Assembly (NCBI GenBank): GCA_951804945.1
Contig: OX638155.1
Location: 28,768,001 to 28,832,000, forward strand
Length of the DNA stretch: 64,000 bases
Source of the DNA: Podarcis cretensis
Lineage: Eukaryota
Direction of reading: 5' to 3'
In this document: positions 1 to 64,000 of the stretch, piece after piece
Position numbering within the stretch: the stretch's first letter is position 1
Layout: each line of letters starts with the position of its first letter
The notes under the pieces: generated by a model
What the model saw: the letters and a program-made list of their open reading frames with translations, nothing else
Told to the model about the DNA's origin: nothing
The model's database searches: none
Program-made: the position numbers and the translations under genes

Positions 1-159
1 TAATATTGTGAAGCTGCTTGGAGGTGCTGGAAGAGGCTGCACATGGTTTGCTGTGAAATTGTAGGTCTAAAGGGCCATCAAATATACAGAAACATAGCTT
101 ATTTGGTTCCGAGAGCTGGTTTGATGGGACAGGTGGTGGGTGGGTACACTGTAAAAACC

Positions 160-1040
160 AACCTGGATCAAAAATAGGAATTTGGATATAATATAGAGCT
201 TGGCTGTTTGGGAGAAATTATGGAACAATACAATTACATTTTCAGCATGCTATACAATTAGAGAAAATATACTAAAGATGGTTTTTAGGTGGTACCCGAC
301 ACACAGCAAATTGGGAAAGATAAACAAAAGAAGATTCAACTGAAGCTGGAAATATATGCATACAGAAGGCATGTTGATCCACATGTGGTGGTAGTGCAAA
401 AGGGTAAAAGAATTTTGGAGGATGATCCATGAAGAACTTAAGAAGATGCTCCAATGATAATCTCCCCCCAAACCAGAAGCATTCCTGCTAGCCATAATAA
501 TACAGAAAATCCCAAACGAAACAAAAAGCCTATTCTTCGATGCAACAGCAGTGACAAGGATAACATATGTGGAAATGTGGAAAGAAAGGGCGATCCTGGC
601 AAAAGATCAGTGGCTGTTCAAACTAATAGAATTTATAGAATTAGCCAATATGATGGCCACAATAAGAAACATGGACAAAATAATAATAATAAGTGAGTGG
701 GTATTACTAGAAAGATACTTTAAAAAGAGCGGAGTAGTGTTAAATAAACAAGCAGGGATAGATTTATGAATACCAGTTAAAAAAGGGTAAAAGGATATGT
801 ACAGGGAGGGAAAGAAAAAAGGGAGGGAATACAAACCAAGGAGATGGCAGCAAAATTAGATGAAAATCTAGGATGTCAAGGAAAGATAGGCTGGGAAGTC
901 TTCACATGATAGATGTTTTATGGTTGTAATAGATAATTACTATTCTATTAGATGTTGTATTAAATGTTTAAAAGAGGTGATAAAGAAAAACTAGAATAGA
1001 ACAGAAAAGAAATGAATGCATGTAATGGAAAAATAACACA
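160..1040 (+). mobile_element. Degenerate L1/Tx1-clade LINE 3' end (ORF2 zinc-knuckle region)
   Basis: Translates to WEKLWNN...RENILKMVFRWY...EGMLIHMWW*CKRVKEFWRMIHEELKKML with stops; A-rich 3' UTR; ends approximate. Confidence 0.75.
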
Positions 1041-1633
1041 ACACACAACACACAACTAGCTGTCATTCCTCTACCCTCCAGCATACAGTTCTTGTAGCTG
1101 CTAGCAGAAAAGCAGTGTTCCAACTGTTTGATTTTAGGAGTAGAGTGTGTAGTTTTGGTACAGCTTTAAGCGTTGCTGGGAGGGAGTTGCACCAACAAGA
1201 CTTAAAACTTCGAGAGCAAGAGCTACTCATGCTGTACTTTTCAAGCACACCAATTAATTTTGCCACATAAGTAATGCATCCCCGTTATCAAAGACCTATT
1301 GATACTTAACTCAGTGGCAAAGCTTTCACTGGGTTATACTGGATTATACTGGGTTATACTGGATTTGGGTTATAAGCTTGTTTGATATGCCGGTGCAATA
1401 GCAAATTCTATACAAAATGGCTGAGTATATGGTCCTGGTCTTGTATTCTGATGTGCCTAATGTAGTTCCATCTCTGAAAAATAAGTAAGAGGAATTTCAG
1501 ATGGCATGGCATTCCCATGCACACTGCATCCACGTTATTTGGGAAAAGTCAAGAAATAAATGTAACAAATACTTTTAATCATTTCATGTCAAGAGAGATA
1601 AGAAAATGTGGCTACGTCAAGTATGAATGGGTC

Positions 1634-1970
1634 CAGGGCCATCTTAAGTATATCTGGCACCGTGGTGCAAAGCTCCCTACGCCGCCACCCCCTATTTCCC
1701 AGAGTTTTTTAAGGAGGACAGCGCTGCCGGCAGGGCTGGAGGAGGTGGGCAGCTCCTTCGGCGGGGAAGAGGCGGAGGCTGGACGCGGCGCGTCCCGGCT
1801 CAGCTGGCCACTTCGTGCTGTGGTGGTCATGGCAGATGGAGGCTCCAGGCGAGGGTGGTGAGCTGATGCCGGGAGGCATTGCGTCCAGCCTCTGCCTCTT
1901 CCCTGGCGCTCTCCAGAACTTGGCGCCCTGGCACCCCACGCCACTGGCCTCTATGGGTAAGACGCCCCTG
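1634..1970. mobile_element. hAT-type MITE
   Basis: TIRs CAGGGCCATCTTA / TAAGACGCCCCTG; 8-bp TSD aatgggtc (1626-1633) / aatgggtg (1971-1978). Confidence 0.8.
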
Positions 1971-2150
1971 AATGGGTGAATGAAAGATCTCACTTGCTTC
2001 AATTCCATACAGGCTTTCTTGTGAAATTTCAGTTGCTTTTTAATATAAAATACTTGAAGGTTGGACATTTTCTGGAAACAAAATAGAGTGAGAAGTGGAG
2101 AATGTGGAGAAATCACAGTTAAATTGAATTGTCTTGTTTGTTTTAAACAG

Positions 2151-2343
2151 TTGAATATGACAAGGAGTTCACACCTTACCAGCGACACCACAAGGAATTC
2201 AAGTTTAATTTGTCTCGGATTCCAGAAGGAGAGGCTGTTACCGCTGCCGAGTTCCGAATCTACAAGGATTGTGTTTTTGGAGGCTTTAAAAACCAAACCT
2301 TTCTGATTAGCATCTATCAAGTATTGAAAGAACATCAGAACAG
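2151..2343 (+). CDS. BMP6: BMP6 exon 2 (prodomain; (V)[40 protein letters not shown]...EHQN(R))
   Basis: Acceptor ttttaaacag|2151, donor 2343|gtttgt; 193 nt; peptide matches the BMP5/6/7 prodomain. Confidence 0.96.
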
Positions 2344-2529
2344 GTTTGTGCCTTTCAGTGCTAAAATTGTAAAACCTGGAGGGAGGGAGACTGTGACTTA
2401 ATTTCCACCCCTTTTGTTGGCAGGAATCATTTACTGGATACACTTAAGTTGGCTGGGAAAATAAGTCCCATTTAACTCATTTGGACTGGCTTCAGAGTAG
2501 ACATATATAGGATTGTACTGTTTAATATG

Positions 2530-3195
2530 GTTCTCTTTTTTTGTAACATCTTTATTGAAAGCTCAAAAAGCACATAACTATATGTGCACCCAACATGGCG
2601 AGATGCAAACAAAAAAGAGAAAGAGAGAAATAAAATCCATGTAGAAGGGGAAACAAAGGGGGGGGGACGGGGACCCAAAACTGTATATTTTACAAGCTTG
2701 TTACTGTTCTTCACCAGATCTTCACCGATTACAGTATTTGTAACAATGGATTCCAAATACCATTGAATTTGTCCATGGCAAGTCTGTGTTTATATGCAAG
2801 TTGTTCATATGTTGCGAGTTGGTATAAGTCTTTAATCCAATCGTAGAAAAGAGCCCCATTTTTATTTTTCCAGTTCATCAGTATCAGTCTTTTTGCTGTA
2901 GTAAGGGCACGGAGAATCCAGTCATATTGTCCTTTTGTAAGGTTCCATGTGCTGGGTATATAATTCAAGAGGATATTTTGCTCTGTAAATGTAAGGTGGT
3001 TCTGTACAGCTCTGTTGATGGTTTCAGTTACCTTCTGCCAGAAATCTTTCAATATAAGACAGTGAAAAAACATATGTTTTAGAGAAGCATTATCGCTATC
3101 GCATCTCCAACATCTCCATACCTTAGATAGCCCCTTTTTTAAACAAACGTAATGGGGTCCGGTATATTCTAAATATTATTTTTTGTTGCATGAGA
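2530..3195 (-). mobile_element. 5'-truncated L1/Tx1-clade LINE insertion
   Basis: Perfect 19-bp TSD gattgtactgtttaatatg (2511-2529, 3196-3214); CWRC...KHMFFHC knuckle and open ORF2 tail (2729-3073); minus-strand AATAAA at 2551-2556 and A-tail. Confidence 0.9.
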
Positions 3196-3560
3196 GATTG
3201 TACTGTTTAATATGTTCCATCCCAATAGGTTGGACCTCGCCAAATAAAGGTAATTAAAAGCACCACCCTAAAATTCCAAACTCCTCCTAGCTAAAAATCC
3301 AAAGCCCATCATTCACTCAAAGTCAGCCCAGATAAGGAGGTTTTAGGGGACTTCTGAAATAGGCTCCAGCTGGGATTTCAGAGAGTCTCTGGAGGGAAGC
3401 TGTTCCATAGCTGATATCTATGATTTGTATTTCAATAGCAGTGATTGGATATGAACAACATTAACACAACTGCACCAAGAAAGTTGCTCAGGGAGCTGCA
3501 CTGCGGTGCCTAAAATAAAGACTGAGCAAGCCAGATATTTGGAAACCAAAGTTTTATGTA

Positions 3561-3786
3561 CAGTGGTACCTCTGGTTACATACTTAATTCGTTCCGGCGG
3601 TCCGTTCTTAACCTGAAACTGTTCTTAACCTGAAGCACCACTTTAGCTAATGGGGCCTCCTGCTGCCGCCATGCCGCCGGAGCACGGTTTCTGTTCTCAT
3701 CCTGAAGCAAAGTTCTTAACCCGAGGTACTATTTCTGGGTTAGCGGAGTCTGTAACCTTAAGCGTATGTAACCTCAGGTAGCACTG
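3561..3786 (-). mobile_element. Tc1/mariner-superfamily (pogo/Tigger-like) MITE family A, copy 1
   Basis: TIR CAGTGGTACCTC, TA flanks; reverse complement of copies 2, 3, 5 and 6. Confidence 0.85.
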
Positions 3787-4258
3787 TACTTTTAACTAAA
3801 TTAGAACTGCCATTATAAGAATATATGTTTTCTTGGACAATTGCATTGTTTTAGATTATACCATGAATGAATATGCTTATGTATGGTGGTACTGATAAAG
3901 TGAACAAATGAGATTTCGTAAGTTAAAGGGCTGAACAGGGCTGAATATGAAGGACTTGCAGATGAGGAGTTTGAAGATGTGTCAAGCTGTGTGTGTCAAG
4001 TTGTGAGGAAGCTAGTCTGCTTGCATATAGAGGAAGCAGAGTCCATGTATATTGTGGTGTGTGTGTGTGTGTTTGTGTAATATCTAATTATAGGTACTGG
4101 TATAGAAAGGGTATGTTGGAGGGGGAAAATACCCTTGTGTTTTTATGGGTTCCCTATATACAAAAAAACCCTCCAATTCATGAAAAACTTTCAGTCGCGC
4201 TTTGTAACAGAATTGCATTCTAACTGGTGTGCGTCTGATCTCTTCTGATTACTGGATA

Positions 4259-4500
4259 CAGTGGTACCTCAGGTTACATACGCTTCAGGTTACATACGCT
4301 TCAGGTTACAGACTCCGCTAACCCAGAAATAGTGCTTCAGGTTAAGAACTTTGCTTCAGGATGAGAACAGAAATCGTTCTCCGATGGCGAGGCAGCAGCG
4401 GGAGGCCCCAATAGCTAAAGTGGTGCTTCAGGTTAAGAACAGTTTCAGGTTAAGAACGGACCGCTGGAACGAATTAAGTACTTAACCCAAGGTACCACTA
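4259..4500 (+). mobile_element. MITE family A, copy 2
   Basis: CAGTGGTACCTC...GGTACCACT, TA TSD, internal GCTTCAGGTTA subrepeats. Confidence 0.85.
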
Positions 4501-6303
4501 TAATTTGACACTTGCTTCCATGGACCCTTCCATTTTGGTTAGCTAAGAAGGCATGAAAGCCCATCTGTAAGTTGTGCCAAACCGAGTCGTCTGTGTGTAG
4601 ATATTCCAAGCATCGTTGCAACACTATTTAATATACAGGCAATTCCCAGTTTAGGAGCATCTGAATGGCACATGGCCGCACACACATGCACAGCGCTGAA
4701 CCTGTGGGAAATAGCCCCAAAATGTCACAAAAAGGGGCTGGTCTGGGTTTATGTGTGCTCTGTGGACGCTTGTGGAGGTCAGACCGCTGTGCAAAACAAG
4801 GATTGCCCTGTATATATGTATATGGTGTTAAACACCTGCTGGGCCAACTCTGAGATTATTTCATGAAAATTCCACAAACTGCAACTCTGTGAAACTGTCA
4901 GGCTTTAAAATAGGCATTGTGACCAAATGCATAAACTCAGGTTTGATCTCAAATGTGTGCTCTGCATTGGTCTCATCATGGGTGCATTTTAGATCTCATA
5001 CAAACATTCCAGCAATCACCAGGAAGAAGCCTTGGCTCTTCTGAAGCCAGTGGGAGACTTGCCATTCACTTCAGTGGTGCCAGAATCACACCTTAGGGAC
5101 TTGTTCTTGGGCCATGCAGTAGTAACAACCATATCCAGGAAAGCCCAAAGTATGAATCCATACACGATCTCATAAGCATGGTTTTTAAAAAATAAAAATA
5201 AAATAAATTCACTGTAGCTTCTTTGAATAATTTGGACCCAAATTTGCTTGGAACAGTTCTGTCCCCTTATTATCTCTGTATCATTCTCTCTGCCCCATCT
5301 GCTAATTTAAAATGAGAACTTCTGCACAAGTTGCAGCTAACATGTTTTTCTTAATTTTTTGCTTCTTTTGTGTTGATGATTCATTTGGAATATATTGCTT
5401 TCCTATTGGGAACAGCCTTTTAAGGCTCAAGAGTGGAGAGAAGGACAAAATTACTTAAAAGAAAAGAAAGAAAAAAAGAACACAAGCCAGCAACAGTTTC
5501 TAAGACACCGAGTTCCAGAAAATGTTCCATATAAGCCAAAAGTGAACAGCTGCCTTTTACTTAAACTGCAGACTTCTCATTCTTTTCTTTGAGACTAATG
5601 ATGTGAGCAAATATGTCATGTTCCTTAACATTTGATGAGATGGTTTTCAATAACTATGAATCTATAGAGTTCGTGAAGCTGAAGCAAAGAGAGATTGCTC
5701 TGTTGTCCGCTTGGAAGTAGGATGAGCACTTTTGAGTTGGGTTTGTTTAGTTTGAGGGCAAAGTCAATACAGGATTGACATGGTAAATCCCAGACTGTTT
5801 ATGTCAGGCCTCACAATAGTTTTAAAAATTAGAGGCTGTGAGCGTGAACTGAACCTAAAACCATACGATAGTTTTTTGAGACTTCAGTAGTAGAATCCTG
5901 GACTTTACTAATTCAGACTACAGACCTTCCCACATAAACAGTGACCTGCATGTAGCAAAGCAGTACATCAGAGAACATGTGTAGCATGGCCACTTCCCTA
6001 ATGCGTCCAGTTTCTTGCACACAAAGGAAAATTTAAGTTGGGGAACATTAAAAAAAAAAAAACCTCTTTTGCCAAACCCTTCTCTGCCATGTTGTAGAGA
6101 TGGCCAAGAGTCAGGCACCCTGAATTGTATTTACTTATTTATCACATTGGTACTTGATACTTAGTTTATTTTATGAGGTATCATAAAAAAGATTAAATTT
6201 TGCATATAGATTGGAGCTTGTCAGGCAAAACCTTGACTTGTAATGATTTTGCAGAGATAGGATTGCCTAATGGGGAAGTGGCAAATAGATAAGATCATCT
6301 AAT

Positions 6304-6460
6304 CCAGCGTTTCCCAAACTTTGGTCTCCAGCTGTTTTTGGACTTCAACTCCCATCATCCCTAGGCTAGGGATGATGGGAGTTGTAGTCCAAAAACAGCT
6401 AGGGACCCTAGCTAGTGGTCAGGGATGATGGGAATTGTAGTCCAAAAACAGATGGAGTTG
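6304..6460. mobile_element. Palindromic hAT-like MITE fragment
   Basis: ctcccatcatccct / agggatgatgggag inverted arms with a partial internal duplication; same family as 38482 and 61340. Confidence 0.65.
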
Positions 6461-7340
6461 GGCACAATGTTGATCTAACCCATTACCTTAACGAGCTGCT
6501 GTGCTGTTTGAATCACTTGAATATAACTTTTGAATGTATTGTCATTTAAATGCATGTCCAAAGTACTTCTTAAACTAGCGAGGTGTCTTAGGGGAACATT
6601 ATTGTATTGCTACCATTTAAGGCAACACAAAAGTAGAAATGGTGCTTGTGGAATTGTTACGGTATTATAAAATTCATTCAGCCTAGTGTAATTTAGGCAC
6701 ATCTTTTCTTTTTTAAAAAAGGAGGGTTTTAAAAGTCTTAATGAATAGTCAGAATGAAGCTTCCTTTTCTATCTTTTAGAGCTCTTAAAAATAATAATAA
6801 TACAGGGGGGAAGTTGTGGTAGTGGTTTTAAATCACATCATCATTGCAGACCACATTTTATCATTACGAAAACCGCTGGCATTGTTAACAAAACATAATG
6901 GAAAGATTAATGATATTCTTGTAAGGTAGGTCAGGTTTCTGGCCAACCTTAGCATCCCTTGGAGAAAATTACACAGCTTTTCTTCAATTGTTTGTGAAGG
7001 CAATAACCCTAGTAAAAGAAAATGACGGTAACATTTGACCTTATTTCAAGAGGAACCATCTAAGTTGAAACCACAACATTCTCTTACCTCTTTCCCCATG
7101 AGTTATTTCTTCCCTGATTTAATGACAGTTCTTAAATCATTAGGGCACAGGAATTTGTTGAAATAATATAGTTTTTTAAAAAATTCTTTCTTGCTTGAAG
7201 ACTGTTGAAAATGCACCAGTGTAAGCGCAGATAATGGCTTATCAAACACCTGCCAAGCTCATATTGGAGGTTTTTCCATGATACAGCATGTTGTGAGTAG
7301 TTTGGAGGATATGTAAGACTGTATCAAATTACAATTATCA

Positions 7341-7369
7341 GTTGTTGTTGTTGTTGTTGTTGTTGTTGT
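7341..7369. repeat. (GTT)n microsatellite
   Basis: Read directly. Confidence 0.95.
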
Positions 7370-7425
7370 ATTTATAACGTATAAGAGAAAATAGTATAAA
7401 AATAATTAAACTGTAATATAATTAC

Positions 7426-7655
7426 TTCTCGGTGGTAACATACTCCCTGTGGAACGCCCTCTCATCAGATGTCAGGAGATAAAGAACTACACAACTTTTA
7501 GAAGACATCTGAAGGCAGCCCTATATTGGGAAGTTTTTAATGTTTGATGTTGTATTATGTTTTTATATTCTTCTGGAAGCTGCCCAGAGTGACCAGGGAA
7601 AGCCAGCCAGATGGGTGAGGTAACAACAACAACAACTTTTATTATTATTATTATG
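7426..7655 (+). mobile_element. L2-clade LINE 3' end
   Basis: FSVV..SLWNAL..DV...NYTTFRRHLKAAL C-terminus, then gcccagagtg...gatggg tail and short-repeat tail; same family at 35282. Confidence 0.75.
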
Positions 7656-7833
7656 AAAACAATCTAGTAAAGAAGGCTAACTTTCAGCTTCTTGTGACTA
7701 AACCATGTCAGCACCACATCAAAAATCTGTTTGAATTTGGCAATAATTAAAGGTAAAATTGCTAGGAAAGGAAACACACCTGTGACAGCCCAGTGAAGTG
7801 AGTGGGAAATTGTGCAAAAGTATACATTCAGAC

Positions 7834-8947
7834 GGGACGCGGGTGGCGCTGTGGGTTAAACCACAGAGCCTAGGACTTGCCGATCAGAAGGTCGGCGGTT
7901 CAAATCCCCGAGACGGGGTGAGCTCCCGTGGCTCGGTCCCAGCTCCTGCCAAAGACTCTCCTCCCTGAAAGAGAGGGGAGTGGTTGTGGGCGGGAGCCTG
8001 AACACCGCCCCTAGCAGGGGGCGTAGCCCCCTGCCTCCAGCTCACCTGGCTGGTGCTCACGCCCCCCTGGTGGCTGTCCAACCAGGTGCCATGGGGGGGC
8101 GTGTCCAGCAGCCTTGATGCTGCAGCGTCAGCCTCTCCCTGGCCTCATTTCTCTTCATCGTCCTGTGCGAGTCACCCACCCTCCACTCCCACTGAGTTAG
8201 GGCTTAGGTCATTGGCCTTGCTATGGACCTTAGGTTGGTCGCCCCGGTTGCACGGGGGGCCTGGTAGGAGTTTTTCCATTTGGCATTAGGCTTTTTGGTT
8301 TTTTCGCCTACCTCGTAGCAATCGTCACAACTTTTGTGGTATTGGTGGGTAGGTTAGGCATTGGAATAATGTGCTGTGGTGTGTCGAAGTGCTAGGTGTG
8401 GCCATCGCCTATGCCTTCAATGTTTAGGGGTATTCCGTTAAAGGAATCTGGCGGTCGTGTATTCTGTCCAATACCTGCTTGGCGGGAGACCATGGCACGA
8501 CCCTCGGTGACAGCAGGAGTGAGCCTATAGTTGGATTAGCATCAACAGGTGATGAACCCCTGGTGAATAAACCCACTTGTTTCGTGATCCAATGCCTAAG
8601 CCAATACCTTTTCATTGCTGTAATCAATAAAGTTGTGGCCTTTTCTAGCCCATTAACCTTATATCACGTGTCCCTGTGTCTTCTTTTCACGTCGCGGTGG
8701 TCGGGTCCTCGAACCACAACCTAGCAGTTTGAAAACACGTCAAAGTGCAAGTAGATGAATAGGTAGGCAGGAAGGTAAAAAGCGTTTCCGTGCGCTGCTC
8801 TGGTTCGCCATAAGTGGCTTAGTCATGCTGGCCACATGACCTGGAAGCTGTACGCTGGCTCCCTCGGCCAATAAAGCGAGATGAGGGCCGCAACCCCAGG
8901 GTCGGTCACGACTGGACCTAATGGTCAGGGGTCCCTTTACCCTTTAC
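7834..8947 (+). mobile_element. Sauria-type SINE split by a 767-bp insertion
   Basis: Both halves align to the intact copy at 17902; 12-bp TSD tatacattcaga (7821-7832, 8948-8959). Confidence 0.9.
7953..8719 (+). mobile_element. Unclassified element nested in the SINE (DIRS/Ngaro-like terminal repeat or solo-LTR-like)
   Basis: Precise interruption of SINE sequence gcCAA|cctag; no long TSD; 5' hairpin; AATAAA at 8566 and 8626. Family assignment is inference. Confidence 0.6.
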
Positions 8948-10307
8948 TATACATTCAGAAGGATATAAGGTCAATGCAGACTTTGAAGCACCAGTTGTAA
9001 AAGAGTCCAAAGCATGAGCTGCCAAGTTTTATGAAGCATCTGCAACTAGTAATCCTGCCGTTAGGTAGTGTAAATTGTTTCACATAGAAAATGCAGGAGT
9101 CTGGGGATGTAGAAGGAAGTTTGGCAGAATGACTAGGAGGAGGGAAAGCTATTGCATCTCTGGCTCTTATCAACTAGAGAGGCACTGATCCAAATTAGGC
9201 AGATGGAGTCTACACACTTTGAGGGAAAGAGCAACAACGCAGGAGCCTCAAGACTGGCCTGTGGTTGAAATCCTGAAAACAGTAATATAGATCACCTGTG
9301 TGAATGGCTCATCTAGGGAATCCAGTCACCAGCTGTTTAAGATCTCATTCACCCTGCAAATCCTTGCCTTAAGGGACAACAGATCCACCTGTAAGCTTCT
9401 GACCACTGTAGGAATGTGAGGCTACAGACAAAAGTATGGTCCCTTGCAAGCCACTGAGGGTTGAAACTTGGAACAGTTACCAGGATCTGCAGCAAATTAT
9501 AAGGGAAGTATGTTGGCCTTTGGTATCTGCTCTCCTTGGAAGTGACCATAGCCTGGCAGATCCCGGGTCTGCCTTGACAGACAGCCAAAATGGGGCTCCA
9601 TCTATCTCTCTTTCTCCAAAGTCATACCTGGTTCATTATCAAATGCAAAGGTTTGTAGTAAATTTTCCAGACATGATTGTCAAGAAGCTAGTATCCCTGT
9701 GACTAGAAGATAAAAAAGTGTTGAGTTTGTGGTAAAGACAGCAGCTGAATGTTAGATCTCTCTGGAAACGAGGTAATTCATTTGGAAGGAGGCCTTTAAA
9801 GTGAGAGGGAAGTAAATGGAATTTATTTTTAGAAAGCGGTTGTTTACATAATATAGAAAGAAACTTTGAAATTTTCTTTACCCCCTTGAGGTGTCAGGTC
9901 AGAAGTACAGGACTGAAACTTTGTGGCTGATCAAATATATAAAGCCTTGGGCTTGATTATTTTTTTCAAAGGTAAATATCCTGTTAACTCACCCCTCCTC
10001 AACCCTTCCCCCTCGCCCCCCAAATCCTCCTACACTGTCCAAACAAGTAGTCTATTAAAAACCACAAGTCTGTGGCATGAGATGATGATCAAAGGGAGAT
10101 ACTCCATCTCAATGGGTACAGTTTGTCTTGCTCTTTTTGCACGGGAACTGTTTATTAAAGGCGGCCTGGTGCTTGTGTATAGGTTATTGCAGAAGTAAAT
10201 ATAGAGGAAAGGGTGGAACTCTGCTGTTGCTATTCCTTTACTCTACTGCACCACATATTATAATTATATTTATTATATTTAATGCTGATTAACAGTAGGG
10301 TGAGTAA

Positions 10308-10417
10308 GGGATGCGGGTGGCACTGTGGGTTAAACTACAGAGCCTAGGACTTGCTGATCAGAAGGTCGGCGGTTCGAATCCCCACGACGGGGTGAGCTCC
10401 TGTTGCTTGGTCCCTGC
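10308..10417 (+). mobile_element. Sauria-type SINE, 5' fragment
   Basis: Matches the first ~110 nt of the 17902 copy. Confidence 0.85.
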
Positions 10418-11903
10418 AGTATTAAATTTTAACAGTATTAAATTCCCCCCATCCCAACAGGAAATTGAGCCAAACCAGTGCCTGAGTTTCTAATCCAAAA
10501 TAGGGTTGCAGTACGTCCGGGATTTCCCAGATATATCCAGAATACCGCAGTCAGCAGCAGTGTCCGCGCTGAAATCAGTAAAACGTCCAGAAAAATCCGG
10601 GCGCAAGTCAAAGATTTCACCCAACTCAGGAAGGATATACTAATATATACGGCTTGCATTTAAATGCAGAGTAGTAGCCTGTGCCCACAAACACTCTCAT
10701 AACTTAAGTTTAAAAAAATATCCTTCCTGTGGTGACCACTGTGCTCAGTCTAGACTGCTATGTCAACGTGTTGTTGAAGAATAGTAAACAAACGAAAAAA
10801 GAAGAAGTTCGGCATGAAGAACCTTTTAGTGAGTTTGGGATAATTAATGGCTCAGTAAATGGCTGCTGATGTGTAATAGTCCTGTTAAGAACCTGAGTAA
10901 TGCTGACCTTTGAAGACAGGCCAAAAACTGTGGTCCTCAGAACCATAATTAAAATAAGAGGACCCTGTCTGAAATTCAATGGCTTGAAGAAAGTGTTCTG
11001 TTTGTTCTCACTGCATTTTCAGGGATATTTATGCCTGGTTGAAAAAATACATAACTGAAGGGCTGGATAGAGAGTGTAGGAAAGTAGGCAATGTTGAGAA
11101 AAAAACACGTATATATGAAATATAGCTTTTTATAGCTCTGATGTTTTGCTGTGGCAGTGCTCCATGGTGTGATGTGTGCTCAAGGAAGAGAGGGAAAATT
11201 ATTTTAATCTGGCTGCCTCAGTAATATAGAAGCAAAACCAGTAGCTACTTCACCAATTACGTAAATTTCTATAATATAATCGGTGCTGAGATAAATGATT
11301 AGAATGAATTAAAATCTTCCAGCTTCTTGCCCAAAGAAAGAAGTTTTAGTTTTATAGTAAAAGAAATGTTTAGATTTCATGGGAAATGTCATTTTCAGTT
11401 GCAAAAGTGCTTGTCCTGCAAATGCTCTAAATAGGTGTCAGGACGTATCTGTTTAAGAATAGTAGCTCAAAGGCGATATTTATAAAATAGCAAATGGACA
11501 TTCTTCCTCGAAAAGCTGAAGCTAATTTTTCCATTCTCAAGAGCCTTGTGGGATAGAAATTCCAGAAATAAATGATTTCTGTGTCAGCAACAGAGTCCAT
11601 ATTGCTTAGGTAGTCCTGGTCACTGCTTTCTTTTTTTCTAGCTCATGTGTTTGATGGCCTTATTTATTCTTGAAGGGGTTTACTGAAGAGTAAAAACAGT
11701 GTGTGTATTGTATGTACACACACAAATACATACATACATAAACATATGTATGTAGGCAATGCCCAAGAAGCTGTTCTTCCATATTCTCTTTGATTGAGTA
11801 GTATAGCGGCATTAAAATGCCCAGGCTAGAACTGAAGAGATCTGGTTCACATCCTGAGTCAACCATGGAGCTCAGCAGATGACATTGGGCTCGTCACACA
11901 CTC

Positions 11904-12845
11904 ATAGTACAGTGGTACCTCGGGTTACATACGCTTCAGGTTACATACGCTTCAGGTTATAGACTCTGCTAACCCAGAAATAGTACCTCGGGTTAAGAAC
12001 TTTGCTTCAGGATGAGAACAGAAATCGCGTGGCGGCAGCAATGGGAGGCCCCATTAGCTAAAGTGGTGCTTCAGGTTAAGAACAGTTTCAGGTTAAGAAC
12101 GGACCCCCGGAATGAGTTAAGTACTTAACCCAAGGTACCACTGTATTAAAATTTTCCAATCAAACCAAATTATATATTCAAAATTATACAAATTATCCAA
12201 TAAACAACCCCAATATTATGCCTAATTATAAATTATTATTATTATTTAGCTGACTTCCCATGCTTCGAGATCGGAGGGAATCCTAATAATCTCACAGTTC
12301 TACTGCATTTCGAAGTATTACAATAATTCCCTTAATACATTCTGATGTTAATCCTTCATTATTTTCAACAGCCTCTGCATTCATTCTGCGAGTGAGTTTA
12401 AGTCCAAATAAAATGTTTCTGTGTGGATTTTATGTATTTACTCTTCTTCTTTATAGTCCAAAACTGTAGACCAGGATTCCCCTCTGTAAATTCACATCCT
12501 CTTTTCACAAACTGGTGTTTCTGCCGAATCAGTCCAGGTGACTGTTGTTCCTTAACCAGCTGCTATTCAAACATTAGCTTTTCCCAGGTGGGCGGCGGGG
12601 GGGGGGCTACCAAGTAAACTGGAAGTACAACTATCAAAGAGTAAAATGTTAGAGGTTTACCCCCCACCCCCCATAGCAATATAATTTGATTCAGCTAGCT
12701 GGTCAGTCTACTTTCGGTTTCACTCCTGCCTCCTTGCTGAATTAATACTGCGTCAGAAACCTCCCAAGCAGATATCCAACGTTCTTTGGCCTTTCTCCAG
12801 TCATTAATGAGATGTCTCTTCTACTCCAGTGTAATAAATTGGGGA
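11904..12845 (-). mobile_element. LINE (L1-like) 3' fragment inserted into an older SINE-like element
   Basis: 17-bp flanking duplication gggct(c/a)gtcacacactc (11887-11903, 12846-12862); L1-like composition; family uncertain. Confidence 0.55.
11910..12143 (+). mobile_element. MITE family A, copy 3
   Basis: TIRs and TA TSD as in copy 2. Confidence 0.85.
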
Positions 12846-12984
12846 GGGCTAGTCACACACTCTTATCCCTACGACAACCCTGTAAAGTAGTGTAGGCTAA
12901 GATTGTGTGGGAAGGGGATGTGAACATGTATATGCTGCGAACAGCTCCTGGCGAGCGAAATCTGAATTGTGTTTCTTTGTGAAT

Positions 12985-13092
12985 GGAGATAGCTCAGATT
13001 TAAGACTCTTAAATCTCATGCTTGTGGATTTGAGTCCCGTGTTGGGCCAAAGACTCCTGCATTGCAGGGGGTCCCTTCCAACTCTATGGTTT
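12985..13092 (+). mobile_element. Degenerate tRNA-derived SINE with CR1-like tail
   Basis: gatagctcag...agactcttaaatctca head (tRNA-Lys-like) plus gtcccttccaactcta tail. Confidence 0.55.
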
Positions 13093-14996
13093 GTCGTTTA
13101 AACATGTCACCTCAACACAATTAGATGGCTTCCCCCAAAGAATCCTGGGAACTGTAGTTTAAGGGTGCTGGAGATTGAAGCTCTTTGAGGGGTAAAATTA
13201 CAGTTCCTGGGATTATTTTTTGAGGAGGAACCAAGACAAGGTGCTATGAATGGATGGATCTTTCTTAGCAAGAGGACAATTCTTCTGTATTGCAGGTGAT
13301 GAAGAAAGGTTAGGCCAGGTCATCATGAGGAGTGGAAATCGGGCATGAAAAACACAGCATGCTGCCAGCTGTTTCAGAAAAGAGCTGCATAGTTTTTAGA
13401 GTATGTGTGGTCCGGTTTCTCCTCTAGTTTGTATTCTACTGCAAACAAACAGGTGTGGGTCTTGGGGGTGGGGGTTGTGTTTCTGCTTGGGGACCAGCTT
13501 GCAGAATGTGTGTATTTACACCTGAATTGGGAAGGAGTCAGTGTACTTAAGAAAGTTTACCGCGAGTCCCTCAGGGACCTGTTTGCTTTTTTGGAAATCA
13601 GTTTGGAAACTGTGTATCTGCACCTGACTTGAAAAGGCAGAGCTTTCAGTCATTTTGTCAATACATAGCAGCTGCTCTTGTGGCTAAAGTGGTGGAGTTT
13701 CGAACTTAAGGTCTAAATATTCAGAGCTGCTGAAAGGTGGTTCAAAGTGCAGAAGGGACTTTGCTGTGTGAAGATTTCTATGAGTCATCTCCATTGGTGA
13801 TTTAAATGTTAATTTAATCCATCTGGCTTTTAGTGGTAAGCCAGTGAACAGGGAATAACACATTTTGTGCGAATTAATGTTTGAAAACCGTAAATATTAG
13901 TGGGACAGGTTGTGGCATATCCTGTACATATAGGATTTCCCAATGCCATCATGTAAGTCCACTGAATTGGCTTACAGACTCAGACAGCAGATTTATCTTC
14001 AGGCCACTGACACATTGCTCCCGATCAGCTGTATGCTTGTGTGAATGGACGTAGAAACGATGACTTTGGGTAAAAAAAAAAGTTTTTATCAAGTTCTATC
14101 TTCCCATGAGGAAAAAATGTTCCCTCCAATTCAGAGACTCCCTTATCGCCCCTTTGTATAAACATTTCGTCATTTTGCAGAGTGGCTCTTAAACTAGGGT
14201 CATTGTCTTCATTGTAGGGCTTAGCTTCACATTTCTAAAACAAAACACACACACACATACGTAACAAAAGCGTGATTGCTCCTTGATCTGACGAGGAGAA
14301 TTTGCTTGTGTGTGTGAGCGTAACACTTTTTCCATGTGCCATTTCTATGCTTTGTAAAAAAAATAAAAAAATCATAACCTCCTCAGTTCCAAATATGTTT
14401 CCCTCTGCAAACACACATTTCAAACTCCTGAAGAGCAGGCTGGAATATGCAAGTGTTGTTCAGTTCTGCATATGGTTCAGTTCTCAGTGGTTCCCACTGA
14501 GTTTTGTATGGTGGTGTGTTGGTAGGAGAGAGCAGGAAAGCACAGCTTTGTGGTGCTTAGTTTGGGGGTAAGAGATCCTTTTAACTGTCCCATGCCTGGC
14601 ATCTGATGACAACAGGTGATTTGCCAGGTGTGTATGGTTTCCCCAAACAGCCTTGTGGGACAACTTCAGAGGGCTGGCAGGTCCAGTTAGGCCCATGGCT
14701 TGGTGTAGAGGAAGTCAGAGAATGTGGAAACGAATTAAGAAGAGACTGGATACTTCTTTCATTTGATGGGTGACATATTAATAATAATAAGATGATGATG
14801 ATTGTGCAGGGAACAGTTGAATGCATGTAAAATCAGGATTTAAGGCTGTGTTTAAATTTATAGTGACAAGAAGTGTTTCTAACATTGCCTCCTGCTAGCG
14901 AAGAAGCTGTGAAAGCAAATGGGAAATTTGGACCAGAATAATAGTAAAATTCTCTCTCTGCTCCTCCCTCCTCCCCTCCCCTTTCTTCTTCTTCAG

Positions 14997-15145
14997 AGAT
15001 TCAGATCTGTTTTTGCTGGACACCAGAGCAGTATGGGCCTCCGAAGAAGGCTGGCTGGAGTTTGACATCACTGCCACCAGCAACATGTGGGTGATAAACC
15101 CTCAGCATAACTTGGGACTCCAGATGAGCGTGGTGACCAGGGACG
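14997..15145 (+). CDS. BMP6: BMP6 exon 3 ([49 protein letters not shown])
   Basis: Long polypyrimidine tract then cttcag|14997; donor 15145|gtaagt; 149 nt; phases join exons 2 and 4. Confidence 0.96.
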
Positions 15146-15820
15146 GTAAGTAACAGGCCAACATACTTTAAACATCTGGCCAATGTCCTAGTCATTAATT
15201 GGAAGTGCTGTTTATAGTGTTCAGCTGTGATGTGATGATCTGGCTAATGTAGCCAAGCACACAGCTGTGATGTGATGGCCGGGGTCTGGATCCAACTGCA
15301 CATATTGGAAAGCTGCTCTCTCTAGGCTGCATGCCCCATGTCTGTGGCTGTGAAATTTTGGGAATGCCTGACTTCTGGATGTGAGGGTTGGGGGGGTGGG
15401 GCATGGTGCTTACAGCAAGGTTTTTCTTAAATATAAATAATACCCATAGGTCTCTGTGTGGGGCTGTGGAAGTGTCTTCTGGGAGGGTGATGTGAGCTCC
15501 TCAATTTTTGTGTATCTTTCAACCGGACCAAGAGGCCTTCTGTTTACTTATCTGCTGATGAAATGCCACAGTGCATAACATTGCCTCAGTGTTTCAACCT
15601 CTTTTCCTGATGCAGCTACGGAGAGGAACTTATGCTAAGTTTTGGGGAGTTCTCCTCTCATGCTTCCCTTTTGCAACATGCCACAGATAATTTGGGGCCT
15701 TTGGAGCCCCAGAATTTGACATAATATATTTCACTTTCTGGTGGAATTCAATAGAGCATATGAAGCTGCAAGGGTACCAACTTGAATCAAATATTGGAAG
15801 TGGGGGGCGGGTAAGCCCTG

Positions 15821-16401
15821 TGAAGTGTAGGTGGATTGCCATGAGGCAAGACACAGCGATAACAGCAAGAACCTTTATTGAACTACCGTATTTTTCGCTC
15901 TATAAGATGCACCAGACCACAAGACGCACCTAGTTTTTGGAGAAGGAAAACAAGAGAAAAAAAATTCTGAATCTCAGAAGCCAGAACAGCAAGAGGGATC
16001 GCTGCACAGTGAAAGCAGCAATCCCTCTTGCTGTTCTGGCTTCTGGGATAGCTGCGCAGCCTGCATTCGCTCCATAAGACGCACACACATTTCCCCTTAC
16101 TTTTTAGGAGGGAAAAAGTGAGTCTTATAGAGCAAAAAATACGGTACATAACTGGGAAACGGGGGCAAAGAAACTGCTTATATACATTTCTGAAGGCTTG
16201 AGCCACTCCCACTCCCACCGTGATTGGCTGTCTAAACTTCCAAGCTGCGAATCAAGACTCAGAGTTCAAGGGCCAATGGCAGAGACCCTAATCCTGAAAT
16301 GTTCTGTGATTGAACACCATGTATGGAAACAGAACACAGAAACTCAGAATCCTTAGTTCAGACTCAAGCTCAGGCAAACACAGACCACTGAATACATAAC
16401 A
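15821..16401 (-). mobile_element. Solo LTR (Gypsy/ERV-like) interrupted by a MITE
   Basis: Minus strand reads TGTTATGTA...TTCA; 5-bp TSD ccctg/ccttg; CCAAT (16227-16223), TATATAA (16184-16178) and AATAAA (15879-15874) in LTR order. Confidence 0.65.
15886..16144. mobile_element. Tc1/mariner-superfamily MITE family B, copy 1
   Basis: TIRs CCGTATTTTTCGCTCTATAAGA / TCTTATAGAGCAAAAAATACGG; TA TSD. Confidence 0.88.
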
Positions 16402-17118
16402 CCTTGCCCCACATAATCAATCACAAGACACAGCACACACACAATTTGAATGGCATTGTCCATTAACGGGGGGGGGGGGGGAGGGAGGGCTCAAATGTTT
16501 TACTTAAGGGGTGCAAAGGGACCTCAGCCCCTAGGATTTGGCTCCTATGCAAAGCTGCCTTATACTCAGCATCTAGTCTGGCTCACAATTGCTTTCTGAA
16601 GCCCGGTAATTGGAGAGTGGAGAAGGATCATCGCTCATCCCCATTGCTAAAGCAATTAGAACAGATGGTTCAAAATAATAAACCCTCCAGAATAAATGCT
16701 ACGAGATAAGAAGAGCTGTGAGATAAAATAATTTTTGTTGAATTTGATTAATTTGCCATTTTTGCACAGGTCCCAGAGTTGTCATTATTTTTTATATGGA
16801 GTACACATAACCCTGACCTGTTCCTTAATATTGTCCACTCATTTCCTCCTAAATTTGCAAATTAGCAGAGTGAAGTACCTCTTACAGCACTTGTGTATAC
16901 TTGCGGCCTTTGGAGCCTTAAAGAAGCTTGTGAAGTTTTTACTGAAAATGAGAGTATCCTATGATATCAGCTATAGAGGAGGAGGAGAGAGGGGGAAACT
17001 AAAGAGGGGGGTCAGAAGAACATTAGTTGTAGGAAAGCAGCTGCGTTGCTCAAAAGAGCTATTCAGAAACACTGTGCTCTTTATATGACACACCACTTTT
17101 TTTTTTTTTAATTTATAG

Positions 17119-17316
17119 GTCTCGGTATAAACCCTAGAGAAGCAGGACTAATAGGTCGGGATGGCCCTTATGACAAACAGCCTTTCATGGTGGCTTTTTT
17201 CAAAGTGAGTGAGGTTCACGTTCGGACGGCTAGGTCAGCCTCCAACAGGCGGAGGGAACAGAGTCGAAACCGCTCTACTCAGCCTCAAGATGTTTCCAGG
17301 GTATCCAGTATCACAG
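17119..17316 (+). CDS. BMP6: BMP6 exon 4 ([53 protein letters not shown]...), includes RXXR proprotein-convertase site RTAR
   Basis: tttatag|17119, donor 17316|gtaacc; 198 nt; [15 protein letters not shown] is BMP6-type. Confidence 0.96.
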
Positions 17317-17901
17317 GTAACCTCTTTTCATTGCCTCCTGGATTATGTGAAAATGAAAAGGGGAAAAAATACTATTTTGTAGCTTTCGTTTCCCAAGCAC
17401 TTTACATTCAGAAGCTGCTTTGAATTCATCTCTCATCGTTCAAGTGTTTCATTTCTTCTTCTTTTTTCTTTCTTTCTCATGGTCACAAAAGTTTAGATGA
17501 CCCTCCAAGGGAGGATCTGTTCCCTGGGTAGCAGGAACTCATTGTTCTGCAAGTTTTTGTAGAGTGGGACATCACTCAAAATCATGATGGCTCTATCAAG
17601 GCAAAGTTGATAGAGGAGCCCTACCATTAGGCAGGGTGAGGTAGCTGACCAATCTTATCCTGCAGCCTTGTGATAAAAAACTGAAACGTGTGAAAAACTG
17701 AAAAATTGTTTGCTCAATTGCTTTGGTTGTTGTTATTATTTTAGTATCTGCTCTGATCTACAAAAAACAAACCAAGCATTGCTGAATATGTCTTTCAGTC
17801 AGCTCATTTTCTTTCGTCCTTAAAGTCCAGAACTTACTGTGCTTCTAAACAAACGCCTTAAAAACACACATTTAATTACCTGCCTAGTAATGATTGTTTA
17901 A

Positions 17902-18250
17902 GGGACGCGGGTGGCGCTGTGGGTTAAACCACAGAGCCTAGGACTTGCCGATCAGAAGGTCGGCGGTTCGCATCCCCGTGACGGGGTGAGCGCCCATTGC
18001 TCGGTCCCTGCTCCTGCCAACCTAGCAGTTCAAAAGCACGTCAAAGTGCAAGTAGATAAATAGGTACCGCTCCGGCGGGAAGGTAAACGGTGTTTCCGTG
18101 CGCTGCTCTGGTTCACCAGAAGCGGCTTAGTCATGCTGGCCACATGACCTGGAAGCTGTATGCCGGCTCCCTCGGCCAATAAAGCGAGATGAGCGCAGCA
18201 ACCCCAGAGTTGGCCATGACTGGACCTAATGGTCAGGGGCCCCTTTACCT
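17902..18250 (+). mobile_element. Full-length Sauria-type SINE
   Basis: tRNA-related head with GGTTCG B-box-like motif, TTTACCT tail; 14-bp TSD taatgattgtttaa (17888-17901, 18251-18264). Confidence 0.92.
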
Positions 18251-18820
18251 TAATGATTGTTTAATGCTATTCCACTTGACAAGTAAGTAATAAGCCATGT
18301 ATACAAGTCCAGGCCCAAAGCGGCAAACTAAGCATTTGTCCAGGGTGCAAACCTGCTTCACTTATGCAATTGTCTTGGGAAGAGAGAATGAGCTGCTGTC
18401 TGAACTGTTCAGAGGAGATGCCCAGGGACGGCTTAGGAGTGCCTTGGTTTAAATCTATCCCACTGTCAGAGGAGCTTCCTTTAGCTGAGGTCACAGCAGT
18501 TGAGCTCCAACTCATTTGTAACGGGGAGGAAATAAAGAAGTGGCAGGCAGTAAAAACATCCTACTCAGTTATTTATTGTGCTATTGTTAACACTACTCAG
18601 TGGATCATTGAGAGCAGGCACAGAATTTTAATTTGTCTAAGGCAACAACAACGAAAAAGCCCTGTGCCACTCCTACACACACAACAGTGAATTGTTATGC
18701 TTTTAAGACAGTTAAGTTTCCTTTGCTGCAATGGCTTATTTAAGTACTGGCCTTGATTCAGCTGCATATGCTACATAAACAGCTGTTTGGTATACCTTTG
18801 CAACCGGTTATCTGACAGCA

Positions 18821-19117
18821 GGTACGTAGCCGTGTTAGTCTGCTGTAGTCAAAACAAAATAAAAAAATTCCTTCCAGTAGCACTTAGAGACCGACTACTG
18901 TACGTTTGTTATTGGTATGAAGTGGCATGAAGTAAAGTTACAGTTCTGTCATAAAACCCTGGACTGATATACACGTTGACTGAACATCTTTTACACCCAT
19001 GCTTTGAGAAAGAAGAAGTGGTATCTGAAGAATTGTGCATGCACACGAAAGCTCATACCAGTAACAAACTTAGTTGGTCTCTAAGATGCTACTGGAAGGA
19101 ATTTTTTTATTTTGTTT
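18821..19117 (+). mobile_element. Penelope-like element (pLTR with inverted partial pLTR)
   Basis: 16-bp TSD cggttatctgacagca (18805-18820, 19118-19133); ~70-bp inverted arms (about 18851-18920 vs 19053-19117); hammerhead core. Confidence 0.8.
19019..19060 (+). ncRNA. Minimal type I hammerhead ribozyme motif (Penelope-type)
   Basis: Stem I UGGUAU/AUACCA, core CUGAAGA (19025-19031), stem II UGUG-CAUG-CACA, GAAA (19047-19050), palindromic AGCU helix III, CUC cleavage triplet. Confidence 0.7.
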
Positions 19118-21225
19118 CGGTTATCTGACAGCACAGGTCAGTTTGCTTATTCAGTAACTATAGCAATAGACTCGTGCTCTCAGTATGGAAGCCTACACCT
19201 TTCTCAAAGCATTGGTGTAAAAGATGTTCAGTCAAGGTGTATATCAGTCCAGGGTTTTGTGACAGAACTGTAACTTGACTGACATCTTGTGTTGATGATG
19301 TCTGAGGCAGCACAGATTCCTTTTGAGTTAATTGCAAACTGCTGGTGAACTGATAATGCCATGGTACGATCACACATTTCAGGATATTAAGGCCTTGTGC
19401 CCATTCCAAAACCTTCAGCGGCCCTCTGTGGTTTTCATCAGAGGAATTTGAAAGTGACGCAAGTTTTTCTCCACCATTGGCCAGAGAACTTGGGAAAGAA
19501 GGAACAGCAGGAACAGGCGTCTAAAGTTGCATGCATCTTGCTTCTTTGTGTATACTGTCAAAGTACAGCATATGAAAGTATACTGAAGCAAGGCATTTCA
19601 TTATCTCTCCTAAGCCGACTCCTTTTATGTTAAGTGGGTTAATCAGTTTACAACAGCTGTATCCCTCAAAACAATCGCCTGCTAAAGCAAACCCTGAGAA
19701 AAGGAGAGTCGTAGAGATCTCTTTCAAAACAATGTTGATGTATCCTGGATATTAATTACATTGTAGAATCTGGTGAATGGGCTCATTAGGAGCAGTTCAT
19801 GTGTTTTGGAAGGATTAGCGCCAATAAATATAGCTTACCTACTTTCAGTGGAGAGAAGCTTTTAAAAATTTTAAGTCCAGCCCACGAAAATGCCAAATTT
19901 CACATTAGAACAAACCTTTCTTGTGGTTAAGTTTCGAGGGATGTTCGCTCCAAGGTGCTCCCCACATCTTGGGCTGGGGTGGGGGGAAGACTGGCACGTA
20001 TTTATATTTGTGTAAACTTTAAATATTTAGTTTTTATGCAAATTTAAACTTTTCCATTAACTGATATTGAAACTAAAGTTAAAAACTAGTTCAGAACCAA
20101 CCACATAAAAAATTATTAGGTACCAATACAGTACTCAATCCTGTCTTTTGCACAAATGAATTCCAGTGCTGAGTACAGGGGTCTGCAGTGCTTTGTTAAC
20201 AGTGCAAAATGTAAAAATGCTGATTTCTAGACTGATTGTTACCAACCCAATTTTTGCTTATTTCCAGCCTTTATTTTGCTTTCTGCTACAAATTGCTGCT
20301 TTTATATATATATAAGTTGTTTTCCTTGTTGCTGTTTTAATGTGGACGAGTGTTGGGTGTGGATGGTGGAAGTTGTTATCCAAAACATCTGGAAGGCTCC
20401 AGGTTGGCCAAAACTGTAAAATGTGGCCTGAAACTGCACCACACGATTCTCCTGATTGTTTTCCAGCTGCTAGCTTGGACTGGAAGTACAAGAAGCAGGC
20501 ATTTAACAATGCTTTCCACTTTTGGTCAAGCACAAGTGGCCTTGATTTGAAAGCCAATGGCTTGTCTAAAAACCTCTAGTGATGGGGAGTACATTCTTAT
20601 ACTAGCTAACCATCTTTTGCCAAGTTGATTAAATTTGTGATTCAAGTAGAGTCAATCTGAAGATCTGAAATTGAAATTCTTAAGATTTATTTATTTATTT
20701 TTTTAAAAAAGGAACACTCCCCAAGCTCTTACACTGTTCTCTTTTTAAAACAACTCCCAATCTCTTGTGGTTTCTAGGTTAGGTTTATTTTGAGGCAGAG
20801 GGACGCCAAAACACTGTGCCCCAGCTGGATTCTATGATCGCTTGATGTGCTTTTAGCACTGTACTTTTCCCTTTAAGTAAATACTGGATTTTTTTTTTTA
20901 AAGAAGTTTCCTTCGAGACCCTGAGGAATTGCAAACAACTTCAATAGGAAGATGGTATCTAGAAAGCTGCCTGTGTCCTCCTCTCTGCGGTCTGGTGGCA
21001 CTGAGTCAGTTAACAAAGGGCCTCTATATCTGCAGCCTTGCAGATTACAGGTGTCAAGAGGCTGCAACAAAATTTTGTAAGCATCCGACTAGTAATAATG
21101 AGGATGCTGGCACTATCACGACTTAGGCTGTGACAACTGAAGCACTGCACCCTATATGATGTAAACCTCTGTGGCCAGGTTGGTGCTGGCAAAAACCTTG
21201 TGGGTGTTCTTTTAATTTCAAATAG

Positions 21226-21480
<255 letters not shown>

Positions 21481-22489
21481 TGAAAACAATGCTCGGAACA
21501 CAAAAGTAGATTTCCCCCCCCCCCACCAGACTGAGTTCTGTGTTAGCATAGCTTGGAAGAAAGTTGGGTGAAGGTCTACTTTCATTGAGTTACCTTTTCT
21601 TTCAGATGTTTATTTTGTATTCAGCTTTAAGTAGATAATCACATTTTAGTATGTAGAGCACAATTTCATAGGCTCACCATCAGTGTTTTTAAGCTTCACA
21701 CAATTGTCACTAAAGATGGCTTCCACCATTTTAAATTACCTTTTTTTTTTAAAAAAAAGTTTCGATTTACGTGGCTGATGTTGCTGGTTCCTTTAACTTT
21801 AGCAGCCAAAATCACTATAGCAGTCATGGAGAATGAGATCTCTTTCTTCTATCCTCTTTGCTCTATTGAACCCATGTGTCTTCTAATGTACATAATTATG
21901 GCATAATGTTTAACACCATGTGTGTTGGCTAGTCCAGTCATAAGGCCTTTTTTGAACACAGTTTGTAAGTGCTGCATGGTTCTTGCTAAAAATGCATGGT
22001 TTTTTTACATGCTAGTATCAACCAGTGGTTGACTGTCACTGGTTTCACATGTTAAATGGTTCCAACTCTTTAAAACACTTGGAAGCTTCAGTAGATTTGC
22101 ACACAAATTTGTGCAAGCCCAGATTGCACATATCCTGATGTGTTGCATCTTGAGCTAAACCAAGTGTATAACCCACCACAACCATGGTTTAGTGTGTATT
22201 AACTAGCTACTATACCCATAGACTTTTATTATAAAAAATAACGATGTCATGTAAACATTTTAAGAGTATGTTCTGGTTTATGTCTGCTTTTGGCATGCAC
22301 AGCTCTCTACACATGGGAAAGGAGCTGGCAGATATGAACATATGTGTAGGAGGGTGTAGAGAGAATTAAACAGAGCATTGAAGCATGCTCCATAGAGATT
22401 TATAATACTCTGTACCTACAGCCAATACTTGAATACTGAAGCCAGGACATAAGAAGCTTGTGTATAAGAAAGTGGTAAGACTCTTCTAA

Positions 22490-22846
<357 letters not shown>

Positions 22847-23358
22847 TGAGCAATTCATCCAGCATTTGTGGTTGGGTCTTGGGTAAATGAGGATGGCCAA
22901 GGGATTGCACTTGCAGGATGGGAGAGGAAAGTAACTCTGGGATTAGAAATTAGCCCCATTACCTTTTCTATCCAACCTTTCCTTTAATGAGCTGAGATAA
23001 GCTGCTTTAGTCTAATACACTTGGCTAACTGAGTTGGAATTTGATCTGGGATTCTCATGCTGGTGAGAGGAAGCAGAGTTTTTTAAGAGACCTTTGACAT
23101 ACAACGTAATTTCACTTTTCAAAATACTGCCTTCATGCAGCTTATGGGCACCTTTGATGCTTAAAAATGCCACTTCCAAGTCCCAATAAATATTTATCTC
23201 TAACGGGTAGGCGGCAACTAGGATCATGTGGGGGGATTTAATATTTCCTTGCCCTACCACAATGCCAAGAAAAACTGCTTAACCTTCCTTAGGTTGCAGG
23301 GAAGTTGCCATTGGCTTCAGTGGAAATCTACCATGAGACAAAGGGATAAGGAGGATTA

Positions 23359-23870
23359 CCGTATTTTTCACTCTATAGGACGCACCCGACCATAGGATGC
23401 ACCTTATTTTAGGAGGGGGAGAACAAGGGGAAAAAAAATCTCCCCCTCTCTGCTCAGCGCCCCTTCAGCGAAGCGGCAGGAGAAACGGAGCCCCTTCCAT
23501 TTCTGCTCCTGCTTGGCTGAAGGGGTGCTGTGCAGCTCTCCCTCTCTGCTGAAGCCAGGAGAGTCTTGCTCTCCTGGCTTCGGCAAAAGGAACCTGAAGC
23601 CTCCAGAGCGCAGCAGGAACTCGCACTGTGCTCCAAAGGCTTCAGGCGGCTATCCCTGAAGCCTGGACAGCGGAGGGGTCGGTGCACACCAACCCCTCTC
23701 GCTCTTCAGGCTTCAGCAAAAGCAACGTGAAGCCAAGGAGCGTGGAGGGAGCGCTCCTTCTGTGCTTTGGAGGCTTCGTGTTGCTATCGCTGAAGCCAAG
23801 GAGCCTGCATTCGTATTTCCCCTTAAGTTTTGGAGGGGGAAAAGTGTGTCCTGTAGACTGAAAAATACGG
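23359..23870. mobile_element. MITE family B, longer copy in BMP6 intron 6
   Basis: TIR CCGTATTTTTCA / TGAAAAATACGG, TA TSD; GC-rich internal subrepeats (gctgaagcc). Confidence 0.85.
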
Positions 23871-23990
23871 TAATTGAACAATACATTGAGAAGTCTAATC
23901 TTTAGGGCACAGAGTTGGCCATGGAGATAAAAAAGAGCTAGACACTGCCCCAAGCTGCTTGGAGTCAGGCTCAGAAATGTGATAGATTAA

Positions 23991-24188
<198 letters not shown>

Positions 24189-25460
24189 CAAAAAGTTCTC
24201 TTCAGAAAGATCTGGTGTGCCATCCTAAATAACTTCCATCCAGTGCCTCAAAGGGAAAAACCTGAAGTCTAAGACTGTATTTGTGCCTTAAGGAGGATTT
24301 TCTTGGTTGTTGTTTGTTTTTAAGCAGAAGCAGGGGACTCCAATGCTACTTGCCCTTTTAAAGTATTTGCACAACGGTAGCCTTTGGTTCTTCTAATTTC
24401 TAAGTACACCAAAGAGGATTATAAAGTATGGACCATGGCTGAAGCAGCAAAGGTACAGACAAAAACCTGCGCGCTGTTTCAATCTTCAGTTCTGTTTCTC
24501 TAAGCAGGCACCTGCCAAATCCTGGTGGCGATGCCCACAAGGAAAAAACAGAGGCTGTAGCTAAGAAATGAAATGCACTATTCAAGGCAAAAATCTCCAT
24601 TCTTAAATGTAGCCAAGCTCTCCTTGCTTAACTTTAAAGGCCTGCAAACTGTAGGTGAGAACGTTGATTGGCAAGGTAAGTGCCTTGTATGAACTGCTGC
24701 ACTTAGGTTTCTGCAACACACACTGTGTTAAAGCAAGTTTTGTTCCTTGCCCTTCAACAGGGACATAACTGGCAATGTGCCCCTATAGCTATCACAAAAG
24801 GAAGTGTTCTAGAGGTTAAATTGTCCCATCAGGCTAACAGGAAGAAGCTTGTACATTTGCTCTAAAGGGAATTTCTATGCTTACATTCCGCAGCTCTCCC
24901 TCTTGCTAGTTTTGATCCCTCCCCTCCTTTTGAAAGCCTGACTAAAGAAGAAAAAGAGGTGTGGGAAGGGGGGGGGTAGAGGTGGTAGGACAGACCATGC
25001 AGGAGAACTGGCAGGTGGCAAGTTACTCAGTCTCACTGACCCAATTAAAAAGCACTCTTCAGATTGTGATCTGGTTGGTCAGGAATAAACTTGCACCTCT
25101 CACTTCTGCAAACATGAATTTAAAATGTATATACAATACTTATTTCTAATGTAAGAGAAATGTTTCCCCAAGGCAAGGAAAAGTGCACTTCCCTTTGACT
25201 ACTTTGCTCTTGTAAATAAATGAAAATGATAATTTATTGCAACTGTCAGATATAGTAATTTTGATGTACTATTAGCAAGACCAAGATTTTTTTTTTTGTA
25301 AAAAAAAGATTTATTCAGAAACTGTGTGTGTAAACAATTGTACCACTTGATTTTTACAGGAGTCATGACTTGCAGTTCAGCCTGCTCATGAGATTGTGCT
25401 TCATTAGGTTTTTAAAAGTCACCATGTTGAATAAAGGCTCCCTTTAAGGCAGAAACATGT
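24189..25460 (+). other. BMP6: BMP6 3' UTR (end approximate)
   Basis: Follows the stop codon; AATAAA at 25215-25220 and 25430-25435, the latter followed by a GU-rich tract near 25457. Confidence 0.55.
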
Positions 25461-26762
25461 GTGTTGATCTGATACATCTGCCATATCTCAGTTAGCCCTT
25501 TCCATTCTTCCTATGTGTTATGTACCCCCTGACTCTACACCCCCCACCCCCAAATTTGTGCTGGACACATTTCCTGGCCTTCAATAGGAAGGGCAAAAGT
25601 ACAGTACAAAAATTAGAAATGTAGATATGGCTAATGAAAGTTGCGTTGCTCCATCTGCAACAAACAAATGGCAACAGCATCTTTCTACAGAGAAAACATC
25701 TAGCCTATGTACATACCTGAAAACTCCCCCAATAAAATGGCAATAAATGTTTATATATAAACCAGATTTTTTTTCCCCAGCATCTAGTTTGCTGCTGTAG
25801 TTTAAGTGTCTTTCAGTACCTGCACTAGAAATTCTTTGGCTTTAAGTCTGTCATATTGAATACCAAGCTGGAAAGGAGGGGGACTGGCTGGAGAGAAGCT
25901 ACTCAGAATGAAAGACCACCTGGAAAAACTTATAGGTAGGTTTTGTTCCTTTGTTTATATTACCTGGAAAGAGGCTCTTTAACCATGATTAATAAACTAC
26001 AGCCCCTGAAGTAACAAAAATAACCTATCTCTAGGTTTTAAAAGAATTTTAAAAAAGTTGTTTTTTTTAAAAAAGGGATGGCCGGTCATGATCTGGGTCA
26101 GCACAAAAGGAGCCAAATCTCTTTGCAAATGGCTGAACAAGAACTATTGTGTCTTTGAGCTGTCAAAAACTACCCGACAAATGGCATGGTTCAATAATAA
26201 ATGCAGGCACACATAGTACCATTGCTTTTTGATGTACATCCCTCATGATGAGGGAACACAAAATGACAGCAGTGGTCAGGGGCGTCTTTCCAAAGTGTGT
26301 GTGTGTGTGTGTGTTTGTTTTCCTTTGCCGTTTCTATTGATGAGACATTTAAAAAGCACCGATTTGCCAGAAATAAGTTTACAATGTGCAGTTTTGCAAA
26401 GGTCCAGGCATGTAGTAAGTTTGTAACTTGTGTAAACTGCCATCATCTACCAGGCCCTTTCCTTACTGGTTTTAGATACAAAAAGGCAACTGACTACCAG
26501 GACAAAATGGAAGTTCATTAACACAACTAATAATGAAAACTGTTTCCAATTTGAACTATGGTTGCTTGTTGTAAGCTTCCCTTAAGCTCAGCACAGTAGG
26601 GCTTTAGAGGAAACACACACACACACAGGGATACCACATTTTAGTACATTCAGTTTCCCAAATGACCACTATTGGAAATCTGGTACCAGCACACCTTGAT
26701 TCAACTCCCTTGTTTACTGGACAGACACAGCTTGAGGAGCAGTATCCAAACAGACATGTTTT
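25210..26762 (-). other. TXNDC5: TXNDC5 3' UTR (end approximate)
   Basis: First canonical minus-strand AATAAA after the stop is at 25315-25310, the next at 25238-25233. Confidence 0.5.
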
Positions 26763-26885
26763 CTACAGTTCATCCTTTGCTTGCCCCAGGACAAAGTTGT
26801 GCAGTGTTTCAAGATCTCTGGCTCCGGTGTGCTCAGTGACTTTTTCCCCACCACGGAAAAGCATCAGTGTTGGGTAGCCACGAAC
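26763..26885 (-). CDS. TXNDC5: TXNDC5 exon 10 coding part ([40 protein letters not shown])
   Basis: tttgaag acceptor; KDEL ER-retention signal then TAG at 26765-26763; exon total 1248 nt = 415 aa + stop. Confidence 0.96.
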
Positions 26886-27400
26886 CTTCAAAAGGAGAGA
26901 AAAGAATGTAGGTGAAAAAGCAACTGCAATCCTGTATGTCCTGACTCAAAAGTAAAAGGCTCTTGCATATGGCCAGTTCATAGTGGGCATGGCACTGCTT
27001 GGAATCTCTTATTTTTTTGTGTGGTGCCCACATATCATCCTTGCCAACCTGTACTTCCCTCACCCCCTCCAGATTTCCTCTTTAGAAAAGCTGAGAACTT
27101 AAAACAATCTGTTATACATATTATGTCGCTGCTGGATGGAAGGGAGTTTCAGCAGGTGGCCCTCATGTTCATAACATGAGCAAATTAGCACAAGACCTGT
27201 AATAAGACAGAGTGAGTAGTTGGGGTTGCTTAATCTCCTGAGTGGAAGGTACGCTTATGCCAATTGTTCTGTAAATTACAATAACCTCTCTCTTCAAACA
27301 TTCTCCAACTTTAGCTTAAAGCACCTCAAGAACTGCTCGTATTGCTGAGGAGTATTAAACCGGGCTTTATTCTCTTCCTTCTGTTTTCAAGCTTCGCCAA

Positions 27401-27878
27401 AGGCCACTCTAGATATATACATTTAAACCACTATGATATCACTTCAAACCTTTAACGGCTTCCCCCAAAGAATTCTGGGAGGTGCTGAGAGTTGTTAGGA
27501 GACCCGTATTCCCCTGTGTGGCTTAACATTCAATCCCTATTCACAGAGAACTCTGGGAATTGTAGCTCTGTGAGGGGAATAGGGATCTCCTAACAGATCT
27601 CAGCCCCTTAAATAAAGTGCAGCTCCCAGAATTCTTTGGGGGAAGCCGTTAAGGTTTAAAGTGTTATCCTACTGGTTTACACTGGCAGCAACTCCTGGGG
27701 CCCGGAGACCCACAAAAAAATTATTATGGGTACTCGGCACCTGGCCTCACGGGCGGTGGTAGAAGTCGCATCTTGAGGCCCCGGGGGGCCTCCCAGGCCC
27801 AGACGCTGCTGAGCACCCATAATCTGGGGCCTAATTCAGTGCCAGTGCTGGTTTAAATGTGTAGTGTGCATGTGGCCC
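27401..27878. mobile_element. Long-palindrome MITE (PIF/Harbinger-like termini) with nested hAT MITE
   Basis: Inverted arms aaacctttaacggcttcccccaaagaattctgggag / ctcccagaattctttgggggaagccgttaaggttt; GGCC termini. Confidence 0.65.
27680..27847. mobile_element. hAT-type MITE
   Basis: TIR CACTGGCA/TGCCAGTG; perfect 8-bp TSD ctggttta (27672-27679, 27848-27855). Confidence 0.85.
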
Positions 27879-28391
27879 AAGAGTCTCCTCCCTCTTCAGA
27901 CAGAAGGAAGACCCTGGTGCATGGAGGTGTCAGAGATTTGTGAAAAGAAAAAAGCAGCAAGAGGCGGCAGGTATCTCCATACAGCAGGAAGGCTCCCCCT
28001 TCCTTGCTGCTTCCTGCTTCCCTTCCCACAAACCTCTCATCAGGACTGATTTGATCGCCCCCCCCCCTCAGCAGCACAACTGGATTGCAAGGTGCTTTAA
28101 GTTGAAGTTAAACAATAGCTGGAGAGAGCCAGGAGAGAGGAAATATCTTTAACATACAGAGAACGCATGCAACTCCCCCAGCCCTGCCAGAAAAGTGGTC
28201 CCCATCACTTTGTAGTTTAATTAGGAAAAGGTTTCTGGCCAAGCACGGTCAAAATGAAAGGTATTCAAGGAGCTTGGTCATGATCAAGGCTACACTGAGA
28301 ACTCTGTATGTGCAGTGGGGCTTTGGAGATTACCTCCTCCGTTTTCAAAGTGTCCCCACAGCGTCCCAAAAGCCATGCCCTAAATTCAGTA

Positions 28392-28572
28392 CAGTAGTAC
28401 CTCCGGTTACGTAACCCTCTGGTTACGTAAACTTCGGGATGCGAAAGCGGCAATCCCGGAAGTATTTGACCGGGTTTTGCTTCATGCGCAGCAGCAGTCC
28501 TCAGGTTGCGGAAACCTTGGGATCCGACCGTACCTCCGGAACGGATCCTGTCTGCAACCGGAGGTACCACTG
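28392..28572. mobile_element. MITE family A-related variant
   Basis: TIR CAGTAGTACCTCCGGTT / AACCGGAGGTACCACTG, TA TSD; different interior. Confidence 0.8.
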
Positions 28573-28828
28573 TAGTTTCAGAACCACATCTGACCACACA
28601 TAGTGCGGTTAAGCAGGTACAACGAGCACATTATGTAGAAACTCCTCAGCTTTAGCTCATGTCTTTTTACACAAGCCATAGTGAAAAGATTCTGTGCACA
28701 TTCTTTCCTAGTTACTTTGGAGACACTAGTTACTTTGGAGAGTTAACTGTAAACCAAGCAGCCACACACTTGCAATTTGAACAATTAAGCACAAACACAG
28801 TGTAAAGTCATCTAGCTTCCATACTTAC

Positions 28829-28958
28829 GGAAAATCTATTGCAGACATTGCGTTCCATGGTGCAGTCGACTTCAGCTATCTTGACGTCTACTGGTCCTGG
28901 AAAGTTCTTTTTTGAGAGATTCTCCCAAGTGGGAGCCAGGTTTTTACAATGACCGCAC
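28829..28958 (-). CDS. TXNDC5: TXNDC5 exon 9 ([43 protein letters not shown])
   Basis: ccccag acceptor, gtaagt donor; 130 nt; third CGHC. Confidence 0.96.
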
Positions 28959-31900
28959 CTGGGGGGAGGGATTAGCATGAAAGCATATATCATTTTTTAA
29001 ATAAATAAAAAATCCCCATGTTGCTTTCAATATATAACAGAGGTTTGTTTCTTTTAAGTAACGTTTTTAAAGTATAAAACAATACTTTTCAAGCCAGAAT
29101 CTCAAATAAAAAGCACAAATTAAGAAAAATCCATCCTACCGCATGAGACACTGGATCATTTTCAATAGCCATACAACACCAAAAAACTTTGAGTTGTATC
29201 TACTTCAACCATTCTTAGGCAGCACTAGATCATCCAAAAATTACAAATAACACTTTGTCCCACATTTGATGAGGCAAGGGTCGGCAAAAGGTCAGGAAGA
29301 GTCCCTGCCCCCTCATTCCTTAGGAGGGTGCAGATCTCCTTGAAGAGCAGCACGAGACTCTACTGCTTTCCAAGTGCTTTGTGAAAGGGACGGAGACAGC
29401 AGTAAACTTAATTTTGGCTACCAATTTAAAGGAGGAGGGGGGAAAAACCCCACTGATAATTCATCTTTTTCTGCTGTGATGTAAATGTGCCCTCCTCTAA
29501 CAACCTAGGTTTCCTTAAAGTTGGAGGTGATGTCTCATAGTCATCAAATTAGGAAATAACGTACCATTTGAGCAAACAATTCTGAAGCCACAGCCCTAAA
29601 CCCACATATTCCTAAGTAGGTTCTTGCTGAAATCAGTGAAGCAAAATGTCCTGACACCACAGCCCTCTAGCTTACCTAAAACTCAGAAAGCAATAAAGGA
29701 AGGTTTCCACCTCTGACATGTTGTTTATACAACACCGAGGCTAAAATTTAAAATATGCTACTATCCATCATTTCTCCCGCTAGCTCAGAAAAGGTGGTGG
29801 TGTTTTTTAGAGAAGGAGTAGGAGTGGCTTTGTTATTCTAGAAGTAGGTCTATTTCAAAATCACAACTCTAGCACAGCTAGTGCCCCAACCCTTTAAGTT
29901 ACCTCGCCAGAAAAACCTAATATTCATTCCTCTGCTGCTGGTTCGTTCTTGTTGTAACAGATTCATAAATTTAAAAATTGCCTCCATAAACCAAAGAGGG
30001 TCCAAATATTGTGAGGTTATATATGAGGAAGTGGGTTAGCGGTTTCCTCATTTCCTCCCTGCATCCCATAACTTACCTGGCAAGCAACAGAATTATCTTA
30101 AGATGCAGCAAAGTAACCAGGCAAGTACTGGGATGGTTAATGTTTTCTGCCAATCCAAATGCCCATCTAATGTTCCAGTCACATTTGCACAGGGGGCAGA
30201 TGCAGGACTGTGCTTTGAAACAGACCTGCTTCCCGTGGAACACCCAGTCTGTGTTATGCAACAACATGGCATGCAATCCAGTCACAAGCGAAGCACTTTG
30301 ATGCTCAACTGATGCTCCACTGCAAAGAGTCTAAACACTTACTAAATTGTGGCCACAGCATGTCCACAGTAAGCTGCACTGGAATAAACCTGCAAACCAA
30401 CTCGGTGCATGAATATACTATCCCTGTTATTATAAAGTAGATGTTAGCAAACTGGCAGCCTTCAAGCTGAAATCAGCCTATGCACGTAAATCAATTTTTG
30501 ATCTATCACTGCTGTGACATTAAGTTCCGCACTACTTTCCCATTCAGTAGCTGATTCAAGGCACTACTTATAAAAATATTAAAAACCTGCTTCCTGCCTT
30601 GGGAAACAAAAGGAATCATTTTTAAGGTCTCTTACTATATACAGGGTGTGTATTAAGAGGGCTACTGACCATATGTACTGAAAACTATTAAGATGAGATG
30701 GGCTTTTTACTTGTCGTTCAGTTTAATGTTAATATTTACTTAAAACAAAGTAAAGGGCAAAAGGAGACCTCAGAGAACTAGCGGTTGCTTAGCCAAACAT
30801 AAAACAGATGACATGCAAGAGAAAAAGGTCAATTTGTATACAATGAACTATAATTGTGTACACAATTTAGCTAGCCAGGAATAGGCTCCTGGCTATTTGT
30901 GTAGTAAACATTAGCCTGAACTGAAGCTTTTCATGGAAACAACTTGTTGCCAAATGAGAGTGGATTTGGTCAGGTGGCATTTAGAATATCTTTAACACAG
31001 CCCTCACTTTTGGATATTTAGCATCCTTGTGGCATGGCTCTTTTTAGAATGAAGTCAGGAGAGAATGGAAGCTATATTTGGAATGCAGCTCTGCTCTAAG
31101 ATTTGCAGAAGAGCTCAGTGAATTCTACAGGTATCTCCTCTCTTTCACATGTATCCTTCTCACCTGTAAATAGTTAAGACCAGACCAGTTTCACCTAATG
31201 CCATTCATCTAAGTGCCACCTGCTAAGTGGCAGGCTTGGTGGGTGAATTGCATAGGGACAACCTACGTGTCATATTGCTAACAACTTTCCCAAACTCCAG
31301 GTTTCCCTACTATCAGCAATAGCATAGAATAAGAAGACGGGAAGTCTCCAGGGGCCTGGGATGCCAGCAAAGACACCACAGAACAGTATGGTGGAGCTAG
31401 CACTGCATGAGATCAAGAACCGAACCACTTCCGTAGTTAAATAAATTTTCACAACCATGCTTGGCCATCAAGTCACTAGGTGGTCTTCAGCCAGTCTCTG
31501 GGCCGATCCACACACCATATTTATCATGCAATGACTACAGCAGCACACATCTGTCAGTAAGTCACCACCGATCTAACAGAACTTTTGCCTGGCAATTTTG
31601 TTTGCTGTGATGTGAGTGGAGAAGTGGGGTATAACATTAACAACTGAACTTTAGTCCATCAGACAGAACAAGTTGGTTCTTGACTGTGTCATTCTTAGAC
31701 TGGGTGAAATCAGTTGAGGAGCCAACTCAGTGTTTTACAATATAAGCAATTCATACTTTCAGTATAATGAAACTCTGCGAAACTGACTTACACATATGTG
31801 AACCAGACCTCAACCTCATAGTACCGATTGTGTACCTATGGCAATTAAATCAGATCTGATACCCCTCCCCCAAATAAAACATGCTTAAACCTCTGGGGTT

Positions 31901-32983
31901 CTATGTAGCATGAACAGAAGAATTCCTTTTTAGCATCAGCTTAGGCAGGATCGTATGTTATAAAGCAAGATGTACAAAATGTCATACATGCAAAATCTTG
32001 AGACTGTTATGGCCTGAGTCAAATACATCCAACACAAAGGCCTGGGAATAAGTACATTAAGAGGACAATCTCAGCAGGATTTGGGCACGTGTAAAATGTT
32101 TTTTTAAAGATTTGAGACACGAATCAAAGTAGAAAAGGAAGAGGGGCAAGGAAAGTAGAATTTTCCTCTCCACCACAGCATAGCACAGTAGGGAGGAAAG
32201 GGAGGAAAACAACTTCTTCTCTTGCAATCACTACAGTGCTGAGGCAGCCATTTCTATTACCACTGTGCTAGCAGGAGAGGAATATCTCTGTCCTCTCCAG
32301 TGGAAACACAGTGCTTTCTCTGCATTTCAGGGAGCCATCTCTGAAGAGCAGAGAGAGTGGTTTTCCTGTGCAACTGCAGGAGGGGAGGATCTTCACAGCA
32401 CAGCATTGCAATAGAGAAGATATCCCTTTGCTTAACTTTCAAAGGCACCTCTCTTTCCTCTTGCGCACCACCACTGCTAGGCGCAAAGTCCTTTCCGTTT
32501 CCTGACCGGTGAGACCTCCCAGCAGTTGCAGCATGAAAGAAAGAGGAGAAGCCCTGCTGCAACAGGTAGAGGTGCTGCCATTGGCTAATCTGACAGGGGT
32601 AGATGGACCTCATCATGCAGTTTGCTAGGCCTGATTTAGCATGTAGGCTCACCATTCCTGCCCTAAACAGCCAGCAAATTAACAGTCTGCCAGGGGTACC
32701 TCCAGCTCATCTCTAACAAGACAAGGAGGCAAAGAATAGCTCCCAGATGGAAACTAGTTTTCACTTCTGGATAAATGCTACCAACAGGAAAATAAAGTCA
32801 CAATTATCCCACTCTAAAGGCGGAAATAAGTAAGTGAGGAGAACAACAGCAGCAACAACAGCAGCACAGAAACAAAAAGTTCAAATGCCTGCAATCCCAA
32901 ATGTTTTCTCTGTTGAAAACATTTATCTGTTCACTTCATTTGTTGATCTAGTAATCAATAAAATCCTCATGCAGAAAACTTAC

Positions 32984-33066
32984 CACGGAGCGTAGAACTT
33001 AATGAAGGTGATCCCCTGAGACACTTCTTTATCAAAGTCTTTTTCAGAGAGGGAAAGGACTTTGCC
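32984..33066 (-). CDS. TXNDC5: TXNDC5 exon 8 (GKVLSLSEKDFDKEVSQGITFIKFYAP(W))
   Basis: gacag acceptor, gtaagt donor; 83 nt; read manually. Confidence 0.95.
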
Positions 33067-33820
33067 CTGTCAAAGGAAAGGGAGGTGAAAGTCAAACGGC
33101 TTCAAACATGCCAAGTGCGTACTTGGAAGTGATACAAGTCTCTCGCCACTGCTATGATGTATTAAGAAAAAGGAGTGCATAGAGGAAGCCAAGCCACACA
33201 TATGCCAAATGCCAAAGTGTGGAGATTTCCCAACCTCCACCCAATACATGAGGCTTTTCAATACATCTTGAAGTTGCTTCCCCCTCCACAAAGCACCCTT
33301 GCTGGGCCAGGCCAATTGTTTGCCCTGCAGTTCATCTACCATCAGGTGAGAGCCATTGGAAGGGGGACACTCAGAGACACATATGCAGCTACAGTCACTG
33401 AGGAGCTAATTAAAAGCAATCTGTAAAAGCAAGGAGTGCCTTGAAAATCCCTCATATGAGTACTGCACCCTAAATGGACATCACTATCATTTTAATTTTC
33501 TGGATTCAAATTCCTTGTTCAGCACCTCCTGTTTTATTGTAGTCCCATCGTCCCCCTCCATTTGTTCCCTGCCTTCTTGCTGTGCCAACCCAAAACAGGG
33601 CAGAATCTGATTATGACTACCTCTGTCCTGGCAACAAGCCGTGATGTCACAAGGATGGTGACTTAAGTGAGAAAGAGGCAACAGGAAATGTAACATATAC
33701 CATCCAATAGGAAGGGAACACCTCTCTATTTAGCTACATATATTATCTTTAAACACAAAAGGATGAGCAGCCAGGAACCATTTCATTCAGAAACGAAGCT
33801 GATATACACAGTATAGCGAC

Positions 33821-34165
33821 GTAAAGGTAAAGGTACCCCTGACCATTAGGTCCAGTCGTGACCGACTCTGGGGTTGCGGCGCTCATCTCGCTTTATTGGC
33901 CAAGGGGGCTGGCGTACAGCTTCCGGGTCATGTGGCCAGCATGACTAAGCCGCTTCTGGCGAACCAGAGCAGCGCACAGAAACGCCATTTACCTTCCTGC
34001 CAGAGCGGTACCTATCTATCTACTTGCACTTTGACATGCTTTCAAACTGCTAGGTTGGCAGGAGCTGGGACCGAACAACGGGAGCTCACCCTGTCGCGGA
34101 GATTCGAACCGCCGAACTGCAAGTCCTAGGCTCTGCAGTTTAACCCACAGCACCACCCGCGTCCC
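33821..34165 (-). mobile_element. Sauria-type SINE
   Basis: Reverse complement of the 17902 copy; TSD atagcgac (33813-33820, 34166-34173). Confidence 0.9.
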
Positions 34166-34375
34166 ATAGCGACATATGTATGTATGTTTGTGCATGTTTA
34201 CATGAATGCACAGCTCCGTGGCAGCAGTCAATGCACACTTTTTAAAAAGCAACAACAGCTTTATTGCAAATTCTGATCAAGTGTTCTAACTAGAACCCCA
34301 GTGGAGGCATGACAGCAAAATCGCAAGAATGATTTTTAGAGTTTGGGGAAAACATTTAAGAGGTATTATTTAGGA

Positions 34376-34608
34376 CATGGGATGTGGCCCAATTGCCTTC
34401 TCAATCCAGCCTGCAGACGGTCCGGGAATCAGTGTGTGTTTTTACGTGAGTAGAATGTGCCCTTTTATTTAAAATGCATCTCTGGGTTATTTGTGGGGCA
34501 TAGGAATTCGTTCATTTATTATTATTATTTTCAAAATATAGTCCAGCCCCCCACAAGGTCTGAGGGACAGTGGACTGGCGCCCTGCTGTAAAAGTTTGCT
34601 GACCCCTG
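34376..34608. mobile_element. Internally deleted hAT-type non-autonomous element
   Basis: Right TIR tttgctgacccctg; 8-bp TSD atttagga (34368-34375, 34609-34616). Confidence 0.7.
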
Positions 34609-34621
34609 ATTTAGGACTTAC

Positions 34622-34765
34622 CTCTTCTTCTGGAGTTGCTTCTCTAGGTGGTGACGGTGCTTCTGTAGGTTTAGCATCTCCTGAGGCTTCTTTGGCATCT
34701 TTTAGCTGGGATTCTACATATTCTTTCAAAGAGTCCAAATCTCTCTTTCCTTTGTATTGGTCAAC
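34622..34765 (-). CDS. TXNDC5: TXNDC5 exon 7 (VDQYKGKRDLDSLKEYVESQLKDAKEASGDAKPTEAPSPPREATPEEE)
   Basis: ttgtag acceptor, gtaagt donor; 144 nt. Confidence 0.95.
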
Positions 34766-35280
34766 CTACAAAACAACAACAACAACAACAACAAGTGAAT
34801 TATTTAGTTTAGCAAACCTTTCTTGAATCCCCATTTGAAGTTGTTCACGTTTAAGCACTCATTGCTACATATCTATTATCATCCTACCAATTCATTAGCT
34901 TGGTTTATTGAATTCCACAGCTTAAGTTTTTTGCTTTTTGCCAAGAAAGAGATCCTTGCAAATCTTAATGCATTTTGAGTAACAAAGTGAGAGTTTCAGT
35001 AAGTTAAGAGTTCCTTTTAAAAAGAATATAAAACTTTGCATTTTCCGTATTTTTTTCAAAAATTTCCACCTACACACCCACAAAAAACAAAACAAAAACA
35101 CCCGGTGAGGAAAAAGCAGCTTCAAAATTTCTGGAAATTTCACATCTCTGTCTAGAACCCTGAGTTAGCAGAATTCTAAAAGGTGTGAGGAGCTTCCCTG
35201 AGTATAGGAGGCCCTGAACACGAGGGAACTTGAAAGGAGCTGTGCAACTACTGGGGGAGCGCTAAAGTTACGATCCATGT

Positions 35281-35281
<1 letters not shown>

Positions 35282-35317
<36 letters not shown>

Positions 35318-35531
35318 TTTATACCCCGCCCATCTGGTTGGGTTTCTCCAGTCACTCTGGGCAGCTCCCAACAAAATATTAAAAACACGATAAAACATCA
35401 AACATTAAAAACTTTCCTAAACATGGCTACCTTCAGATGTCTTCTAAAAGTCAGATAGTTGTTTATTTCCTTGACATCTGGTGCGAGGGCGTTCCACAGG
35501 GCGGGCGCCACTACCGAGAAGGCCCTCTGCC
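35282..35531 (-). mobile_element. L2-clade LINE 3' end with (GAT)n tail
   Basis: Reverse complement of the 7426-7655 family; (ATC)n at 35282-35317. Confidence 0.8.
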
Positions 35532-36077
35532 TTCAGCTCCTTTTAAAACTTGTGTCGCCCCTTCAAGTGAGCAATAACTGAACAGGAAGGGCCAGGATTT
35601 AAGGCAAGTGCTCTGAAACCAAAGCACACACTCCAGGAGCAAGGTAATTATTCTTTCCCCTGATGCTCATGCATGCTCTCCATCATCCCATTCCACCCGA
35701 CCCCAGTGAGGAGGAAGATCCACAATGACTCAATGCTCCACTGACTGGAGCATGTTCTCCTTTGCAGCCTTGTCCAAAGGCAACACTCATGATGGTTTAC
35801 ACCTCTGTGAAAACGGGAGCTCAGTAGTGGAAGCTGGAGGTATTTTATATGTGTGTGTCTGCATTATATTTGTGTGTGTGTGTATAAAATGACATGTTTG
35901 TTCTACTCGGCATTTCACAGCTCCTATGACCTGTGGCTATGTAAAGCTTCAGTTTCACAAACTACACCATTGGGCTTTCACAGTCCATTCCAGGGCAAGC
36001 CTGAAAGTGACGTAGCCGATCCCATCACATAAACATAGGAAACGGAATAAAGGGGGCAAGCTTCGTAATAACCTCAC

Positions 36078-36164
36078 CTTCTCTCCTCCTCTGAACCAAA
36101 GGAGGGTTGGGTAGCCGCGCACTTGGTTTTCCGAGCAGACTTCATTATGTTGTGTGCAGTCCAC
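36078..36164 (-). CDS. TXNDC5: TXNDC5 exon 6 (VDCTQHNEVCSENQVRGYPTLLWFRGGEK)
   Basis: tttcag acceptor, gtgagg donor; 87 nt. Confidence 0.96.
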
Positions 36165-38481
36165 CTGAAACACCACACAAGTATCAAGTAAAAAAGCCAT
36201 TGTGAATTTCACAAAGTAAAGGTATAAGCTGTCAGCAGGAGCGCTGAAATATTTAACTCTCGCTGCTGTGCAAAAAGAAGACACAACTGCTGAAGGGTGT
36301 CGCCATGATTACTTATATAAAGCAGCTAAACATACTGGGCATGGCACATTATTGAAAACGGCACATTTTCCTGCCCTTGGGGTTGCATCTAAAAAACCAT
36401 GGAACAAAAGAAGGGACCTGGGATGAAGAGATGAAAACATGCTATAAACTAAAACGAAGTAAAAGGAGTGATAATAAAACCTGAAAAATATAATCAAAGG
36501 GGAAGGAGTTCCATGCCTTAGAAGCTGTAAGAGAGACAAAAGTGCATAGCTAGAACGGACAGCTTAATAGGTTCGATGAATGGAAGGACCAAGGAGGAAA
36601 ACAGAGAGAAAGCAGGAGTAGAAATGTGAAGTAACGCAAAATAAGACTCATGGGGCCAACAGACGATGCCAGTGAGGATAAAAACACAGAAGAGAAATAT
36701 ACAGAGGTGTAACATGATTGAAACACAACCAAACAAAAAGTTAAATGAGCAGAAGAGCTGGGAATGGAGAGAAGAGTTTTAAGTGGGGAGATCGGTGAGG
36801 GAAGCATTACAATAACCCTTGCAACGTAAAAGGGAGAGTATAAGGGCTTAGGTAGAACCAATTGATCAGAAGGTGTGTGTGTGTGTGGTGTTTTTTTAAA
36901 AAAAGTATTATAAAAGAGAGAAGCGACAGACCTCAGCTAGAGCAGTAATGTGAGCCAAGCAAGAGAAAGAAGGATCAAAGATAATGCCCAGCCTCTTAAC
37001 TTGCTGAGAAGACTGAAGAGTGAAGTTGCTGACTGAAAGAGAAAGAGAAGGGGAAAGGTGATTTAAAGGTGATAACAAATTCCATCCTTTGTATACAGTG
37101 TTTGCGATAATGATCCAACATCCCAGCAGAAGACAGTTGGAAGCATTAGACAGACTGGTGTTAGGAGGCAGTACTGGCTCTGAAAAGCAGGTGCTGGAAG
37201 CACAAAACAGGGGAGGGCCCTTGCCTTCATGGCCAGCTTTAGGTTTCCTGAAGGCACCTGGCTGGTCTCCCTTGGAAACAGGGCTGCTGGGCGAATGAAC
37301 ACTCAGGCTGACCCAGCAAGGCTCTTGAGATGTTTTTTTGTAAGGGGGAAGAGAGAGAAAGGAACACAGCGAGAAAGAAAGGAAGAGAAAGGCAGAGTTG
37401 GACGGCACTGTGTAAGAATTTCAAGAGCAAGAGTCAATGCCAAGGAAAGGATCTAAGGACTGAGCTCAGCAGACACCAGTTCAGAGAGGAAACTGAGAAA
37501 GAAGAGTGCCATTAAAGGAAGCTTTAAAATGACAGGTCACAATGGGAGGGAAGCCAAGAAAGGAGAGTTATCAACAAACCCCCAAATAACGCCGAGGACT
37601 AAGGAGCAGAGAGGGATCAACTGTATCAAAACATGAGGCAAGATCAATGAGAGCAAGAGGATTTTATATAGGGCCGTCTCAATAGAATGCAGATGTTGAA
37701 TACCAGCCTGGAAAAGGAACTGTTGTAAAAAGAAAACCTGGGTGCTGTTGTTCAAGTACTTTGGATAACAAAAGAAAGATAGAAATGGAAAGGAGGTGAG
37801 GGGTTTTATTTTTAAAATAAAAATGGGGAACCACGGGGCAGGGTTTACCTAACAAGTCCTATCAGTGGAAGCCCTGAGCAAGGAAGCAACAGGGCACTTG
37901 TGCAACTGGGCTCCCCCCCCCCTCCTGTCCTGCCCTCAAATAGGCTCTGGGGGCATTGGGAGAAGACACAGCAAGTTTAAAGGACAACAGGGAATGGTGA
38001 GAAGAAAGGTAAAGGCTGAAAATAGAGCAAGATTTATACGATACCCTGGTTTCTCTTCAGATCGTATAAATAGAATTATAGAGGAAAGAACAGATGGAGT
38101 ATTTGCTGTGGAAAAAAGGAAGGAAATAAGGAAGAGGGGAAACTGGGTCAAAAGGACTGAAGGAAGAAGAAAAGCAACAGCAGGAAATGAAAGCAGAGAA
38201 GATGGGTAAAAAATAGTGATGGTAATAATGATGATGAAGAATACAGCCAGAACTAGAGAGTAATGCAGAATGAAGAGCACAAATCAATAAGCTGTTGGAC
38301 AAAATTATTACAGGAAAAACTGATGAAGGGACAGCAGAGGAGAAGGATAATGATGAGCATGAAGTAGCAAACCCGATGCTAATCAAGTCAAATTTGGCCC
38401 AGGGGCATCCAGGAGCTCTGACCCAGAAGCAAAAGGAGCATGAGAAGGAAGAGAAGAAAGGCTAAGGTGCATGGAGTAAAC

Positions 38482-38617
38482 CAGGCATAGGCAAACTCCA
38501 TCCCTCCAGAAGTTTGGGGCTACAATTCCCATCATCCCTGTCTAACAGGACCAGTGGCCAGGGATGATGAGAATTGTAGTCCCAAACATCTGGAGGGCTG
38601 GAGTTTGCCTATGCCTG
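38482..38617. mobile_element. hAT-type palindromic MITE
   Basis: 17-bp perfect TIR CAGGCATAGGCAAACTC; TSD gagtaaac/gggtaaac. Confidence 0.85.
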
Positions 38618-39122
38618 GGGTAAACGTTGCAGCAAGAGCAGCTCCTGTTCACTGCTCCATTCAGTCAGCCAGGCCCTCTTCCACTCTGTTCCCTCGTCTC
38701 ACTCAGTTTTCTCCCATCAGTCAGCATTTGTTGCCTACTAAGCAACAAATGTAAGCTGTTAGTCCCCTTTTAGGGTTTCCCTAAACCTGCAGCTATTGCA
38801 GGGTGATTTATGTATTTATTGAAACCCCTTGTTTGCCTGCCTTTCCTCATCAAAAGCTGTGCATGGGTGGCGTTGCTTTGGCGGCATAAGCAATGGCATT
38901 CATAGCCATTCGTAGGGAATGATTAGACAAGGTCTAAGATGCAAACAGCAGAATGGATGGGAGATGCGAGAAGTGAGAGTGGCAGAAGGAGGGAATCTTG
39001 AAGACAAGAGAAAATGCCGAGCAAATTTATCAGAATGAGGGTTAATTTGTAAAGTGAAACCAACAGGAATAAGAATTGGAAGGGAAGAAAGGAGGAAAGT
39101 AAGCCAGTACTGTACTCAAAAG

Positions 39123-39255
39123 TCATAGAATCATAGAGTTGGAAGAGACCACAAGGACCATCGAGTCCAACCCCCTGCCAAGCAGGAAACACCATCAGAG
39201 CACTCCTGACATATGGTTGTCAAGCCTCTGCTTAAAGACCTCCAAAGAAGGAGAC
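39123..39255 (-). mobile_element. CR1 LINE 3' end
   Basis: catagaatcatagagttggaag... is the reverse complement of the CR1 (TTCTATGA)n tail; SPSLEVFKQRLD C-terminus. Confidence 0.8.
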
Positions 39256-40825
39256 AGATGTGGATGAACAGGATGGTGATAAATCACAGCAGCCCACAAA
39301 TTAAAAGGAGCAGTGAAAAGAACACACACAATTAAACTATGGAACTCACTGCCACAGGAGGCAGTGGTGGCCAGCAACCTGAGATGGCTTTAAAAGAGGA
39401 TTAGGCAAATTCAGGGAGGACATCAAAGACTACTAAGGATGGCAATGCTCTGCCTCTGTTGCTGGAAGAGGGGAGAGTGCTCTTGTGCTCAAATTCTGCT
39501 TGTGGGTTTATCACGGGCATCTGGTTGACAATTATAAGAACAGGATTCTGGACTAAATGGGCCATTGGCCTGATCCAGCAGGCTCTTCTTATGTTGGAAA
39601 CAAGAGGAAGAATTAGAAGAGGGGAAATCAAGAATCTGGAGCAAGCAAGAAGATGAGAACAGATGACTTGCCACTACAAACTTCAAGGTGGGAGGAGTGA
39701 GAAAAGACTAGTGAATGACTTAAGGCAGAGCATTCAAGGCAGCAGTCAACTGGAGAGAGACTGGAAGAGCAAGAAGAGAGAAAATTCAGAGGAAGAAACC
39801 AAGTAGTGTGGCTTATTCGATAGCTGCAGGAAAGTAAATGAGAATGATTATCAAGGCAAACCAACAACATGACAGAGAACTTAAACTAAATTAGGATGAC
39901 GAGGGCAATGTGCAGTAGGGCCAGCACTGAGAGCAACACTACCAGCTAACCAGCATGAAATAAGGGGTGGGGAAATGGAGACGTCAGAGAACAGCAGTCC
40001 AAACACCCTTGAAAAGCAAAATTGCAAACACTTCACACAATGGCCTGGATCCAGACGAACAGCACAATCCTACCCAGGACTTTACCCAGAAGTAAGTCCA
40101 ATGGAATTCAAATGGGCCTATTCCCAGGTAAACGGGGTTAGGATTACATCCGAAATCCATTACACTTTGTAGCTCCATTGAAATCAATGAGGACAGTTAA
40201 GTTTCGGCAAGTTTAGATCCAATTGATTTCAGTGGGTTTAAACCCACTGGTGTTACTCAATATTTTTTAAGGCAGGCAGAACACTTGTCTGCATTGGTTT
40301 CAACAAGCATTTATTTGCCCCCTTCCAAACTTGCTCTCGGTTTAGAAAAACAAAATGAAAATATTGATTTAATTTTAAAAAAACAAAAAACAAAAAATAA
40401 GTATCAGACTTTCCTTCCAATGTCATGTGTAGTTTGTCTCCCAAAAGACCCCGAATACTTTATTTCGTCTAAACTATTAACCGTGCACCCAGTTGAACAT
40501 TTCAGGCTGGGAGAGCAATCTTTTCCACCAGAAAGCTAACAATATGACTACACTCCTGTTTTTATAGTTAGCTGAAGTTGTTCCAACACCCACACACAAC
40601 TGCCTGAAGATGGAAAGAAGGGCTCCATCATCATAAAAGTAAGCTGTAGGGACCCTGCCTTTTCCTTCTTTAAAATAACAAGGCCCTGGTATGGCTATAT
40701 TCCTATTAACCACTCATTCACTTGCCCACAAAGAGTAAGAATCCCTCCTGTGTAAGCACTTTGCTACTTACTGTTTCTGTAACAGATAATTTGTTTGATT
40801 TTGCTGTTAACTGTCCTGATTTTTA

Positions 40826-41034
40826 CAGTGGTACCTCGGGTTACATACACTTCAGGTTACAAACTCCGCTAACCCAGAAATAGTATCTCGGGTTAAGAAC
40901 TTTGCTTCAGGATGAGAGCAGAAATCGTGCAGCAGGAGGCCCCATTAGCTAAAGTGGTGCTTCAGGTTAAGAACAGTTTCAGGTTAAGAACGGACCTCTG
41001 GAACAAATTATGTACGTAACCAGAGGTACCACTG
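40826..41034 (+). mobile_element. MITE family A, copy 5
   Basis: TIRs and TA TSD. Confidence 0.85.
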
Positions 41035-41337
41035 TATTTTTAAGTTATTTTTTAAAATGTGGAAAGGCCGGGTACAAAGGTTTTAAATGAGTAAATAAGC
41101 TTCCCTGTGACATACACACAGGTAAGATAAATATTTTGTGGGCAGGTTCCAGCAAAACAAGCAAGGCACCAGAATTTTTTTAAAAAACCGAGATGTGCGA
41201 ATGGACTGCCAGGAGTATTATACCGCAGAGTAAATGAAGTTAATTGCGGGTTAATGGAGCAAACAGCGTTCTCCCATCATAGATGTTACTGTCCAAGTAC
41301 ATAATGTTCAATTTAAGACCTTGTAAACGAAGCCTAC

Positions 41338-41453
41338 CTTGCCGATCTTGGCAGTCCCCGAATTTTCAAGGTGCTGGGCCAACTGCTCCCAAGTTGGCGC
41401 CAGGGCCTTGCAGTGGCCACACCAGGGGGCAAAAAATTTGATAAAGTGATTGC
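41338..41453 (-). CDS. TXNDC5: TXNDC5 exon 5 ([38 protein letters not shown])
   Basis: tttttag acceptor, gtaggc donor; 116 nt; second WCGHC. Confidence 0.96.
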
Positions 41454-41835
41454 CTAAAAACAAAACAAAACAAGGCGTATGTAAATAAACAGCACTCAGT
41501 TCACTCATTCCAGCAGTGATTAAGTGTCTGTCTTTATGCAGACAAACAACACTTGAATGTGTACTGCTACCCTTTGCCATGACTGGGTTTCCATTCTCAA
41601 GAGGTGGGGATCCTGATCCCAGCATCACACAGCTGCCCTGTGTAAAGCAGGGGGCTCGCTCCCACCTGTAGCTCCCAGTCACTTCCTCTATACGTCCCCT
41701 AGCATAACCACTTAGAAACCTTGGTAAGATAAGCAAGGTAACCTTGCCTGACATTCTTCCCCAATCCCCTCTCTACCACACTGCACTCAAAAACTTTATG
41801 CAGCACTTTTCTTTTTTTACCCAAGGCTTCTAAAG

Positions 41836-42197
41836 GTAAAAGGTAAAGGACCCCTGGACAGTTAAGTCCAGTCAAAGGTGACTGAGGGGTTGCAGAGCTA
41901 ATCTGGCTTTTAGGCAGAGGGAGCCGGCATTTGTCCACATGTGGCCAGCGTGACTAAACCGCTTCTGGCGCAACGGAACACCGTGACGGAAGCCAGAGCG
42001 CACGGAAACGCCGTTTACCTCTCTGCCACAGAGGTACCTATTTATCTACTTGCACTGGCATGCTTTCGAACTGCTAGGTTGGCAGCAGCTGGGACCGAGC
42101 AACGGGAGCTCACTCCGTCGCGGGGATTCGAACCGCCGACCTTCCGATCAGCAAGCCCAAGAGGCTCAGTGGTTTGGACTACAGCGCCACCCGTGCC
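41836..42197 (-). mobile_element. Sauria-type SINE (variant subfamily)
   Basis: Homologous to the other copies; TSD caaggct(t/a)ctaaag. Confidence 0.88.
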
Positions 42198-43105
42198 ACA
42201 AGGCTACTAAAGCATCTTGATTCCAAAATGTTTCCTCTAAAACGTCATCTCCTCTGAGTCTTGCAGGCCTCGAGGTTATCAGCAGGTGAAAGGTTATCAG
42301 CAACTGATGGCCTTTTGGAGTTCTCAGTGGAGAAAGTTTGTTGGAGGCGCCAGAACAACAAGGATGGGAAAAGGCCTTTCCTTGAACCACTGGTCTCACT
42401 GGGTCTGAAGAAGGCTCAGAGCAATCTCCATCTGCCCTGGAAGTATGTTGCCAAGCATCAGGTCCTGGGTAACAACAGGATAACAGCCGAGTTCTGAGGA
42501 TTACAGGTCATCTTAGTAAGCTGAACGTAGGCCTTTTGCCTCCATAAGGACACAAAAAGAGCCAGGCTGGATCAGCCCAAAGACATCTAGTCCAGCATTC
42601 TTTTCTTACAGTGGCCAACCAGATACCTATAGAAAGCTTGCAAGGAGTACTTGGGTGCTCACAGCCTCTTCGCTTTCCCCTTCACACAAACCAGTGAACA
42701 AGTCAGGAAGTCTTTGGTTGCGTCCGAACTGGGAAACTATGGTTAATAGCTTGGGAACAATGCAGGGCATGATGCCAACTTCCAACCACGGTTTCAGGCT
42801 TGCTCTGAAACCATTAACTAAAACCTTCCTGATTTCATAGAAACACAGAAGGGAATACCAGGGGCATCTAGTCCAACCCCCCTTGCAATATATGATATGA
42901 ACATTCAGAACATGGCAAGAGTCATGAGTTTGCAATGCTTGAGCTGTGACCCAGGAACTCTCAAGATTAAATCTCATTTCTGCTACACAGATTCATTAGA
43001 TAGATTATGGGACACTGTACCACTGTTACATAAATTTATTAAATATAAAGAGCATTTTTTTTTTTAAAAAAAAGGAAGGATTTGCAGCAATAACTATCAA
43101 GTTAC

Positions 43106-43202
43106 CTTCTGCAACGTGCGTTTTGAAATTAGCTGATGTGAGCTCATATAGACCCTGCTTCGATTCCGGGTCTTTGGGAGACTCTGGTTCAGAATCTTTC
43201 TC
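43106..43202 (-). CDS. TXNDC5: TXNDC5 exon 4 (EKDSEPESPKDPESKQGLYELTSANFKTHVAE(G))
   Basis: AG/GTAAC boundaries; 97 nt; KQGLYEL motif; not in the ORF track, read manually. Confidence 0.93.
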
Positions 43203-43582
43203 CTATCATACAAAGGAAAATTAGATTAACAACGCAATTGTATCTCAAGACAGACACAGCTGGTTATATAGCTGCATGCATAATGAAACCGCAAGTATAA
43301 ATTTGTGGTTATACTCACAACTGCAAACATGACGATACTTGTTCGAATTTTCAGATAAAAGCATACACCTATAAGCTAACGTGCTGTATACACATTTGTA
43401 AAACTCATGCCATCCATCCAAATGTAACTACTACTTGCATGGAATTATTTTCCCCCAAAGGTAAACACACCCACACCCACATGTATATAATGTATGTTAT
43501 GTCTGCAGATCAATAAATTTTATTTTCCTAGAGCAACAAATGAGAGGCAGCCAACTTTCAAGAAAAAAACAAAGCAATGCTG

Positions 43583-43601
43583 GCAGCAGCAGCAGCAGCA
43601 G
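43583..43601. repeat. (CAG)n short microsatellite
   Basis: Read directly. Confidence 0.85.
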
Positions 43602-44131
43602 CACTGAGGGCATGTTGTGGGGCTGCAGGGTGAGTGAGTGAGCGAGAGAAAGTGTGTTTGTGTGTATGTGGAGCTCTAAGTTCAACCAGTTTACTTCCTT
43701 AGCCCACACCTAACCAGGAGAGCTTGCATTTGGTTCAGTGTAGGAATGAAGAATAAAAAAATAGTAATACCCACATTCAGCTACCATTTCCCTTCAATGT
43801 GAACGGCATTGGTTTTTAAAAACATGGTCATTATTGATGGCTGTTCATCACTGCCCAGCTCAAATTATTAGAGGAAGAGGTAGGATAGCACAAGGCCCCA
43901 GACCTTCAACTTGTCCAATTTTAGCCACATCGCGTTCCTTCTTTATTTTCTAACACATTACCTAAGGGGGGAAATGCAAAACGTATGGCCTTCTGGCTTT
44001 CTATGGGCTCCCCTTATAGTTCAGTAACTGATATGCTGTATTTGCACTCTTTTAAAAACAAACAAAAAACCATTTGAATTGCATTTTATTTTGTGTCTCC
44101 TGAAAGAAGGAAGGACTCTTTGATCACTTAC

Positions 44132-44237
44132 AGCAGGTTCTTCTTTTAGTGTCTTCAGCATCCAGTTCTCCAGCGACTGAAAGTCTCTAGGTCCCTGGTA
44201 TTTTGCAGCTTCTTGGCCTGGTCTGAGCAGTTTCAGG
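44132..44237 (-). CDS. TXNDC5: TXNDC5 exon 3 (LKLLRPGQEAAKYQGPRDFQSLENWMLKTLKEEPA)
   Basis: AG/GTAAGT boundaries; 106 nt; in frame. Confidence 0.95.
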
Positions 44238-44699
44238 CTGCAAATACAAGACAACAAATGCAAATGTTTTTAAGGTCATGCAATGTCGAAACATTCTGAA
44301 AACAACTGTACTTTTGCCATCACGTTCCAGCTCAAAGAACCTCCCTCAGGGTGGTCTCTTTAATCCTAATTTTTCACAGTTGTGTTGATTTCAGTAGCGT
44401 GGCATTAGGCTTTCCAAGGCCACAATTTCTCTGCAAACTTTCAAAAAGACTTATGAAGACAGCTTCAAATCTAACTGTGATGGAGATAGTCTGAATGCCC
44501 TTTCACTGCCGTGAAAACGTAACAGTACCACCTTCTGTACCCAAAACAAACTATTTGCAATGCGGGAGGGAAAGGGCTAGATTAGTGCCTGTGACGTCAC
44601 TAGCATATCTGCACATCCACCCAAACAATTCATGGAGCAGTTCTGCAACTGCTTTAAAATTGCTTGTGTTGCTTTTTCTTGGTAATGTCAAGGGCAAAA

Positions 44700-45063
44700 A
44701 AAGGTAAAGGACCCCTGACAGTTAAGTCCAGTTGCGGACGACTCTGGGGTTGCGGTGCTCATCTCGCTTTGCAGGCCGAGGGAGCCAGCATTTGTCCGCA
44801 AACAGTTTTTGCAGGTCATGTGGCCAGCATGACTAAGCCGCTTCTGGCAAACCAGAGCAGTGCACGGAAACACTGTTTACCTTCCCACCAGAGCGGTACC
44901 TATTTATCTACTTGCACTTATTTGGCGTGCTTTCGAAGTGCTAGGTGGGCAGGAGCAGGGACCGAGCAACGGGAGCTCACCCCGTCGCGGGGATTCGAAC
45001 CGCTGACCTTCTGATCAGCAAGCCCAAGAGGCTCAGTGGTTTAGACCACAGCACCACCTGCGT
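44700..45063 (-). mobile_element. Sauria-type SINE
   Basis: Homologous to the other copies. Confidence 0.88.
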
Positions 45064-46658
45064 TTACTAATATAAACTCTGCTTATATACACACACGTAT
45101 ATATTTGAGGACAGCATGCCTGACACATAAAGGGACAGAGCCAATCGCATGTTTAAACTTGCAAGATATGTATTACAAGCCCAACTGCAAGGCTAGGTTC
45201 TCACACTACAAATAAAGAGCCCATTATGACTACTGCTGAATGTTACACCTGTCTTCTTATGAAACATTTTATATCAGCAGATTAAGAAATCTAAAGTGAA
45301 AAAAATGTTAAGAAACTTAGGCCAGAGGCTCATCACTATCTGCCCATACACGTCGTTGGATAATTCTCAGTAAGTATGAAATCAAGAACCTGCCGACCTC
45401 ATGAAAATTCAGCCTGCCCAGGCTGTGGGTATATACGCCCCACAACAGGGAAGAGCTCATCAAAGAGAGGCTATATCTGCAGAATCATCTAACAGGCTAC
45501 CCTTGCCAAGACGCTTCCAGGGTGTAGTCAATTAGGTTCTTCCTGGTTTAGCAGATGAACACAGGCCTTGGAGAAGGAAACGCTGAGTAATTACTATACC
45601 AGATGAGGTGTGGTCCTCTCACCCCAACCTACCGGAGCAATTCAACCACCTTCTGCTAGCTATAAAACCTTTGCATCACCGTGGCACATTTGCACAGCTG
45701 TTCCTCTTATCCATGCACAGGCAAACATATGGGTGTGCTCACTGCATTTTTCACTAAAACCCAAGAGGAGCAAGGAGGAAACAGAAAGCGCATCAAATGT
45801 TGGAAGGTTTTCAGTGCTAGTACTCCTCAGTCTAGATCCACTGAAGTTTATGAGCATGGCTAACAGGTTTATTAATTTCAATGGGTCTACTCTGAGCAGA
45901 AGCTAGTTGAATACAGACCATTGCTTTTATTTCCTTGTGCAAATATGTATCACTTCAGAATACATAATCCCATGGTACAGTCCAAGGGCACATAAACCCA
46001 TAAACCATGTTGAAGTTAAGCAGGTCTGGGCAGTGCCTAGGAGAGGCATTGGCTGGCTTCACGGTTTTTCCTGCATCATGATTTTTGCCACTGCCTGCTC
46101 TTGTGGTTCGCTGTCCCCTGAATGAGGCAGGTGAGAGATGATCCTGCAGAGTTAACAAGGGCTGCAGGAATCGAGAGAAGCACTGGCTGACTTCACAGTG
46201 TTCCTCACATTGTGATTTTTGCGTAGCACACAGACACACGCATCACGATTCAAGATATATTGCCAGGGTCAAAAAATTATGAAACCAAAGTCACAATATG
46301 GACATCAAACCAGTTTTGGACGATATATTGATATTATCACCTAGCCTAAGTGCCTAGATGGAAGATTTCCCAAGAACCTCATAAATGCTGCCTTGAGTTC
46401 CATAACAGAACAAAGTCAGGATATAATTTAAGAAAATAAAGCAACAATATTAAGAGGGCTTTTTTAAAACAATCACTATGTGATTGCTACATGGGCTGCT
46501 GCTAGGTAGAAGGTCTGTTCACAAAACAGGGAAAAAGAGGATTCTGGTCCTTCCCAGAAATAGAATCTAATGTATAATACACAATACAGTACATTCCATG
46601 CACTTGGCAAAAAAGACGAGCCTGCTGACATTTAGCATTTCACCACAATGCTACACTA

Positions 46659-47012
46659 GGTAAAGGTAAAGGGACCCCTGACCATTAGTTCCAGTCATGG
46701 CCGACTCTGGGGTTGCGGCGCTCATCTCGCTTTATTGGCCGAGGGAGCCAGCGTACAGCTTCCGAGTCATGTGGCCAGCATGACTAAGCCGCTTCTGGCG
46801 AACCAGAGCAGCGCACGGAAACACCGTTTACCTTCCCGCTGGAGCGGTATCTGTTTATCTACTTGCACTTTGACGTGCTTTTGAACTGCTAGGTTGGCAG
46901 GAGCAGGGACCAAGCTACAGGAGCTCACCCCATCGCGGGAATTCAAACCACCAACCTTCCAATCAGCAATCCCTAGGCTCTGTGGTTTAACCCACAGCGC
47001 CACCTGCGTCTC
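46659..47012 (-). mobile_element. Sauria-type SINE about 100 nt from the TXNDC5 exon 2 donor
   Basis: Homologous to the other copies. Confidence 0.88.
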
Positions 47013-47113
47013 TCACTATAAGCACTCAAAAGCAATTGCCCCCCCTCATGCTGGCATGGGCCTAAGGGAGATACACAGAACAATTAACGGATGCAATGCT
47101 CCTTTAAACGTAC

Positions 47114-47263
47114 GTCGGGTACCCTCTGACACTATACTCAGAACATAGTGGCGTATCCGCAGTGCAGTCCACTTTGACGACATAGACCTGTGGATCTTCC
47201 ATACTGTTGTACTTGTCTGCAAGATCATTCCATGTTGGCTGCAGGCGCTGGCAGTGCCCACAC
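47114..47263 (-). CDS. TXNDC5: TXNDC5 exon 2 ([49 protein letters not shown](T))
   Basis: AG acceptor 47265-47264, donor gtacgt; 150 nt; first CGHC. Confidence 0.96.
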
Positions 47264-49046
47264 CTGGAGTAAAAAAGAAGATGATTAATGAATTCATTTT
47301 CCTTTGTTACAGGGATTACTGAGATCATCTGCATATGGTTTAGAATCTCCATTTTCAACCACACTTATCGTCTAACAGAAGCCCGGGGGCTGGGCTTTGG
47401 TCCGATTTCAGGTTTCAGCTGATGTTTCTCAAACCGTGTTCTGGGGAAACACTCAGGTTCCTTGGAAGCTTATTGGTAATTTCAATAATGGCTGGAAAGA
47501 TTCTCTAAAAGATTTCTCATCTCCTCTTACTGATGGGGTGCCACCAAGGGAGTGTATTGGATGCAATCTTAGTTTACGTGAGTTAACAGTGATGTGAAAT
47601 GAGTATATAGCCTAGAACATCCCAGAAACCTCAGCGTCTTGCCGGACTTCCATGAGAGAGAGACAGCAGTTTTCCTGCACAAAACTTGATATGATGGAAA
47701 GGACTCCCAAAATATACAAAGTCTGAAATCACTGTATCTAGCAACTAATGTGCCTCAGAAACTTATTATTACTACTGTTATTAATAATTACTTTTGACAA
47801 ACACTCAGCAGAGTTTTAAGCATTTGTTCTGACATTAGTTAGTTAGTTGTTCAAAGAGATAAAGAGTGAGTCTAAAGCAGCTCTTTGGATCCCAAACATA
47901 ATAATGCTGCTTTGAAGAAGAAGATTGCATTACAACAGCAAACAGTGTGGATGCAGAAAACCGAATCATCAAGTTGATGGGAAGTTCAATCAAGACCATC
48001 ACTGGACAAGAAGCATCAGGTATATTCTGTAAAACCTCCCAATGTAGTGTGGGAAAGGCACTTTTCTTTAACCTCACAATATGTGTCACCCTGATGCTAA
48101 TCCAGGATATCTATAAGTGGTTAGGAGCTCAAGCAGACCAATTCCATCTCCCTCCATTTTCTTCTATTTTTTAAACTGATACTGTCAACATTGCACAAGT
48201 CAAAATTGAGCTGCTTTAGGGCTTCCAAACATTTCTTTTTATTTTACAAAGTACTATCCATTTTCAAAGACTTCCCCCAAGTGTGCAGAAATCATCCCTA
48301 TATTTATAGGTGGCCTTTTTTACTTCCACACTGATTGGTGCAAGACCACACAAGTCTGGCATTACTGTATTGTGCATTAGAGAGATGTGTGGTCCACTCA
48401 TTCATTTCCCAGGGTTCCTTTGTCCTCTTCAGAGCAATTTTGCAAAGGCCAAAACTCACATTACGATTTACCCTCTAGCAAGCTAGCTTGAATGAATTGA
48501 TTAATTATGGTCACAGACCAGAAATAGCAAGCTAGATGTGTACCCAGAAGCATCCTGGAAAAAGAGGGAAGACCATGAACTCAATGACTGGGGTGACTAT
48601 TTGCAAATGTTACAATCAGTATGGGATCATTTGCATACATAGGGAAATTCCACCCCCACCCCACCAAGTGTCCCTCTGGCTACCACAAGGCATATGTGGA
48701 GAAAGACAAAGGATAATGAATCTTTTCATGCCTCAAATATAACACATAATGCAAGTGTGCAACACCTGTGGCCTTCCAGGTGTTGCTGAACTCAAACTCC
48801 TAGCATCCTTGACCACTGGCTATGATAGCTGGGACTGAATAGGACTTGGGAGTCCAACAACTCCCTGGTTTTCCATGTTAAAAGGGACATTTCCCTATGA
48901 TGAAGGTGGGGAAACCCAGATTGCACATCTCATGACAGAAGAAATGCTCACATTCTGCCTTTATAACAATGAGCTGTATATGTGAAGACACCCACAGAAG
49001 ACACCTATTTGTATTGCAGAAAGAGGAATTGAAAACCTCTGGATTA

Positions 49047-49272
49047 CAGTGGTACCTCAGGTTACATACGCTTCAGGTTACAGACTCCGCTAACCCAGAA
49101 ATAGTGCTTCAGGTTAAGAACTTTGCTTCAGGATGAGAACAGAAATTGTGCTCCGGTGGTGCGGCAGCAGCGGGAGGCCCCATTAGCTAAAGTGGTGCTT
49201 CAGGTTAAGAACATTTTCAGGTTAAGTACGGACTTCCGGAATGAATTAAGTACTTAACCTGAGGTACCACTG
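49047..49272 (+). mobile_element. MITE family A, copy 6
   Basis: TIRs and TA TSD. Confidence 0.85.
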
Positions 49273-51344
49273 TATTTAACTCAACATAGTCCTCATTTGG
49301 ATGAAGGGGGCAGGGGTGGGAACACCAGGAGAAAGCCTGTGCTAATGTTTCATGTTTCCCCCGTTTTATCTTTCTAGCTATAAATTAACATTTGAAGTGG
49401 GGACACACAGGAGACCAGAGATACTACTGGAGCTAAAGGGGGCAACCTGACTAGGCCATCACTAGCTACTTGAAACTGCCCCCCACGTAACCCAAGTGGT
49501 GACTCAGCTCCTGATCTGCAGCGCAATTCCTACTAGGCGTCTACCCCTTTAAAAATAAAATTTTAAAGTCAGTTCAGTGCTGATTGAACACTTCTCAGTT
49601 ATTAAGATGGTTGGGTGACGCCAGAAGTCTCCTGCTTTGCCTTGCCAGGAGCTCTGCACAGATCAACACTTCCTATATTAACATCTCAGAGCAAGATTAT
49701 CTGTGCATATAGACTCTGTCTCAGAAGGAGCTCTTTCTATTTACCTTTTTCTTTGCCCTGAGGCACAGACCTAGGAAAGATGTGAATTCTTAATTAGCTG
49801 TTTGCAGTTACTGCAGAAGCTTCAGCTGCCTTAAGAGAAAATAGCTTGGAAACCACTTTTGCATGGGCTTTATTTGAGGACTATGCAACACTGCTTATGA
49901 ATTTTCAGTGAGTAAAAAAATGGCATTTTATTAATGATAGAGCTGGTCTGAGACCTGCCAGTATAACAAGTTCTGGCCCGAGTTCTAGTAGACCTAGGCT
50001 CAAATTAAAGGAGGGGAGGAGAGGGAAAAGAGGTTAACATGCTATGTCCTGTTTTGTTTAGATTCTACTTGGGGGGGGGTTGCTTTGTCTTTGGTCAGTT
50101 AGGACCTGTGAATGGGATCCAGCAATGACAGACTTATCTGCAACAATGGAAATTATTTTTCTATGGGTCCTTTGTATGCCTATGAAAATTTGAACAAAAA
50201 AAGTATATCAAATTTTTTTAAAAGGCACAAATACTTCCCTCCATTAGTTTCCCCTTTACTCTCTTATTTAATGTTAGGCCAGATACATATTTTTTCAGTT
50301 TCTTTTTAAAGACACTTGAAAAACAGCAAAGTTTTTTTAAAAAAAATAATGTACTGGTAGGCAAACTACCAAACCTTTCTGTAGGCTAGCAATGTGTGAA
50401 CAAATCTGCAACCCTGAAGTTGCCATTTTTCTAATCACAGAAGTTGTCTCTGCAATCTTCTGCGTGCCTCCACTCCAGAATGTACACTGCTCACATGCAT
50501 AGCTCATTTGTGTGTGCACAGTTACCTGACCTCTGTGCTGGCCATCACGTGAACACACCTGCACTTAAAATGCACACACAGATAAGTGATGAGCTACTTC
50601 GGGTATTACGACCACCAATCGATCTGACATAACTTGCCCCCATGAACTTTTTCATTTAGCAACCTAAGAGCCCTGGCCACCTCGCCCCAACATCCTGTTC
50701 TTACCAACCAGATGACCGTGGGAAGCCCAAAAGCAAGACCTGAGCGCCAATAGCCCTCTCCTGACTTGCCCATCCACCCCAACGACCCACTTTCAGAAGC
50801 ACACTGCCTCAAGACAGTGCAGGTACCAACATGGCTAGTATTTATACCCTGCTGGGTCCCATGGGTGAAGGGCAGCTTACGGTAATGCCATTAAACTCTC
50901 TCTGGGGACAGAGGGTAAAAGTCACAAGTGAGGGCAGGCTGCAGCAGCTACTTCTGCAGGGAAAGAAAACCTCCTTGCGGGTTTTCTACCCCTGGTGGTA
51001 GAGCACCTGCTCTCTCCCCAACCGCACCCAGGAATAATGATAGGGCGCAGAGGCAGCACAGCTAGATTAACAGAATCACAGGACTGTAGAGTCGGAAGGG
51101 GACCCGGGGGTCATCTAGTCCAACCCGCTGCCGTGCAGGAAGATGCAGCTGTTCCCCCAAAGAGGGGCTGCTGCTGCGAGATCCCGCCAACTTCTCCACA
51201 AATAGAGACTTTTTAAAAGACCCCTTTGGACGCGTGTGTGCATTTGGGGAGGCAGCGGGTGGAGGATGGTGGAGGAGGAGGAGGAGCCTCCGCCGCCCCC
51301 AGCCCAGCCTGCTGGACCCCCCGCCCCAGCTGCCCTCCGGCCCG

Positions 51345-51352
51345 CCACGTCA
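51345..51352 (-). promoter_or_regulatory. UPRE (TGACGTGG) in TXNDC5 intron 1
   Basis: Exact CCACGTCA on +, in context GCCACGTCAGC; function inferred only. Confidence 0.5.
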
Positions 51353-51425
51353 GCGGGAGGAGCAGAGCTGGGTGCGCGCCCACCCCCTTCCCTTTCCCCA
51401 GGCCGCCGCCGCCGCCGCTGCTCAC

Positions 51426-51637
51426 CACGGGGCGAAGAACATGACGAAGTGCGGCGCGCTCTGGGCGCCATGGCGCAGCATCTCGGCGCTGTAGAGGTGC
51501 CGCGCGTGGGGGTCCTCCTCGCCGCCCGCCTCCGTCCCCTCGGCCCGAGCGGGGCCCGCGCCTAAGGAGAGGCAGCCGAGCAGCAGGGCCAGGCAGGCCG
51601 TGGAGTGGTGGTGGCGGGAGGAGGAGGCGGCGGCCAT
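51426..51637 (-). CDS. TXNDC5: TXNDC5 exon 1 (MAAASSSRHHHSTACLALLLGCLSLGAGPARA...APHFVMFFAP(W)), signal peptide and start of Trx domain 1
   Basis: ATG in perfect Kozak context GCCGCCATGG at 51637; hydrophobic signal peptide; donor gtgag at 51425-51421; 212 nt. Confidence 0.93.
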
Positions 51638-52082
51638 GGCGGCGGTGCAAACGGAGAGAGCGAGGAAAGAAGGAAGGAAGGAAGAAGCCGGCCCGGGCCA
51701 CGTCTCCCCTGCCGGCCAACCCCGCCTGCTGCTGCTGCTGCTGCTCCCTCCGCTGCGAGGGCGGCGTCTCCTCAGCCTCCGCCCCCGCTCCGCCTGCCTC
51801 GGAGGAGTCAAAGGGCGACGGGGAGGGGTCGGCAGGGAAAGGCCGGCGACGCCGAAGCGCGCTTCGTTTCCCCTCGCGGCTCGGCGCAAAGCTGCGCCTG
51901 TGAGGAAGCTGCCCGTTAAATTTCGGAAGAGAAGCTGTTCGGGGGCTCAGGGGAGGAGGAGGGGACCCCCCTTCAGGGCCGCTGCTGTTGGGCAGCGCGT
52001 TTAACTCAACTTAGTCGCCTTATGCACGTGCGCATGCATCCCGCTCTGGGGTCTATAATGAGGAATGGCGCTCTTAAGGAAC

Positions 52083-52542
52083 TGTTGTTGTTTAGTCGTG
52101 TCCGACTCCTCGTGACCCCATGGACCAGAGCACGCCAGGCACTCCTGTCTTCCACTGCCCCCACAATTTGGTCAAACCCATGCTGGTAGCTTCGAGAACA
52201 CTGTCCAACAATCTCGCCCTCTGTCGTCCCCTTCTCCTTGTGCCCTCCATCTTTCCCAACATCAGGGTCTTTTCCAGGGAGTCTTCTCTTCTCATGAGGT
52301 GGCCAAAGTATTGGAGCCTCAGCTTCAGGATCTGTCCTCCCAGTGAGCACTCAGGGCTGATTTCCTTAAGAATGGATAGGTTTGATCTTCTTGCAGTCCA
52401 TGGGACTCTCAAGAGTCTCCTCCAGCACCATAATTCCTTTCACTGGCTGCTTCAAAAGCATCAATTCTTTCCCGATCAGCCTTCTTTATGGTCCAGCTCT
52501 CACTTCCATACATCACTACTCAGAAAACCATAGCTTTAACTA
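52083..52542 (-). mobile_element. BovB (RTE-clade) LINE 3' fragment
   Basis: ORF RVPWTARRSNLSILKEISPECSLGGQILKLRLQYFGHLMRREDSLEKTLMLGKMEGTRRRGRQR is the characteristic BovB C-terminus; (CAA)n tail. Confidence 0.92.
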
Positions 52543-55093
52543 GGGGTACTTATTTACAACACAATTCTAGACATGCCTAGACCGCATGGAGTAGTGGGGG
52601 AGGGGGGGTTGTTCCCAGGCATAGGAGCCAACTTAATATAATATTGAAAGGTGTGCGCGCACAGGTAAGCCCTGCCCCGCATAATCGATTACAAGATTGC
52701 AATTGTTGCAAGGTGTGCTTTCTTCATTGCCGAAGAACCTAACCACCCGCATCCAGTATTGGAAGCAGAGCTGAACCTGAGCCACGTGCCTCTGAATAGC
52801 AATAGTGGGATTCACATGCAGAGAGAGTACTATTGCTTGCAGAATTCCCACAGGCATCTGGTTGACTACTATGAGAACAGGATGTTGGAATAGATGGCCC
52901 TTTGATCCAGCAGGGCTCTTACGTTCTTAAGACAAATTAGATAGTTTTGCTCTTGTATTATTCTTCCATTCCTAGCTTGATGACACAAGAGGACCTAACC
53001 GTGTCATAAAGGCACTGCACAGATAATCACTATGTTAACAAAGATAGATATAAATTTGGGGAGTACCATATATAGGACAAATTAGAAAGGAACCTAGTGG
53101 ACACAGGGCTTTGTGTTCCTGTGTCTATCATACCTAAAAGCTGAGCTGGGCTTTCATGACACTCATCTAGCCTTTTTTATAGCTAAGGATAAAATAGCTA
53201 GGCAAAACCTGTAACCAGAGCTGACTTTGTTAGAGAGAAATGCACCAGTTAGTTAAATCAAGGGAACCACTATTTGCCACAGGCCTAACTTTGACACACA
53301 CACAACAACAACACTCTTAACAAATACTACCAATGTTAATGTAACATTTGTTAGACAGCTGACGTATAAAAAGCCAATTGAATGAACAATTTCAATTGAG
53401 AATTTGCTATTAATTTGTCCTACAATTCAGAGAGTCTTCAAAAGGACAGATTCTTCAAGTCTCCCAAATATAGTAGTTTTTTATTTTGACAGCTGTCCTT
53501 TGACTGAAATGCTGGTCTCTCCAGAGAGATAATATGATGTAATTTTCATGACAGCCCAATTGTCATTGGTTAGGAAGGATATAATCTCAGTGGAGAGGGA
53601 AAAAGTGATTCTGCCATCTGTAAGCGTCTGTCCCAATTACTTCAATGATTTGTACCTCTCATGTAGGGCTGGGAGTGGAAACTTCTACAAGCTGTTGAAT
53701 AAAATGACATAATTTTGCCACCCACAAAACATTATGCAGTAAGACAGTTTAAGAGATGGTAGGAGCAGTCAGAAAGTACAATCTCATAACAAGTGGATAC
53801 TTTTTTGCTTCCGTGCCCCACTCCAGAACAGTTTTACAATCATAAGAATGGCTAGGTCAATCTGCTTTGTACCCCTACTCTACTTTTTGCCCTCGACTCA
53901 GAGTGTGTTTGGGTGGAGACACTGCCTCCGCTAATTGCTGTCTAGCCAAACCTTGAACTTCAGGAGCTCATTGCTACAGCTTCTATAGCCATGCCCCCAA
54001 AGGGAGTCCAAAGATGTTGGCAGATGTGTTGGTTTATTATGCACAGAGGTACCAAAGAGCAGCTTGAAACAAACTTTATTAGGATCAGTCCTGTTTCCTA
54101 AGACTAATTTCACTGAACTCATGTTGAAAGCCTTGTTAGCATTCCATTCACTTGCCAGAGCAAGAAGGCTCTGACCTGGCATTCCTGCAGATTCTGTCCC
54201 TCATTCCTGCACTGAAAAAAGACCCAAAGCTGCCTGGCCCTGCATGACACCCCCCCCCACTGCTGCATCTCAGCCATCTAAAAAGTAACCTGATCCTCAT
54301 GTCTTGTCTAGTCTAGTCTAGTGCTTCCAATGCTTGAAACTCGTCCAGAATAACTACATGTGCCATCTTTCCTCCTTTAAAACCCCTCCTCAAAACACTC
54401 CATTCCTGCGAAGTTACTCAACCGAAACAAAGCTGTGTTAAGTACTGACAATTGCATTTGCTCATACCCATCTCATTACCCAAGCTTCTCCCTCCCCATC
54501 CTTTGAATTTAGCTGGTCAGCTCCCAGAGGCAGGGCTCTGTGTGTTTCAGCTATGTTGTCCTGGCAGAGTGCTCATATCCTACTTGGCTTTCTATGGGCA
54601 CCAGGTTGGTCACTGTGAGAACAGAATGCTGGACTCAACAAATGTTGGGTTTGATCCAGCAAAGCTCTTCTTAAGATCTTATGAAAGTACTGATCCTCTC
54701 AGGTCTTCAACAATCCAGTAGACCAGGTAAGCTTACAAGAACAGCTGCATGGTGACAGGCGCCCCATATTATTTCCCCCCTTGGTTCCTGTCAGCCATGT
54801 ACATAGATGGACAAGGGAGCAATGGAGTTCTATGCATTTTAACTGTGGGCTTCAGTTGTGCAGGAACAGCACAGTTCCTTAAAAGAAACACTGCATACTA
54901 ATTCTACTTTGCACACAACACCTGCAACTTCCACAGGTCTATTATTAGCTATTAACTACCATGTTATAAAAGCTTAATTGGTTTACGACCCCAATTAGCT
55001 GTTTACAGCGGTCCGGCACACTTCTTAGCCAAGCTGCGCCGGTCTGCTTCTCTCCGGTTTCGCCTTGCAGAGTAAAAACACAGCGGAAAAAAC

Positions 55094-55384
55094 TGTTGCA
55101 TCAGATCCAAACACACCAAGCTCTTGTGTGTCCAAATTATCAGTTCTTTATTGCAGCAAAATATTTACAGCTCAGCATTTCTCAGATTCTCCTGGACTGC
55201 TAGCATTCATGGCGTCCTTCTCTTTCAGAGACAAAGAGAGAACAGAAAGTAAAGCTCCTCCCTCCTTCCAAACGTCAGAATGTGAGGCATTACTCAGAAC
55301 ATCTTAACCCTATAAGTTCTGAATCCCAACCACCCAGTGGATTCCTGACCACCCTGACTGCCGTTTCAGAGACCAGTTTCAACA
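55094..55384 (-). mobile_element. LTR-like sequence with adjacent polypurine tract
   Basis: TGTTG...CAACA termini; minus-strand AATAAA near 55147; purine run AGTGAAGGGAAG directly upstream on minus; no TSD found. Confidence 0.4.
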
Positions 55385-55814
55385 GTTACTTCCCTTCACT
55401 GGCTGCTTGGGCGGAATTGGCTCAAGGTGCTGTTCTGTTGGTTTCCTATCTTGAAAGTTGAGATCATCTCTCATTGAACCAACTTTGGGGAAGTGTAAAA
55501 CAAATGAAAAAATGCTGCTAGGTTACTTTCGTAACTTTCTGAGATATGATCATCTCTGCTCTAGCCATTTTTTCCTAAGCTAGAGGTTGCTGACAGTCAA
55601 CGGAACGCTTTTGTTTTCTTTTGCACTAGTAGTTTGTCCCATGAAAACTATGACACAGATCTATTCACTCTGCTTGGAATGTGGGTATTGGTGGAATATC
55701 CCAGGCTTCTCTGTAACATAGGGTATGTCCTGCAAAGTTCTGAGGCCATGACATTAGCACTTCAGTCAATAGACTTCCAGGATTATCCAGCCTCCACTTA
55801 GCTAGCGCAGACAT

Positions 55815-56345
55815 TAGCCATTAATAGATCGATCTTCCATGAATTTGTCTTATCCCTTTTAAAAAACCATCTCAGTCAATGGTTATCATCACATTTTGTG
55901 GCAGTGAATTCCATAAATGATACGTATGAAGAAATCCTCTCTTTTATCTGTCCTGAATCTACTGCCTGCCAGCTCCCTTGAGTGACCACAAGTTACGGCA
56001 TTACGGGAATCCACTCTATCCACTCTCCACATAACTGGGTAAATCTTTATCATATTCCCCATTAATTGTCCTTTCCTAAGCTAAAACCCTTTAGCCTTTT
56101 CATGCAGGGAATGTGCACCAACCCCTTCATCACTTTGTCGTTTTAAAATGTCATTTTTCTAAGGTATCTTTTTTGAGATGGGCTAACCACAAAATGCACA
56201 CGGTGTTTCAAATGCATCCACAGCATAGTTTTGTATAAGGGCATTACAGCACTGGAATTTTTATTTCTGATTCCCAATAATCCCTAGCAAGGAATTTGCC
56301 ATTTTTACAACTGCCACACACACTTGACGTTTCCATTAAGCTATT
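55815..56345 (-). mobile_element. Old CR1 LINE fragment
   Basis: tgtggcagtgaattccata...ttttatctgtcctgaatct CR1 3'-ORF signature; similar remnant at about 62085-62420. Confidence 0.6.
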
Positions 56346-59300
56346 AACTGAGGGCCAGATTCCATTAAGTAAACGTGCTTGCAGGAGAGCCAGCGTAATG
56401 AGTTCTGCTGGGCTACTGCACAGATGGAAGAGGGGGTAGGACATTTTCTTCTTTCGGAAACAGCTTGTCCCACGAATCCTGTGGATCAGTCGCTGCATGG
56501 TGCTGTGCTGGGGCGAGGATGCAACAGCAGAGCTGGAAGCTTGACTCTCTTTATGAGAAATCTCTGGTGCATATTTTTCTTTACAACTCCGATGGGCCTA
56601 ATGCTTGCAATGCAAGAAGAAAACAAAATTTCTGTGTCATAGGTACGTTGCTGCTGCTGTTAAAAAAACACAACACACTTGTTGCGGTTCTCTCCCATTA
56701 AAAACATTCAGTCATATGAAGACTGCTGTTGGACCAGGCCAAATCCCTATCTAGCCCAGCATTCTGTTTCCACAGTGGCTAACAAGATGTCTATGTGGGA
56801 TGTTTGCACTGGCATCCACATTGCCTGTTGGCCTGCTGCCAAGAAAATGCAGCACTAGAAGGCCCTTAGTTACCAGCAAAATGTCCAGGAGTGGAAGCTG
56901 TACTAACCCATTAAGCTCATATAAAGGCCCCCAGACAGTTGGAAGGCCATGCTGGGAACTAGTTGAGAGCCTGGGAAATATCTGAATCAAGAACAGGGGG
57001 AGGTAGAAATACTATGCTGCTTCCTAGTCCTCCTAAAGTGGCTGGGCGGCCAATAGCTTTGCTCTAGATTGGTATTCTGATACTGGTTCCTGAATATATG
57101 CAGTTGACTTGCAATGCAATCGTGTGCATGTCTACTGAGAAGTGAGTCCCGCTGAGTTCAGGATTGCAGTCCCAAGGGCTCTTATGTCAAACACTTAAAC
57201 TGAAGATAACGGTAGTATACATACTACCACTTAACTTGGCTGCACTAGTTGACAAATAGCACATTCTCCTGCACAGTTCTTGTCATTAAAATTAATGGGA
57301 GCTGTACAATAACAAGTGTCCTCTTCACAGCAGTGGAAGACAAACTGTAAAAGCAGACATTTGATCTGATTAGCCTTTAGAGGAAGAAAGAAAATTGGTC
57401 TATAAAAAGAATAAACCAAGGACTGTATAGTGTTACTTCAGCCTTGTAAATGGAATGCATATTTGTGACATTTAGCCCTTTCATAGATCTTAATCATTTT
57501 AAATCCAAGTACTTTGACTTAACAGGATTGCTGATTGCACAATAAGCCACAATTTGCTATAAATAAGGGGAGGTGAGTTCCAGGATCAGCTCGTTCAAAG
57601 TGATTAAGTATTTTGAGTGTAATGTCTGTGGTGGGCAAAAAACGCTTGTTATAAATCTACTAAATGTACCAACAAAATAATAAATTTACTGAAGTGACAG
57701 CTTTAAACCCAAAACCTGCCTTAGTATTCAGAAAACACACGATTGGAACAATGAGATCATGTGAAAGGATTCTTTAACATTAGCAGATAGTGCTTGTTTT
57801 AAAATATTTGCATGCTGTTTTTTTAGGGGAAACCCTCTCAAGGCATCTTCCAGCATGTACAGTCACATCCAGAGTGGCGAATCATTTCAATCTATGAGGG
57901 CCACAACCCCTCAAGATGAACCATCTTGGTCTTCATGCCAGTGGTGGGCAGGGAGGGGAAGGCAAAAATTTGACAGGGCAACTGAAGTGTCTCTTTAACT
58001 TTTTGCACAGGCTATTATTTCCAAGACAGAAATGTAAGAGTTTTCCATATACGTACTTACTTTACATCTTTCCTTCTTTTATCCAAGCAGGCAAGAGACA
58101 TTGCCGTGGACACTGTGGAGCGAGGCAAAAACATTTGAGTGTGCAGAGCAGGGTCCGTGATGAGTGTAGCCTGAGGAGGAATCGTTCTGAGGGCCAGAGA
58201 AGCCTGGAGGTCCACATATAATCAATAATCAATGCAAAACCACAGCAATAAAGATAATATATAACCAGTAGCACTAATATAACCAATCACTAATCACAAA
58301 TGACATTGAGTTTAGTAAGAACAACAAACTCAAATATATAAAATATACAAAAACCCAAATAATCTTTATTTCAGCTAAGTATGTTTTTAACCATTAGGCA
58401 GATTTAAGCTCTGTCCTGCTTGGTGAGGCCAGGTTAACACAGGACCTCCATCAATGGGACAGAGGTCATGACCCCAACAGCACTGCCAGATCCCAACCAG
58501 CACAAGGTAGCATGTCAGTCAGTACCCTGGAGAGCTCATTGTACCCAGAGCTGGCTAAGACTCGCACAGGAAGAGCTCTTGCTTCAGCAACATGCTGAAA
58601 CCTCCTGAGCTTCTATGAAGGCTGGTTGACCTGATCCTCCTATTGGCCCTGCTCTCTCTGTTCTTTTAAAGGGCCAGTGCCCTATTCTGTAACTGCTGGT
58701 TCCTATGGCATGGCTGCATGTATTGGAGGGATGTCCTCTGAGCTAGACAAGTCTAGAGATGTGTGTGGAGAAGCTCTCCTACAAAAGAGGGTAAAAATTA
58801 CATTAGTCGCCCAATTTTGCCTCCGGCCCCATCCACCACACCTCGGAAAGTTGCTTAGAAGGGAATGTGCCCCTCCCCAGGGTTAAAAAGGTAGCCTGCC
58901 CCTGTTATAATAGGTGAAAAGTTGGAATATGTGCCTTCTAATTCGGAATATGTTAACAAGGACTCTGCACCACAGCACAACTGACTATTGATAGTTGTGT
59001 TTTCTGCTGCTGAGAGCAATGCACACTGGAAAATATATGACTGCTTTTGTGACAATTACTGAATACAGAAAATCCATTGTGGACCACTTAGCGATAAACC
59101 ACATGATGATTGTATTTCTTTTATCTGCCATCCTATTATGCTGCTTTGTTCTTCCACTTGTGATGCTTCTTTAAGCATTACACCGTAAGTTATTGTGGAA
59201 AGAGGTTACATGTTTTCCACCTGTAATTTGAAAGTGCATCGCACACAAAAATAAGTGACAATAATACTGCCAGAAACCCCAGGGATTAAAAAAACAAAAA

Positions 59301-61339
59301 AACCCACCACAGTAGATATGAAGACAACAACATCGTTTTCAATATTAGACACAGCCATTCAAAACTCAGAGGACTGCAGAGCAGGTCTCTGCCAAGACAG
59401 TAATAACCCATAAACAATTGGATGGTTTTTCCAGACCACCAATCCACTGACATTTTTTTTTTACTACTGGTCTAAATTTATTTTTTCCATTTATACCCCA
59501 TCATTCTTGCTACAATATGGCAGCTCAAAACAGCTTGTAAAAAGGAATAAAATTTCAAAAGCAAACATTTGTAAACTAAATTAAAGCAAACCTAGTTAAA
59601 AAAACAAAATATAAACTCCCTGCTCCCCATGCCTCTGAGATAATTTTTTTTAATAGTATAACCCTATGAATATATTTGTGGGAGCCCTGCCTCACTGCAT
59701 TCAAGATGGTTGCAGTGCAAAACTTACTTACATGTGAGTAACTCCCACTTACTTACTTCTGAGTGGACATGTTTAGGAACGCACTGTGTGCTTTGAAGCC
59801 TCAATCTGTGTTCTGAAAAAGAACCGCACTCCAGAAAACACTCCCAGTGCCTATTCTCTTAGTATTTGCTTTTTGATATTTGAACTTGTTCTATAATCTT
59901 CTGTCTTAACCCTGTAGAAATGGTGACTTTTAAGAGTACCAGGCTGTTTGTAGGTGGCTCAAGGTTTTAGTTTTGGGGGCAGAGACTAATGTCAGAGAGT
60001 AACTGGGTAAATGACTTGGGTTGCCATATATCCAGATCCAAGTTCGTTTTAAAGACAAACAATAAGAACAGAGAATACAGAGGTCTTGACAGTGGACTGA
60101 GCAGGCACATAGGTCACCTAGTCTTTCTGAACTGTAGCATGTGCGCATTTCATGCAAATCTGTGAGAAAGTGCTGCTGCACTAGGATTCTGCTTACTAGC
60201 TTTGCACAGGCATCAGGTTGGCCACTGTGAGAACAGGATGCTGGACTAGATGGTCCAGGGAGTAGGGAGTAAGATCGGCACAGGGGAGGGATGAAACAGT
60301 AAACAGAATTTGTGCAAGGGAAGGGATTACAGAGATAAACAAGGGTGGGGGGTAGATAGGAAAACATTTGGTTGAATTTTGTTTTGACAAAATGCTTCAA
60401 AAAAATTAATTGAAAAGATAAGGGATGGAATAGGCAATGAATCAGTGGTCCTCCAGATGTTGTTGGACTCCAATTCCCATCAGCCCTGGCCAGCATTGAA
60501 GTCCAAAAAATGCCTGGAGGACCACAGGTTCCTCATCTCTAATTGAATGGGCTGCATCTTGCTTACCAAGATATTTGTCTGGATTGTTACTGTACAGCCA
60601 CATACTAGGAGGCTGCTCAGTCAAAGGATTTCCCCACCCTGGAGAAATGCAGCCTATGGGATCGTTCATAGCCTACTACTGGGACAGAGGGTTGTTAAGA
60701 TCCTAGAATGAGGATAGTCCAGGGTACACATTTGCAAACATAAATAAACAACTTTAATGGTGAGACGTGGAAACTCAGGTAAGAATGGTCCCTTGTGTGA
60801 GCCTGCCTCTTCCTTGTATCCTACAAGTTATCTGTGTTCTTCCAGAACTCCAGAGCCCTCACCGCACTGAGTGATAAGTTAGAAGGCAAGCCTTTTCTGC
60901 CAATTGTTTTTGGCAAATGGACCAAGGAAGACTATTGTTGTTGCTGACTGTTATCTCTGCCTCCAATCCCGCTTGGCAGAAATTCAAACCTATCACACTG
61001 GTGTTGGAAACTAGGCTTTTGAAAATCTGGATGAGTCAACTCATTAACAAACAAGGAAATGGGAACCAGTCTTAACAAAATATGTACATAAAATAGTTTA
61101 TTGGATGCTATGCTGTTTGTCCTCATAGCTGTGACACTGTTTTTTATCTTGCTTCACAGTCTTCCTAACAATGGAGTGGGGAGGTCAATGGTTATCAAAT
61201 TTTAATCAGCCTCAGTGTTGATGTATTACTTACATAGCACAGAAAATATTTTAAGCATTTTCACGGATGGGGGTGGTGGAGCTCAGGAATGCCCATTTAA
61301 TATTTTTACCATTGTTTAATGCCAGTCGTTGCTCTACAG

Positions 61340-61477
61340 CAGAGATGGGGAAACCTGAGGCCTTCCAGCTATTGTTGGACCTCAACTTCCGTAAGTCCCA
61401 GCCAGGAGAACCAATGGTGAGGGATGATGGGAGTTGTATCCCACCAATATCTGGAGGGCCACAGTACCCCATCCCTG
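61340..61477. mobile_element. hAT-type palindromic MITE
   Basis: TIR CAGAGATGGGG/CCCCATCCCTG; TSD ctctacag/ctctacac. Confidence 0.75.
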
Positions 61478-62779
61478 CTCTACACCAATGATGGCCAGTA
61501 TCTTTGGTCTTGGGACATTCTCCAAATACTAGTTTATGGACAGTAACATCTAACCTCCTTATGCATGGCCACATTCGCTCTGTAAAAAATGTACACAATC
61601 ACCTGCAATAATAGCTTCACAGGTTTAGACACTTGCATCCTGATGGCACAAAGTTATCCCATGTGAGTGTGTGTTGTTAGGGGAACAAATGTGCTTCCTG
61701 CAAGAAACCTTCAAGATGGAGATCAGGGGGTTTCTAAAACCTACTTCATTTCAAGGTTTTTCAGTGACAGAAGAACTTTAACCAACATCTGATTTCAAAC
61801 ATAGCTTAATGATTGTTCACCTACATGTGCCCTTTTCAGTTACCAGAGATCAAATCAACTGAAAATACAACACATAATATATTACAGATTTCTATCACAT
61901 CACCCATCTTCTAAACTTGATCATTCAAAAATAAAATAAAAGTTTTTTGTTATCATCATAATATAAATTTAAAATGGGAGTCTAGTAAGCCTTTTATGCA
62001 TCTTATTTTTAGAGTCAATTATTATACTAGAGGTCAGTACCGTTTTAAAGAATGTATGGTGAGCCCTACTGATTTAGGCCAAAGGCCCATCCAATTCAGC
62101 ATCATGTTCTCTCTAACTGGATACCTATGGGAAACCTAACGCAGGACACACGCGATAGCAGTCTCCCATTTGCCTTCCCTAGCAGCTGGTATTCATACTG
62201 CCTTCAATATAGAGGTAATAATATAAAGACATTGCGACTAGTACCAGTCAATATAGTGGTATTTTCCATGGCTTTGCTCTAATCCACTTTTCAAGTCATC
62301 CAAATTAGTGGCTATCACTACATCTTGCAGGAGCAATTTCCATAGTTTTAAGTATGCACTGTGTGAAGAACGACTTCCTATTGTCTGTCCTGGATCTCCC
62401 AGCATTCAGCTTCACTGACATTCTGGTATTATGAAAGAGAGGACAATCTATTAACTAAAGAAATACTGGAACAAACAATTTAAACATTTCCATCTACATA
62501 TTGGTGTATGTGACGAAGGCATAACTCTCACAAGAAAAGGGAAAGACAAGAGTGATTGAGCTGTTCTGCCATTCTTTGAATCTCCATGATATATCTGAGT
62601 AGTCCTGCCTCCATTCAACAAACACTAGAAAAGACAAGCTGCAAAACTACTCAGGCTACTCATTGTCTCCTTAGTCACTGTATCATTTGAGGATCGGATG
62701 CTATGTGACATTAAAGTTACATTGCTCAGCACTGTGTTAGTCTTAAGATGCTAGCCTGAACTTTGCACCCAAGCCAAGG

Positions 62780-63090
62780 CTGTTGTCATCAAGTCCTCAA
62801 AGCACAGGATATCACCCAAAGATCAACATTGGAAGAAAACCTCCAAGACCTGTTCTCTCTCTGTCAATCTTGCAGAACTGTTTGACCTTATAAACTGGAA
62901 CAGTCTCTTGAATTCTTCATGAACCTGGCCACTATTTTTCATATTGGTTCCAGCATTATGATTCATACTGTTGACAAATGGCAAACAATGGAGAAATTTT
63001 ATATCAAGACTGGCACCCACCAGAGCTGTGTGTTGGCACCTTTCCTTTTCAATGTGCTATTTGCTGGTTTAACAGATACACTGGGGGCTG
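62780..63090 (+). mobile_element. Degenerate non-LTR reverse-transcriptase fragment (RTE-like)
   Basis: KFYIKTGTHQSCVLAPFLFNVLF resembles the RT motif GVKQGCVLAPxLF. Confidence 0.55.
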
Positions 63091-64000
63091 TTGACCATGA
63101 GGTTTATGTTGTATGCATAGTCACTTTTAGTAGAAACATCTTTAGCTTTTTTTCATATGATGAAATAGAAAACTGAGGATGCCAACCAGTGACTGTGTGC
63201 TAGCATGTGGTATTTTGTTGACTTTTGCTATTCTGACAGCATGCTGTTGTAGAAACAGCAGCCAATACATATATAACAACCCATGTAGATCAAGCAAATA
63301 TTTCATTTTAAAAATCGCTTTACTTTTTAAAATATACCAACTACTGAATAGGCCAAACTGAGAAACTGCTGTGTGATTGGTTATTTCCCCATTTGCCCAA
63401 GAAGCGGTTAAGTTAATTGTAAGCTTCCTTTCAAGGACAGAACATTGGAAATGTGTGCTGTTTCCATAATTCATTTACAGGCAAAACAGGTCCTAGAGGA
63501 GTACAGAAACAGTGTACAAATGGGCAGTGCTGATCCCAAAAGTAACACCAGCACCTTAAAACCCCAAATTGGCAGTCTGTAGTCAAAATCCCAACTGCTT
63601 CAAGCCTATGCTTTTTGCCCAGCAAGGCAAAACCTCTCTGAACCCTACCTCAGATAGATGGCTCTGATCTCATTTCTTTGCTCAGAGACCTGCCTGAAGA
63701 TCTGTTAGCATTCAGGACCAAGTTCAGGACGCCTGGTGGGAGAGTATTTTTGTGTAGTTAGACAATGGATATAAAAATACTCAGTCCTTCTGAGTTAAGA
63801 TTCTGGACTGTTTTTGAGAAGGATCTTCTATACAATCTGGAAATGCAAATTCCTGGATCTTCCAGATCTTAAGGCCTTTCCACAAACCCATTTTTCCATG
63901 CAACAAATGCAAAGCTGTTGCTCATTCGTTGTACAATCTCAAGACATCTTTCTTTTACGGTAGTGCTTCCATTGTGGGATATCTATTTTTCTCAGCAGTC

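What the first reader, a model, noticed from the sequence alone, without database searches (positions are those of the whole stretch)
18805..19280. Penelope-like insertion has captured an inverted copy of its own downstream flank
Seen: between the two inverted pLTR arms, 18935-19012 is the reverse complement of 19199-19276 (78 nt, 3 mismatches). That source lies 66 nt beyond the right 16-bp TSD. Inference: the RT or repair polymerase switched template onto target-site DNA during integration, a preserved snapshot of the poorly understood Penelope insertion mechanism. The result is two interleaved inverted repeats (pLTR arms; captured segment vs flank) bracketing the hammerhead. The pLTR pairing uses the 3' strand of stem I, so alternative folds could mask or expose the ribozyme.
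Basis: partly seen in the sequence, partly recalled or inferred. Interest (0 to 1): 0.7.

Follow-up and report, generated by a model that had tools for sequence, protein, structure and literature searches.

The report
Flank copy seals Penelope mirror insertion
Two back-to-back end pieces of a Penelope-type jumping gene in a BMP6-like intron are bridged by a flipped 78-letter copy of DNA lying just downstream, a real but rare scar that was likely made while the insertion was being sealed, of a kind already known from human jumping genes and with no sign of a function.

Summary
18935-19012 is the reverse complement of 19199-19276 (75 of 78), unique in the genome, between head-to-head pLTR arms bounded by a 16-bp TSD, in an intron of a BMP6-like gene. 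Contigs of other runs support both filler junctions. The family is a Neptune-type Penelope-like element. None of 322 other loci, nor 20 long pairs, has such a filler, so this is a rare by-product.

The survey gives the likely setting. 116 of 119 TSD-bounded mirror insertions have one tailed and one tail-less arm, matching the two published RT start sites. 5' ends pile up 33 nt behind a TATA-like box, often with an extra G (likely the cap). The arms are therefore likely two first-strand cDNAs primed from opposite nicks, and the filler likely snap-back synthesis made while joining them. Copying from host pre-mRNA or a later repair is not excluded; no empty site was seen.

The ribozyme-switch idea is unsupported: this hammerhead has lost a conserved G and has no partner. 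Flank-templated insertions are known for L1 and R2. This scan noted four similar Penelope cases in other genomes (unchecked).

The parts
18805..18820 (+). left copy of the 16-bp target-site duplication
   Evidence: D6, 16 of 16; family TSDs peak at 12-13 nt, range 9-20
18821..18920 (-). left pLTR arm, with tail, family positions about 129 to 32; lacks the hammerhead core
18893..18903 (.). cluster of private changes in the left arm (two substitutions and a short insertion); possibly a second small templated patch
   Evidence: the exact 23-mer around it occurs once in the genome
18921..18934 (+). 14-nt left linker; either stutter copies of the right junction or a direct copy of left-flank 18537-18554
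   Evidence: (D3): 16 of 18 with its edges, reached by 0 of 322 control flanks; 12 of 14 for the bare linker, reached by 3 of 322
18935..19012 (-). captured filler: inverted copy of 19199-19276
19013..19020 (+). right linker: 7 nt repeating element positions 7-13, plus an extra G at position -1 (likely copied from the RNA cap)
   Evidence: same junction in 3 of 323 loci, this one included; G at -1 in 64 of 123 short arms
19021..19117 (+). right pLTR arm, tail-less, family positions 0 to about 97
19020..19059 (+). minimal hammerhead motif (stem I 19020-24/19055-59, predicted cut after 19054), with T at 19033 in place of the conserved G
   Evidence: read from the sequence; no Rfam match; position numbering recalled
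19118..19133 (+). right copy of the target-site duplication
19199..19276 (+). source of the filler, single-copy intron DNA, contiguous with the flank in relatives B and D
18537..18554 (+). possible second donor (left flank) of the left linker
17317..21370 (+). host intron of a BMP6-like gene
   Evidence: TGF-beta propeptide and mature-domain exons on +, splice signals read, best PDB match BMP6 E 8.5e-30 against BMP7 1.3e-27

Best explanation
This is a mirror-image Penelope-like insertion whose central joint holds a flipped copy of the downstream flank, likely made by snap-back DNA synthesis while two separately primed cDNA ends were being joined. Steps: (1, inferred) the enzyme nicks both strands 16 nt apart, giving the TSD (shown). 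(2, inferred) Each 3' end primes reverse transcription, one at the tail start site (left arm), one about 35 nt further in (right arm). (3, inferred) The right cDNA runs to the capped RNA 5' end, adds a C opposite the cap and re-primes briefly on the element (19013-19020); the left cDNA stops at position 32. (4, inferred) The two single-stranded 3' ends lack good homology. One anneals by 1-4 nt of microhomology to the resected right flank and copies 78 nt; the simplest route is the bottom strand folding back on itself. (5, inferred) After further short switches (linker 18921-18934) the ends join and gaps are filled, leaving flank and TSD intact (shown). The polymerase may be host Pol theta or the element's own RT. 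The product is an inert scar.
For: Anatomy. One tailed plus one tail-less arm in 116 of 119 TSD-bounded mirror insertions (49% expected from single arms, p about 1e-31) and in 20 of 20 hand-picked long pairs whose two ends were in view (read by eye). This matches the two RT start sites and two-strand nicking of the anole element (PMC11167929). 119 of 605 arm pieces start at position 0, 33 nt behind a TATA-like box, and 64 of 123 short arms have an extra G (p about 1e-10), the cap signature described for L1 (PMC11702581). Short element-derived stutters at central joints are common, so this joint is a site of repeated template switching. The right junction keeps its primary features. Relative D carries the filler's allele at 19236, so by parsimony the copy predates the A/B split, and the insertion is shared by A, B and D. 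Three differences in 78 fit the family's 3.3% mean divergence per copy. Reverse-complement inserts are the snap-back signature of Pol theta (PMC5068794) and of R2 cDNA ends priming on nearby rDNA (PMC11371274).
Against: Timing is not fixed: 3 of 78 fits a later event about equally well (my Poisson estimate: about 4.7 expected if as old as the arms, about 1.6 if near the A/B split). The filler had zero depth in B and D contigs; contigs cannot show absence, but presence there is not shown either. No empty site was seen. Microhomology at the snap-back start is only 1 nt (3 with slippage), while the other end has 4 nt, which suits synthesis in the opposite direction. The host transcript has the polarity to serve as template. 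Twin priming is inferred from arm pairing; the literature also proposes self-priming (PMC3846280) or endonuclease resolution of an intermediate (PMC8557442) for arms and tail. One case in 323 loci cannot show a rule.
Confidence: 0.55

Rival explanations
1. Later repair: an ordinary mirror insertion formed a hairpin or cruciform, broke at its centre, and end-joining then patched the break with an inverted flank copy.
For: The left arm is unusually short at its 5' end (position 32; most shorter arms start at 10-23) and carries a private cluster of changes. Filler not covered in B and D contigs. Divergence does not exclude it.
Against: The right arm keeps position 0, the extra G and the element stutter, also seen at other copies. 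The filler shares D's allele at 19236, so it is not recent. 118 other TSD-bounded mirror insertions of similar age show no such patch.
Confidence: 0.22
2. The element's RT, extending the left-arm cDNA, jumped onto the nascent BMP6-like pre-mRNA (or a displaced top strand), copied 19276 to 19199 and was then joined to the right-arm cDNA.
For: The host gene is on the + strand, so its RNA has the right polarity. The nascent end would pair by 4 nt with 19273-19276. L1 RT switches between RNAs (PMC11702581). One other copy holds a 71-nt piece of another repeat inside its TSD (L310). Rotifer PLEs capture host sequence (PMC3846280).
Against: An RNA donor need not lie within 150 nt of the site; closeness is expected of resected DNA. 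No germ-line expression data were seen. Joining at the far end has only 1 nt of homology.
Confidence: 0.15
3. The two crossing inverted repeats form an RNA switch that masks or exposes the hammerhead and affects the host intron.
For: The arms do cover the 3' strand of stem I; both long helices are predicted stable (-209.7 and -185.7 kcal/mol) and a hammerhead-shaped fold costs only 3.9 kcal/mol inside the filler-source loop.
Against: T at 19033 replaces the G kept in 198 of 204 copies. Minimal PLE hammerheads need a dimer partner and cleave poorly (PMC4209133) or need the element protein (PMC11167929). Source and arms accumulate changes at neutral-looking rates. Single locus.
Confidence: 0.03
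4. Assembly artefact, or part of the element or of a common repeat.
For: No single record spans the whole stretch; mirror insertions are hard to assemble (PMC8557442).
Against: Only 2 genome matches; no hit to a full-length copy; 3 differences between the copies; junction signatures in runs X1 and X4.
Confidence: 0.02

Closest known systems
Templated insertions in somatic L1 insertions (bioRxiv 10.1101/2024.08.27.596794; passages read)
   Same: Non-element genomic DNA under 250 bp copied into the insertion during integration; rare (22 instances, about 3,600 insertions classified), like 1 in 323 here.
   Different: There the template typically lies within 15 bp of the site; here 66-143 nt away, inverted, and placed between two mirror arms of a Penelope-like element in the germ line.
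Snap-back 5' junctions of R2-protein insertions (PMC11371274; passages read)
   Same: The cDNA 3' end primes extra DNA-templated synthesis on itself or, less often, on nearby target DNA before the junction forms.
   Different: Engineered single-primed system at rDNA; no second cDNA, no tail, no pLTR.
Pol theta-mediated end joining with reverse-complement flank inserts (PMC5068794; passages read)
   Same: Inverted copy of same-side flank, 1-nt priming, repeated template switching with short duplications.
   Different: Those inserts are mostly short and within about 20 nt of a deletion junction; here 78 nt, no deletion, TSD kept.
Inverted-pLTR insertions with tail in EN+ PLEs, Neptune clade (PMC8557442 passages; PMC3846280 passages and section 9; PMC11167929 parts 1-2 of 4)
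   Same: Head-to-head pLTRs, tail on one arm, TSD, hammerhead in the pLTR, RT plus C-terminal GIY-YIG, Cys linker; host DNA captured between pLTRs has been reported in rotifers.
   Different: The passages I read do not describe a capture from the insertion's own flank, and explain inverted arms by self-priming or endonuclease resolution, not twin priming.

Membership tests
EN+ Penelope-like element (Neptune/Nematis type) | single ORF with RT and C-terminal GIY-YIG in the family | tested here: met
   927-aa ORF in L356, RVT_1 E 2.8e-12 and GIY-YIG E 3.2e-5; this locus itself holds only pLTR ends
EN+ Penelope-like element (Neptune/Nematis type) | CX2-5CxxC linker between RT and endonuclease | tested here: met
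   C-X4-C-XX-C read in the ORF; definition from PMC8557442
EN+ Penelope-like element (Neptune/Nematis type) | RT phylogeny places it in Neptune rather than Nematis | not tested
   no tree built; 'Neptune-type' rests on the linker only
EN+ Penelope-like element (Neptune/Nematis type) | inverted pLTRs, 30-40 bp tail on one arm, TSD | tested here: met
Minimal type I hammerhead of PLEs | core motifs with stems I and II and no stable stem III | tested here: met
   read at 19020-19059; stems checked; below any Rfam threshold
Minimal type I hammerhead of PLEs | intact G-C pair closing stem II next to the core | tested here: not met
   T at 19033; G in 198 of 204 matched copies; importance of this pair is recalled
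Minimal type I hammerhead of PLEs | self-cleavage | not testable with these tools
   needs an in vitro assay
Flank-templated insertion at a retrotransposon junction | unique host segment inside the TSD with its donor near the site | tested here: met
Flank-templated insertion at a retrotransposon junction | formed during integration; empty site has one TSD copy and only the donor | tested here: inconclusive
   all 4 runs laid carry the insertion; allele sharing dates the copy before the A/B split only
Pol theta-mediated end joining | microhomology and iterative templated patches at the joint | tested here: inconclusive
   1-nt and 4-nt overlaps, stutters on both sides; an RT could leave the same marks
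Pol theta-mediated end joining | dependence on POLQ | not testable with these tools
   needs a knockout assay

The most novel reading that the evidence does not exclude
Penelope-like elements insert by obligatory paired priming: a dimeric enzyme starts one cDNA at each of its two RT start sites from opposite nicks, runs to the capped 5' end just behind the pLTR promoter, and the two 3' ends are then fused; when fusion stalls, the element's own RT copies the nearest free template, flank DNA or host pre-mRNA, making flipped local copies a recurring signature of Penelope integration across animals.
Probability: 0.3. Interest if true: 0.65.

Novelty: new member of a known kind. Interest (0 to 1): 0.36.

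Why it matters
The steps after priming in Penelope integration are stated to be unvalidated (PMC11167929). The filler shows that the mirror joint can be a place of open DNA ends and templated synthesis, not a simple hairpin copy. The family counts gathered here (one tailed plus one tail-less arm in 116 of 119; an extra G at a fixed 5' end) give testable predictions for the existing in vitro system. The locus itself is most likely a neutral scar, though it adds a predicted 78-bp RNA helix to a BMP6-like intron.

Tried and rejected
Rfam: no match at gathering level in the window; 3 chance hits at E 5-9 near the locus. No RNA holder was listed for the stretch, which says nothing on expression. 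Zero filler depth in runs X5 and X7 was not taken as absence. The X4 contig joining the source to 19013 could be an inversion allele between the repeats; I read it as a graph join through shared sequence.

Other candidates for flank capture, of 93 fillers of 12 nt or more: L006 is a 441-bp tandem triplication of arm plus flank; L060 a 19-nt direct match next to the element, TSD-like; L206 a SINE; L342 a 16-nt direct match 425 nt away without TSD. L108 and L280 are repeats found in many loci; L017's filler is element ORF; L310's is another repeat family. Local repeats are not enriched at 5' ends: 8 loci among 605 points against 20 of 634 control points.

The idea that the two arms came from different source copies was dropped: the two right-arm variants are not linked, and paired arms share more derived bases than shuffled pairs (28 against a mean of 11, maximum 21). 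Truncation at the hammerhead cut site is not a family pattern (5 of 605 5' ends at 31-34, biased by my search patterns). Fold-back on stem I explains at most 13 of 64 extra Gs.

Full report
Observation. The window is G000:C7:28768001-28832000 of a 1.5-Gb genome. The repeat finder and a direct comparison confirm the finding: 18931-19012 matches the reverse complement of 19199-19280 at 78 of 82 positions, the core 18935-19012 / 19199-19276 at 75 of 78. A 16-bp repeat bounds the insertion (18805-18820, 19118-19133) and inverted arms lie at 18852-18920 and 19053-19117. A search of the genome with the right flank returned 2 matches, source and filler, and the filler has no hit to a full-length family copy. 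In one search (4 of 24 listed runs laid), run X1's contigs break with a 30-nt overlap at 19247-19276, where filler and source part ways, and X4 has a contig joining the segment to 19013. Both are of organism A and one study, possibly the assembly's own, and no record spans the whole stretch.

Setting. Pfam hits on 150 of 161 frames between 6 and 34 kb show TGF-beta propeptide and mature-domain exons on the + strand and thioredoxin-domain exons on the - strand beyond them. The last exon matches BMP6 best. The insertion lies in the intron of about 17317-21370, so the pre-mRNA has + polarity. That the host is a lizard is my recollection from the neighbouring SINE, not a tool result.

The family. 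One exact 31-mer occurs 900 times. A copy with a 927-aa ORF has RT and GIY-YIG domains and a C-X4-C-XX-C linker, the Neptune/Nematis mark in PMC8557442; no tree was built. I gathered 342 loci, 323 distinct. They were chosen by similarity to this locus or by five exact patterns and listed in contig order, so they are not a random sample and at least one arm must cover positions 26-57. Of these, 179 are head-to-head (119 with a TSD), 143 single-armed (72 with a TSD) and 1 tail-to-tail.

Family pattern. 116 of the 119 TSD-bounded mirror insertions have one arm ending near position 133 (tail) and one near 97; 3 have two tail-less arms. From single arms (63 of 143 tailed) 49% would be expected. Twenty hand-picked long pairs with both ends in view show the same. 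PMC11167929 (parts 1-2 of 4 read) reports that the anole enzyme nicks and extends both strands, is predicted to be a dimer, and starts at two sites separated by the tail. I infer that the arms are two first-strand cDNAs, one from each nick. 119 of 605 arm pieces start at position 0, 33 nt behind a TATA-like box, and 64 of 123 short arms have G where long copies have T at -1. For L1 such a G is read as the cap (PMC11702581, passages). I infer that position 0 is the RNA start. This locus fits: left arm tailed and stopped at 32, right arm tail-less, complete, with the extra G.

How rare the capture is. Of 93 non-element fillers of 12 nt or more, only this one is a unique, inverted copy of its own flank within 800 nt. 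A TSD-independent screen and a pass with all flank held, up to about 1.4 kb, added none; nor did the long pairs. That is 0 of 322 other loci, and 0 of 118 other TSD-bounded mirror insertions. Central joints were flush in 60, held 1-11 nt in 29, 12-49 nt in 13 and 50 nt or more in 17 of the 119; the short ones I inspected are element stutters and the long ones mostly nested repeats.

Junction anatomy. On the right, 19013-19019 repeats element positions 7-13 ahead of the extra G; the same junction is in 3 of 323 loci. It overlaps the filler by 1 nt. On the left, the 14-nt linker can be read as stutter copies of that junction, or as a direct copy of left-flank 18537-18554: 16 of 18 with its edges (0 of 322 control flank pairs reach 16), 12 of 14 for the linker alone (3 of 322). 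The edges were chosen after seeing the match, so the second figure is the fairer one. The linker's end overlaps the source by 4 nt. Which strand was extended cannot be told. Extension of the bottom strand uses its own resected flank (snap-back); extension of the top strand needs the top strand or the + sense pre-mRNA.

Age. Contigs run from flank into an arm in organisms A and B (both sides) and D (right side), so the insertion is shared; flanks differ from the window at 15 of 1015 (B) and 23 of 962 (D) positions. All 4 runs carry the filler's base at 19259, and D carries it at 19236. By parsimony the copy was made before the A/B split, and at least two of the three mismatches arose in the source. 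Arms differ from the family majority at 3 of 99 and 6 of 97 positions; the family mean is 3.3% outside CpG. Three differences in 78 fit both co-integration and a later event. No empty site was seen.

Ribozyme. A minimal hammerhead lies at 19020-19059. The predicted fold of 18800-19300 pairs filler with source (-209.7 kcal/mol, z -15.8; probability 0.999). Forcing the arms gives -185.7, forcing the hammerhead -205.8, and stem I has probability about 0.02. But 19033 is T where 198 of 204 copies have G, the left arm has no core to act as partner, and such ribozymes cleave poorly alone (PMC4209133, part 1 of 4 read) or need the element protein (PMC11167929). There is no support for a regulated ribozyme.

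Comparison with what is known. Flank-templated insertions are described for L1 (22 cases, under 250 bp, typically within 15 bp; bioRxiv 2024.08.27.596794, passages), snap-back onto nearby target DNA for R2 protein (PMC11371274, passages), and inverted flank inserts for Pol theta (PMC5068794, passages). Host DNA between pLTRs is described in rotifers (PMC3846280, passages and section 9). Searches listed no paper on capture of the own flank, twin priming or a cap G in PLEs, judged from listings; the library lacks most subscription papers, Arkhipova 2006 was not seen, and no supplements were read. Tail on one arm only is already in print; the counts and the twin-priming reading are mine. Nothing was noted near this place before. 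One search lists four notes on other genomes with local DNA between Penelope arms, three described as inverted, with donors up to 1.5 kb away; I did not check them. They suggest recurrence and prompted the wider pass.

Verdict. A real, old, rare junction scar of a known kind, most likely made during integration (about 0.70 for the two co-integration routes together, 0.22 for later repair). Interest 0.36, carried more by the family-level pattern than by the locus.

Noticed in passing
323 family loci: 5' ends pile up at one base 33 nt behind a TATA-like box, coinciding with the start of hammerhead stem I, and about half of the short arms carry an extra G; reads as RNA start plus cap, so the short copies would be complete cDNAs of the first 100-135 nt.
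   Followed up: partly
119 TSD-bounded mirror insertions and L356-L375: Nearly every mirror insertion has exactly one tailed and one tail-less arm (116 of 119; 20 of 20).
   Followed up: yes
L003, L008, L029, L220, L274, L371 central or 5' joints: Short repeated copies of the element's first 10-20 nt, up to several rounds, as if the enzyme re-primes at the RNA 5' end; of note given the kinship of these RTs with telomerase.
   Followed up: no
family positions 10-23: The shorter arm of mirror pairs most often starts inside the palindromic stem II of the hammerhead (peaks at 12 and 17), where the two cDNA ends could anneal.
   Followed up: no
window 18893-18903: Private cluster of changes in the left arm, partly complementary to the arm's own tail; possibly a second fold-back patch. 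Unique in the genome.
   Followed up: partly
window 17902-18250: A SINE (Sauria-like, name recalled) with a 14-bp TSD at 17888-17901 / 18251-18264, 550 nt left of the insertion.
   Followed up: no
L030, L037, L049, L051, L118, L145, L169 and others: SINE copies are often nested inside pLTR arms, several near positions 58-63, suggesting a preferred target.
   Followed up: no
L006:540-1594: Near-perfect 441-bp tandem triplication of flank plus one arm; recent amplification or assembly error.
   Followed up: partly
L310:1558-1628: 71-nt piece of another repeat family between the element 5' end and the TSD; switch to another RNA or nested insertion.
   Followed up: partly
L356:1170-7400 and one search list: The family has intact ORFs (927 and 925 aa frames) and arms 99.9% alike, so it was active recently.
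   Followed up: partly
window 19013-19198, run X4: One contig has the junction that an inversion between filler and source would give; more likely a graph join.
   Followed up: no
window 26766-28996 (-) and about 50-52.5 kb: Thioredoxin-domain exons on the minus strand converge on the BMP6-like gene (TXNDC5 by recalled synteny); a GC-rich island lies at 50-52 kb.
   Followed up: no

What the first reader, a model, noticed from the sequence alone, without database searches (positions are those of the whole stretch)
19019..19060. Hammerhead-ribozyme motif on the sense strand of BMP6 intron 4
Seen: UGGUAU-CUGAAGA-AU-UGUG(CAUG)CACA-C-GAAA-GC-UC-AUACCA. This gives a 6-bp stem I, an intact CUGANGA...GAAA core and a CUC triplet (predicted cut after 19054). 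Helix III is reduced to the palindrome AGCU, which cannot close within one molecule. Known: Penelope-like retroelements carry such minimal hammerheads, proposed to cleave as dimers. Inference: every BMP6 pre-mRNA carries this motif, so it could cleave in trans with another BMP6 transcript or a related Penelope RNA and influence splicing or decay. Caveat: the base expected to be G10.1 is U (19033), so the pair closing stem II is broken and this copy may be dead.
Basis: partly seen in the sequence, partly recalled or inferred. Interest (0 to 1): 0.8.

Follow-up and report, generated by a model that had tools for sequence, protein, structure and literature searches.

The report
Dead Penelope-type hammerhead in BMP6 intron
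The hammerhead-ribozyme-like motif is really there, but it is one mutated copy of a very abundant lizard retrotransposon fragment of the Penelope type that landed long ago in a BMP6 intron. Nothing found here suggests it does anything for BMP6.

Summary
The 42-nt motif at 19019-19060 is as described: a 6-bp stem I, a CUGAAGA...GAAA core, AGCU in place of helix III, a CUC cleavage triplet, and U where G10.1 is expected. It lies on the sense strand of BMP6 intron 4 (17317-21370).

It is not a chance motif (0 of 300 shuffles), and no Rfam hammerhead model matches it.

It belongs to a 297-bp insertion (18821-19117) flanked by a perfect 16-bp target duplication. The insertion consists of two inverted, 5'-truncated copies of one repeat, and one copy carries a 31-nt extra "tail". 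That is the published signature of a Penelope-like element insertion. The two 3' ends fall at +87 and +118 from A9, as in Anolis Poseidon (about 85-119).

The repeat fills thousands of contigs in four related species labels. All four share the left junction of this insertion, so it is old. Five other family copies, read through predicted proteins, have G where this copy has U19033.

There is no tandem partner. Predicted folding gives stem I about 2% probability. AGCU pairing alone is millimolar-weak. No RNA data were available.

Verdict: an ordinary, decayed passenger; a role in BMP6 regulation is unsupported. The scan has already noted 83 hammerhead/Penelope motifs in this genome.

The parts
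19019..19060 (+). Minimal type I hammerhead motif: stem I 19019-19024/19055-19060; core CUGAAGA 19025-19031; extra A 19032; U at 10.1 19033; helix II 19034-19037/19042-19045 with loop CAUG; C11.1 19046; GAAA 19047-19050; AGCU 19050-19053; C17 19054 (predicted cut after it)
   Evidence: Read directly. Only hit of the descriptor in the window, 0/300 shuffles. No Rfam hammerhead match even at E<=10.
19033..19033 (+). U where the family has G (position 10.1); private lesion of this copy
   Evidence: The codon starting at 19033 reads L (TTG) here, V (GTN) in four other copies and E (GAR) in one (P0001-P0004, P0006).
19019..19117 (+). Plus arm: 5'-truncated copy of the repeat, short form, ending at +87 counted from A9 (19031 = +1)
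   Evidence: Thousands of contigs of four species labels lie on it. Family letters differ at 19061 (A) and 19086 (G). Positions computed.
18821..18920 (-). Minus arm: inverted, more truncated copy of the same repeat, long form; lacks the ribozyme core
   Evidence: 87% identity to 19053-19117. 31-nt perfect and 15-nt inverted repeats I2 and I4.
18821..18851 (-). 31-nt A+C-rich 'tail' present on one arm only (long 3' end, +118)
   Evidence: The same tail is translated in P0003 and P0004 (...ADEHGY / ...ADQHGY). Matches the 30-40-bp one-sided tail of Penelope-like elements (PMC8557442, PMC11167929).
18805..18820 (.). Left target-site duplication CGGTTATCTGACAGCA
   Evidence: Perfect 16-nt direct repeat D1.
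19118..19133 (.). Right target-site duplication CGGTTATCTGACAGCA
   Evidence: Perfect 16-nt direct repeat D1.
18931..19012 (.). Filler between the arms: inverted copy of host flank 19199-19280 (78 of 82 letters complementary)
   Evidence: Inverted repeat I1; 4 mismatches; dominates the predicted fold, z -13.
18919..18936 (.). Short filler resembling 18537-18554 (16/18); overlaps a 10-nt tandem duplication at 18913-18933
19199..19280 (.). Host sequence that served as donor of the inverted filler
17317..21370 (+). BMP6 intron 4 (GT...AG, 4054 nt), host of the insertion
   Evidence: Exon 4 ends about 17316 and exon 5 starts at 21371. BMP6 identity from exon 7.

Best explanation
The motif is the hammerhead of a short, high-copy lizard retroposon family with Penelope-like ends. 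One retrotransposition event put two inverted, 5'-truncated copies plus patchwork filler into BMP6 intron 4, duplicating 16 bp of target. Both cut DNA strands probably primed reverse transcription at the element's two internal start sites, which would give the short (+87) and long (+118) 3' ends; this step is inferred. In source elements the ribozyme is thought to process tandem or multimeric element RNA as a dimer, possibly helped by the element's protein (from the literature, not shown here). At this locus it is a solo passenger. It has lost G10.1, has no partner in cis, and is buried in competing pairings. It is most likely catalytically dead and neutral for BMP6.
For: The insertion anatomy matches the published Penelope-like element (PLE) signature (PMC8557442; PMC4209133 for opposite-strand pairs). 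It has a perfect 16-bp target duplication, two inverted truncated copies, and a 31-nt tail on one side only. The 3' ends at +87 and +118 from A9 match the Anolis Poseidon tail at about 85-119 and its RT starts at 111-118 (PMC11167929). The motif has the min-HHR hallmarks: an extra nucleotide after A9 and a palindromic 15.2-16.2 (PMC4209133). High copy number: 4951-6646 contigs laid per whole-genome-type run, with summed depth around a million against 8-23 on the flanks. Age: contigs of four species labels contain the left junction with 0-3.5% flank divergence, and two contain the right junction. The filler differs from its donor by 5%. Lesion: G in 5/5 other copies against U here. No cis partner. 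Folding: stem I probability 0.01-0.02 in context and under 0.09 in the element alone; AGCU duplex -2.5 kcal/mol. One relative is from Podarcis muralis.
Against: No reverse transcriptase or GIY-YIG ORF was linked to this family. The window has none next to it, and a search of 1.84 billion proteins joined the peptide to no such domain. Assignment to Penelope-type mobilisation therefore rests on insertion anatomy. The sequence is unlike the one Anolis PLE consensus I could read. A slipped helix II register (G19035-C19046) would keep a G-C pair next to G12, so inactivity is predicted, not shown. The target is not notably AT-rich. No RNA evidence of any kind was obtained.
Confidence: 0.87

Rival explanations
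1. One reading: the intronic motif pairs through AGCU with a second BMP6 pre-mRNA or with a related Penelope RNA. This forms a dimeric hammerhead that cuts the BMP6 pre-mRNA after 19054 and so affects splicing or decay.
For: The core letters, stem I and the palindromic AGCU are present on the sense strand. The family is very abundant in DNA, so partner RNAs could exist. Dimeric cleavage of such motifs is documented in vitro (PMC4209133; review PMC6765202).
Against: The 10.1-11.1 pair is lost. The 4-bp helix III is worth about -2.5 kcal/mol, a millimolar-range affinity. Stem I probability is about 2% in context because of the 82-bp and roughly 65-bp inverted repeats. Intact PLE hammerheads cleave poorly even as tandem dimers (PMC4209133). 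The Anolis one needs its protein and leaves no RNA-seq ends (PMC11167929). The insertion has been tolerated through the divergence of four species labels.
Confidence: 0.03
2. The insertion matters to BMP6 not as a ribozyme but as a long fold-back. The 82-bp and roughly 65-bp inverted repeats form intronic dsRNA that could attract RNA editing, small-RNA processing, or alter splicing kinetics.
For: Predicted fold of 18790-19300 is -210.7 kcal/mol, z -13.3 against shuffles. The inverted repeats are 95-100% complementary.
Against: This is pure prediction. Such fold-back insertions are reported as common for PLEs (PMC8557442) and were noted many times in this genome. There is no expression or editing data, and the 5% decay of the arms looks neutral.
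Confidence: 0.06
3. A host-domesticated intronic hammerhead like those conserved in amniote RECK, CTCL or DTNB introns.
For: Intronic, sense-strand type I topology. Such domestication from retroelement hammerheads has been proposed (PMC6155905).
Against: No match to any Rfam hammerhead model, including HH9 and HH10, even at E<=10. No helix III. It lies inside a target-duplication-bounded copy of a repeat with thousands of copies. It carries a core-adjacent lesion relative to its family.
Confidence: 0.01
4. A chance arrangement of CUGANGA and GAAA with complementary flanks.
For: CUGANGA alone occurs 21 times per strand in the window.
Against: 0 of 300 shuffles give the full descriptor. The same motif is inherited by many family copies, as shown by the translated copies VSEEVCMHTKAH.
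Confidence: 0.005

Closest known systems
Minimal hammerheads (min-HHR) of Penelope-like elements (Cervera & de la Pena 2014, PMC4209133)
   Same: Type I topology with no helix III and a palindromic 15.x-16.x tetranucleotide. One extra nucleotide between A9 and 10.1. Mostly dispersed as single motifs in truncated copies, sometimes as pairs 100-700 bp apart on opposite strands. Reported in reptiles.
   Different: This copy has U, not G, at 10.1. Helix II is 4 bp (5 bp in the family) rather than the 6-8 bp typical of the published families. Helix II plus its loop is a perfect 12-nt palindrome.
Poseidon_Ac (PAc) of Anolis carolinensis: hammerhead, internal RT start sites and 'tail' (Frangieh et al. 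2024, PMC11167929)
   Same: Same geometry. A9 is at +1, the cut lies a few tens of nt downstream (+24 here, +29 in PAc), and two alternative 3' ends lie about 31-34 nt apart at about +85-87 and +118-119. The tail is A+C-rich. Both DNA strands are used, giving inverted copies.
   Different: There is no recognisable sequence similarity to the PAc junction as read by eye from File S1. No ORF continues from this family, whereas in PAc the hammerhead overlaps the start of a 2.5-kb RT/EN ORF.
Animal non-LTR retrozymes / non-autonomous Penelope derivatives (PMC7229834; bioRxiv 10.64898/2026.07.22.740005)
   Same: Short, protein-less, hammerhead-bearing repeats thought to be mobilised by PLE machinery. 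Solo 'monomers' are scattered through genomes, including introns.
   Different: Retrozymes are defined by tandem units of 170-400 nt with full type I hammerheads that yield circular RNAs. Here there is a solo fragment of about 100-130 nt with no tandem array and no helix III.
Conserved intronic hammerheads of amniotes (RECK, CTCL, DTNB; Rfam HH9/HH10; reviewed in PMC6155905)
   Same: Sense-strand, intronic, type I.
   Different: Those have a real helix III and loop-loop contacts, are single-copy, and are conserved across classes. This one matches no Rfam model and is a decayed repeat copy.
Newt satellite 2 and Schistosoma Sm-alpha hammerheads (Forster et al. 1988 and Ferbeyre et al. 1998, as cited in PMC4209133 and PMC6765202)
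   Same: An unstable helix III means cleavage needs a double-hammerhead formed by two copies.
   Different: Those sit in tandem arrays, so the partner is on the same transcript. Here no partner exists in the sequenced part of the BMP6 transcript.

Membership tests
Hammerhead ribozyme, Penelope-type minimal variant (min-HHR) | Conserved core C3 U4 G5 A6 N7 G8 A9 ... G12 A13 A14 A15.1 ... U16.1 H17 | tested here: met
   ctgaaga 19025-19031, gaaa 19047-19050, t 19053, c 19054; descriptor hit.
Hammerhead ribozyme, Penelope-type minimal variant (min-HHR) | One unpaired nucleotide between A9 and 10.1 | tested here: met
   A19032. Feature listed in PMC4209133.
Hammerhead ribozyme, Penelope-type minimal variant (min-HHR) | G10.1-C11.1 pair closing helix II | tested here: not met
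   U19033 opposite C19046. Other family copies have G. A slipped register, G19035-C19046, would need 3 unpaired nt and leaves only 3 bp.
Hammerhead ribozyme, Penelope-type minimal variant (min-HHR) | No helix III; palindromic 15.2-16.2 so that two copies can build it | tested here: met
   A-G-C-U 19050-19053; the duplex forms in cofold at -2.5 kcal/mol.
Hammerhead ribozyme, Penelope-type minimal variant (min-HHR) | Helix I of 4-6 bp flanking the core | tested here: met
   UGGUAU/AUACCA, six Watson-Crick pairs, though predicted to be outcompeted in context.
Hammerhead ribozyme, Penelope-type minimal variant (min-HHR) | Site-specific self-cleavage 3' of H17 | not testable with these tools
   All runs found were assembled contigs, which cannot show RNA ends.
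Rfam hammerhead families (Hammerhead_1, _3, _II, HH9, HH10) | Covariance-model match | tested here: not met
   No hit at gathering score over 64 kb and none at E<=10 on 18800-19200. This is expected, since those models include helix III.
Penelope-like element insertion | Target-site duplication bounding the whole unit | tested here: met
   Perfect 16-nt repeat at 18805-18820 and 19118-19133.
Penelope-like element insertion | Inverted 5'-truncated copy adjacent to the 5' end of another copy | tested here: met
   Minus arm 18821-18920 against plus arm 19019-19117. Feature described in PMC8557442.
Penelope-like element insertion | 30-40-bp 'tail' at one end only, reflecting two internal RT start sites | tested here: met
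   31 nt, 18821-18851, on the minus arm only. The ends are at +87 and +118, against PAc about 85-119.
Penelope-like element insertion | Family linked to an ORF with telomerase-like RT and GIY-YIG endonuclease | tested here: inconclusive
   No such ORF adjoins it. Seven protein hits carry the translated repeat, none with RT or EN domains.
Penelope-like element insertion | AT-rich target preference | tested here: inconclusive
   This target has 8 of 16 A/T. Flanks of other copies in the contigs look AT-rich (loose-end consensus), but agreement is low.
Non-LTR retrozyme | Tandem units, each with a complete type I hammerhead | tested here: not met
   No tandem array, and a single motif in the window.

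The most novel reading that the evidence does not exclude
Abundant RNAs of this repeat family that keep an intact motif pair with solo intronic copies such as this one, through AGCU and perhaps the 12-nt palindromic helix II. They then cut host pre-mRNAs in trans. Hundreds of lizard genes, BMP6 among them, would carry a transposon-dependent cleavage site.
Probability: 0.03. Interest if true: 0.75.

Novelty: new member of a known kind. Interest (0 to 1): 0.12.

Why it matters
As it stands the finding is ordinary. It shows that hammerhead-like motifs in lizard introns are baggage of Penelope-type retroposons and should not be read as gene-specific regulators. This matters because the scan keeps flagging them (83 notes in this genome). 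The open question it touches is whether Penelope hammerheads ever cleave in vivo. That is better addressed genome-wide, by comparing copy 5' ends and RNA ends with the predicted cut site, than at this decayed BMP6 copy.

Tried and rejected
- **Rfam:** searches at gathering and at E<=10 gave no hammerhead, only two noise snoRNA hits.
- **SINE check:** no tRNA-like gene in 18500-19500, so this copy is not a tRNA-headed SINE.
- **More copies in the window:** pattern searches and blastn found only the two arms, so no covariance model or covariation test could be built.
- **Family letter at 19033 from contigs:** the table shows only the best-supported rows and hides 20, so it was uninformative there. 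The answer came indirectly, from predicted proteins that translate other copies.
- **RNA evidence:** no listed run is on record as RNA. The one 'RNA?' run has flat depth of about 7 over the intron and may be DNA. All runs are contigs, so read ends at 19054/19055 could not be examined.
- **Literature:** a full-text search for four sequence strings of the element found nothing. The Lunse et al. dimer paper (PMC5785218) is not held. The supplement of PMC4209133 is not held.
- **Poseidon_Ac consensus:** it was compared by eye only, because text from a supplement has no reference for the alignment tools. That alignment step was left out.
- **BMP6 exons:** they were checked one at a time by reference (exon 7).
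- **ORF starting in loop II:** the idea that the family is the start of a Penelope ORF (ATG 19039) was rejected as unsupported. It is only 29 codons open here, and no RT-bearing protein shares it.

Full report
**1. Observation**

The + strand at 19019-19060 reads tggtat-ctgaaga-a-t-tgtg-catg-caca-c-gaaa-gc-tc-atacca. This gives:
- a 6-bp Watson-Crick stem I;
- all conserved core letters (CUGANGA, GAAA, U16.1, C17);
- the palindrome AGCU where helix III should be;
- a predicted cut after 19054.

Penelope-type minimal hammerheads carry one extra nucleotide after A9 (PMC4209133). With that, position 10.1 is U19033 opposite C19046.

I wrote a descriptor requiring stem I of at least 5 bp, the core, helix II of at least 4 bp, a 0-4-nt palindrome, and U-H. 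It finds this site and nothing else on either strand of the window, and nothing in 300 dinucleotide-preserving shuffles. If the 10.1-11.1 pair is required, there is no hit at all.

Rfam has no hammerhead match, either at gathering scores over 64 kb or at E<=10 over 18800-19200. That is expected, because those models contain helix III.

**2. Gene context**

Stop-free stretches on the + strand spell the BMP6 propeptide and mature domain:
- exon 2, to about 2344;
- exon 3, about 14998-15147;
- exon 4, to about 17316;
- exon 5, 21371-21447;
- exon 6, 22580-22690;
- exon 7, 24039-24188.

All have GT/AG borders. Exon 7, searched alone by reference, hits BMP6 chains best (E 1e-29). I did not build a joined coding sequence. 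A thioredoxin-domain ORF typical of TXNDC5 lies on the minus strand near 47100-47360.

Intron 4 is 17317-21370. The motif lies 1702 nt from its 5' splice site, on the sense strand.

**3. What surrounds the motif**

A perfect 16-nt direct repeat, CGGTTATCTGACAGCA, lies at 18805-18820 and 19118-19133. It bounds a 297-bp insertion. Inside the insertion:
- 19019-19117 is a plus-strand copy of a repeat.
- 18821-18920 is an inverted copy of the same repeat. It is 87% identical over the shared 65-70 nt and includes a 31-nt perfect inverted repeat.
- The inverted copy is more truncated at its 5' side and lacks the ribozyme core. It runs 31 nt further at its 3' side (18821-18851, 62% A+C over 18821-18852).

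Between the arms is filler:
- 18931-19012 is an inverted copy of host sequence 19199-19280, with 78 of 82 letters complementary.
- 18919-18936 resembles 18537-18554 at 16 of 18 positions. This is the only such match in the window, and 0 of 300 shuffled 18-mers match within 2.4 kb.

**4. Match to the Penelope-like element signature**

This anatomy is the published signature of Penelope-like element (PLE) insertions:
- strong 5' truncation;
- an inverted truncated copy abutting the 5' end;
- a 30-40-bp "tail" at one end only (PMC8557442);
- minimal hammerheads found as single motifs, or as pairs 100-700 bp apart on opposite strands (PMC4209133).

For the Anolis element Poseidon_Ac (PAc), the protein cuts and extends both DNA strands. 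Reverse transcription starts at two internal sites, and the tail spans about nt 85-119 from the AUG, whose A is A9 of the hammerhead (PMC11167929). Counting A9 (19031) as +1, the two arms here end at +87 and +118, and the cut site is at +24 against +29 in PAc.

The sequence itself is unlike the PAc junction, which I could only compare by eye in the paper's File S1. So this is another family with the same architecture.

**5. Copy number and age**

Logan contigs of four runs were laid at 80% likeness or better. Between 4951 and 6646 contigs per whole-genome-type run lie on the repeat. Summed word depth is 0.5-1.3 million on 19002-19109, against 8-23 on the unique flanks. The tool warns that this is not a copy number, but it shows a very abundant family in species labels A, B and F, and also in G.

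Nearly all family contigs read A at 19061 and G at 19086, so those two letters are private changes of this copy.

Junctions in the contigs:
- Left junction (unique flank, target duplication, start of the minus arm): A with 0 differences, B with 8 of 557, F with 19 of 550, G with 17 of 501.
- Right junction: A and G.

The insertion therefore predates the split of these labels. That fits the 5% divergence between the filler and its donor.

**6. The letter at 10.1**

The contig table hides 20 rows and shows none for 19033, so I used another route. The plus arm translated in the frame of ATG 19039 was searched against 1.84 billion representative proteins. Five hits are short predicted proteins that simply read through other copies of the repeat:
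- four come from small ENA contigs;
- one is a Podarcis muralis Ig-like protein with the repeat at its C-terminus.

In the alignment, the codon whose first base is 19033 is V in four copies and E in one. Both start with G. Here it is L (TTG).

None of the hits carries RT or endonuclease domains. Two of them (P0003, P0004) continue into the tail sequence, which shows the long form is a regular family variant.

**7. Can it work here?**

- **Partner.** A dimeric hammerhead needs a second copy. There is no other motif in the same orientation in the sequenced part of the transcript, no other copy of the repeat and no tandem array.
- **Strength of contact.** The intermolecular AGCU duplex is worth -2.5 kcal/mol (-3.9 with neighbours). 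That is a dissociation constant in the millimolar range (my arithmetic), far above plausible pre-mRNA concentrations.
- **Competing structure.** In the 18790-19300 context the predicted fold (-210.7 kcal/mol, z -13) is ruled by the 82-bp inverted repeat.
  - Stem I pairs have probabilities of 0.01-0.02 and helix II about 0.2.
  - 19017-19026 pairs instead with 19084-19093.
  - A slipped helix II consumes G12 and A13.
  - Even in the 99-nt element alone, stem I stays below 0.09.
  These are thermodynamic predictions, not measurements.
- **Published data point the same way.**
  - Intact PLE hammerheads cleave weakly even as dimers or trimers, and mostly at unphysiological Mg2+ (PMC4209133).
  - The Anolis one cleaves only with its protein, is dispensable for insertion in vitro, and leaves no RNA-seq ends at the cut site (PMC11167929).
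  - Animal retrozyme copies are under-represented in introns but still common there (bioRxiv 10.64898/2026.07.22.740005).

**8. Verdict**

The Penelope assignment and the caveat about 10.1 are right. The proposed role in BMP6 pre-mRNA cleavage has no support and several points against it, but it is not formally excluded, because no RNA data could be examined.

- All runs found were contigs, and none is on record as RNA.
- Earlier notes of this scan list 83 hammerhead/Penelope findings in this genome, many in introns of other genes. Follow-up agents on three other loci reached the same "ordinary Penelope-type insertion" verdict. I treat these as leads that agree with my result, not as evidence.

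Noticed in passing
window 18913-19021 and 18535-18554: The joints between the two arms look like microhomology-mediated template switches. 18919-18936 matches 18537-18554 at 16/18. 19013-19021 (AAGAAGTGG) matches 18535-18543 at 9/9. 18913-18933 is a 10-nt tandem duplication (TGGTATGAAG/TGGCATGAAG). The pieces overlap by 2-6 nt. Together with the 82-nt inverted flank copy, the filler is a patchwork taken from both sides of the target.
   Followed up: partly
window 18918-18920 (minus arm inner end): In element terms, the inverted arm stops at the predicted hammerhead cut site: the complement of 18918 is A1.1, with 2 nt of ambiguity shared with the filler. This could be a fossil of a self-cleaved template RNA or a coincidence (about 3 in 100 positions). 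A genome-wide tally of copy 5' ends would decide.
   Followed up: partly
window 18790-19300: Intron 4 of BMP6 carries a predicted long fold-back (82-bp arms 18931-19012/19199-19280, plus the arms of about 65 bp of the repeat; -210.7 kcal/mol, z -13.3). It is a potential dsRNA in every pre-mRNA. It was flagged separately by the scan as s1-836689.
   Followed up: partly
proteins P0003 and P0004 (from small ENA contigs): In two other copies the hammerhead is directly preceded by a shared stretch translating as EPGSPDYEST(A/T)LNHYTTL. By my reading this looks like an antisense tRNA-like (SINE head) sequence, which would suggest a recurrent composite of a tRNA-derived SINE and this repeat placed head to head.
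   Followed up: no
protein P0006 = UniRef100_A0A670HY04, Podarcis muralis: An annotated Ig V-set protein ends in the translated repeat (...QAHTNKKLSWSLRCYWKEFF...). This is probably an exonised or mis-annotated copy of the same retroposon in a wall lizard.
   Followed up: no
window 19019-19031 vs 19075-19086: The element has an internal similarity: TGGTATCTGAAGA against TGGTCTCTAAGA. Separately, in the predicted fold 19017-19026 pairs with 19084-19093, which competes with stem I.
   Followed up: partly
window 8743-8943(-), 18033-18260(-), 46660-46881(+); also 7786-7965(+), 10308-10490(+), 46770-47012(-): At least three copies of another interspersed repeat. Its open frames read ...KGPLTIRSS..LWGC.AHLALLAEGA... 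on one strand and ...ALWVKPQSLGLADQKVGGSNP... on the other. The second looks like a tRNA-derived SINE head.
   Followed up: no
window 24188-25460 and about 47100-47360(-): BMP6 ends at 24188 on the + strand, and a TXNDC5-like thioredoxin ORF lies on the minus strand. This is the convergent arrangement noted by the scan as s1-836717.
   Followed up: partly
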